From: an uncultured Candidatus Saccharibacteria bacterium | Lineage (GTDB): Bacteria; Patescibacteriota; Saccharimonadia; UBA4664; CAZJNH01 | Direction: 5' to 3' | Length of the DNA: 41,491 nucleotides | Assembly: GCA_964478595.1 (NCBI GenBank) | Contig: CAYZIN010000006.1 | Coordinates: forward strand, 1 to 41,491 | Shown here: piece after piece, positions 1 through 41,491 of the stretch | How the letters are laid out: each line of letters starts with the position of its first letter | How positions within the stretch are numbered: the stretch's first letter is position 1 | Position numbers and translations under genes: made by a program | Notes under the pieces: model-generated | What the model saw: only the letters and a program-made list of their open reading frames with translations | The model's database searches: none | Told to the model about the DNA's origin: nothing

Positions 1-70
1 CCCGGTAGGATTCGAACCTACGACCTTAGGCTTAGAAGTCCTCTGCTCTATCCAACTGAGCTACGGGCGC
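1..70 (-). tRNA. tRNA-Arg(UCU), 3' end truncated by the window edge
   Basis: Reverse complement reads GCGCCCG-TA-GCTC..GAGC-A-GAGGA-CT[TCT]AA-GCCTA-AGGTC-GTAGG-TTCGAAT-CCTAC-CGGG. The anticodon stem has two mismatches. Confidence 0.9.
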
Positions 71-82
71 ACGTCGAATCTT

Positions 83-157
83 TGGAGCGGGTGACGGGAA
101 TCGAACCCGTATCTCCAGCTTGGAAGGCTAGCATAATAGCCGTTATACGACACCCGC
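83..157 (-). tRNA. tRNA-Gly(UCC)
   Basis: Cloverleaf GCGGGTG...CTAGC-CT[TCC]AA-GCTGG...GGTTCGATTCC...CACCCGC-T-CCA. Confidence 0.95.
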
Positions 158-160
158 AAA

Positions 161-179
161 TGGTCGGGGATGCGAGACT
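161..179 (-). repeat. 19-bp direct repeat of the tRNA-Pro 3' end (att-like), second copy at 286-304
   Basis: tggtcggggatgcgagact occurs at 161-179 and 286-304. Confidence 0.9.
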
Positions 180-285
180 ACTATGTATAATCCCCACGCT
201 CGGACTTTCAACACTGTTAGTTGAGTTTCAATCCGGGCGTGGTCATTATCGAACTAGCAGTTCTCGTCTCGCCTCTAATTTTATT

Positions 286-361
286 TGGTCGGGGATGCGA
301 GACTCGAACTCACGACCTCCTGCTCCCAAAGCAGGCGCGCTACCAACTGCGCCAATCCCCG
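286..361 (-). tRNA. tRNA-Pro(UGG)
   Basis: CGGGGAT...CCTGC-TT[TGG]GA-GCAGG...GTTCGAGT...ATCCCCG-A-CCA. Confidence 0.95.
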
Positions 362-386
362 TGCCCTTATTGTAACCAAAGACGGA

Positions 387-415
387 ACTATACCTGAAAT
401 TAAGCATAAAATCAA
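387..415 (-). promoter_or_regulatory. sigma70-type promoter for the Pro-Gly-Arg tRNA cluster
   Basis: Minus strand TTGATT-N17-TATAGT, about 25 nt upstream of tRNA-Pro. Confidence 0.65.
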
Positions 416-434
416 TCAGTTGGCGCGCCTAATT

Positions 435-560
435 CTAGTTCTTAATTGGGATCCGACTGCGGTCGGACTTTTTCTTTGGCTTACTTCGTTCCTCTTCGAG
501 TATCTGTCCGTAAATTATCCGATATCTAGCGTCAGTTAAACCGGGCATATAGAGTTTCAT
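435..560 (-). CDS. possible 41-aa basic small protein (MKLYMPGLTDARY...PIKN)
   Basis: Hand-translated ORF starting 5 nt after the stop of 566..910. No recognisable motif. Confidence 0.3.
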   Translation of the reverse strand: MKLYMPGLTDARYRIIYGQILEEERSKPKKKSDRSRIPIKN

Positions 561-565
561 AGCTG

Positions 566-910
566 CTAGTGACTTCGGTGTGGAAAAAATTTACCAACCA
601 GCGCGAACTTGCTGAATTTGGTAATTATCTCCTCCAAATCCAAACGAACGTGGCTGGGAACCACTATGAAGTTCCGGGTCTTGGTGTGGACGCGCTGATA
701 CTCCTCCGTCGACATCAAGATAATTTCACTGCAATCTTTGTCGTCGCACTCACAGTGAAAGGCGGTGTCGGCGTGCTCGGTCAGCCCAGAACCTTTTCTG
801 GATTCAACGACTTGATCCATTCTCTCTTCGTTCAAAATTTTCGACCCAAACTCGTTTAAGATGCGCTTTTCCATCGCCACTTTCAGAGCTTCCACTTGTT
901 CGTTACTCAT
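566..910 (-). CDS. hypothetical protein with CECxxxxC...H motif, possibly metal-binding
   Basis: 114-aa ORF with ATG start and the segment FHCECDDKDC...EEYQRVH...FIVVPSH. Confidence 0.75.
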   Translation of the reverse strand: MSNEQVEALKVAMEKRILNEFGSKILNEERMDQVVESRKGSGLTEHADTAFHCECDDKDCSEIILMSTEEYQRVHTKTRNFIVVPSHVRLDLEEIITKFSKFALVGKFFPHRSH

Positions 911-1118
911 TTTTTCCCTAACAGCCAGGCAGTCATCTGGCTTGAGCTTGATAGCACTGGAATTGGGATAAGTTCAACTTTCGCTCAAGGGTTGGGCCTA
1001 TCGATGCATCTCGAATACATTTCTAGCTAATATCATTGTGCGCTTTTCCAGCACCTGTGCCAAAAGAAACAGTAGGAGTATTCTAGAAGCAAGTAATCTA
1101 GAAGGGCGGTGAAAAAAT

Positions 1119-1283
1119 ATGAAGATGAAAGACTGTTTTGCTCCTCACGTTTTAATGCATAGTTTATTTGGCCTGGGTCTTGGTTTAGTTTTGGCGCATT
1201 TTTGGACAAATTTGTCCGCCAACGTCTGGATCGGCGTCGGCGCCATGGTGGTTGCAGTTGCGCTCGACATGTTACGCAAATAG
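1119..1283 (+). CDS. small two-TM membrane protein, 54 aa (not in ORF track)
   Basis: MKMKDCFAPHVLMHSLFGLGLGLVLAHFWTNLSANVWIGVGAMVVAVALDMLRK. Preceded by GGCGGTGA RBS and followed by a terminator. Confidence 0.7.
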   Translation: MKMKDCFAPHVLMHSLFGLGLGLVLAHFWTNLSANVWIGVGAMVVAVALDMLRK

Positions 1284-1294
1284 TTTATGACCAC

Positions 1295-1327
1295 AAAAAA
1301 AACGGAGCTCATTTGGCTCCGTTTTTG
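1295..1327. terminator. bidirectional intrinsic terminator
   Basis: A-tract, ACGGAGC/GCTCCGT stem and T-tract between convergent genes. Confidence 0.8.
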
Positions 1328-1343
1328 TTACTTTAGATTTTTG

Positions 1344-1616
1344 TTAACGGACCGTCTCCTTCAACCGTTTTCCGGCTCGAAATCTTGGCATAGTCATTGC
1401 CGGAATCTTTATGTCCGCCCCCGTTTGAGGATTAACACCCCTACGTGCCGCCCGCTTACCCAAATCGAACGTGCCAAACCCGGTGATCTGAACCTTGCCA
1501 CCCTTTTTGATCTCCCGGCCGACAATTGTTGCTAGTTTCAAAAGTACTTGCTCAATCTGTCTTTTCGACAGCTGAGCTTCTTTGGACAACGTCTCCACTA
1601 ATTCTTGTTTCGTCAT
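1344..1616 (-). CDS. hup: DNA-binding protein HU
   Basis: MTKQELV..., GFGTF, RAARRGVNPQTG, PRFRAGKRLK; 90 aa. Confidence 0.95.
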   Translation of the reverse strand: MTKQELVETLSKEAQLSKRQIEQVLLKLATIVGREIKKGGKVQITGFGTFDLGKRAARRGVNPQTGADIKIPAMTMPRFRAGKRLKETVR

Positions 1617-1635
1617 CGTAGGGTTAGTTTATCCC

Positions 1636-2202
1636 TTACTTAAGCCGCCCGGCAAGTTTAAGGGCTTTGATCATAACAAGAGCCGACACCCAAGCATCCC
1701 ACCTGGGATGATGTTGCAAATTTTGACCCTCAAGCTCGTCTTCGACCAGTTGATAACGTACCGCCAAAGGCTTAATGCCAATTTGTAAAAGCATGGAGGA
1801 CAAATCAAGCAATGGGAACGGATGATCCCAATAGCGCTCAGCTAAATCGTCGTCTTGGCATTGCGCCAAAAAACGCGTTTCGACCGGGTAGCCATTGTTA
1901 ACCATCACATAATCTGCCTGCTCCTTGGCCGGTTTGTACCAGTCCCAGAACGCGGTTCGCATAGCCTTAGCCGTTTTGTAATCCTCCGGCATGTCGGATA
2001 GAACTGGGATGACGTGTTTTTGGACCCATTCATCAACCTCACCCTTGATCGGACAACGGCCAGAAAACTCGTCGATTATTTTGCCGGTGCAGTCGATTAA
2101 AACTGCACCCACCGCAAAGGCTTCGCCATGAAGCCCGTTGCTCTCAACATCTAGACAAAGTATTTTGGTTTGTTTGTTAATTTCGGGAGCGTCAGGGGGC
2201 AC
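1636..2202 (-). CDS. DEDDh (DnaQ-like) 3'-5' exonuclease family protein
   Basis: ExoI LDVESNG and ExoIII-like HHPRWDA. The ExoII position has E (PVE). Confidence 0.7.
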   Translation of the reverse strand: MPPDAPEINKQTKILCLDVESNGLHGEAFAVGAVLIDCTGKIIDEFSGRCPIKGEVDEWVQKHVIPVLSDMPEDYKTAKAMRTAFWDWYKPAKEQADYVMVNNGYPVETRFLAQCQDDDLAERYWDHPFPLLDLSSMLLQIGIKPLAVRYQLVEDELEGQNLQHHPRWDAWVSALVMIKALKLAGRLK

Positions 2203-2204
2203 GG

Positions 2205-3722
2205 TTACTTCGCGTATTCTACGGCGCGGGTTTCGCGGATTACGTTAACTTTAATCGTGCCAGGATATTTTAAGGTAGCTTCAATTTTGGTGGCGATATC
2301 GCGGGCCATTTTAATTGCCGTCAGGTCGTCGATTGCTTCAGGTTCAACGATAATGCGAATCTCGCGTCCGGCCGAAATAGCGTAACTTTTGTTAACTCCG
2401 GGGAAACCGTTGGCAATACCTTCGAGCTCGGTCATGCGCTTGGCATAGTTTTCCAAAGTATCACCGCGGGCGCCGGTGCGGCCAGCCGAAATGGCGTCTA
2501 CCACCCTAACCACCAAAGCCTCAGAGGTAGTAGCCTCGATGTCATCGTGATGAGCCTCGGCAGCATGGCAAATTGCTTCTTCAATACCGTTTTTCTCGGC
2601 AATCACGCGCGAAAGGTGGTGGTGCTTGCCTTCCATTTCATGGGTTACGGCCTTGCCGATATCGTGAATTAGGGCTGCAAACTTAGAAATCCGCACATCG
2701 GCACCAATGTCGGCTGCAATCATGCCGGCCAGATGAGTCATTTCAACAGAATGAGACAAGACGTTTTGAGAGTAAGAGGTGCGGAATTTTAAACTACCAA
2801 GCAGGCGGACCATTTCGGCTGGCATACCAACCACGCCAGTTTCCTTGCAGGCTTGCTCTCCGGCTTCTTTCATCTGCTTTTCGACTTCCTCCTGAGCTTT
2901 TTTCACTACCTCTTCAATTCGCGCCGGGTGGATCCGGCCGTCGACCATCAGCTTCTCCATGGCGACTTTGGCAACCTGACGACGAATCGGATCAAAACTT
3001 GAAAGAACTACAGCGCCCGGCGTGTCATCAACGATCACATCTACACCTGTTGCCCGTTCAAATGCCTGAATGTTGCGGCCTTCTTTGCCGATAATCCGGC
3101 CTTTCATTTCATCGTCCGGTAACGGCACGGCGGTTACGGTCCGCTCGCTAGATTGTTCGCCGGCCATCCGCTCCATCGCCGATACAATAATCTCCCGGGC
3201 CTTTTCGTCGGCCGTTTCCTTAGCCTCATTCTCAAGTTTAGAGATTAGGCTGAGTAGGTCGTGCTTAATATCCTTCTCGGTCATGGAGAGTAGTTTTTCC
3301 TCGGCCTCTTCTTTTTTGAGTTTGGCGATTTTCTCAAGGTTTTCTTGCTGCTTGACGCGAATAGCCTTGAGCTCGTCCTTGAGTTTGGTCAAATCGTCCT
3401 CTTCGGCGCGCAGTTTTTCACTGCGACCGTCGAGCTCATCGAGTTTTTTGTCGAGCTGAGTTTCGCGCGAACTCAAACGGTTCTCGACCTCCAGCAGTTG
3501 TTTGCGTCGATCGGCTTCTTCTTTTTTAGAGGCTTCGATTAATTTGATCGACTCAGTTTTAGCTTCGAGCGTAATTTCTTTGGCTTTTGCGTCGGCCTCG
3601 TCTAACAGTTTTTTGGCTTTGACGTCGGCTTGTCCGCTTTTTTGTTTAGACTGAAAATTGGAATAACCGTAGCCTGCCCCACCGGCGATAGCGACAAAGA
3701 CTGCCACAAGAATTGGCGACAT
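2205..3722 (-). CDS. rny: ribonuclease Y
   Basis: N-terminal TM, coiled coil, KH (KGRIIGKEGRNI), HD (HDIGK) and C-terminal VIRETRAVEYAK. Confidence 0.97.
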   Translation of the reverse strand: MSPILVAVFVAIAGGAGYGYSNFQSKQKSGQADVKAKKLLDEADAKAKEITLEAKTESIKLIEASKKEEADRRKQLLEVENRLSSRETQLDKKLDELDGRSEKLRAEEDDLTKLKDELKAIRVKQQENLEKIAKLKKEEAEEKLLSMTEKDIKHDLLSLISKLENEAKETADEKAREIIVSAMERMAGEQSSERTVTAVPLPDDEMKGRIIGKEGRNIQAFERATGVDVIVDDTPGAVVLSSFDPIRRQVAKVAMEKLMVDGRIHPARIEEVVKKAQEEVEKQMKEAGEQACKETGVVGMPAEMVRLLGSLKFRTSYSQNVLSHSVEMTHLAGMIAADIGADVRISKFAALIHDIGKAVTHEMEGKHHHLSRVIAEKNGIEEAICHAAEAHHDDIEATTSEALVVRVVDAISAGRTGARGDTLENYAKRMTELEGIANGFPGVNKSYAISAGREIRIIVEPEAIDDLTAIKMARDIATKIEATLKYPGTIKVNVIRETRAVEYAK

Positions 3723-3824
3723 AGGTTGCCTTTCTAGATCAGATAATGGATTGTCCGAGTTACCGAGTAATGGGAGTACCGAAAGTTAATAAAAATCAAA
3801 ATTCACCAAAATCTGCGTGGTTTA

Positions 3825-3854
3825 AATTTAACGCCACTTTCAAGCTCGTGTCAA
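3825..3854 (-). promoter_or_regulatory. putative sigma70 promoter of rny
   Basis: Minus strand TTGACA-N17/18-TTAAAT/TAAATT, about 100 nt upstream of rny. Confidence 0.5.
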
Positions 3855-3869
3855 GATTACAACATTCAA

Positions 3870-4250
3870 TTATTTGGCTTTGGGGAGCGTAATTTTGGCT
3901 GGCGCTCCGTAACGGGGTGCCACTTGCTGGAGCGGTTTCGCACGTAAAAGTTTTTTGACGGCAATCTCAATCCAATTCCGGCCGGTAGCTGAAGCGATTG
4001 GGATATTTAAGCTGTAAGCTAGCGTATTGGCAACGGTATGGCCAATTCGCAGTCCGGTAAACGAGCCTGGACCGGCGAAAATCACAATGCCTTCGAGTTT
4101 TTCCCAATCCCCTACTATTTTTTTTATCTCGGGAAGTAGCTGTTTCGATAATTGCCTACCGGCCAGCCACTCTTTTTGCTTTTGCCGAACTGACCCTTGG
4201 AATAAAGAGATTTCGGCCTCGGGTCGGTCGGTTTTAATCGCCAAAATCAC
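3870..4250 (-). CDS. tsaB: t6A biosynthesis protein TsaB (short form)
   Basis: GPGSFTGLRIG motif; adjacent to tsaE. Confidence 0.92.
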   Translation of the reverse strand: MILAIKTDRPEAEISLFQGSVRQKQKEWLAGRQLSKQLLPEIKKIVGDWEKLEGIVIFAGPGSFTGLRIGHTVANTLAYSLNIPIASATGRNWIEIAVKKLLRAKPLQQVAPRYGAPAKITLPKAK

Positions 4251-4699
4251 TCTAAATCCTCTGCCATTTTGTTATAACGCAGACCGTGAGGTTCGATGAT
4301 GACTTCGCGTTGGTCCTCGCCCAAGCGGCGCAGGTTAATAGCCAAAAAATCCGGCGGTAAAGCTTCCTTTATATGTTCTGCCCATTCCACCACCACGATG
4401 GCGTCCGGGTCGTTGGCGGCCTCGGTAATTTCCATCGCCACGATGTCACCCGAATCGATCCGATAAAAATCAAAGTGGTGGAAGCTTTTGCCGTTCACTT
4501 GATAAACGCGGCTAATCGTAAAAGTCGGGCTAGAGATTGGTTGGGAAATGCCTAGCCCTTTAGCCAGCCCTTTAATAAACACGGTTTTCCCGGTTCCCAG
4601 ATCGCCGGTCAACTCAATTAACTCCCCGCCCGATAATCGGCGGCCGAGTTTTTCGCCTATTCTCTGCGTTTCTTCAGTGGATTTAGTAACAATTTTCAC
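4247..4699 (-). CDS. tsaE: t6A biosynthesis ATPase TsaE
   Basis: GDLGTGKT, SPTF, HFDFYR and VEWAE motifs. Confidence 0.95.
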   Translation of the reverse strand: MKIVTKSTEETQRIGEKLGRRLSGGELIELTGDLGTGKTVFIKGLAKGLGISQPISSPTFTISRVYQVNGKSFHHFDFYRIDSGDIVAMEITEAANDPDAIVVVEWAEHIKEALPPDFLAINLRRLGEDQREVIIEPHGLRYNKMAEDLE

Positions 4700-4840
4700 T
4701 CGCCTATCCTAGCTCAAAACCACCGAAAGAATATAGAGTTTATAGAGCGTAAGCGTTATAATCAAGGGGATGAGTCTCGTTAGGCATCACAAGGAAGCGA
4801 GACCACTTTGCGGTATTTTGCCGGCAGGGGGTTTTTAGGT

Positions 4841-6787
4841 ATGCGAATTTCCGACTCCGATCTCAAAAAATTACTGTTGGCATCGCAAAAAGTCACCCTT
4901 CAAGATCTCGACGATGCTGCTCGCAGCGCCACCCAGTCGGAGCAGTCGCTGCTTTCAGTTGTGCTGAAGCGTAACTTAATCGACGAAAAAGATCTGCTCA
5001 AAATTTACGGCAAGAGCATTAACGTCCCTTTTATTGAGTTAAAAGGAATCCGGATGCCCAAAGAAGTGCTGACTAAAATCCCCGAGCGAACGGCCCGGAA
5101 ATACGATGCCGTGCTTTTCGGCAAACTGGGCAACAGCTACCAGCTGGCCATGTCGGACCCGGAAGATTTGGCGGCTTTAGACTTTGTGCGTAAATCGGTT
5201 GGCGGCGATGTTAAAACCTACGTGGCCTCTTCCGCCGACATATTGGCGGCGCTCGACCAATACCGTACCAGCATGGAAGGTGAAATCACTAAGGCGATTA
5301 AATCCTCCGAGGAAGAGGAGTCAAAAGACGCGAGGCAGCCTGAAGTTAGCGCCAAGGACTTAGCCGAAGACGCGCCTATCGCCAAAACTGTGAACATTAT
5401 TTTGGAATATGGTCTGCGGTTCGGTGCTTCCGACATTCATATTGAGCCGCGAGAAAATATTATCCAGGTCCGCTACCGAGTAGATGGCATTTTGCAAGAA
5501 AGCATGACCCTGCCGCGCACACTACTAGCTCCGGTCGTGTCCCGCGTGAAAATTTTAGCCAATCTAAAAATCGACGAACACCGTTTGCCCCAAGACGGCC
5601 GGTTCAAATTCCAGCTGGGTTCCAAAATGGCGGCGCTGCGTGTTTCAACTTTACCGGTGATGGACGGTGAAAAAGTCGTAATTCGTATCTTAGACGAATC
5701 CGCCAAACCGATGACCTTAGAGCAATTGGGGCTTGAGGGCCGCAGTCTGCAGGTTATCGATAAGGGGTTGGATCGGCCTTTCGGAATGACTTTGGTTACT
5801 GGACCAACCGGGGCCGGTAAATCGACCACACTGTATAGTATTTTGTCGATTATCAACCGCGTTGGGGTAAACATTTCAACCGTTGAAGATCCGGTAGAGT
5901 ATAAAATCGCTGGGGTTAATCAAACCCAAGTGAACCCCCAAATCGGCCTAACCTTTGCTAACGGACTGCGGGCTTTAGTCCGCCAAGACCCAAACATTAT
6001 TATGGTGGGTGAGATTCGTGACCGCGAAACCGCCGAATTGGCGGTGCAAGCGTCACTAACTGGTCACTTAATGCTCTCAACCCTTCACACCAACAATGCC
6101 GCAACCAGTTTGCCAAGGTTACTTGAAATGGGAATTGAACCATTTCTAATTGCTTCTACTATTAACACCGTCATCGGCCAACGGCTGGTGCGGCGAGTTT
6201 GTAATGTTTGCCGGATACCACACGTGCCAGAGGGCATGGAGCTGCAAGATTTAGCCAAGGAATTCAACGTTGAAGCGGCAGTGAAATACTACGAATCGAC
6301 CAAGGTCACGGCGTCCCAGGTCAAACCGGCAACTTCTTCGGCCACCTTATCCGCCGAACCAAGCGGCAAGGTAATTAGTCCGCTTCACAACATCAATACC
6401 GAATCGATCATCACCAAAATAAAAGCAGATCCCGCTATTATCGATCGCAGCGCCAACCAAGCCAAAATGACCGCGGTTGCCTCTGCCGTGGCGGTTCCTG
6501 CTGTCCAGATTGATCCGTCAAAGCTTAAGCCCGGCCAGTTCATTCTTTATAAAGCCGGCAAGGGTTGTTCAAACTGTCACAGCGGTTACTTGGGCCGAAT
6601 TGGCATTTACGAAGTGCTCGAGGTCAGCGACACCGTGCAGAAGTTGATCGTTTCGCACGGCACCAGTGACGACATCCAAAATCAGGCTATTAAAGAAGGC
6701 ATGTTAACAATGCAGCAAGACGGCTTCGTCAAAGCCCTGCGCGGCATGACAACGGTCGAAGAAGTTATGAGGGTGACCAAAGAATGA
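4841..6787 (+). CDS. pilB: type IV pilus assembly ATPase PilB (GspE/PulE family)
   Basis: ASDIHIEP, Walker A GPTGAGKST, RQDPNIIMVGEIRD, STLHTN, two CxxC and GRIGIYE. Start moved to ATG 4841. Confidence 0.93.
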   Translation: MRISDSDLKKLLLASQKVTLQDLDDAARSATQSEQSLLSVVLKRNLIDEKDLLKIYGKSINVPFIELKGIRMPKEVLTKIPERTARKYDAVLFGKLGNSYQLAMSDPEDLAALDFVRKSVGGDVKTYVASSADILAALDQYRTSMEGEITKAIKSSEEEESKDARQPEVSAKDLAEDAPIAKTVNIILEYGLRFGASDIHIEPRENIIQVRYRVDGILQESMTLPRTLLAPVVSRVKILANLKIDEHRLPQDGRFKFQLGSKMAALRVSTLPVMDGEKVVIRILDESAKPMTLEQLGLEGRSLQVIDKGLDRPFGMTLVTGPTGAGKSTTLYSILSIINRVGVNISTVEDPVEYKIAGVNQTQVNPQIGLTFANGLRALVRQDPNIIMVGEIRDRETAELAVQASLTGHLMLSTLHTNNAATSLPRLLEMGIEPFLIASTINTVIGQRLVRRVCNVCRIPHVPEGMELQDLAKEFNVEAAVKYYESTKVTASQVKPATSSATLSAEPSGKVISPLHNINTESIITKIKADPAIIDRSANQAKMTAVASAVAVPAVQIDPSKLKPGQFILYKAGKGCSNCHSGYLGRIGIYEVLEVSDTVQKLIVSHGTSDDIQNQAIKEGMLTMQQDGFVKALRGMTTVEEVMRVTKE

Positions 6788-8025
6788 ACTTCGCCTATAC
6801 AGCACGAGCCGCCAATGGCGTGGTTAGCCAGGGCGAGGTGGCCGCCACCGATCGCAACGCAGCCTTAAACGCTTTATCTCGACAGGGTCTAACCCCGGTA
6901 GTTATAAAAGAACTCGGCGAGAAAAAGCAGCGTAAGCTAGGCCTCGCCAGCATCCCCTTACTAGGGCGAGTGTTTGGCCCAGGCAAGGTCAAAGCCAGCG
7001 AAAAGATCTTCTTTTCAAGGCAGCTTTCGATCATGGTCGACGCTCAAGTGCCGGTGGCCCGAGCTTTCGGATTACTGGAAAAACAGGCTGCTTCAAAACG
7101 GATGAAAGAAGTCTTGAGCGGGCTGACTCAAGAAATCGAAAGTGGTGCTAGTATTTCCGATTCACTGGCCAACTATCCGGACGTCTTTTCGCCGGTGTAT
7201 GTAAACATGGTAAAGGCTGGCGAGGCCGCGGGAATTTTAGACCAAGTGTTTGATCGGCTAGCGACTCAACAAGAAAAAGACTTTGAGATCGTCGGGAAGG
7301 TTCGCGGCGCATCTATTTACCCGGCAGTCATTACAGTTGCCGCCATTGGCGCTTTCGCTTTTTTAATGACGGTAATCGTCCCAAAGTTATCGGTAATTTT
7401 TGATTCGTTTGGTACCCAGCTGCCGATTTACACCAAAATCATGTTATCGATCAGTCGGTTTTTACGGCGAGACGGATTGTACTTGGGCGGAGGAATCGCC
7501 GCGGCTATCTTCGCCCTTATATACTGGCATCGCACCGCACCTGGTAAAAAGTTTTTTGATCGGCTGGCGTTAAAGTCTCCGATTTTAGGTCCGATCATCG
7601 TGAAATTTAACGTCGCCCGGTTTGCCCGGACATTTGGTGCACTAATGGCATCCGGTTTGGCGGTGGTTGAAGCGCTCAATATTACCGCCGGCGCTTTAGG
7701 TAACACTATGTTTAAAGAAGAACTGGAGAACGCGGCTAAGCAGGTTAAAAACGGCGTGCCGGTGTCGGAAGTTTTGGAAAAAAGTAAGGTCTTTCCGCCG
7801 CTTGTGGCCCAAATGATTAAAGTTGGGGAAGAAACCGGGCAAGTCGATAAGGTTTTACTGAAACTCGCGACTTTTTTCGAAAAAGAGGTCGACAGTGTGG
7901 TTTCCAACCTGACCTCGGTTATTGAGCCGGTTTTAATTATCATGCTGGGTTTTATGGTTGGATCAATTGTGTTATCGATCTTCGGCCCGATCTCCAAGCT
8001 CACCCAAACTCTGCCGTCTTCTTAA
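6784..8025 (+). CDS. pilC: type IV pilus platform protein PilC (GspF family)
   Basis: Two GspF domains (MVKAGEAAG, MIKVGEETG, IEP) and three TM segments; overlaps the pilB stop. Confidence 0.93.
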   Translation: MNFAYTARAANGVVSQGEVAATDRNAALNALSRQGLTPVVIKELGEKKQRKLGLASIPLLGRVFGPGKVKASEKIFFSRQLSIMVDAQVPVARAFGLLEKQAASKRMKEVLSGLTQEIESGASISDSLANYPDVFSPVYVNMVKAGEAAGILDQVFDRLATQQEKDFEIVGKVRGASIYPAVITVAAIGAFAFLMTVIVPKLSVIFDSFGTQLPIYTKIMLSISRFLRRDGLYLGGGIAAAIFALIYWHRTAPGKKFFDRLALKSPILGPIIVKFNVARFARTFGALMASGLAVVEALNITAGALGNTMFKEELENAAKQVKNGVPVSEVLEKSKVFPPLVAQMIKVGEETGQVDKVLLKLATFFEKEVDSVVSNLTSVIEPVLIIMLGFMVGSIVLSIFGPISKLTQTLPSS

Positions 8026-8032
8026 ATAATTG

Positions 8033-8060
8033 TTGACATGGTTGTTGGAGTCGTTATAGT
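8033..8060 (+). promoter_or_regulatory. sigma70-type promoter for the major pilins
   Basis: TTGACA-N16-TATAGT; AGGAGG at 8088-8093. Confidence 0.65.
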
Positions 8061-8104
8061 AAGCATAAGTACTAATCATTTCGCTTCAGGAGGGCGGAAC
8101 TGAA

Positions 8105-8635
8105 ATGTTAGCTAGATTGACCAACAAAAACCAAGGCTTTACCTTACTCGAGCTGCTAATCGTAATTGTGATTATTGGAATTTTGGCCGTAATTATTGTG
8201 CCAGGCTTGGCTAGCGGTCCGCAGCGTGCTCGTGATGCTCAACGTAAAGCCGACATTCGTGGTATTAAAAATGCTCTCGAAACTTACTACAACGACCAAA
8301 CGGCTGGTGGTAAGTACCCCAACATCGTTTCAACCACCGGTATTACCGACGACTTCACCGTCTTTTCGGATGGTACCAACGGCCTAAAGTCAGTGTTGGT
8401 TACCTCTTATTTGCCGAGTATGCCTCAAGATCCTAAAAACAGCGGTGTGTTTAAGTACTACTACGCCCAGAAAGACACCACGGCTTCTTCGGCTATTGTC
8501 GGCACCTGTTTAGAAAACACCAAAGACTCCACAGTTGGAGCTACGGCTGGTTATGCAACTCCGTTTGCTACACCAACTGCCTGTGGCAGTGGTACGCCTG
8601 CCGGTGTGACCTACATTATTCAAACCCTTAACTAG
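8105..8635 (+). CDS. type IV pilin 1 (probable major pilin)
   Basis: Prepilin motif QG|FTLLE, hydrophobic helix, ARDAQRKAD, PQDP and a C-terminal Cys pair. Confidence 0.92.
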   Translation: MLARLTNKNQGFTLLELLIVIVIIGILAVIIVPGLASGPQRARDAQRKADIRGIKNALETYYNDQTAGGKYPNIVSTTGITDDFTVFSDGTNGLKSVLVTSYLPSMPQDPKNSGVFKYYYAQKDTTASSAIVGTCLENTKDSTVGATAGYATPFATPTACGSGTPAGVTYIIQTLN

Positions 8636-8644
8636 GAGATACAA

Positions 8645-9139
8645 GTGTTTGCCAACTTACTTAAACGGGATAAAGGTTTCACTCTGCTCGAGCTGTTAAT
8701 CGTCATTGTAATCATCGGAATCTTGGCCGTAATTATTGTGCCAGGCTTGGCTAGCGGTCCGCAGCGTGCTCGTGATGCTCAACGTAAAGCCGACATGCGC
8801 GCGGTCAAAAACGCTCTCGAAACTTACTACAACGACCAAACGGCCGGTGGTTTTTACCCGAACGTAGCCGGCGCTAGTGCTTCGGCTCGTTACACCGCCC
8901 TTGGTGCTGTCTTGGTAACCGGATATCTGCCTTCGCTTCCGAGCGACCCAAGATCCGGTGGTATTGCTTACCAATATGCCCAGAAGGACGCCACTTCGAC
9001 TTCTTCACTAGTAATCGCTTGCCTGGAAAACGCTAAAGACACGGTTGTGGGGTCAACATCTTTGTATAACACCCAACAAACGATTACTGGTTGCAGCGGT
9101 AACCAAACCATCCTCTACTCGATCCAGACTATTAACTAG
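8645..9139 (+). CDS. type IV pilin 2 (paralog of pilin 1)
   Basis: KG|FTLLE; mature N-terminus identical to pilin 1; AGGAG RBS and GTG start. Confidence 0.92.
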   Translation: MFANLLKRDKGFTLLELLIVIVIIGILAVIIVPGLASGPQRARDAQRKADMRAVKNALETYYNDQTAGGFYPNVAGASASARYTALGAVLVTGYLPSLPSDPRSGGIAYQYAQKDATSTSSLVIACLENAKDTVVGSTSLYNTQQTITGCSGNQTILYSIQTIN

Positions 9140-9152
9140 TTAACTTCCACGC

Positions 9153-9179
9153 AAAAAAGGCCCACCCGGGTCTTTTTTG
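9153..9179. terminator. bidirectional terminator after the pilins
   Basis: AAAAAAGGCCC-accc-GGGTCTTTTTT between convergent genes. Confidence 0.7.
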
Positions 9180-10778
9180 TTATCCTCGCCATTTTATTAA
9201 GAGCAGACTGTAGTTGCCTACTCGGCTAACGAATTTAGTATCAAAATGGCGGGGCAGTAGGTGTAGTGCGTCGTTCACTACAATCGTTGGATAATATTTT
9301 CCTTTTGTCGATGACCTCAAGGTTCCCAAGTTATAGGCAGGATATACCGACCGGTCGGCGTAAGCTTCCGCGACGATTACCGGCAAAGATTCGTTATAAA
9401 CGATATCGACTGGAAACATCACGATAGGGTTTGGGGAAATTGTTGCGGCCTGGGCTGCCAAAATGGCGACCGGCTCGTCGCTGCGATGATAGTCGGTGAG
9501 GTATTGATGTAACCCCGCCGTAAATTGATAACTTACGGCGGTTATTAAAATAATCACGGTCGTGACAGTGAGGGTCTTTGGGCGTTGTTGAGGAAATCTA
9601 AACCAGGCCACAGTCAACATGGTCACTAAAATTAGTGAAAAGCTTAGGGCGTGATTGGTTCGGAGGTTAAACGGGAAGAAAAATAGTACTAAAACTCCAC
9701 TCAGCCAAAGCATCGGCCGCGTAAATCGGAGGCCTTCCCATGCGCGAACCAATAAGTTAGCGACCAAGATAGCCAGTGCCGGCAATGCCGGAACTAGATA
9801 TTGAGACAGTTTGGTGTTGGCGTAACTAAAAAAACCAATAATAACCACCGCGACGGCGATCGGTAGAATTGAGCTTCGGTGTCGGCGAATGGTGTCGCGC
9901 AGGGCCAAGCCGAAGGCAAACGGGAAGACATAAACCCACGGTTCAAAGACCGCCCCTAATAATTTAAAATAATAGGTCGGTACCAGTTGATCCCGCGTCA
10001 AACCCGGGGTGGCCAAAACTCCCTGCGTTCGTTGTAAAAGCTGAACGCCAACATAAATGTCCCAAAACTTTTTACCATGCAAAATGGTTTCGGCGATGTG
10101 CCAAGGCAACGCGATGAATAATGCTATTCCAATCGCTATCCATAAATGTTTATTCCGTAAATTACTGACGAATTCTTTTTGCCAGAGCCAAACGATAAGA
10201 ATAACCGGCACCACCAATAAGTTGGCTGCGCCTTTGGTCATGACCCCCAATCCAACTGCTGCTCCCAGCCAGTAGTAAAACTTTGGATGCTCCTTCAGAC
10301 GCAGCGTAAAATAAAACGCCAGCCAAAAAAAGAAGGTTGAAGGGCCGTCGAGCTGGCCGATACGGAAAATGTGGAAAAGTCCGGGGGTAGCGACGGTAAT
10401 CATGGCCGCTACGATCCCGGTCCTTTTGTCATACAGCCGTTTTGCAATTGCATAAATCAAAAGCACCGTCCCAACCCCAGCCAAGGCCGAGGGCAGACGA
10501 TCCCAAAACTCAAAAGGTCCCGGAAGCCTGATAAGCAGAGCCTGCAGCCAGTACATTAGCGGCGGCTTGTCGAAAAAAGGCACCAGCGGGCCGGTGGGCG
10601 GTTGACGCCACAACAGCGTTAGCCACTGTCCGGTTTTGTTGATATTGTGCGCGACGTAGTAGTAAGTCGTTTCGTCACCATCGAACAACTTCAGGGCGCC
10701 TAGTTGATAAATAAATGCAAAGCCAGAGATTAAAATTAGCCCAAGCTCCACCCAGTATTTTTGGGCCAAACTTCTCAC
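9180..10778 (-). CDS. GT-C fold membrane glycosyltransferase (ArnT/PMT-like), copy 1
   Basis: DGDE..Y, KPPL.YW, RLPSA, TKG and K...Y..P..PALA motifs; many TM helices. Confidence 0.88.
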   Translation of the reverse strand: MRSLAQKYWVELGLILISGFAFIYQLGALKLFDGDETTYYYVAHNINKTGQWLTLLWRQPPTGPLVPFFDKPPLMYWLQALLIRLPGPFEFWDRLPSALAGVGTVLLIYAIAKRLYDKRTGIVAAMITVATPGLFHIFRIGQLDGPSTFFFWLAFYFTLRLKEHPKFYYWLGAAVGLGVMTKGAANLLVVPVILIVWLWQKEFVSNLRNKHLWIAIGIALFIALPWHIAETILHGKKFWDIYVGVQLLQRTQGVLATPGLTRDQLVPTYYFKLLGAVFEPWVYVFPFAFGLALRDTIRRHRSSILPIAVAVVIIGFFSYANTKLSQYLVPALPALAILVANLLVRAWEGLRFTRPMLWLSGVLVLFFFPFNLRTNHALSFSLILVTMLTVAWFRFPQQRPKTLTVTTVIILITAVSYQFTAGLHQYLTDYHRSDEPVAILAAQAATISPNPIVMFPVDIVYNESLPVIVAEAYADRSVYPAYNLGTLRSSTKGKYYPTIVVNDALHLLPRHFDTKFVSRVGNYSLLLIKWRG

Positions 10779-12364
10779 TTTTTGACGATGCGAACCAGAC
10801 TATATTGCCCATCGTGGGCCAAAACTTTGGTGTTGAATTGGTGGTAGATAAAGGGCAGCCAATAATCCACCACCACCGCATCGTAGGGATTGTGTTTAGT
10901 AAAGTTAACGATGTCACCCAAAGACTCTGCTTCCAGCACCTGTCGGTTTGAATAATCGGCTACCACCCACCCATTCAGAATCTCTACGTCACTGGGATAC
11001 AAAATAATGATGCCTTTGCCGCTGCTAGCTACTGTGGCTAAACGCGCCGGGGGTAAAAAGAAACTGCGGTAGTAACTTAAAGAGCTTTGGTAGGCTTGAT
11101 AGAACGGCACGTAACCGGCCAAGATAACCATTAGACCCGTCAGGGCGGCGGCAGTCATGCGATCTTTTAGTTTGAGGTTAGAGATCAACCAAATCCCTCC
11201 GAAGATCAGCCCTACTAGGAGCGCATTTCGAAAGGCAAAGGTGTAAGGAAACGAGAATAAAGCAAATACGCCAGAGCCTGCCAATAACCATTTAATAAAC
11301 CGGCGGCGGTTGGCAAAGGCTTGGACCACCATGTCGGCCACTAAAATAGCCAGGGCCGGATAAGCCGGCAATGTATACCAAACGATTTTAGTGCCGCTAA
11401 AACTAAACGCCACAAAGACCAACAAAATAATTACCAACATAAGGTGATGGTCGCGGCGGCCGCCACGCAGCGTATCTCGCAGAGCCAGTCCCACCGCAAA
11501 CGGCACCGCAAATACCCAGGGCAAAAAAGAGGTACCGAGATCGCCGGTGTAAAATAGGATGCTCTGAGGAGCCACTCCTTGGGCCAAAGGCAGCGGCGTT
11601 TTGATGCGGTTAATTAATTGATAGCCAAAGTAAGTGCTCCAGAAAGCATTCCCGTGCCGCATTAGTTCAACAATGTGCCAGGGTAGAAAAATAATTGCCG
11701 CCAAGGCCGAGGCCTGCCACAAATGGCGATTGCGCAACTGTGGCAGCAACTTGCCTTGCCACAACCACGTCACTCCAAGGATAGCCGGAATCAAAAGCCC
11801 AGCGGCGCCCTTGGTCATTACCGCCAAGCCAACTGTGGCGCCTAAAAAGTAGTAGAACTTGGGGTGCTCTTTGAGGCGTAACGAGAAATAAAGTGCCAGC
11901 CAGATGAAGAAAATTAGCGGGCCGTCGAGTTGCCCGCGATGGAAGTTTTCCACCAAACCCGGCAAAGTAAGGGTAATAAAAGCCGCTACCACACCGGTGG
12001 CTTTGCTATAAAGCCGTTTTCCGATGGCATAAACCAACATCACGGTTCCAACACCGGCCAGAGCTGCTGGTAGTCGGAACCAAAACTCCATCGGGCCAGG
12101 CAGTCTAATCAAAAGTGCTTGAAGCCAGAAAATAAGCGGCGGTTTCTCGTAAAAAGCCGCCAAAGTGCCATTAAGATGATACCGCCAAAACAAATCGATC
12201 CATTGATGGGTCTTATTAATATTTCGGGCTACGATGTAATAAATAACCTCGTCGCCGTCCCACAGCCTTAAAGTACCCAGGCCGTAGAAAAAAACCAACC
12301 CGCTTCCCAATAATAAAAGCAGCTCCGCCCAATACTTCCCTGTCAGCCTGGCGATTCGCTGCAT
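10775..12364 (-). CDS. GT-C fold membrane glycosyltransferase (ArnT/PMT-like), copy 2
   Basis: Paralog of 9180..10778 (WDGDE, EKPPL, GQLDGP, TKG). Start moved to ATG 12364 because the longer ORF overlaps pilin 3 antisense. Confidence 0.88.
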   Translation of the reverse strand: MQRIARLTGKYWAELLLLLGSGLVFFYGLGTLRLWDGDEVIYYIVARNINKTHQWIDLFWRYHLNGTLAAFYEKPPLIFWLQALLIRLPGPMEFWFRLPAALAGVGTVMLVYAIGKRLYSKATGVVAAFITLTLPGLVENFHRGQLDGPLIFFIWLALYFSLRLKEHPKFYYFLGATVGLAVMTKGAAGLLIPAILGVTWLWQGKLLPQLRNRHLWQASALAAIIFLPWHIVELMRHGNAFWSTYFGYQLINRIKTPLPLAQGVAPQSILFYTGDLGTSFLPWVFAVPFAVGLALRDTLRGGRRDHHLMLVIILLVFVAFSFSGTKIVWYTLPAYPALAILVADMVVQAFANRRRFIKWLLAGSGVFALFSFPYTFAFRNALLVGLIFGGIWLISNLKLKDRMTAAALTGLMVILAGYVPFYQAYQSSLSYYRSFFLPPARLATVASSGKGIIILYPSDVEILNGWVVADYSNRQVLEAESLGDIVNFTKHNPYDAVVVDYWLPFIYHQFNTKVLAHDGQYSLVRIVKK

Positions 12365-12440
12365 CACAAGCAGTATAGCAGACGCAAAAAATCGCTGTAA
12401 ATCATTGCTAGTTTCTTCGAGAGTCGCTAGAATAAAGCTA

Positions 12441-12947
12441 ATGCTTACAAAGTGGCGGCGATTTCCCGTTATTCTCGGAGCGCAGCGAGGCTTTACCTTG
12501 CTCGAACTCTTGATCGTTATAGTGATTATCGGAATTTTGGCGTTAATTTTTGTACCGGGGCTGGCCAGCGGCCCGGCCCGTTCGCGCGACGCACGCCGCA
12601 AAACTGATATGCACGCCCTTAAACTAGGATTGGAAGGTTACTACATCGAACACTCCAACGTTTATCCGGTGGTAGCCGGCGCTAACTCTTACGCCGCTTT
12701 CGCCAACCTTAGTACCCCGCTGACTGGGTACGTTAACGGCACTTTTCCGACCGACCCAAAAAATTCCGGCGTGTTTCAGTATCAATATACTTCAAGTGGC
12801 TCCGGCAGCACCGCTCAAGCGATTGCTTGCCTAGAAAACACCAAAGACTCCGGGACCGGAGCTACCAATAACGCAACTTATACTACACCGGCGACGGCTC
12901 AGGCCTGCACCTCAGCAGTACTTTATGACATCCAAACCAACAACTAA
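12441..12947 (+). CDS. type IV pilin 3
   Basis: RG|FTLLE, RDARRKTD, PTDPKNSGVF and CLENTKD. Start moved to ATG 12441. Confidence 0.9.
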   Translation: MLTKWRRFPVILGAQRGFTLLELLIVIVIIGILALIFVPGLASGPARSRDARRKTDMHALKLGLEGYYIEHSNVYPVVAGANSYAAFANLSTPLTGYVNGTFPTDPKNSGVFQYQYTSSGSGSTAQAIACLENTKDSGTGATNNATYTTPATAQACTSAVLYDIQTNN

Positions 12948-13929
12948 AAAACGTTTTAAACTCTTAGGCAACCAGCACGGTTTTACCATTATCGAAATGA
13001 TTGCCGTTGCAGTGGTAGTTGGTATCGGCATCGTAGCCATTTATGAAACCTTCATCGCAGCAAATACCTTGAGCCGTCAATCATCTGAATATTTAGCAGC
13101 ATCGAAGTTCGCCCAACAGGAGCTGGATTACTACCGGACTCAATTGTTCACTACCGACGTGACAGCTACCAGCGAGACCGACACGGCCAGTTTGCTCAGC
13201 AATAGCACCGATGTATCAAGCTCTATGCCCGGCCTACCCGGCGCCAGCATCAACTGCACGCAGGCTAGTTCGGGTAATAATGGAAAATACGCCTGCGCAA
13301 CCATCGCTGTTGTCGAAACCGGCGAATACCACGTCACGATATTTGTCGGTTACCGCGAAGGTTTAAGAGCCCAAAAAACGGTTGTCCTCAGTACCTACGT
13401 CGCCCAAAACGGCGTCGGCACCAACCCCACGGTTTGGGATTATTACTTTAACGCGTCCGACGACTCTGGCGGTGGTCCATATAACGCCAATGGCGGAACT
13501 GTGGTTTGGAGTAACCCAGCCAATGGTTTTGATGGCAAAACTTCGACAAGTGCCACAGCCAGTACGCAAACCACGTGTGTAGCGACCGGTAACTGCATGG
13601 ATGTTGGCGGAACAAATGCCCCGAGCAGTCCGACAACTGGCATTACTACGGTTAAAGCTAGGATCTACGGCAACAATACAACCGCCTACGTTTGTCCTAG
13701 TTCAACCATGACGAGTCCGACCATGTCCTGCAGCTTAAACAGTCCCCTGGGTACGCTAACCGCTACAGCCGGGGGTTCCGCTGGTTGGAGCGTCAGCTGG
13801 ACAACCCTTTCAGCGCCGTCGGGGGGGTGGACTTGGGCAAAGGTACACCACCTCGTTACAACGGTCGATCATTGCAGTGCTGTCGGAAGTTGTTCGGTTT
13901 CGGAAATTCAGCTAAGGGTGATCCAGTAA
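12925..13929 (+). CDS. minor pilin (PilV-like) with a Ser/Thr/Cys-rich C-terminal domain
   Basis: HG|FTIIE prepilin motif, A..FAQQELDYYR helix and a long C-terminal extension. Confidence 0.8.
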   Translation: MTSKPTTKKRFKLLGNQHGFTIIEMIAVAVVVGIGIVAIYETFIAANTLSRQSSEYLAASKFAQQELDYYRTQLFTTDVTATSETDTASLLSNSTDVSSSMPGLPGASINCTQASSGNNGKYACATIAVVETGEYHVTIFVGYREGLRAQKTVVLSTYVAQNGVGTNPTVWDYYFNASDDSGGGPYNANGGTVVWSNPANGFDGKTSTSATASTQTTCVATGNCMDVGGTNAPSSPTTGITTVKARIYGNNTTAYVCPSSTMTSPTMSCSLNSPLGTLTATAGGSAGWSVSWTTLSAPSGGWTWAKVHHLVTTVDHCSAVGSCSVSEIQLRVIQ

Positions 13930-14627
13930 TGTTCTCTCGAGTAATTAAAAACCAGCTCGGTACCAGTTTGATTGAAATGACTATTGCCATGGTGATGTTT
14001 AGCTTCCTAGTTGTGGTGGTTGCTGGTACGGTTTCATTCGGAATCGCCAGCTACGCTCAGGGCGATATCTATAACCAGCTCCAAAACGAGACCAGTTATG
14101 TGGCTGGTTCTATGGTGAGTGACATCCACAGGGCCACCCAACCCGAAACCACCAATCAGTACACCGACTCGCATTCAACAGATTGGAGCGGAAGAACCTA
14201 TCTCATTCTCGACATCCCAGCACTCGATTCAAGCGGAAATACCCTATACCAAAATGAGAGTCACCTTTCGGTTTGCACCAATGAAGTCATCTACTATCAC
14301 GGTTCAAATAGCGTGACGATCTACCGTCGAACCCTCAAAAATTCATCTGGACTCGCAAGCTGCAACTCATCATCAGCAAACGCAGCCGTTACTAGTTGCC
14401 AGTCCGGCTGCTCTGCCACAGACCAGAAATTAGCCACTCGTTCCACCTTCTACCCCTATGCAGCCGATGGAGTTTCGGCGTATACTACTTCGTCTCGATC
14501 CCTAGTGATTTTGATAACCTCGGCCACGTTTAATGGCAGCGGCTTTTATACACCGGTTTTTGGCCGGAAATTTCAGATTAATAACAAACTTAATGTGGCT
14601 TTGGGCAGTCAGGGAACGGTGCAATGA
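13929..14627 (+). CDS. minor pilin (PilW-like)
   Basis: LG|TSLIEM prepilin motif, M.SDIHRA and VIYY; TAATG coupling to the upstream gene. Confidence 0.8.
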   Translation: MFSRVIKNQLGTSLIEMTIAMVMFSFLVVVVAGTVSFGIASYAQGDIYNQLQNETSYVAGSMVSDIHRATQPETTNQYTDSHSTDWSGRTYLILDIPALDSSGNTLYQNESHLSVCTNEVIYYHGSNSVTIYRRTLKNSSGLASCNSSSANAAVTSCQSGCSATDQKLATRSTFYPYAADGVSAYTTSSRSLVILITSATFNGSGFYTPVFGRKFQINNKLNVALGSQGTVQ

Positions 14628-17263
14628 AAACCTTTTGGCAAAAAGGGGTTTTAACTGAGTCGGCTGCAATAACTATTTTTGTCTTCATGCTAATAGCCCT
14701 TGCCATTGCCGCGGAGGTAACCAGCCAATGGAATTATGCGCACCAAAGCGTTTACGCCACCCAGGCGGTTGGGGCGGCGCAAGCCGGAATTGACCACGTC
14801 ATCCTAAAACTCAACAATGACGAAAACTATTTCAACTCTGCCGGTACCAACTCTGCCGGTGTTGGTAATAGCGAACTGCTGAACGAACAGACAATCTCTA
14901 GTAGCTCGCAATTTGTGACCACGTTTGTGATAGCGTCCATAGTTGATGGCAGTAGTGGCGGAACTTTTGCTTACGCACCGAGTGGTTCGCCCGGCCTTGG
15001 TTACGAAAAAACCGTCACCGTTCAGGGAAGAGTCTATAACGCTACGACCGGCAAGTTGCTGTCCAAGCGCGACCTAACCGTTGGCCTGGAAGTCGCCACT
15101 CAGGACTATCCATACTCTGTACAGAGTGGATACGGCGATTTAATTATGAGCAACAGCGCCTCAATCGACGGGTTTGTAAATAGTGCCGGGAATGGCAAGG
15201 TTTATGCTAACGGAGACTACCAAATTAACGGTAGTACTAGTGTTAATTCAGACGAACTTTGGGGTGCCGACGACCTCTGTCCGCTCGTCACGCCATTTAC
15301 TACCTTTCCCAGCGTTTGCAGCTCGGCCACCAACAAAACATTTCAAGGGACTTCGAATGTAACCGGCGTGTCTGCTCATAATAAAATTCACTCTCCCTAC
15401 ACCAACAATTGCACTGGCGTGAGTAACCCGGATGTCGCGAGTGGCCTGGCTTTCAGTTGCAGTACCTTCGACAATACCGCCCCGGCCATCGCCTTGCCTA
15501 GCGAAGACCGTAACTCGATCAAAAATTCGATTACCGACTCAAGTAGCTTTGCTACTGACCAGTCTTACACCGGCGCGAGCTGCGTAAAAGACTGGACAAG
15601 CAATGGCAACGTTAAGGTAACTGGCTATCTTCACATTTTCGGCAGTACGGGGACTACAGGCTGTACTTTTACTTTTGCCGGCAACCTTTGGATAACTAAC
15701 AATCTTTGGCTGCAAAACAACTCTAAAATGATACTGGGTGACGTCGATAAAAATGGTAACCCTATTCGGAGCGCCCCAGTTATCATGATTGATGGCTCGA
15801 ACTCAAACGGTGATGGTTTTGCGATGGAAAATAGTTCTTGGATCCAGGCAAACAAATACGGCATTATGCCAATAATTATTACTTATTACTGTGCCGACGC
15901 TTCTTGTCCCGACGGAACGCCCGTCACCACTGCGCTCCACACGGCCGTAAGTAATCGCACGATAAATATCAACTCAAGCTGCAACGCCTCAAATTCCGGG
16001 ACATGCCAAGCCGTGCTTTATGCCCGCTGGGGTCGCGTAACATTGCAGCAAAACGCGGGCACCACCTCCGGTCAGTGGACCGGTCAATTAGCCGGGCAGA
16101 GTTTTAACATTGTAAATGCCGTTAAGATAGGGATGCAAAACTATACCAACCCGACCGGCTATGCCCCAACGCTGGGCCCGAACAGCCACAAAGTCTACAA
16201 AATCGGTGCTTACAAAGAATCCGGAGGCGGGAACTATAGCAGTTTCTCGGTAGCAGATAATTCCGTTGCAGATACTGGCAGATACGGTTCAATAGCTAAT
16301 GGTTCGGACGGTTTGCCTGTCGTGAGCTATCAAGATGCTACGCATGGCTACCTGAAGGTAATGCACTGCTCCAATGCAAGCTGTTTGGTTAATACAACAA
16401 CCACGGTAGACTCATCCGCGCAGGTCGGTTTAGAAACATCTTTGGCCGTCGGAACGGATGGGTTTCCAATTATTACCTACTACGACAACACCAACTCTCA
16501 ACAAAAATTAGTACACTGTACGAATACTACTTGCACCTCCCATGACACTCCCATTGTGCTCACTGCAGGTGGCAGATATTCCTCTATTACTATTGGCTCG
16601 GACAATCTAGCGGTTGTCGTTTTAGGCAGTAGTGTGTTTAAGGTTGCTCACTGCACCAATGTAAGCTGCACTAGCTTCACTCTTTCAACTTTAGCCTACG
16701 ACTCCGGAGCGGTCATCTTGCATACTTCTATCGGCAAGGGCGGCGATGGGTTCCCCATTTTCGCCTACGGGAACTCAACCGTAAAATTAGTTCACTGCAA
16801 AGACGTTTTCTGTAATACTCTGGACACAGCAATTACCATTGACGCAGGAACCGATTCGGATATGTCTTTAGAGGTAGGTAGCGATGGGTTCGCGGCCATT
16901 AGTTTCTACAACTACACAGCGTTCGCACTGCACCTAATCCATTGCACCAATGCCGCTTGTTCTACAAAAGATACGACCAGAGATATCGATACGACAGGTG
17001 GGTCTTACAATTCAATTGCCAATGGATCAGATGGTTTTCCAGTAATAACATATACTGACTTAGGACCTACGGATTTATTGGTCGCGCATTGTGCCAATGC
17101 AAGCTGTTCGGGCGTTGTCTCTGTCAAGACCATTGATGCCGGTATCTACCCCGGAGAAAAAGATATTGCTATCGGCTCCGATGGTTATCCGGTCATCAAC
17201 TACTACGATAATACCAATGGTCGGCTTAAGGTTGCAAAGTGTAGTAGTGTGTCATGTAACTAG
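14624..17263 (+). CDS. PilX-like minor pilin fused to a large extracellular region ending in 7 Cys-pair repeats (probable beta-propeller adhesin)
   Basis: QKG|VL pilin-like N-terminus, A..AAQAGID motif and seven SIA.GSDG.P.I.Y...L...HC....C repeats. Confidence 0.8.
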   Translation: MKTFWQKGVLTESAAITIFVFMLIALAIAAEVTSQWNYAHQSVYATQAVGAAQAGIDHVILKLNNDENYFNSAGTNSAGVGNSELLNEQTISSSSQFVTTFVIASIVDGSSGGTFAYAPSGSPGLGYEKTVTVQGRVYNATTGKLLSKRDLTVGLEVATQDYPYSVQSGYGDLIMSNSASIDGFVNSAGNGKVYANGDYQINGSTSVNSDELWGADDLCPLVTPFTTFPSVCSSATNKTFQGTSNVTGVSAHNKIHSPYTNNCTGVSNPDVASGLAFSCSTFDNTAPAIALPSEDRNSIKNSITDSSSFATDQSYTGASCVKDWTSNGNVKVTGYLHIFGSTGTTGCTFTFAGNLWITNNLWLQNNSKMILGDVDKNGNPIRSAPVIMIDGSNSNGDGFAMENSSWIQANKYGIMPIIITYYCADASCPDGTPVTTALHTAVSNRTININSSCNASNSGTCQAVLYARWGRVTLQQNAGTTSGQWTGQLAGQSFNIVNAVKIGMQNYTNPTGYAPTLGPNSHKVYKIGAYKESGGGNYSSFSVADNSVADTGRYGSIANGSDGLPVVSYQDATHGYLKVMHCSNASCLVNTTTTVDSSAQVGLETSLAVGTDGFPIITYYDNTNSQQKLVHCTNTTCTSHDTPIVLTAGGRYSSITIGSDNLAVVVLGSSVFKVAHCTNVSCTSFTLSTLAYDSGAVILHTSIGKGGDGFPIFAYGNSTVKLVHCKDVFCNTLDTAITIDAGTDSDMSLEVGSDGFAAISFYNYTAFALHLIHCTNAACSTKDTTRDIDTTGGSYNSIANGSDGFPVITYTDLGPTDLLVAHCANASCSGVVSVKTIDAGIYPGEKDIAIGSDGYPVINYYDNTNGRLKVAKCSSVSCN

Positions 17264-17314
17264 GCGGCACTGATCTGGTATAATTTAAAGTGCTAATGCT
17301 ATAGCAGAAACCGA

Positions 17315-18358
17315 ATGAAAATCCCATTAGCTTACAGGCAAGGGGCCGTTTTAGGCTGTGACATTGGCGGCGAAACGGTCAAGGTAGTTCAGTTGGGCGG
17401 CACGATTAAGCACCCGAAGGTTATTGGTTATGGCTTTGCGCCGTTCGATCCGAAATTTATCGACAAAGGCATAATCACCCAGCCCGACAAGCTGGCCGCG
17501 GTTATTAAAGCCCTTCTGGCTCAACCACAAGGCGGCAAAATTTCCGCCAAGCGCTTGGTCGCCTCGGTCCCAATTTCCGCCATTTTCGTTCGCTCGATGC
17601 AGCTGCCGCCCATGGAAAAAACCGACATTTCATCGGCGGTCGAACTCGAAGCCGAACAGTACGTTCCTTTGCCAACCAAAGATTTATATATCGATTACGA
17701 CGTTTTAAGCACTACACCAACCGGTTTAGATGTCGAAATGGTAGCGGCACCCCGAACGATTATTGATTCCTATGTTAAGTTATTTGATTCGCTGGGACTT
17801 TTTACGGAGGTAATGGAAATTAGCCAATCCGCGATTATGCGCGGGGCTACCTATCGTCGCGGTGACCCAACCCTGCTGGCCGACATTGGCTCGGAGATGA
17901 CCGACGTCGTTATTTCCGACCAAGCCATTCGGCTAAGTTCCAGTCTGCCAGTCGGTGGGGTACAGTTAACTCAGGCGCTTAAAACCAAGCTCAACGTTAC
18001 CCCGGAGCAAGCCGAAGAAATTAAGCAACGCTACGGTATTGGGCCAAGCGGGCTGCGTAATCACATTATGGAAGCCCTGAAGCCTTCGCTGGATAGTCTG
18101 GTCGATGAAATCACCAAGGCTATGAAGTACTACCACCAGCGCAGTAACGCCCAGCGGTCTATCCAAAAAATTATTCTGTCCGGCGGCAGCTCCTACATGC
18201 CCGGCCTGTTGGAATATTTAACCCAAGTTTTTCGCTTGCCGGTGGTAATCGACGACCCGTGGGAAACCGTCGATTTTGGCAACATCGCTCCGCCGCAGGA
18301 ATTAAACCGCGCTATGTACACCACCGCCGTGGGCTTGGCACTTCTGGGGGTAAAGTAA
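17315..18358 (+). CDS. pilM: type IV pilus assembly protein PilM
   Basis: Actin-like motifs GCDIG, EAEQYVP, DIGS, LSGGS and TAVGLAL. Confidence 0.93.
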   Translation: MKIPLAYRQGAVLGCDIGGETVKVVQLGGTIKHPKVIGYGFAPFDPKFIDKGIITQPDKLAAVIKALLAQPQGGKISAKRLVASVPISAIFVRSMQLPPMEKTDISSAVELEAEQYVPLPTKDLYIDYDVLSTTPTGLDVEMVAAPRTIIDSYVKLFDSLGLFTEVMEISQSAIMRGATYRRGDPTLLADIGSEMTDVVISDQAIRLSSSLPVGGVQLTQALKTKLNVTPEQAEEIKQRYGIGPSGLRNHIMEALKPSLDSLVDEITKAMKYYHQRSNAQRSIQKIILSGGSSYMPGLLEYLTQVFRLPVVIDDPWETVDFGNIAPPQELNRAMYTTAVGLALLGVK

Positions 18359-18894
18359 TGATTAATCTTTTGCCACCTGAATTAAAACTGGAAATCTCTT
18401 ACGCCAAACGTAACAGCGCCTTAATTCGGTTAATTTTAACCACCGCCGTGGCGACCGCCGTTGTGGTATTGCTGCTCAATAACGGTGCCAGTTCGCTCGA
18501 CAAAAACATTACCAACGCCAAAAAAGAACTTGCAACGGAGGAAACAGCTCAGGGCGATGCTAAAACCGTTGCCCAAATTCAATCGGTTAACGCCAAATTA
18601 AGTGCTATAAACCAGCTCAACCAGACGAAACACCACTACTCGGCGGTGCTGCGCGACTTTGCCAAGGCTTTGCCGGCCGGAGCTTGGATCGACAACATGG
18701 TTTTGACTGGTGACAACAAGCCATTGAAACTTTCGATCAATGCCAAAACTTCCGACGTTGCCAATAAAGTTAAGGATTCGCTTTTGACTTGCCCCAGAAT
18801 TGCTTCGGTCGATATAGCCAGCATCAACACCGCACCAGACGGGTCGGCAATCGTGGCGGCAACGGTGACCTTTAAACCGGGGCAGGACAAATGA
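18358..18894 (+). CDS. pilN: PilN-like protein
   Basis: Diagnostic MINLLP N-terminus, TM and coiled coil; TAATG coupling to pilM. Confidence 0.85.
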   Translation: MINLLPPELKLEISYAKRNSALIRLILTTAVATAVVVLLLNNGASSLDKNITNAKKELATEETAQGDAKTVAQIQSVNAKLSAINQLNQTKHHYSAVLRDFAKALPAGAWIDNMVLTGDNKPLKLSINAKTSDVANKVKDSLLTCPRIASVDIASINTAPDGSAIVAATVTFKPGQDK

Positions 18895-19412
18895 GTCCAA
18901 AACGCTTCTTTTTAATCTTAAGTATCGCGGCGGCTTTGAGTGTTGCCGCCGATGGTTTCTACTTTTTCAAATCAACCGCAAATTTCCAGGCCAAACAATC
19001 TCAGCTTCGCAAAACCCGGGCCGACATATTAATCCATCAAAACCAAGCCGACGACTTCTTAAAGCTTGAGCAGACCTTCCAAACCGACGTCTCGCCCAAA
19101 CTAGATCTAGTCAACAAAGCTTTACCCAGCGAAAAAAACGAAGGGGCTATAAACCAGGCTATCAGTGATTTGGCTAGACAAACCGGTGTGAGTTTAAGCG
19201 GCGAAGGCGTTTCGTTTGCTGCGAGTACAGCCAACGCTACCAACATCGTCCCGGTCTCGTTTAGTGTCGCTGGACGTTACAGCCAAATCCAAAACTTTCT
19301 GCAGGGTATGGAAACCCTGGACCGCCAAAACGATATCATTAGTGTTGGCCTGGGCAATCAAGCTGGGCAAATCACCGCCGCCTTAACCGTTAATATGTAT
19401 ATACGGCCATGA
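18891..19412 (+). CDS. pilO: PilO-like protein
   Basis: TM, coiled coil, ALP and G.Y.QI.NFL..ME.L.R pattern; follows pilN. Confidence 0.8.
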   Translation: MSPKRFFLILSIAAALSVAADGFYFFKSTANFQAKQSQLRKTRADILIHQNQADDFLKLEQTFQTDVSPKLDLVNKALPSEKNEGAINQAISDLARQTGVSLSGEGVSFAASTANATNIVPVSFSVAGRYSQIQNFLQGMETLDRQNDIISVGLGNQAGQITAALTVNMYIRP

Positions 19413-19675
19413 AGTTAAAGATGAAATTATCGATTCCGAAAGTTGACTGGCAAAAAATTTTGCGGCCGGCTTTGAGCATTTTGGTGTTAGGAGCCTTTGG
19501 CTACGCCGGCTACCTAATTCGCGGCAGCCAAAAAATTACCCCCGACCAAAAATACCTGAAGGAGCAAACGGCTAAATCCAATTTGTCTAATCTGAAGATT
19601 AATGAGCAGCTTTTGAATTCTTTGGGGCAGCCGAAACCGCTCGAACCCGCCGGCCGCGACCCTTTTTCGCCATAA
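19409..19675 (+). CDS. small membrane protein at the end of the pil operon (PilP position)
   Basis: One TM and a C-terminal GRDPF motif; overlaps the pilO stop. Confidence 0.7.
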   Translation: MKLKMKLSIPKVDWQKILRPALSILVLGAFGYAGYLIRGSQKITPDQKYLKEQTAKSNLSNLKINEQLLNSLGQPKPLEPAGRDPFSP

Positions 19676-21521
19676 GCCACTGGTAGTCGTGTTCAATTTG
19701 CCGGGCGCCAACCGCGCTCCATAACTGGACCTTGTTCATTGGGCCCTCGGCTCTGGGCTGGTCGTCGTAATACTGCGGTTTGCCGTTGTAGAAGTGCAAT
19801 TCTGTGGCGCCTAATTTCTCCAAAGCCGAAATGCCAGCTTTGCAAGTAGCCTCTAGCGCCTTTTCAATTAAAGCATTGGTCTTTGGCGAGAACCTGCGCG
19901 ATCGAAGTTGTTTAACTAAACCGGCGGTAACAAAAGCGGTTTGCTTGGTCCAGCTCACTCGGCCATGATAGTCCAGGGTAGTGTAGCCATCGTCGGCCCC
20001 AACAAGGGTTGGGCCAGCTGGTGTAAAGAAGTAGTTTTTGTCTAGCAGTCGATCACAAAAGCTAACTAGATCGGTTTCAACCGATGACCCGTAAAATAAT
20101 TCATAGGCTTCATCGATATGATTAACTTCCAGCCGGCGATAACGTAATTTACCCTTGAGTTCAATAACATCAAATAGAGCCAAAGCCATGGCTGATTTTC
20201 CGTCAGGGTTTTCGAATCGATATAAATCTTTGTTGCCTTGCCATTTTTCGACTAAGCCCCGCAGTTTCGATCGAGACAGACCGAACCAGCGAGCATGTTT
20301 TAATAGCAGCTTCAGAGCCTCAGGATAAAACACCACATTCACATCGTAGGGAGCAATTACGGGATGAATCATTTTGTAGGCCCGCTCGCTGTCTCGCCAG
20401 TTTCCGGCTTGGTAGTATTCTTCGGTACGGTGTCGGCGGAACAGTTCGGGAATCTTTTTAAAAGTGATGAGCTGATTGGACTCGGCCTGGGCTACCAAGT
20501 AACGGGCCGAGCGCCTCAGGCGATCTTGATCGGACCGTGGAAGATCGCTTGGCGAAAATTGCTGCAGCCCCAAAATATAATGCGGCTCGATATCGATCAT
20601 ATTGCGAATCACATAGCTTTCCTGGAGCTTGTGCATCATCTGCTGCATCAACCGGCCCAGACGGTTCTCTTTTTCTAAAAGAGCCTCCAGGCTAGCCGGC
20701 AACTCCGACTGGTTGGAATTGGTTTCGGCCTCGAGTTCGCCGGCAATATTTTCATGCCAACCAACGCCAGCCGGGCTAACCAGTTTGAGTGCCTGACTAT
20801 ACATATAACGAACCGCTGCTGGGAGAAGATCGCCGCCGCCCAAATCCGCGGCCTCCATCCAGTCGCGCGGAAAAACGGTGCCGAAGTCAAAGCCGCTAGT
20901 CCGGTTATACCGAACTAAAAACTCCGTTTCGTATTTCAATATCCCCATCAACTTAGTCTCACTTTTGCCGGCGGGAAAGATTTTGGTAATTGCGGGTTTT
21001 GATGAGGTTGAGTTTTCGGTTATTAGCGTGAACTTAATCTTGCCGCCTGACTCAAGGTTATAGCCTTGCCGGGACGGCTGACGAACCACTTTAACATCGG
21101 GGTCAAAAATTAGTTTGGTGCCATACCAGTTTTCATCAAAGAAACGACGATAGTTTAGCTCAAAGCCTTTTTTGGTCAAACTACCACCAACGAATTGCGG
21201 CAACAAAGAGCTTGGGCTTTGCTTAATTGCTTTTGCAAACGACGGCTTAGTTTTGGCCGGCGGTTCAATAAATGAGCGAACCCTAAGCATTGGGCCCATG
21301 GCTGGATCGTGCCAGAAGAGTTTAGACTTTTTGAAATGGGCATGAATTTCTAGTTCGTTTTGGCGATTCGAAGTAACCAGATCCACCGCAAAGTCGGCCG
21401 GCACTACATTCACGCTGCCGAAGTAGAGGTGATTGTTGGGGCCGGCAATCCGGAGCTGACCGTGGTGGTCAATATCTATATAGTACGCCGATTCCAACCA
21501 ATAATTATCGCCCAATTTCAT
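19599..21521 (-). CDS. putative (alpha/alpha)6 glycoside hydrolase, amylo-alpha-1,6-glucosidase/debranching-like
   Basis: VFPRD, NWRDS, YHGRVSW and QLWS resemble the FGRD, WKDS, YHNGSVW and QAWS motifs of GDE-like six-hairpin glycosidases. Confidence 0.6.
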   Translation of the reverse strand: MKLGDNYWLESAYYIDIDHHGQLRIAGPNNHLYFGSVNVVPADFAVDLVTSNRQNELEIHAHFKKSKLFWHDPAMGPMLRVRSFIEPPAKTKPSFAKAIKQSPSSLLPQFVGGSLTKKGFELNYRRFFDENWYGTKLIFDPDVKVVRQPSRQGYNLESGGKIKFTLITENSTSSKPAITKIFPAGKSETKLMGILKYETEFLVRYNRTSGFDFGTVFPRDWMEAADLGGGDLLPAAVRYMYSQALKLVSPAGVGWHENIAGELEAETNSNQSELPASLEALLEKENRLGRLMQQMMHKLQESYVIRNMIDIEPHYILGLQQFSPSDLPRSDQDRLRRSARYLVAQAESNQLITFKKIPELFRRHRTEEYYQAGNWRDSERAYKMIHPVIAPYDVNVVFYPEALKLLLKHARWFGLSRSKLRGLVEKWQGNKDLYRFENPDGKSAMALALFDVIELKGKLRYRRLEVNHIDEAYELFYGSSVETDLVSFCDRLLDKNYFFTPAGPTLVGADDGYTTLDYHGRVSWTKQTAFVTAGLVKQLRSRRFSPKTNALIEKALEATCKAGISALEKLGATELHFYNGKPQYYDDQPRAEGPMNKVQLWSAVGARQIEHDYQWLMAKKGRGRRVRAVSAAPKNSKAAH

Positions 21522-21539
21522 TCTTCTAGCTTAGCAAAC

Positions 21540-22568
21540 TTAAAGCAGTTTGGTCTGCTTGGAATTGTCGTTTTTGGGTGAGATTCCCAAATGTGAATAG
21601 GCGTGCTTGGTAACTTTGCGCCCTCGCGGCGTGCGCTCGAGAAATCCAACTTTAAGAAGGTAAGGTTCATAAACGTCTTCGATCGTGGCGCGCTCTTCGG
21701 AAGTAATCGCCGCTAGCGTGTCGATGCCAACCGGACCCCCAGCGTAATTATGAATAATGGCCGCTAGCATTTGCCGATCAATTTCTTCCAAGCCCAGCTC
21801 ATCGATCTTTAACAAATCCAGCGCCTTCGCGGCGACCTCGGCTGTGATTTTGCCGTCACCTTTCACTTCGGCGTAATCTCGGGCACGTTTAAGGAGGCGA
21901 TTGCCAACGCGGGGGGTCAACCGGGAGCGCTGAGCAATTTGCTTGGCGGCAGCCGAATCGAGTTCGGCTTTTAGAATCCGGGCGGAGCGTTTAATAATCT
22001 GCTCAATCTCGCCGGGGGTGTAGTAGTTGAGCCGATGGACCATTCCAAAACGATCGCGCAGCGGACCGGAAATTGCGCCGGCTTGAGTGGTTGCACCGAT
22101 AATTGTGAATTTGGGCAAATCCAGCCGCAGCGACTTAGCTGATGGCCCCTTACCTAACATGATATCTAGCTTAAAGTCCTCCATGGCGGGGTAAAGAATT
22201 TCTTCGACCGTTTTGGGCAGCCGATGAATTTCGTCAATAAATAAAATCTGACCCTCTTCCATGCTTGTCAAAATTGAGGCCAAGTCCCCGGCCCGCTCAA
22301 TGGCGGGACCGGATGTGACTTTGATTGGAGTATCGACTTCGCGAGCCACAACGTGCGCCAGCGTGGTTTTGCCAAGCCCTGGCGGACCATACAGCAAAAT
22401 GTGATCGACTGGTTCGCCGCGATTTTTAGCAGCGGTAATAGCCAGCTGCAAGTTGTCTTTGATGGTTTCCTGACCGATATAGTCTTTAAACTTTTTCGGC
22501 CGCAGCGTTTCTTCAAACTGACTCTCGCCAGCTTCGATCTCCCCTTCGGCTGCAACTCGTTCGATCAT
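21540..22568 (-). CDS. ruvB: Holliday junction branch migration helicase RuvB
   Basis: LRP...[25 protein letters not shown] and RTPRGR. Confidence 0.98.
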
Positions 22569-23113
22569 TTGGCTAAACTCTTTAAGGCAACTTTGACTCG
22601 TTCGGCATCGTCCGTAACTGTCGTGGGTACTTTTGAGACAGCATCAGCTGCTTGGGCTGGTGAGTAACCTAAGCCAACCAATGCCAGATAAGTTTCATCT
22701 CCGACCGGAGCAGCGCCAGCCACTTTACCTTTCAATTCAACCAAAACTCGCTCGGCAGTTTTCTTACCAACCCCTACTACTCCGGCAAATAACTCTGCGC
22801 TGCCGCTTTGAATGGCCTGCATAATTTTGTCGGGTGAACCAGCCGAGAGAATTGACAGCGCCGATTTGGGCCCAACTCCGCTGACACTCAATAACTTCAT
22901 AAATAATTCTTTGGCAGCATATTCGGAAAATCCGAACAGGGCGTAGGTGTCCTCTTTAATATTTTCGTAAATATAAAAACTGGCCCCATCCCCAACTTTA
23001 GCTTCCTGCCAATCGGGTAACGCCAACCAAATTTCATATTCGATTGGACCGGCCGCCACCAAAACCGTTCCCGGTAGCTTTTCGGTTACTTCCCCCTTTA
23101 TGCGGCCTATCAT
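22565..23113 (-). CDS. ruvA: Holliday junction branch migration protein RuvA
   Basis: [27 protein letters not shown] and ALVGLGY. Start moved to ATG 23113. Confidence 0.95.
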
Positions 23114-23120
23114 AGAGTCA

Positions 23121-23606
23121 TTATACTTTAGGGGAGGCTTTCTTCGAATGAGCGTGCGTGATCGCAATCGCAAGTGCATCGGCAGCGTCGTCGGGTTTGG
23201 GAATTTCGGTTAGAGCCAGTAAGGTTTTTACCATTTCTTGCATCTGCTTTTTTTCGGCACGGCCGTAGCCGGTAATTGCCTGCTTAACTTGTAGCGGGGT
23301 GTATTCGTGGCAGCGGAGTTTGGCTTTAGCAGCCTCAGCCATAATCACGCCTCGAGCCTGACTCACCGCCATCGCGGTCGTGACATTGGCGGCAAAATAT
23401 AAAAGTTCGATCGCGAACTCGTCGGGCTGAAACTCTTTGAGTAGTTGGCGTAATTCCTGCTGGATCGTCAACAGCCGTTTTGACATGTCCTCTCCTGCTG
23501 GAGTAGTAATTACTCCGGCCGAAACAAACTTGGCCTTACTATTTTGCCAATCGATCACGCCAAAGCCGGTCGTTGCTGTGCCTGGATCGATCCCCAAAAT
23601 TATCAA
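23121..23606 (-). CDS. ruvC: crossover junction endodeoxyribonuclease RuvC
   Basis: ILGIDPG, ARGV, EYTP.QVK..TGYGRA.K and PDDAADALAIA. Confidence 0.97.
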   Translation of the reverse strand: MIILGIDPGTATTGFGVIDWQNSKAKFVSAGVITTPAGEDMSKRLLTIQQELRQLLKEFQPDEFAIELLYFAANVTTAMAVSQARGVIMAEAAKAKLRCHEYTPLQVKQAITGYGRAEKKQMQEMVKTLLALTEIPKPDDAADALAIAITHAHSKKASPKV

Positions 23607-24337
23607 AGCTGATCCATCACGTCTGGGGCGATATCGATGTTTGAGTGAGTAGCGGTGACATCTTCTAGTTCCTCAAGCGCCTCCAATAATTTCACGACGC
23701 TGCTGGCGGTTTTGGCATCGTTGATATTAGCGGTTTGTTTGGGTGCCAGAACCAACTCGGCCTCCTTAACTTCGTACTTTTCATCGAGCACTTTTTTGAC
23801 CGACTCAAAATTCGACGGCGAGGTATAAACCCGCACGCCGTCTTCCTCCTCGAATACATCGTCGGCTCCGGCTTCGATCGCATCCAAGCTAGCTTGTTCA
23901 AGATCCTTAGTTTCAATAAACATCTGACCCTTTTGGTCAAACTGAAACGCTACCGAGCCGGGGGAGCCTAAGCTGCCACCACGTTTAGTAAAAGCGCTGC
24001 GAACTTCGGAAGCCGTACGGTTACGATTGTCTGTCGCCGCTTCGACCATTATCGCTACACCGCCCGGGCCATAACCTTCATAGGTGATTTCTTCGATTTG
24101 TCCGCCAAGTTCGCCCAAGCCCCTTTTGATCGAACGATCAATATTAGAGGAAGGAACGTTGTCTTCTTTGGCCTTTTGAATAGCTAAGCGCAAGCGAAAG
24201 TTTTTTTCTGGATCCCCACCCCCCTGTTTGGTCGCCACAGCAATCGCGTTGGCAAGCTTAGTCCACGCCGCGCCCTTACGCGCGTCGGTAATCGCTTTTT
24301 TGTGCTTGATCTGCGCCCATTTCGAATGTCCAGCCAT
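23603..24337 (-). CDS. yebC: YebC/PmpR family protein
   Basis: MAGHSKWAQIKHKK, YEGYGPGG and TDNRNRT; canonical position upstream of ruvC. Confidence 0.96.
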   Translation of the reverse strand: MAGHSKWAQIKHKKAITDARKGAAWTKLANAIAVATKQGGGDPEKNFRLRLAIQKAKEDNVPSSNIDRSIKRGLGELGGQIEEITYEGYGPGGVAIMVEAATDNRNRTASEVRSAFTKRGGSLGSPGSVAFQFDQKGQMFIETKDLEQASLDAIEAGADDVFEEEDGVRVYTSPSNFESVKKVLDEKYEVKEAELVLAPKQTANINDAKTASSVVKLLEALEELEDVTATHSNIDIAPDVMDQL

Positions 24338-24368
24338 GACTCTATTTTATCTGAGGTGGGCGGATAGT

Positions 24369-26585
24369 CTACTTAACGACTTGTTCGGTGCTAGTACTGA
24401 TGTTGCCGGCGGCGTCGTAAGCATTCACTGTAATTGTGTGGTAGCCGGAACTTAGCTTACGAGTATTCCAAGTGGTGGAGATGGAGCCGGTCGTTGAGGT
24501 AACCTTGGATCCTCCATCAAGAAAAATCTCCATTTTAACCACACCGACGTTGTCGGAGGCTGTGGCGGAAACTTTGGCGGTACTGGTAATAACACTGAGC
24601 GGGGCGGGGTTGCTAATCATAACGGTTGGCGGGATGGTGTCGGTAATTGGTGCTTGGTTGTTGACGGTCACTGTTGTGGTCGCACTAGTACCAACATTAC
24701 CGGCAGCGTCGTAGGCTTTGCTGACTAGGGTGTGGTTACCATTGGTTTCAGCCGTAGTGTCCCAAGCCAAACTGACCGAGCCGGAGGTGCTTGAGGCGCG
24801 GAGCAGACCGTCGATGTAAATTTCGGAGCTAGTCACGCCAATGTTGTCGGAGCCGGTAGCAGAGACCGTGGTGGTACCGCTCAAAGTCGCACCACTAGCT
24901 GGGGTCGTAACGGCAATGGTTGGGGTAGTGGTGTCCGAAACGGGATTACTAATGGTTACAAACAACTGCCCAGTGGTTTTTGTGTTGCCAGCAGCATCGT
25001 AGGCCTTAGCCGTAATATAGTGGCTACCACCGACGTATTTTGTAGTATCCCAGTAGAAGCTGTAGGGTCCAACCGAAGTGGTGGCGTAAAAAACACCGTC
25101 AATGTAGAGATCGACTTTAGTAACGCCAACATTATCCGTGGCACTGACACTAACTGGAACCTGACCCTTGATCGTTGAGTTGCTCGTTGGGGACGTGATC
25201 GATACGGTCGGTGCGGTCGTATCTGGTACTGGTGCCCCTAAAGCACTTAGCGCTCTCGAGGCATTAACCCGACCATATTTGATACTCCGAACCTCACCAG
25301 CTTGGTCTTTGCCGGTTAGCGGATCGGTTGTTGAGAACAATGCGTTTTCCAACTGGCTAAGTGTGGCATTCGGGGCGTAGGAATTCATTAAGGCCAGGGC
25401 TCCAGCTACCATCGGGGCAGAAATCGAGGTGCCGCCGACGCCCCCATAACCGTAAGGAGTACCGGTGGGGTTGATTAGTAGGGTAGTAATTTGACTGGTC
25501 GGCGCGGCTACCTGAATCCAAGAACCATAGTTTGAGTAATTCATTAAGTTATCGGACGCATCGGAGGCGGCTACGGCAACAGCGCCTGGGCTGGCGGCGG
25601 GATAACTTAGGGCTGAGGTACCGCTATTACCGGCGGCGCCAACCACCGCAATATTGTGGCTTACGGCATACGAAACCGCGGAATCCAAAGCGCTGCTTTG
25701 AGTAGTTCCGGAGTAGCTAACGTTTATAACCTTCGCCCCATGGTCAACAGCCCAGGTAATTCCAGAGGCCATCGCGGAGTAGGCCGCCGTGGTAGTATCG
25801 GTGATTTTAACCGGCATTAGTTTGCAGTACCAACAAACGCCGGCCACACCAACACCGTTATTGCTATTTGGCGATACGGTGCCAGCCACAGCTTCACCAT
25901 GACCACTGGTATCGGTTGTGTTACTAGATCCATCAAGCACGTTATAGCCGGTAATCGTTTTTCCGGCTAAATCGGGGTGGCTGGTATCAATTCCGCTGTC
26001 GACGATGGCCACAATAGTCGAAGAACTTCCCTTGGCTACATCCCAGGCGGAGTTGTCTCTTTGGGCGATGTGAGGCCATTGGCCGCTACCGGTAGGTCCG
26101 GCTGGATAAAGAGGATCGTTCGGAGTGGTCGTGGAAGCGCTGGCGACAAAATCCTTTTCGGCAAACTCCACTGCGGGGTTGTGGGACAGGGCAGTAACGA
26201 CGGCGTCGAGGGCTTTGGGGTTAACCCGCACAACTTTAACTCCAAGCTGCGGAATTTCGGATTTTACGCTTAAACCATAGCGGGTTAATAGTTTGCCTTG
26301 AACCGTTGAATCAGCACCGGCCCGAAAACGCAGCAAAATGTGATCAGATGCGAAATGGGGCGGAGGCGCTGTGGATTTAATTGGGTTGGTAGCGGCGTGG
26401 CTGGCAAAAATGAACCAAATTCCCAATCCTGCCGCCAAGACAGCCGCCAAAATTATTTCCCGGCGGGATAATTTGCGCTCTAGTTGGAAAAAGCGTCTCG
26501 ATCGATGAACTGGCTGATCAGGAGGGGTGGCCGATTCAGGAGTCGGTTGTTTGGGCGGCATTTTTTTCCCTCGCTTTTTGGGCAT
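24369..26585 (-). CDS. membrane-anchored or secreted S8 subtilase with three C-terminal bacterial Ig-like domains
   Basis: Catalytic triad VAIVDSG, GHGEAVAG and GTSISAP; oxyanion AAGN; three DT..PT...DN.GV...W.T...AYDAAGN repeats; N-terminal TM. Confidence 0.9.
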   Translation of the reverse strand: MPKKRGKKMPPKQPTPESATPPDQPVHRSRRFFQLERKLSRREIILAAVLAAGLGIWFIFASHAATNPIKSTAPPPHFASDHILLRFRAGADSTVQGKLLTRYGLSVKSEIPQLGVKVVRVNPKALDAVVTALSHNPAVEFAEKDFVASASTTTPNDPLYPAGPTGSGQWPHIAQRDNSAWDVAKGSSSTIVAIVDSGIDTSHPDLAGKTITGYNVLDGSSNTTDTSGHGEAVAGTVSPNSNNGVGVAGVCWYCKLMPVKITDTTTAAYSAMASGITWAVDHGAKVINVSYSGTTQSSALDSAVSYAVSHNIAVVGAAGNSGTSALSYPAASPGAVAVAASDASDNLMNYSNYGSWIQVAAPTSQITTLLINPTGTPYGYGGVGGTSISAPMVAGALALMNSYAPNATLSQLENALFSTTDPLTGKDQAGEVRSIKYGRVNASRALSALGAPVPDTTAPTVSITSPTSNSTIKGQVPVSVSATDNVGVTKVDLYIDGVFYATTSVGPYSFYWDTTKYVGGSHYITAKAYDAAGNTKTTGQLFVTISNPVSDTTTPTIAVTTPASGATLSGTTTVSATGSDNIGVTSSEIYIDGLLRASSTSGSVSLAWDTTAETNGNHTLVSKAYDAAGNVGTSATTTVTVNNQAPITDTIPPTVMISNPAPLSVITSTAKVSATASDNVGVVKMEIFLDGGSKVTSTTGSISTTWNTRKLSSGYHTITVNAYDAAGNISTSTEQVVK

Positions 26586-26684
26586 AAGTAATTAGATAAA
26601 GCATAAGCCTATTGACAGGAGGGGTCAATGAATTCATGGTGGGCCTTCGTTCGGGTTGCTGCAAATAAAATGGGGGACTTGGAC

Positions 26685-26852
26685 TTATTTAGATTTCTTT
26701 TTTTCGGCAGCGTAAATGCCAATTTGAGTGAATGCAGCTACCAAAATAAATATTGCCAGATTTCTGGTCGTCTCACTTGTAGCCTGAGTAAGAATTCCAG
26801 CGACAGCAATTATTGCAAAAGTGGCAAGCATCTTGAGTGATTTAAAGTTCAT
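26685..26852 (-). CDS. small two-TM membrane protein, 55 aa (not in ORF track)
   Basis: MNFKSLKMLATFAIIAVAGILTQATSETTRNLAIFILVAAFTQIGIYAAEKKKSK. Confidence 0.55.
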   Translation of the reverse strand: MNFKSLKMLATFAIIAVAGILTQATSETTRNLAIFILVAAFTQIGIYAAEKKKSK

Positions 26853-26929
26853 AATGAAATTGTAGCATAACCACTATAAGAACTACCGGATTTGAAGGTT
26901 AAAACATACTCAGGACCTAGGGTGACACT

Positions 26930-27005
26930 TGGTGGGCCGTCTGGGATTCGAACCCAGGACACGAAGCTTAAAAGGCTCCTGCTCTGCCAACTGAGCTAAC
27001 GGCCC
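26930..27005 (-). tRNA. tRNA-Lys(UUU)
   Basis: GGGCCGT...GGAGC-CT[TTT]AA-GCTTC...GGTTCGAATCC...ACGGCCC-A-CCA. Confidence 0.95.
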
Positions 27006-27180
27006 ACGTCCAAATTGTACTTCAGCCTGCGCCGCATGCTAAACATCCGGCTTCAGCTTGCGTACAATTTCTCCTTCGCCTCGCCAAACAGCCAGGTGGC
27101 TTGGTTTGGCTTCGGCTTTTAGCTGCAAACACAATGAATCGGATTGGCTCGGCTATTAAGCTACATTGCTGCAGTTTAAC
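27006..27180 (-). ncRNA. structured ~175-nt leader of tRNA-Lys, unknown motif
   Basis: Inverted repeats AAATTGTAC/GTACAATTT and GCCAAAC/GTTTGGC. Architecture shared with 41328-41436. Confidence 0.45.
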
Positions 27181-27186
27181 CGCAAA

Positions 27187-27215
27187 ATTATACCTGGAAA
27201 CCCTACGCCAATCAA
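27187..27215 (-). promoter_or_regulatory. sigma70 promoter upstream of the tRNA-Lys leader
   Basis: TTGATT-N17-TATAAT. Confidence 0.7.
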
Positions 27216-27725
27216 TCAGCGGGATCTAGACGGGAGGAAGTTTTCGGCGGCGATAACGACAAGGACGGCGACTAGCCAAGCCAGGCGGAAGGTGTAAATC
27301 CAGTCGGCTAAGATCGACGAGCGCAAAATGTTAGACGCCGCACCGGAATCGAGAAACGAGATAATACTGGAAATTAGTAACGCCGCAGTTAACACAGCGA
27401 GGATCACGGTCATACTAATGCGGCTTTTACTTTTGCTCTTTTCCTTGTGACCAAACTCTAGGACTACGACCGGTAAGGCAAAGAGAATAATTTTAACCAT
27501 TGTCAGACCAAAATGACCGCCAAAACTGGTTTTGTGCAGCAGCGTTTCGGCCCCATTAGCAAATGTCATCACCATTACCAGTCCTGCAAAGCAAGATAGC
27601 GCAAAGGTTTTGAGTTTGTTCTGGCCCAGAAATAGACCATAAAGCAGGATCAGAATTAAAATGATCGCCATGACTGTATTGGCGTTTAGGACCATGTGGG
27701 GAACGCCGACGTGAGGAATACTCAT
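27216..27725 (-). CDS. hypothetical integral membrane protein (about 5 TM)
   Basis: 169-aa hydrophobic ORF, co-oriented and downstream of dnaJ. Confidence 0.75.
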   Translation of the reverse strand: MSIPHVGVPHMVLNANTVMAIILILILLYGLFLGQNKLKTFALSCFAGLVMVMTFANGAETLLHKTSFGGHFGLTMVKIILFALPVVVLEFGHKEKSKSKSRISMTVILAVLTAALLISSIISFLDSGAASNILRSSILADWIYTFRLAWLVAVLVVIAAENFLPSRSR

Positions 27726-27749
27726 CGACGCTATTTTACCGCTTAAGCT

Positions 27750-28376
27750 TTAGCGGCGCCAGAAGGGTTTGGCCTTTTCGGCCTGGAGTTTTTTCAAGCT
27801 TTCGTAGAGCTCTTTTTCTTCTTTAGATAAGCGCGAGGGAACCTTGACACGGAATATCACAGTTAGGTCGCCATGACGGCCTGAGCGAGTTTTATTGCCT
27901 TTACCGCGAAAAACCATGCCTTGCCCGTCTTGCGTGCCCGGTGGAATTTCAAGATCGAGTGACTGCCCGTTAAAATTGGCTTTGACTTTATCGCCCAGCA
28001 CCGCTTGTGGGATTGTCAGTTCAACTTGAGCTTGGACGTTAGCCATGGCCGACTCAAACATTTGGCCGAAGATGTCACCAATGCCGCCGCCAAAACCAAA
28101 GCCCGAAAAATCAAAGTCCTCAAAACCGCCGAATCCGGCTCCGCCCTGGGGACCGGCACCAACTCCGGCATGACCGAAACGGTCGTACTGTTCCCGACTC
28201 TTCGGGTTCGATAAAACTGAGTAGGCCTCGTTTAATTCCTTAAACTTCGTTTCGTCGCCGCCCTCTTTGTCTGGGTGATGCTTAACCGCGTGCTTGCGAA
28301 AGGCGCGTTTAATCTCGTCGGCTGACGCGGTTTTGGAAACACCCAAGATGTCGTAATAATCGCGCGTTGTCGCCAT
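27750..28376 (-). CDS. dnaJ: short DnaJ-family co-chaperone (J domain, G/F linker, single C-terminal subdomain)
   Basis: [11 protein letters not shown] motif, G/F-rich region and IPPGTQ...GDL; no CxxCxGxG zinc finger. Confidence 0.85.
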
Positions 28377-28384
28377 CTGTTACC

Positions 28385-28672
28385 TCAATTAAAAACGGTT
28401 GCAGTAATCCTACCTTGCTTAATCAGTACAGTTAATTCACGTAATGTCTCGGCGTCATTTAAGATCTCAGTCTCTTCGTTTATGCCGAATGACCTTTTAA
28501 GAACTGCTCTTAAAATAACTTTGCGACTGTTGTCCCATTTTAGAAAGTATTGTCTAGCCGGGCTTTCGGTATACTCAAGAAGGTCCATCTGCCACCCATC
28601 GACAATCTTCCTGAAGTAGCCTTGGAGAGCAAAACGCTTTTGAATTTCTCTGGTAACCTGAGCCAATAACAT
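28385..28672 (-). CDS. hypothetical protein (about 95 aa)
   Basis: ORF fills the dnaK-dnaJ gap; TAATG overlap with the upstream small ORF; AT-rich. Confidence 0.6.
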   Translation of the reverse strand: MLLAQVTREIQKRFALQGYFRKIVDGWQMDLLEYTESPARQYFLKWDNSRKVILRAVLKRSFGINEETEILNDAETLRELTVLIKQGRITATVFN

Positions 28673-28881
28673 TATTTCCACCACTTGATCTCGCTGATAT
28701 CTCCCTTAACTGCTTTCTCAAGGGCTTCCTTTGGAGTGGGATTAGACCATCGTAAATGATGGCTTTTTTCGTCGCGGGCAAGCTTGATTAGCCACTTTGT
28801 GTTTGTGGCCTTCTCGCTTCTAATAAAGCCATATGCGTAAGCGGCAATAGTTATAGGAATTAACCAAAACCAGCTAATCAT
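28672..28881 (-). CDS. small membrane-anchored hypothetical protein (69 aa, [15 protein letters not shown]...)
   Basis: ATG overlaps the dnaK 3' end; N-terminal hydrophobic segment. Confidence 0.6.
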
Positions 28882-30805
28882 TTTGCTCTTCCGGGTTTGG
28901 TTCGGGTTGGGTGTCGGTTGGCTTAGCCTCTGGCTTAGAATCAGCGGCAGGTGCTTCGGGCTGTTGTTCGGGAGCCGTTGTATCCTGTTTCCCTTCCCCT
29001 GTATCCTGCCCCTCATACATGGCGGCGCCAACTTTTTGCATCTTTTCGCTTAAGTCATTTCCAGCCTGCTCCATTTCGTCTTTGTTCTCACCTTCTAGCT
29101 TGGCTTTAGCGTTAGCAATGGCTTCCTCCAAAGCTTTCTTGTCTTCCTCGGCGGCTTTTTCACCGGCATCTTTCAAAGTCTTTTCGGCGGTGTAAACCAA
29201 ATTGTCGAGGTGGTTTTTAACCTCAATCAACTCACGGCGAGTTTTGTCGGCAGCCGCGTTAGCTTCGGCGTCGGCCTGAGCTTTTTTGATATCCTCATCC
29301 TTAAGGTTACCGCTGCCTTGAATTGTAATGTGTTGCTCCTTACTAGTGGCTTTGTCTTTAGCGCTGACATTCAAAATTCCATTAGCGTCGATGTTAAAGG
29401 TTACTTCAACTTGCGGGATGCCGCGCGGCGCGGGCGGAATGCCGTCCAAAATAAACCGGCCAAGTGATTTATTGTCTTTGGCGAACTCACGCTCGCCTTG
29501 CAAAACATGAATCTCCACTTGAGTCTGATTGTCGGCCGCGGTACTAAAAACCTGACTTTTCGAAGTCGGGATAGTAGTGTTGCGTTCGATTAATTTAGTC
29601 ATCACTTCGCCCAATGTCTCAAGTCCAAGGGATAGAGGCGTAACGTCGAGCAGCAAAATATCTTTGACTTCTCCGGCTAAGACTCCACCCTGCACAGCTG
29701 CACCAATCGCCACAACTTCGTCGGGGTTCACGCCTTTGAGCGGTTCCTTGCCGAAAATCTGTTGGACTTTAGCTTGAACCGAAGGCATGCGGGTCATCCC
29801 GCCGACCAGAATCACTTCATTAATATCGGCGGCTTGCAAGCCGGCATCCTTGAGCGCAGCCTGGCACGGTGCGACCGTTTTTTCGATTAACTCTCCGACC
29901 AATTGTTCAAGCTTGGCGCGTGTTAATTTGTAGGTGAAGTGTTTCGGACCAGCTGCGTCGGCTGTTACAAATGGCAGACTGATTTCGGTTTCGGCGGTGC
30001 TGGAAAGTTCGATCTTAGCTTTTTCAGCCGCTTCTTTAAGCCGCTGCATCGCCGCTTTGTCGACGGTAAGGTCGATGCCCTGCTCCTTTTTGAATTCATC
30101 AACTAAAAAGTTAATAACGGCCAGGTCGAAGTCGTCACCACCCAGGTGGGTGTCACCGTTGGTTGATTTAACTTCAAACACGCCTTCACCCAGTTCCAAA
30201 ATCGAAACGTCGAAGGTTCCGCCACCCAAATCGTAGACGGCAATCTTTTCTTCCTTCTTTTTTTCCAAACCGTAGGCGAGTGCCGCAGCGGTTGGCTCGT
30301 TGATGATCCGTTTAACTTCTAGTCCGGCAATTTTACCAGCGTCTTTGGTGGCCTGACGTTGCGCGTCGTTGAAGTAGGCGGGTACCGTAATAACCGCTTC
30401 GGTGACTGGTCCGCCTAGGTAAGCTTCGGCGTCAGCTTTAAGTTTGCCCAAAATCATAGCCGAAACTTCTTCGGGATTGTAGGACTTGTCGCCCATTTTG
30501 ACCGCCACACCTTCGCCAGCTTTTTCGATCTTATATGGCATTAACTTAACGTCGCGCTGAACCTCTTCGTCTTCGAACCGGCGGCCGATCAGCCGCTTAA
30601 TCGAAAATACGGTGTTCTCGGCATTAATCACCGACTGGCGTTTGGCGGTTTGGCCGACCAAACGTTCGCCGTTTTTGTTAACCGCCACAATCGACGGCGT
30701 AGTCCGTCCGCCTTCGCTGTTAGCAATAATCGTCGGCTGACCGCCTTCCATGACCGCCATCGCGGAGTTAGTCGTTCCTAAATCGATTCCAATAATCTTC
30801 CCCAC
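28874..30805 (-). CDS. dnaK: molecular chaperone DnaK
   Basis: [26 protein letters not shown] and NPDEVVA. Confidence 0.99.
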
Positions 30806-30862
30806 CTCAAAGTTCTCCTTTCATCCGATTACATCGAGCAAGTCGAGATATAATTTTTCCCA

Positions 30863-31066
30863 TTATTTTCCTTCCTTCTTTGACTTTTCCACGCTGTTCT
30901 CTACGGAACCTATTCGTTTTGACAGCCTAATAACTTGATCGTCAATTCTCTTATCAATCTCAGCAATACGCTTGTTTAAGAAACTTATTGATTCGTTTTC
31001 CGCGCGCCTAAATCGCCAGTAATCAAGTACCAGTAAAATTAGTACGATTGTTATAATCCAAATCAT
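30863..31066 (-). CDS. small TM plus coiled-coil hypothetical protein (67 aa)
   Basis: ATGA overlap with grpE; [16 protein letters not shown] followed by a heptad-like region. Confidence 0.65.
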   Translation of the reverse strand: MIWIITIVLILLVLDYWRFRRAENESISFLNKRIAEIDKRIDDQVIRLSKRIGSVENSVEKSKKEGK

Positions 31067-31575
31067 TTGAACTTCTCCTCATTAGTTTGCATAGCTCTTT
31101 GAATGTCGGCTGGATGTGTGAACCCTTCTTCGTATTTGTACTTTTGTGCGGCCTCTCCGACCTGAACTTTTGCCGGACGGATAACTTTCCCACCCAGGCG
31201 ATATCCATCTTCGAAAACTTTAATAACTTGATCACTCCAGCCAAGTTGAGATACTGCATCATGCTTCTCGGGGTCAAAAGGATGCCAGAGGCTTTCAAAT
31301 TTTTCTACGCCTAGCGACTTGAAGATAGATTCTGCTTGTTTTGCAATTTGTCGCACACCCTTCGCCCACTCATTGTTTTCTAACTCGGGCGGTAGATGAT
31401 CAACCGCTCGGGCTAGGTTATCAAGGATAGGAAAAATTTCGCGGGTGATTTCAGATTTGGCGATGTCGATGAATGCGCTTCTGTCAGCTTCACTGCGGCG
31501 GCGGAAGTTGTCGAACTCGGCCTGAAGCCTTTGCAAATGCTCGGTTAATTCTTTGGTCGTAACTTTTTTAGACAT
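31063..31575 (-). CDS. grpE: nucleotide exchange factor GrpE
   Basis: [21 protein letters not shown] and GYRL...VIRPAKVQV; about 25-aa C-terminal extension. Confidence 0.95.
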
Positions 31576-32266
31576 TGATAGTTTCCTCCAACAGCCGGCC
31601 GGCGTAATCCACCAAACTCATCACCCGCGGATAGTCTTGCCGCGTTGGGCCGATCAAACCAATGTAGCTCGACTCGCTAAAAGGTGAAGCAAAGCGGGTA
31701 ATCACAGCGCTGGTGTTGCTTGAGCGGCCGATCGGATTCTCGTCGCCAATAAAAACTTGCAGTCGATCGCCGGGGCCCATCGCCGCCCTCGCCCAATCCT
31801 CAAGTTCGTCAATGAGCATCATCGCACCGAGAGCCTCGCCATGACCAAAAAACTCGGGATGATTTAAAAAGTTAGCAAAACCGAACTTGTACAAACCGCT
31901 CGGCAAAGTGGCGATGGCCAAGTTACCGGTTCGACGGGCCAGCATTTCGGCAGTTTGCTTCACGGCCTCATCCGCTCGTTCCACGTCATTAACTCGGCGG
32001 CGCATGGCTGCGACATCACGAGAGTTCGGGGAGGTACCGGCCAGATTATTGATGTACTCGCGGTATCCTTTGTCGGTCGGAACCCGGCCTGCCGAGGTGT
32101 GCGGTTGGTGAATTAAGCCCAGATGTTCTAACTCGGCCATTTCAGATCGAATCGTGGCGGGCGAGAAGCCGAAAACTTTAGCAATTGCCAGCGAACCGAC
32201 CGGCTCGGCGGTTTGGGCGTAGGTTTCGGCGATAACTTTTAGTAATTGAATCTGTCTTTCAGTCAT
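31568..32266 (-). CDS. hrcA: heat-inducible transcription repressor HrcA (short form)
   Basis: [34 protein letters not shown] and IGPTR.DY. Start set at ATG 32266. Confidence 0.95.
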
Positions 32267-32268
32267 TT

Positions 32269-32295
32269 TTGGCACTCAAATAGTCTAAGTGCTAC
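32269..32295. promoter_or_regulatory. CIRCE operator (proximal, imperfect)
   Basis: TTGGCACTC-N9-AAGTGCTAC against the consensus TTAGCACTC-N9-GAGTGCTAA. Confidence 0.8.
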
Positions 32296-32297
32296 TA

Positions 32298-32325
32298 ATT
32301 ATAAACTCTGGCACTCTCCAGTCAA
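32298..32325 (-). promoter_or_regulatory. sigma70 promoter of the hrcA operon
   Basis: TTGACT-N16-TATAAT, overlapped by the distal CIRCE. Confidence 0.75.
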
Positions 32326-32334
32326 GAGTGCCAA
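32308..32334. promoter_or_regulatory. CIRCE operator (distal)
   Basis: CTGGCACTC-N9-GAGTGCCAA. Confidence 0.88.
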
Positions 32335-32403
32335 CTACTGGTTTACATAGGATTTTCGGAGTGATATGATTGCGCGCATTCGTTCGAACGAAAGGAAAAA
32401 TTC

Positions 32404-33009
32404 GTGGACGACGCAACTAGAACCAGAAACCAACAAACCGGCGTTCAACTGACGCGAGAAGGCCACTACGGCGAAGCCTTAATGCATTTCGACGCTGCTC
32501 TTGATGGTGCCGAGGGGGTGCTACGGGCTAACATCCTACGCGACTTGGCGGATGTCGAGCGACGATCGCCTGCCTACGGAGGAATCGATCAAGCCAGCCA
32601 ACACCTCGATGAGTCGTTGGCTTTACTCGGGCACACCGACCCTGTCGCCGTCGCAGCCACACTGCATTTCAAAGCGAGGTTGCTTAGGCAGCTCAGGAGG
32701 TACGACGAGGCGCTGATGCGCATCGACGAGGCTGGCGAACTCACAACGTTCTTTGGGATGGGAGGCGGCGCCGGTGAGATTCTGTTCATTTCGCTCGACG
32801 GCTCGGCCATCCTCAGTTTGGCTGGCCATTCGAAGCGTGGTCGCAGGGAGGCGAAGGATGCAATCAGGTGCGCAAAGATGTTGGTCGATATCGGGAATCC
32901 AGAAGTATCGAATGCCCACGTTATGCGAGCGCGCGTCCTCTACCTGTTCTCTTTCTGGCCAACCTGCCCAATCCCAATAATCCGAAGAGCATTCTTCGGC
33001 AGAACATAA
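32404..33009 (+). CDS. TPR-like helical-repeat hypothetical protein
   Basis: G.Y.EAL.HFDAAL and RYDEAL..IDEA TPR-like helices; AAGGA RBS and GTG start; visibly GC-richer than the flanks. Confidence 0.7.
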   Translation: MDDATRTRNQQTGVQLTREGHYGEALMHFDAALDGAEGVLRANILRDLADVERRSPAYGGIDQASQHLDESLALLGHTDPVAVAATLHFKARLLRQLRRYDEALMRIDEAGELTTFFGMGGGAGEILFISLDGSAILSLAGHSKRGRREAKDAIRCAKMLVDIGNPEVSNAHVMRARVLYLFSFWPTCPIPIIRRAFFGRT

Positions 33010-33047
33010 AGCCCCGGCGACGATTTCAGTCTCTGGGGTCGTCGCTT

Positions 33048-34829
33048 TTAATCGGACTTAACTAGGACCATAAAGGCTTCGGGTGGAATGTCGACTGAGC
33101 CGATTTTTTTCATCTTGGCTTTGCCTTTTTTCTGCTTTTCCAGCAGCTTGTTCTTGCGAGTAACATCGCCGCCGTAGAGTTTGGCGGTCACATTTTTGCC
33201 GACGGCCTTAACATCCTCACGAGCGATGATTTTTGATCCGATTGCCGCCTGCAGAGTCACTTCGAATTGCTGGCGGGGAATAAGATCTTTGAGTTTTTCT
33301 AAAATTTTTCTCCCCTGCTGCATCGTTTCACTGCGATGAACGATTTGTGAGAGTGAATCAACAATCTTGCCGGCAACTAAAATGTCTAACTTCTGTAAAT
33401 CTTCTGTGCGGTAGCCGGAGAGCTCATAATTATAAGAACCATAACCGCTAGTCACACTTTTGAGCCGATCGTAAAAATCGGTCAGCACGCGAGCCACCGG
33501 TGCCTCGAAAGTTAAAAGCGCCAGATCTTCGTTTAGGTATTCGGTGTCGGCTTGTATGCCACGGACGTCGTTGATGAGCTGGATAACGTTACCGACATAC
33601 TTAGTTGGCACAACGATTTCGCCAATTACCCAGGGTTCACGAATCTCGGCTACCCGGCTGGCATCTGGCAATTCCGAAGCCGCTCTGATTGTTTGAATAG
33701 TTTTATCGGTCAAAACTATCTCGTAATCGGTCGATGGGCTGGTGACGACTAAGTCGGCCCCGTACTCTCGCTCCAGCCGTTCTTTGATGATGTCCAAATG
33801 CAGGAGGCCCAAGAATCCCAGTCGAAATCCGTGACCCAGAATTTGCGAGTTCTCTGGCTCATAAATTAACGAGGAGTCGCTGAGCTTAAGCTTCTCCAGC
33901 GAGTCCTTGAGGCTTTGAAATTGATCGGCTGAAGCTGGAAAAAAACCGGCGAACACAAAAGGATGAATTTCACGATAACCAGGCAGCGGGGAACTGGCCG
34001 GATGATCAACAGAAGTTAAGGTGTCCCCCACCCTCCCCTCTTCGGCGGATTTTAGGTTGGTTACGATGTAGCCAATATCACCGGCGCTCAAACTCTTTCC
34101 TTTAGTTTGATCCGGTTTGAAAATGCCAACTTCGTTGGCCAAAACTTCCCGATCGCCAGCCATCAGTTTTAGCTCGCTCCCCTGCTGGACAGAGCCGTCG
34201 ACGATTCTGACAAACAAAGTCACGCCGCGATACTCGTCGTATTTGGAATCAAAAATTAATGCCCGAGTTGGTGCGTCCGGCTGCCCGGACGGAGTCGGGA
34301 TTTTGTTAACCGCTTGCTCAAGCAACTTTTCTACCCCCACCCCCGTCTTACCGGAAATCTTAATCACTTCGTCTGGACCGCAGCCGACCAATTTAGCAAG
34401 TTCAGCCGCTCGTTTGTCTGGTTCAGCAGCCGGTAAATCGATCTTGTTGACGGCAGGGATAAGGACTAAACCGGCGGCTTGAGCTAAATGAATGTTGGCC
34501 AGAGTCTGGGCCTGCACGCCTTGAGTAGCGTCGACCAAAACGATGGCTCCTTCACACGCTGCCAACGATCGTGACACTTCATAACTAAAGTCCACGTGCC
34601 CAGGTGTGTCGATTAAATTCAAAACGTAATCTTTCCACTTCATCGTGACCGGCTGGAGTTTAATGGTAATTCCCCGCTCTCTTTCTAGATCCATGGTATC
34701 GAGCATTTGCGCCTTCATATTGCGTTTTTCAACGGTGCCGGTCAGCTCCAATAAGCGATCGGCCAAAGTCGATTTACCGTGATCGATGTGAGCGATAATA
34801 CAAAGGTTACGAATTGTGTCTTGATTCAT
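33048..34829 (-). CDS. lepA: elongation factor 4
   Basis: IAHIDHGKST, DTPGHVDF, GFLGLLH and KLYGGDVTRK.KLLEKQK. Confidence 0.98.
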   Translation of the reverse strand: MNQDTIRNLCIIAHIDHGKSTLADRLLELTGTVEKRNMKAQMLDTMDLERERGITIKLQPVTMKWKDYVLNLIDTPGHVDFSYEVSRSLAACEGAIVLVDATQGVQAQTLANIHLAQAAGLVLIPAVNKIDLPAAEPDKRAAELAKLVGCGPDEVIKISGKTGVGVEKLLEQAVNKIPTPSGQPDAPTRALIFDSKYDEYRGVTLFVRIVDGSVQQGSELKLMAGDREVLANEVGIFKPDQTKGKSLSAGDIGYIVTNLKSAEEGRVGDTLTSVDHPASSPLPGYREIHPFVFAGFFPASADQFQSLKDSLEKLKLSDSSLIYEPENSQILGHGFRLGFLGLLHLDIIKERLEREYGADLVVTSPSTDYEIVLTDKTIQTIRAASELPDASRVAEIREPWVIGEIVVPTKYVGNVIQLINDVRGIQADTEYLNEDLALLTFEAPVARVLTDFYDRLKSVTSGYGSYNYELSGYRTEDLQKLDILVAGKIVDSLSQIVHRSETMQQGRKILEKLKDLIPRQQFEVTLQAAIGSKIIAREDVKAVGKNVTAKLYGGDVTRKNKLLEKQKKGKAKMKKIGSVDIPPEAFMVLVKSD

Positions 34830-36403
34830 CGCAGCTCAAGCGGGCGCATGGCTACCTGTCTAATCCGCTCAATAAACTTGCGGGCCTCGTGCAAATCTAG
34901 CGCATAGGCTGGCAGTAAATAAGCCGCAGCGCCAGCCACAATAATTACCAGGAACTTCGGGGCGATAGTGGAAAAACCAATATCGTGAGCATACAGCGGG
35001 AAAAAGCGAGCAACGGCAATATACAAAACGCTGCCCATAATTAAATTAGCAATCATCATTCGGCCAGCCGCCGAGGCAATGCTGTTTTGGCCGGCGTTAC
35101 CCAACCGCCGCGTCAAAATTCCCATCAGAACCAAAGTTTCACCGGCCGCCGCGATCGATTGCGCCATTGCTAAACCAACTACGCCGAAGTGCCGAGCTAG
35201 CACAATACTTAAAACGATATTGGCGCCAATGGCGAAAATACTCGTGACCATCGGCGTTTTCGTATCCTGCAAAGCGTAAAACATCCGGCAAACCAAAAAG
35301 AAGAAACTTTGAAAAACAATCACTCCGGCAAACCAACCTAAGGTTGCCGCAGTAGTTGGATCGCCAAAACCAAATAGTAGCCGCACGATATAACCGCGCA
35401 AAACAATCGCCGCCGTTCCGGCCGGAATGACCAAAAATAAAATTAAGCGGCTATTGTAAACGAAGTCTTCGATCAGCTTATTGCGCTCTGCATCGGTGGC
35501 CCGACTGGCCATTCGGGGAAAAGCGGCAGTAGCAATGGCGTTGCCGAAAATTGCCAACGGTACATTCTTTAAGTTGTTGGCGTAGTAGTAGGCGGTTAAC
35601 GATCCTTTAGCTAACCCAGAGCCAACCATCGTTTGGACGGTATAGTTTAGCTGGTCGATGCCCTGGTCGATCGAACGCGGCACCATCAGTTTAACGACCC
35701 GGCGAACGTCTTTTCTTTGGAAGTGCAGACTCGGACGATACTTATAGCCCAATCCGGCCAGTCCAACCAACTGAACAACTCCCTGCAAAGCCGCCCCAAT
35801 TACTACTCCCCAAGCCACACCGTAAATCGAGTGATTGTGAGAAAGCGCGACGATGCCGAAAATAATTCCGAGGTTATAAAACACACCTGCAAGCGCGTAA
35901 AACAAAAAGCGGTTGTAGGCTTGCTGAATGCTTCCCCAAACACTCGAAACGGCAAACAAAGTGGGAGTAATTAGCATAATACGAGTTAAGTTGACGGTAA
36001 TTGCGTGGCGGACTGGGTCGAAGCCGGGGGTTATTAAGGTGGTAATTGGCCCGGCAAAAATAAAAGCGATGATAGCAATTACTATCGTTGCCAAAACCAG
36101 AAGGTTGATCATCGCACCAGAAAATTGCCAAACCTCTTCTTGCTCATCTTTAGCAAGGTGCGTCGATAAAACCGGGATGAAAGCCACCGCGAAGGCTCCC
36201 GAAACCAGCAAGGTAAACATCAACTCCGGTAACCGGAAAGCTGCGGTGTAGGCATCGGTCAGCGGCCCAATACCGAAATGAGCCGCCAGCAAACGGTCGC
36301 GCAACAAGCCCAGCAATCGGCTGGCAAAATACGAACCTGAAATTAAAAAGGCCGCGGCTCCTAAGCTGTTACGGCGATTTAACCTATCGAAAAGCTTTTT
36401 CAT
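34826..36403 (-). CDS. murJ: lipid II flippase MurJ (MviN)
   Basis: SRLLGLLRD, DAY.AAFRLP, AFIP and FYALQDTKTP. Confidence 0.95.
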   Translation of the reverse strand: MKKLFDRLNRRNSLGAAAFLISGSYFASRLLGLLRDRLLAAHFGIGPLTDAYTAAFRLPELMFTLLVSGAFAVAFIPVLSTHLAKDEQEEVWQFSGAMINLLVLATIVIAIIAFIFAGPITTLITPGFDPVRHAITVNLTRIMLITPTLFAVSSVWGSIQQAYNRFLFYALAGVFYNLGIIFGIVALSHNHSIYGVAWGVVIGAALQGVVQLVGLAGLGYKYRPSLHFQRKDVRRVVKLMVPRSIDQGIDQLNYTVQTMVGSGLAKGSLTAYYYANNLKNVPLAIFGNAIATAAFPRMASRATDAERNKLIEDFVYNSRLILFLVIPAGTAAIVLRGYIVRLLFGFGDPTTAATLGWFAGVIVFQSFFFLVCRMFYALQDTKTPMVTSIFAIGANIVLSIVLARHFGVVGLAMAQSIAAAGETLVLMGILTRRLGNAGQNSIASAAGRMMIANLIMGSVLYIAVARFFPLYAHDIGFSTIAPKFLVIIVAGAAAYLLPAYALDLHEARKFIERIRQVAMRPLELR

Positions 36404-36425
36404 TCGACTCTATTGTATCCGAGCC

Positions 36426-38327
36426 TTACGACGCCGCCGGTTTTTGATTCAACTTACCTTCGGCTTTGCCGGTTTTTGATTCGTCAGCCGTGTGCTCACC
36501 GACCGTCTGCGTTGGAGACGGGTGCTTTGGGCCGCCCATTAATTCGGAGAACTCGGGTCCGTCAATTGTCTCTTCCTTCATTAACCGATCGGCAATTTCT
36601 TTGACTTTAGACTTGTGAGTCGTGATAACTTTTTCGGCGCGGTTGGTGGCTTCGTCGATCAAGCCAGCTACTTCTTCGTCGATTAGCTGAGCTACGTCTT
36701 CGGAGTAATTTTTCATCTCATTAAAATCCCGACCCAAAAAGATCATGTCTTGCTGCGAGCCAAATACGCGGTTTTTGAGTTTTTTATTGGCGCTCATGCC
36801 ATAATCCATCACCATGCGGCGAGCTAGGCTGGTAGCATTTTGTAAGTCGTTGCTGGCCCCGGTGGTAATTTCGTTGAAGAAAATTTTCTCGGCCATTCGA
36901 CCGCCCATCATCATGGCAAGATCGTCTTTAAAGTCGGCGACTGAGTGCATGTGTTTATCCTCAGCCGGTAAACTCCAGGTAAAACCGCCGGCGTTCCCCC
37001 TGGATACAATCGAAACTTTGTGAACTTCGTGGCAGTTGGGAAGGATATGAGACACAATGGCATGCCCGGCCTCGTGGTAGGCGGTAATTTCTTTTTCTTT
37101 GGCGTTTAGGATGTGGCTTTTGCGTTCAGGACCAAGCAAAACCTTCTCTACAGAGTGGTGCAAATCTTGCTGAGTGACTTTCTTGCGGTTAAGGCGAGCC
37201 GCCAAAATGGCTGCTTCGTTGGTTAAGTTGGCTAAATCGGCACCGGAAAAACCAGGCGTTTTCTTGGCGATTTCATGGAGGTCGACTTCGGGAGCCAGTG
37301 GTTTGCCTTTAGCGTGAACCTCCAAAATTTCCTGGCGGCTTTTTAAGTCTGGGGCATCTAAGGTTACGCGGCGATCAAACCGACCCGGTCGGAGTAGGGC
37401 CGGGTCCAAAACGTCGGGGCGGTTAGTCGCGGCCATGACGATCACATTCGTCCCCTGCTCGAAGCCATCCATTTCGGTCAAAATCTGGTTAAGTGTTTGT
37501 TCGCGTTCGTCGTGACCACCACCCATACCAGTGCCGCGTTGGCGGCCGACGGCGTCGATTTCGTCGATGAAAATAATGCAGGGCGAGTTTTTCTTGGCTT
37601 TCATAAACAGATCGCGAACACGAGAGGCGCCAACTCCTACGAACATTTCGACAAACTCAGAACCGGAAATGGAGAAAAATGGCACACCGGCTTCACCGGC
37701 GACAGCCCTAGCCAGCAAAGTTTTACCGGTGCCTGGAGGCCCAAACAGTAAAACGCCTTTGGGGATTTTAGCGCCTAAGGCTTCGAACTTGGCGGGGTAT
37801 TTCAAAAACTCAACGATTTCGGTCAGCTCTTGTTTAGCCTCTTCAGCGCCGGCTACATCGGAAAAAGTAACTTTTTTCTTGTCGCCGCCAAACAACCTTG
37901 CGCGGCTTTTGCCAAAACTCATGGCTTGGTTGGAGCTGCCCTGAGCTTGGCGCATCATGAAGTAGAAAAAGCCGATGATCAACAGAATCGGGCCGATCGT
38001 TAAAATAATGTCTAGGAGCCGGCCGGAACCGGAGTCGGGATTTTTGGTGTCGATGGTGACTTTGCGTAAATCGATGCCATAGTCAGAAAGCTTCGCTGAA
38101 TCTTCCTTAAAGGCCGATTGCTTGGGAGCATTTTGGTCTTTAAGCGTCACAACAAGATGGCTGCCGGTCAGGTCAATATGATCGATTTTGCCAGAATTTG
38201 CTTCTTGGGCCACTTTAGACAGCGGGACATCTTCGGTTTTGGTTTGCGAACCGGACAAAACGAACAGCACCGCCAAGACCAAAAGTCCAGCGACCAAAAA
38301 GATAAATTGTTTTTTGGGCAACTTCAT
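36426..38327 (-). CDS. ftsH: ATP-dependent zinc metalloprotease FtsH
   Basis: Two [25 protein letters not shown] and HEAGH. Confidence 0.98.
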
Positions 38328-38333
38328 TTCAGG

Positions 38334-39236
38334 TTAGAAATCCCTTCGCACAGGCGGTAAAACAACTGCCACTGTACCACGCTCGACTTCGAGTGACAAC
38401 CGTCCGCCAACGTCCCGCTTAATGCCAGCCCGGCTGGTTTTAGCCGCATGGGCTAGCTCCTTCAAATGCTTTTTGTCTAGTTGCAGCCCTGGCTCTAGAT
38501 TCCTTATCGCAGTTGCAATCAGTTCACTGATTGTCTCTAGCGACTGCCGCTGCAAAAAAGCCCGATCAAAAACTATCTTTTGGCCATTGCGGTTTTTTTC
38601 CACCATCCGGTCCATCTCTTGCTCAATCCGCTGGTTTACTTCAGATAATCGCGACATTAGGGCAGCTAATTTGGGGGTAGCGTGATCGGAAGGTAACAAC
38701 TCCCGACGCAAAAAATTCCGAGCGATTTCGGTGTCGGAATTGGTCGAATCTTCTCGCCAAGCTAAACCGGCCGAACGAACGTATCCCTCGAGATCTAATT
38801 TACTTAGTTGGAGCAAAGGACGATAATGGCCGGCTCGCTCAAAGTCGGGAGCACGTCCGCGTCTGGCGGTGCCCCGAGCGACGTTGAGCAAACTGGTTTC
38901 GAGTAAATCGTCGCCGTGATGAGCGGTAACCACCCCGGCAGCACCAGTTTGAGCCATGACCGAATACAAAAAATCGTAGCGTTGTTGCCTAGCGTCACCT
39001 TCACTAGTTGGCGGCTCTTGCGCCCGACCGATTACTACGGGCATAGAATAAATTTTGGCCAGTGAATCGACGAGTGCGGCATCTTCAGCAGAATCATCAC
39101 GCATCTGGTGGTCAAAATGCGCCACCGTTAGCTCAAGTTCCGGCCTTTTGGCTAGTAGATCAAGCAAAGCGACCGAGTCGCTGCCGCCCGATACGGCTAC
39201 CACATATTTACCCGGTGGCGGATAGTTAATGTTCAT
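38334..39236 (-). CDS. tilS: tRNA(Ile)-lysidine synthase
   Basis: PP-loop AVSGGSDS, AHFDH, TAHHGDD.LET, RPLL and EDSTN...RN; upstream of ftsH. Confidence 0.95.
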   Translation of the reverse strand: MNINYPPPGKYVVAVSGGSDSVALLDLLAKRPELELTVAHFDHQMRDDSAEDAALVDSLAKIYSMPVVIGRAQEPPTSEGDARQQRYDFLYSVMAQTGAAGVVTAHHGDDLLETSLLNVARGTARRGRAPDFERAGHYRPLLQLSKLDLEGYVRSAGLAWREDSTNSDTEIARNFLRRELLPSDHATPKLAALMSRLSEVNQRIEQEMDRMVEKNRNGQKIVFDRAFLQRQSLETISELIATAIRNLEPGLQLDKKHLKELAHAAKTSRAGIKRDVGGRLSLEVERGTVAVVLPPVRRDF

Positions 39237-39260
39237 TAATTAAATTCTACCTTAAAGGAA

Positions 39261-39292
39261 GGAGCCCGCCGACTGTTACGTCGACGGGCTCC
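39261..39292 (-). terminator. GC-rich hairpin downstream of the 168-aa ORF
   Basis: GGAGCCCGTCGAC-gtaaca-GTCGGCGGGCTCC followed by TTCCTTT on the minus strand. Confidence 0.55.
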
Positions 39293-39317
39293 GGGGGAAG
39301 GGTGAGGTAGCGAAAAC

Positions 39318-39824
39318 CTAAGCCGCTTTGGCCCTACGGCGCCGGCTACACCCGCAGTCTTGCCCGTCGTGACGGACTTGGAGTAGCATGCGCTTCCCGG
39401 GCTTGATGGCACGCGGCGCCTGGGCAGTTTGCTTGATGATTCGCGCCGCCATCCGGTCGATCTCGATCTCTGCACAAGTAATTCCAAGGGTGCGGGGTCG
39501 ACCGAGGTCGAGGAGATTGACGAGTTGCGTCTCGCCTTCACGAAAACAGCTGCAACGCTTCCGCTCATGCCTGATGATCGCCCGCTCCATCTCTTCCCGG
39601 CCGACTTGCACGGGCAGGTTCGCGCAGGAGTGGTAGACCATGTGTACCGCGACATCTGTAAAGCTGGAGATAAAACACTCGAGCAGACGAAAAGCGTCTT
39701 TGAGCTGGCCGTTGCCCTCACTCGCCAGATACAGCCGGCTTGGCCATATGAGATGGTGCTCTTCGGTACTGTGATCGCTTGGTGGCGTCCACAGCTCTGC
39801 TGTCGCAGCCAACGCTGCAGGCAC
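39318..39824 (-). CDS. hypothetical His/Cys-rich protein, possibly His-Me finger (HNH-like)
   Basis: AGGAGG 5 nt before the GTG start; EHHLIWP...H..YH pattern; CSC and CGC motifs; basic C-terminus; downstream hairpin. Confidence 0.65.
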   Translation of the reverse strand: MPAALAATAELWTPPSDHSTEEHHLIWPSRLYLASEGNGQLKDAFRLLECFISSFTDVAVHMVYHSCANLPVQVGREEMERAIIRHERKRCSCFREGETQLVNLLDLGRPRTLGITCAEIEIDRMAARIIKQTAQAPRAIKPGKRMLLQVRHDGQDCGCSRRRRAKAA

Positions 39825-39847
39825 GTTTGCCTCCTAATTTGTCGAAC

Positions 39848-39872
39848 AAAAAAACTCCCTCGTTAGGGAGTT
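39848..39872 (-). terminator. intrinsic terminator in the leader of the 168-aa ORF
   Basis: AACTCCCT-aacg-AGGGAGTT-TTTTT on the minus strand. Confidence 0.75.
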
Positions 39873-39940
39873 CGCATGCGGAGAGCACAAAGGCCTGTCG
39901 GCTTAAAGATTCTGCCTGGGCCAAAATACCTCATGCCCGA

Positions 39941-39970
39941 ATTATCGGATAAACATAAGCATAATGTCAA
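39941..39970 (-). promoter_or_regulatory. putative sigma70 promoter
   Basis: TTGACA-N18-GATAAT. Confidence 0.5.
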
Positions 39971-39979
39971 ATTTGTTAT

Positions 39980-40545
39980 ACAAACCGAAGCCCCCCTTGC
40001 TTTCGCTTGGGGGGTCCGGATTCAGGATCTGGTTGACTGGGCTTTCGGCCTTGTTCGGGTATCCCCGCTTTTGGCTTTCGGCCACATCCTTGGCAATAAG
40101 CCCGAGAGCTTCTTGCCTTCGCACGAATTGTCTGGTGCTCCAGACTCCTCGCACACTTGGTGGATTGGTTCTCACCGGATCGTACCCGGTTTTGAATCTC
40201 CGCCAAGCGGACTTTATTCACCAACTGGTACGACAGCGGCGACGCTGCTTTTGTCCGATGGATCCTCGGACATATCCGCGTCTTTCGGAGTACTTCTCGC
40301 CCGGAACTTTGGAGTCAGAGCCTTTCGGCAGAGTCTCTCGTTGGTCCGGACACTACCCTCCCGAGGTTTCCCTCGAGGATGAGCCTGGGAGTTTTACCTC
40401 CTGGAGTTTCCTCCTGCTTCGCAGTTACCTTTTTCCTGAACCGTTTAGCTCGTAAGCTGAGGTGCCGGCTCCGGCTTCGTCGTGAGACGGGCCAAAGCTG
40501 GCATCACAGCCTACAAACAATGTTTGGAATTTAAAGAACGTAAGC
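39980..40545 (-). ncRNA. candidate large, highly structured non-coding RNA (~560 nt), family not recognised
   Basis: About 15 hairpins, several with GAAA loops on the minus strand; two nested long-range helices; dedicated promoter; no credible ORF. Confidence 0.7.
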
Positions 40546-40548
40546 GAA

Positions 40549-40577
40549 AGTATAGTGCTCCAGGCTGTAGGTGTTAA
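40549..40577 (-). promoter_or_regulatory. sigma70 promoter of the large structured RNA
   Basis: TTAACA-N17-TATACT, AT-rich UP-like tract at ~40585-40635 and boxA-like GTTCTTTAAA just downstream. Confidence 0.65.
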
Positions 40578-40649
40578 TCGTTAGAAGTTTCAAAAATTAC
40601 TAAAAATAATTAACTTTTTTTATAAAAATTTTTATCGCTTATGCTTTTT

Positions 40650-40725
40650 TGGTGGGCCCGCCTGGATTCGAACCAGGGACCAAAAGGTTATGAGCCCTCT
40701 GCTCTGACCGCTGAGCTACGGGCCC
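40650..40725 (-). tRNA. tRNA-Ile2(CAU), probable TilS substrate
   Basis: GGGCCCG acceptor, GAGGG-CT[CAT]AA-CCTTT, A73 and CCA. Ile2 versus Met identity is inferred from the acceptor stem. Confidence 0.85.
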
Positions 40726-40764
40726 ACGCGTTATAAGTGTAGCAAAGCTGTTAAAATTGTTACG

Positions 40765-41148
40765 GTGAAACCTCAAAGTAGCATAACGACAAAACTAATC
40801 AATATTGCCGGTTTCGTGTCGGCGATTTATTTGGTAGTGATTTTGTTCCAGACGATTCGCAACAACTCGAGCCTCCAGTCGCAAATCAACCAGATGAATC
40901 GAGACATCGCGCAGCTCAATTCGGAAAAAGCCGATCTTTCTTACCAGATAGCCTACTACCAAACCGATGCCTTTAAAGAAAAAGCCGCTCGGGCCAAGCT
41001 AGGCTTGCAGCAGCCGGGTGAAAACTTACTGATTTTACCGAAAAGTAGCTCCGGTACGCCGGCGCCAGTCCAAGCGGTGACTAAAACAGCAGCGCCAGCG
41101 AAGCCGGAATCTAATTTTTCGCAATGGTGGCATTTCTTATTCGGCTGA
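40765..41148 (+). CDS. ftsB: septum formation initiator (FtsB/DivIC family)
   Basis: TM, coiled coil and EKAARAKLGLQQPGE signature. Confidence 0.85.
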   Translation: MKPQSSITTKLINIAGFVSAIYLVVILFQTIRNNSSLQSQINQMNRDIAQLNSEKADLSYQIAYYQTDAFKEKAARAKLGLQQPGENLLILPKSSSGTPAPVQAVTKTAAPAKPESNFSQWWHFLFG

Positions 41149-41177
41149 TTGACCGAACAGATAGAAAGTGCTACTAT
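41149..41177 (+). promoter_or_regulatory. sigma70 promoter for tRNA-fMet
   Basis: TTGACC-N17-TACTAT with TGn extension. Confidence 0.65.
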
Positions 41178-41189
41178 TTTTCACTGCGC

Positions 41190-41265
41190 CGCGGGGTGGA
41201 GCAGTGGTTAGCTCGCAAGGCTCATAACCTTGAGGTCGTTGGTTCGAATCCAACCCCCGCTACCA
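41190..41265 (+). tRNA. initiator tRNA-fMet(CAU)
   Basis: C1:U72 mismatch, CGCGGGG, GAGC/GCTC D stem, CAAGG-CT[CAT]AA-CCTTG and CCA. Confidence 0.93.
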
Positions 41266-41302
41266 AAATTTGCTTCTGACTTTTGTCGGGAGCAAATTTT
41301 GG
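41263..41302 (+). terminator. long hairpin directly after tRNA-fMet
   Basis: CCAAAATTTGCTTCTGAC-tttt-GTCGGGAGCAAATTTTGG. Confidence 0.6.
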
Positions 41303-41436
41303 CTTAAGAAGCTAAAATGAAGCTATGGCGAGTCAATCCGAAGGAGCGAAGCGACTGTTTGACGAGCCAAGAGAAGAAACCGACGTAGTACTGGAATCGC
41401 CTGAAGCGATGGAGGTCGGAGTCGGTTTGGACGTGC

Positions 41437-41491
41437 GGCTGTGTAGCTCAGTGGTAGAGCAGCGGACTCATAAGCCGTTGGTCGTTGGTTC
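41437..41491 (+). tRNA. elongator tRNA-Met(CAU), truncated by the window edge
   Basis: GGCTGTG-TA-GCTC..GAGC-A-GCGGA-CT[CAT]AA-GCCGT-TGGTC-GTTGG-TTC. Confidence 0.85.

What the first reader, a model, noticed from the sequence alone, without database searches (positions are those of the whole stretch)
39980..40545. Unrecognised ~560-nt ornate RNA with its own promoter beside tRNA-Ile2
Seen in sequence: (1) a GC-rich island flanked by AT-rich DNA and almost fully tiled with hairpins, including minus-strand GC-GAAA-GC in a C6/G6 stem, GGAG-GAAA-CUCC, CGAGG-GAAA-CCUCG, GCC-GAAA-GGC, GUCUGG/CCAGAC, UGUCCGA/UCGGACA and ACCGG/CCGGU; (2) CCGAAAG four times (40042, 40075, 40282, 40322); (3) two nested long-range helices closing a ~400-nt domain, GGUUCAGGA (40442-40434) with UCCUGAAUC (40027-40019) and GGUAACUG (40429-40422) with CAGUCAACC (40039-40031); (4) a 5' domain closed by UGUAGGCUG/CAGCUUACG; (5) a TTAACA-17-TATACT promoter, a UP-like tract and a boxA-like GTTCTTTAAA. 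Established: giant ornate RNAs (GOLLD, ROOL) are often tRNA-adjacent. I could not find the hallmarks of RNase P, tmRNA or group I/II introns. Inference: an independently transcribed large ncRNA, perhaps a new family, kept in a very reduced genome. Caveat: several stems have G-U wobbles that fit the plus strand, so orientation is not certain.
Basis: partly seen in the sequence, partly recalled or inferred. Interest (0 to 1): 0.85.

Follow-up and report, generated by a model that had tools for sequence, protein, structure and literature searches.

The report
Unclassified large structured RNA beside tRNA
A roughly 560-base stretch between a tRNA gene and the tilS gene of a tiny soil bacterium looks like a gene for a large, intricately folded non-coding RNA that matches no catalogued RNA family and has so far been seen only in one genus-level lineage.

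Summary
Window 39979-40542 (minus strand) is the most strongly folding stretch of the 41-kb window. Its fold z-score is -8.1, against -4.8 for the other strand. No Rfam 15 family matches it, even at E<=10. The genome carries RNase P RNA and tmRNA elsewhere.

I found two homologues at the same locus (tRNA-CAU, RNA, small ORF, tilS): a same-genus genome (G001) and one metagenome contig (L043). They fold just as strongly (z -7.3 and -9.0). All three share a -10 box, a 5' hairpin, a long-range closing helix and a terminator. They share no ORF.

The 5' hairpin has 24 pairs, all kept in all three sequences, with three compensatory changes. The roughly 400-nt body aligns between G001 and L043. The window's body does not align with either, although the window is L043's closer relative.

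The 5'-domain model found nothing outside the genus in 53 order-level or 151 class-level genomes, nor in viral collections; phage and plasmid collections were searched only with the element's DNA, also without a match.

Verdict: a real candidate ncRNA gene and a likely new family. Its distribution is very narrow and its function is unknown. Transcription could not be tested, and covariation statistics on three sequences are weak. The boxA and tRNA-Ile2 labels are not supported.

The parts
40549..40577 (-). Promoter P1 of the RNA: -35 TTAACA (40577-40572), 17-nt spacer, -10 TATACT (40554-40549). An AT-rich tract lies upstream.
   Evidence: Consensus scan, 10 of 12 positions. The -10 box is identical in L043 (TATACT) and reads TATCCT preceded by TG in G001. 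Function was not tested.
40519..40542 (-). 5' single-stranded leader of the RNA. The inferred start is near 40542. It carries the invariant run CGCUUACGUUCUUU, which begins a few bases upstream of that inferred start.
   Evidence: 15 consecutive invariant bases in all three homologues. The start site is inferred from the position of the -10 box and was not mapped.
40448..40518 (-). 5' hairpin P1, the conserved 'handle': 24 base pairs with conserved one-base mismatches and a variable tip.
   Evidence: In model R1 and alignment A6, 72 of 72 pair cells are paired. 3 pairs changed on both sides, 4 on one side, and 17 are invariant. Identity is 86% between the window and L043 over 102 nt.
40422..40442 (-). 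5' strand of the long-range closing helix P2 (GGUUCAGGA ... GGU.ACUG).
   Evidence: It pairs with 40039-40019 in the MFE and centroid folds. The UUCAG/CUGAA core is invariant in the three homologues. The helix extension differs in sequence but stays paired: 18 pairs, 5 of them changed on both sides between G001 and L043.
40040..40421 (-). Multi-branched body of about 380 nt, rich in GAAA-capped hairpins. It includes CCGAAAG four times.
   Evidence: MFE fold; motif count. The body cannot be aligned to the G001 or L043 bodies, apart from a short hairpin motif at 40067-40052.
40019..40039 (-). 3' strand of the closing helix P2 (CAGU.ACC ... UCCUGAAUC).
39979..40018 (-). 3' terminal GC-rich hairpin (C6/G6 stem with an inner GC-GAAA-GC) followed by a weak U tract. 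This is the inferred intrinsic terminator and 3' end.
   Evidence: MFE fold. G001 and L043 have a 9-bp and an 8-bp GC stem at the same place, each followed by a clear U run. The simple terminator scan did not list the window's hairpin, because its loop is too long for the scan's rule.
40650..40725 (-). tRNA with CAU anticodon, upstream on the same strand. It is an elongator type (1:72 paired).
   Evidence: ARAGORN and Rfam, 69.2 bits. No terminator-like site lies between it and P1 on the minus strand, so co-transcription is possible.
39941..39970 (-). Separate promoter P2 (TTGACA-18-GATAAT) directly after the RNA. It serves the downstream leader, small ORF and tilS.
   Evidence: 11 of 12 consensus positions. 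It is conserved in G001, L043 and G007, but the same promoter form recurs at unrelated genes across the class.

Best explanation
Window 39979-40542 (minus strand) is a gene for a stand-alone, highly structured non-coding RNA of about 560 nt that belongs to no catalogued family.

Proposed anatomy. The RNA is transcribed from its own sigma-70-type promoter, and possibly also by read-through from the upstream tRNA-CAU. It ends at an intrinsic terminator just before a second promoter that serves the downstream genes. It has three parts:
1. a sequence-conserved 5' leader plus a 24-bp hairpin (the 'handle');
2. a long-range helix that closes a multi-branched body of about 380 nt, studded with GNRA-capped hairpins;
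3. a terminator hairpin.

Proposed mode of action. I propose it acts in trans as a stable RNA scaffold or RNP component, in the manner of other large 'ornate' bacterial RNAs. The constant 5' handle would be the specific recognition site for a protein or RNA partner. The body would supply a compact fold whose sequence is free to change quickly.

What is shown and what is inferred.
- Shown: exceptional and strand-specific folding, conservation of the locus and of the handle, closing helix and terminator in three genomes, absence of a shared ORF, and absence of any Rfam match.
- Inferred: transcription, the 5' and 3' ends, action in trans, and the scaffold role.
For: No known family.
- Rfam 15 gives only tRNAs in the window at gathering score (7 matches).
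- Within 39700-40800 at E<=10 it lists four matches. One, a chance-level tmRNA_permuted match (11.6 bits, E 8.2, 40488-40677), reaches about 55 nt into the element's 5' end. It is anchored on the tRNA T-arm.
- RNase P RNA lies on contig C13 (99.3 bits, cut off by the contig end) and tmRNA on C4 (104.9 bits).

Folding.
- z is -8.10 for the window, -7.28 for G001 and -9.04 for L043.
- The adjacent ORF regions give +0.63 and -1.43.
- The element has the most extreme GC-corrected energy of 286 windows.

Conserved structure.
- Column-shuffle tests of RNAalifold energy give z -10.2 for G001+L043 and -8.9 for all three sequences.
- The reverse complements give -4.75 and -6.44.

Specific helices.
- P1: 72 of 72 cells paired, 3 compensatory pairs.
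- Closing helix: 18 pairs, 5 compensatory between G001 and L043. In the window it is replaced by a different helix at the same position around the same UUCAG/CUGAA core.

Gene signals. The -10 box and the terminator hairpin with U run are present in all three copies.

Not coding. The ORFs in the region differ in frame, strand and length among the three copies.

Strand. Tetraloop bias favours the sense strand.
Against: - No expression data exist: the 4 runs that hold the sequence are all DNA contigs.
- There are only three homologues, all within one genus-level lineage. The 5'-domain model hit 2 of 53 order genomes and 2 of 151 class genomes, in both cases only G000 and G001. It hit 1 of 63 metagenome candidate loci.
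- Covariation is thin. On the best G001-L043 alignment, RNAalifold finds 11 compensatory pairs among 101. Column-shuffled alignments give 7.1 +/- 2.5, with a maximum of 12. The count alone is therefore not significant, and the case rests mainly on thermodynamics and on helices P1 and P2.
- The body is not conserved between the window and its closest relative L043. This argues against a precise tertiary fold being the selected feature.
- In most relatives the slot is empty. A CAU tRNA lies directly before tilS in 6 of 19 upstream stretches examined, so the RNA is not essential to the order.
Confidence: 0.55

Rival explanations
1. It is a giant cis-acting leader or operon element, not a trans-acting RNA. 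On this reading the structured RNA lies in the tRNA-CAU/tilS transcription unit and controls read-through, processing or stability of the downstream leader, small ORF and tilS messages.
For: - It has the same orientation as the tRNA, the small ORF and tilS, with no terminator between the tRNA and P1.
- The window's 3' hairpin has only a weak U tract, so read-through is plausible.
- RNAalifold pairs the invariant 5' leader with the 3' half of the terminator in G001 and L043, which would be an anti-terminator-like alternative.
- The GCUUACG word occurs twice, and either copy could pair with UGUAGGC.
Against: - A strong separate promoter (11 of 12 positions) sits between the RNA and the downstream genes in all three genomes.
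- G001 and L043 have good terminators.
- The 5'-leader/terminator pairing is not reproduced at the same place in the window.
- The downstream ORF differs between the window and L043 while the RNA's 5' domain is kept.
Confidence: 0.15
2. It is the RNA part of a small variable cassette lodged at a tRNA gene, such as the remnant or cargo of a mobile or selfish element. The RNA body and the neighbouring small ORF would be swapped between lineages by recombination.
For: - The slot next to a tRNA is empty in most relatives.
- By TilS, the window is closer to L043 (76.9% identity over 130 aa) than to G001 (63.6%). Yet L043's RNA body and small ORF resemble G001's and not the window's.
- One contig of run X2, about 80% identical, joins 39970 to 40533 and skips 562 nt, which is exactly the RNA. 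The tool marks what lies between as 'not known'.
- GOLLD and ROOL are likewise often near tRNAs and in prophages (passages read in PMC5737381).
Against: - There is no integrase, transposase or reverse transcriptase nearby, and no Pfam match for the small ORFs.
- No direct repeat of the tRNA 3' end flanks the region.
- The element is single-copy in the genome.
- Nothing similar was found in viral contigs, phage records or plasmid records.
- Conserved segments (handle, P2 promoter, terminators) alternate with variable ones, which fits uneven divergence as well as it fits swapping.
- The X2 joint has a 30-letter side at low identity, a class of joint the tool itself warns about.
Confidence: 0.15
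3. It is not a functional RNA. On this reading it is non-coding or decayed DNA whose strong folding is a by-product of composition, or a fast-evolving small protein gene.
For: - The distribution is narrow, the body is not conserved and no expression data exist.
- Long ORFs do exist on the plus strand: 163 and 168 aa in the window, 155 aa in L043.
Against: - Dinucleotide-preserving shuffles exclude composition as the cause (z -7 to -9 in three genomes).
- Neighbouring GC-rich DNA does not fold this way.
- The plus-strand ORF stops after 53 aa in G001.
- The indels between copies are not multiples of three.
- The tetraloop bias is strand-specific.
- The -10 box, the 5' hairpin and the terminator are conserved.
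Confidence: 0.08
4. It is a very divergent member of a known large RNA family (ROOL, GOLLD, RNase P-like, SRP, 6S or an intron remnant) that the Rfam models miss.
For: - Its size (about 560 nt) is close to the ROOL average of 581 nt, and it is tRNA-adjacent like ROOL and GOLLD (PMC5737381).
- No SRP RNA or 6S RNA was detected anywhere in this genome, so those roles have no assigned RNA.
Against: - No family scores in the element at E<=10 with permissive filters, apart from the chance-level tmRNA_permuted match at its 5' edge.
- RNase P RNA and tmRNA are present elsewhere.
- The genome also shows no Ffh M domain and no SRP54-type GTPase domain, so an SRP RNA is not expected.
- The RNA is missing from relatives that would need any universal RNA.
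Confidence: 0.05

Closest known systems
ROOL RNA (Rfam; Weinberg et al. 2017, PMC5737381, passages read)
   Same: - It is a large bacterial ncRNA of unknown function with a similar length (ROOL averages 581 nt; this one is about 560 nt).
- It has many multi-stem junctions.
- It is often next to tRNA genes and possibly co-transcribed with them.
   Different: - There is no match to the ROOL model, even at E<=10.
- ROOL is spread over several phyla and occurs in prophages, whereas this RNA is seen only in one genus-level lineage of tiny genomes.
- Here a conserved 5' hairpin is joined to a body that is not conserved between close relatives.
- I could not test whether this RNA has ROOL's pseudoknots or forms multimers.
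GOLLD RNA (Rfam)
   Same: It is a large, ornate, tRNA-adjacent RNA of unknown function.
   Different: There is no model match. From recall, GOLLD is larger and is often carried by phages. No phage or viral match was found here.
Bacterial RNase P RNA
   Same: Both have a helix joining the 5' and 3' regions that closes a multi-branched, GNRA-rich core, and both sit in a tRNA neighbourhood.
   Different: The genome's RNase P RNA is on another contig (99.3 bits). This element scores nothing against the RNase P models and is absent from most relatives.
Ornate element of genome G007 (L089:1040-1600), found here
   Same: - It occupies the same slot: after a tRNA-CAU and before a promoter, a leader with terminator, small ORFs and tilS.
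- It is about 550 nt long.
- 5 of its 15 predicted hairpins carry GNRA loops on the sense strand and 0 of 18 on the antisense strand.
- A GUUCA/UGAAC closing helix is followed directly by a GC hairpin and a U run.
- It has no Rfam match.
   Different: - It has no sequence similarity to any of the three homologues.
- It lacks the 5' hairpin.
- Its fold signal is weaker (z -4.09).
- Homology is not shown.

Membership tests
ROOL (Rfam) | Scores against the family covariance model | tested here: not met
   There is no ROOL match at gathering score in the window, nor at E<=10 in 39700-40800 with permissive filters.
ROOL (Rfam) | [quoted passage not shown] | not testable with these tools
   Only nested MFE and RNAalifold structures were computed. 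Three sequences cannot support pseudoknot calls.
ROOL / GOLLD | Frequently adjacent to tRNA genes | tested here: met
   A tRNA-CAU lies 104 nt upstream on the same strand in the window. One or two CAU tRNAs lie upstream in G001. This is context only and does not establish membership.
GOLLD (Rfam) | Scores against the family covariance model | tested here: not met
   no match.
Bacterial RNase P RNA (RF00010 and related) | Scores against the model; it is the genome's single RNase P RNA | tested here: not met
   There is no match in the element. RF00010 matches G000:C13:21000-21209 at 99.3 bits, cut off by the contig end.
tmRNA (RF00023) | tRNA-like ends and a tag reading frame; scores against the model | tested here: not met
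   ARAGORN finds no tmRNA in the window. RF00023 matches C4:46727-47066 at 104.9 bits. The only hit near the element is tmRNA_permuted at 11.6 bits, E 8.2 (40488-40677). It is anchored on the tRNA T-arm and reaches about 55 nt into the element's 5' end.
SRP RNA (RF00169, RF01854) | Scores against the model; partner protein Ffh with an M domain is present | tested here: not met
   There is no SRP RNA match in the element or anywhere in the genome. No SRP_SPB or SRP54 domain was found in the genome.
6S RNA (RF00013) | Scores against the model; a rod of about 180 nt with a central bubble | tested here: not met
   There is no match in the element or in the genome. The size and the branched fold also differ.
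Group I / group II introns | Scores against the intron models; interrupts a host gene; carries or neighbours an intron ORF | tested here: not met
   There is no model match. The element lies between genes with its own promoter and terminator. No reverse transcriptase or homing-endonuclease domain was found in the neighbouring ORFs.

The most novel reading that the evidence does not exclude
The RNA defines a new class of modular ornate RNA in ultra-small bacteria. A constant 5' handle is bound by a fixed partner and is fused to a large, tightly folded body. That body is exchanged or diversified between even closely related lineages, and unrelated bodies occupy the same tRNA-CAU/tilS slot in other families (G007). 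The body would then be the variable, interaction-determining part. It might act, for example, in self-assembly into RNA-only particles, or in encounters with hosts or phages.
Probability: 0.12. Interest if true: 0.85.

Novelty: new variant of a known kind. Interest (0 to 1): 0.6.

Why it matters
Bacterial non-coding RNAs longer than 500 nt with complex folds are rare, and each known class (RNase P, group II introns, OLE, GOLLD, ROOL, raiA) has turned out to have unusual biochemistry or architecture. A further one in a 0.7-Mb genome, where little non-coding DNA is kept, suggests the cell pays for it. Its combination of a constant handle and a fast-changing body is unusual for such RNAs. Against this, it is known from only three sequences in one lineage, it is absent from most relatives, and it is not yet shown to be expressed. 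For now it is a well-founded candidate rather than a discovery.

Tried and rejected
Homologue searches that added nothing beyond G001 and L043.
- Blastn of the whole element in 61 genomes matched only G000 and a 65-nt stretch of G001.
- Two exact-pattern scans of genome contigs found 0 stretches each.
- The metagenome pattern scan gave 63 candidate stretches. Model R1 confirmed only L043. L073 scored 19.9 bits at E 0.2 with many broken pairs, so I rejected it.
- The viral-contig scan gave 2 stretches, neither matched by R1.
- Phage and plasmid blastn found no match.

Expression. No RNA holder is listed among the 4 runs, which are all DNA contigs from one study. Expression therefore remains untested.

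Laid contigs. There are no variants inside the element. One X2 contig joins 39970 to 40533, with what lies between marked 'not known'. I could not retrieve that contig, so I cannot say whether that relative lacks the RNA or carries a different body.

Aligning the window's body to G001/L043 or to G007.
- MAFFT variants broke 56-61 of 122-128 predicted pairs in the three-way alignments.
- mafft-qinsi and mafft-xinsi are not installed.
- Body-only pairwise alignment-fold z values were -3.0 to -4.3 for the window pairs and -0.5 to -3.5 for the other G007 pairs. These alignments had only 21-34% identical columns, so I do not rely on them.
- I did not build a covariance model of the body. Its length exceeds what the tool says it can calibrate.

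boxA reading. Rejected, because the 16S leaders of G002, G011 and G007 lack the motif. The window's own genome and G001 have no rRNA assembled.

SRP or 6S identity. Rejected.

P2 promoter as proof that the G007 locus is orthologous. Weakened, because the same promoter form occurs at unrelated genes in 21 of 301 class genomes. One of these is a second site in the window's own genome, before a pilin-like gene.

tRNA-derived direct repeats flanking the element. None found.

Literature. Search listings for candidate phyla radiation / structured RNA, and for Patescibacteria / ncRNA / covariation / Rfam, showed no paper describing such an RNA. I read passages of PMC5737381 only. Supplements were not seen and may list further motifs.

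Full report
WHAT IS THERE

I read the region on both strands. The minus strand of 39970-40550 folds to -239.8 kcal/mol. One hundred dinucleotide-preserving shuffles average -189.0, giving z -8.10. The plus strand gives z -4.81.

- a long 5' hairpin (40518-40448);
- two nested long-range helices (40442-40422 with 40039-40019) that close a multi-branched body of about 380 nt;
- several GAAA-capped hairpins;
- a 3' GC hairpin (40018-39986).

As a control within the same DNA, I folded 286 windows of 574 nt across the whole 41-kb window and regressed energy on GC. The element has the most negative residual: -44.7 kcal/mol, or 4.0 SD. The runners-up all overlap it or the tRNA cluster. The GC-rich ORF region next door (39293-39845) gives z +0.63.

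CCGAAAG is not over-represented in the window as a whole: 11 matches against a shuffle mean of 9.0. But 4 of the 11 fall inside this 566-nt stretch, all on the minus strand.

A TTAACA-17-TATACT promoter-like site lies at 40577-40549 on the minus strand.

WHAT IT IS NOT

- Rfam 15 at gathering thresholds finds only seven tRNA matches in the window.
- A permissive scan of 39700-40800 at E<=10 lists four matches: the tRNA, its mirror image, a terminator look-alike outside the element, and an 11.6-bit tmRNA_permuted match (40488-40677). The last is anchored on the tRNA T-arm and only grazes the element's 5' end.
- The window's genome is 705,323 bases in 22 contigs and 93% complete. It has an RNase P RNA on contig C13 (99.3 bits, cut off by the contig end) and a tmRNA on C4 (104.9 bits).
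- It shows no SRP RNA of either bacterial type and no 6S RNA. It also shows no Ffh M domain and no SRP54-type GTPase domain, so the element is not a stand-in SRP RNA.
- There is no blastn match in phage or plasmid collections.
- The two exact hairpin-pattern hits in viral contigs fail the covariance model.

HOMOLOGUES AND LOCUS

Blastn of the element against 61 genomes (the window's own and 60 relatives) matched only the same-genus genome G001, and there only over the first 65 nt.

Reading that locus (L011) shows the same gene order: CAU tRNAs, a non-coding stretch of about 500 nt, a small ORF, then tilS. That stretch folds with z -7.28 and the same architecture.

I built a covariance model of the 5' 118 nt (R1). 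It found:
- 2 of 53 genomes of the order and 2 of 151 genomes sampled from the class, in both cases only G000 and G001;
- 1 true match among 63 metagenome stretches that contained a conserved word pattern: L043, at 101.3 bits.

L043 again has RNA, promoter, small ORF and tilS in that order. Its RNA folds with z -9.04, while its neighbouring ORF gives -1.43.

Both exact-pattern scans of the species-representative genome collection were empty.

CONSERVED FEATURES

All three copies share the following:
- a -10 box (TATACT, TATACT, or TG-n-TATCCT);
- an invariant 15-nt run at the very 5' end;
- the 5' hairpin;
- a closing helix built round an invariant UUCAG/CUGAA core;
- a terminal GC hairpin followed by U's;
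- a second promoter directly after that hairpin.

In the 5' hairpin all 72 pair cells (24 pairs in 3 sequences) are standard pairs. Three pairs changed on both sides, 4 on one side, and 17 never vary. Sliding the partner by 1-3 columns drops pairing to 31-49%.

In the G001/L043 alignment the closing helix keeps 18 pairs, 5 of them changed on both sides. In the window the helix extension has a different sequence but still pairs.

Column-shuffle tests of RNAalifold energy give z -10.2 for G001+L043 and -8.9 for all three sequences. The reverse complements give -4.75 and -6.44.

Stable tetraloops (GNRA or UNCG) cap 4 of 13, 7 of 11 and 4 of 10 predicted hairpins on the sense strand, against 2 of 12, 0 of 13 and 0 of 10 on the antisense strand. 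Together with the promoter and terminator, this settles the orientation as the window's minus strand.

No reading frame is shared. The plus-strand ORFs of 163-168 aa in the window correspond to a 53-aa ORF in G001. The minus-strand ORFs differ in frame and length.

LIMITS OF THE COMPARATIVE EVIDENCE

Three sequences give little statistical power. On the best end-to-end G001/L043 alignment (61% identity over 544 columns), RNAalifold predicts 101 pairs, 11 of them compensatory. Shuffled alignments yield 7.1 +/- 2.5 compensatory pairs, with a maximum of 12. The 21-24 compensatory pairs seen on the MAFFT alignments have no such control. So the compensatory count alone does not prove the body structure. 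The energy z of that alignment is -8.05.

The window's body cannot be aligned to the other two. Beyond the first 102 nt (86% identical to L043, 72% to G001), only short chance-level words and one small hairpin motif recur.

This is not simply a matter of evolutionary distance. The TilS N-terminus is 76.9% identical between the window and L043, but 63.6% between either of them and G001. Yet L043's RNA body and its small ORF resemble G001's and not the window's. In the window's lineage, therefore, the body and the neighbouring ORF were either replaced or diverged very fast. The 5' handle, the promoters and the terminators stayed. The replaced body is itself exceptionally structured, so it is not decaying DNA.

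CONTEXT IN RELATIVES

TilS was found in 36 of 53 genomes of the order. I fetched about 2.85 kb upstream of tilS for 20 of these, chosen because their contigs had room. One stretch was only 67 nt long, which left 19.

- Thirteen of the 19 have CAU tRNAs in that stretch.
- In 6 of the 19 a CAU tRNA lies directly before tilS on the same strand with no room for such an RNA.
- Only G007 has a comparable element (L089:1040-1600). It is about 550 nt long, has no Rfam match at gathering score or at E<=10, and folds with z -4.09. Five of its 15 predicted hairpins carry GNRA loops, against 0 of 18 on the antisense strand. A GUUCA/UGAAC closing helix is followed directly by a GC hairpin and a U run.
- The G007 element has no sequence similarity to the three homologues and no 5' hairpin.
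- The promoter that follows it resembles the one in our locus. However, that promoter form recurs before unrelated genes in 21 of 301 class genomes, against 1 hit for the reversed control pattern. It therefore does not prove orthology.

- boxA. The 16S leaders of the three same-order genomes that have an assembled 16S gene (of five searched) do not contain the motif in the leader. The window's own genome and G001 have no rRNA assembled.
- tRNA-Ile2. The upstream tRNA has a CAU anticodon and a paired first base pair. The genome has three complete CAU tRNAs, plus a truncated one at the window's end. I could not tell Met from Ile2.

EXPRESSION

The four public runs that hold the sequence are all DNA contigs from one soil study, and none is RNA. 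Expression is therefore untested.

Laying those contigs showed no variants inside the element. One contig of a roughly 80%-identical relative joins 39970 to 40533 and skips exactly the RNA. The tool cannot say whether other letters lie between.

INTERPRETATION

The most economical reading is a stand-alone gene for a large structured ncRNA of a family not yet catalogued. It has a conserved 5' handle and a rapidly evolving, compact body.

I favour a trans-acting scaffold or RNP role. A separate strong promoter follows the RNA's terminator, and the downstream ORF changes while the handle does not. That step is inference. The rivals are a giant cis-acting leader, the RNA part of a variable tRNA-linked cassette, non-functional DNA, and a very divergent known family. 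They are scored in the report sections.

The closest known things are ROOL and GOLLD, which share size, ornateness and tRNA adjacency (passages of PMC5737381 read). Membership of either family was tested with their models and not met. Literature search listings showed no description of such an RNA in these bacteria. I did not see the supplements of the motif-discovery papers.

Noticed in passing
L089:1040-1600 (+), genome G007, same order, another family: A second unclassified ornate RNA candidate of about 550 nt lies between a tRNA-CAU and small ORFs plus tilS. It has no Rfam match, a fold z of -4.09, and GNRA loops on 5 of 15 hairpins on the sense strand only. It ends with a UGAAC closing strand, a GC hairpin and a U run, like the window's RNA. 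It shows no sequence similarity to the window's RNA, and blastn finds it only in G007 among the 53 order genomes.
   Followed up: partly
window 39843-39970 (-): Directly after the RNA, a strong promoter (TTGACA-18-GATAAT, 39970-39941) starts a leader of about 90 nt. The leader ends in an intrinsic terminator (39873-39852 plus a T run) just before the ribosome-binding site of the small ORF. The same layout (promoter, leader, terminator, RBS) is present in G001, L043 and G007. It looks like an attenuator or riboswitch-like leader of unknown ligand, and it has no Rfam match.
   Followed up: partly
window 39318-39824 (-); L011:452-910 (-); L043:673-1155 (+): The small ORF between the RNA and tilS is homologous in G001 (152 aa) and L043 (160 aa). 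tblastn finds no trace of it in the window, where a different 168-aa ORF (with overlapping ORFs in other frames) fills the slot. None has a Pfam match. The flanking leader and the downstream terminator hairpin (39292-39261) are conserved.
   Followed up: partly
whole genome G000; 53 genomes of the order; 121 of the class: No signal recognition particle parts were detected.
- Own genome: no small or large SRP RNA, no SRP_SPB domain and no SRP54 GTPase domain.
- Order: small SRP RNA in 0 of 53 genomes. Large SRP RNA in 0 of 5 selected genomes, two of them single-contig.
- Order, SRP54 domain: only weak partial P-loop matches, in 9 of 53 genomes.
- Class, SRP54 domain: 0 of 121 genomes at E<=1e-10.
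The controls rang in 12 of 14 named genomes for the small SRP RNA (7 and 10 of 14 for the large) and in 14 of 14 for the two protein domains. I did not check this by an independent method, and I do not know whether it is already described.
   Followed up: partly
21 of 301 class genomes, e.g. G000:C9:11697-11722 and window 39941-39966: A recurrent promoter form carries a conserved CTTAYG word in the spacer, 8 nt before an ATAAT -10 box. It has 25 sites, against 1 for the reversed control pattern. It stands before unrelated genes, including a pilin-like gene in the window's own genome. It may be a lineage-specific promoter element or an operator.
   Followed up: partly
window 40650-40725 (-), 41190-41265 (+), 41437-41491 (+, cut by the window's end): Three CAU-anticodon tRNA genes cluster here. 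The middle one has an unpaired first base pair (C1 opposite U72), which is initiator-like. Relatives also keep two or three CAU tRNAs next to tilS, the enzyme that modifies tRNA-Ile2.
   Followed up: partly
run X2, contig record 11, laid on window 39941-39970 and 40533-40597: A contig of a roughly 80%-identical relative joins the two flanks of the RNA and skips 562 nt. The tool could not say whether other sequence lies between. Either that relative lacks the RNA or it carries an unalignable body.
   Followed up: no
genomes G000 and G001: Neither assembly of this genus contains a 16S or 23S rRNA gene match. RNase P RNA in G000 runs off a contig end. Structured RNA genes are therefore under-assembled in these genome bins.
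   Followed up: yes
L080:1820-2095 (+), genome G002: Between the tRNA-CAU and the promoter before tilS lies a stretch of about 280 nt with two copies of a roughly 130-nt repeat. On the opposite strand the repeats contain T-arm-like words. They may be tRNA-derived fragments. ARAGORN did not call them.
   Followed up: no
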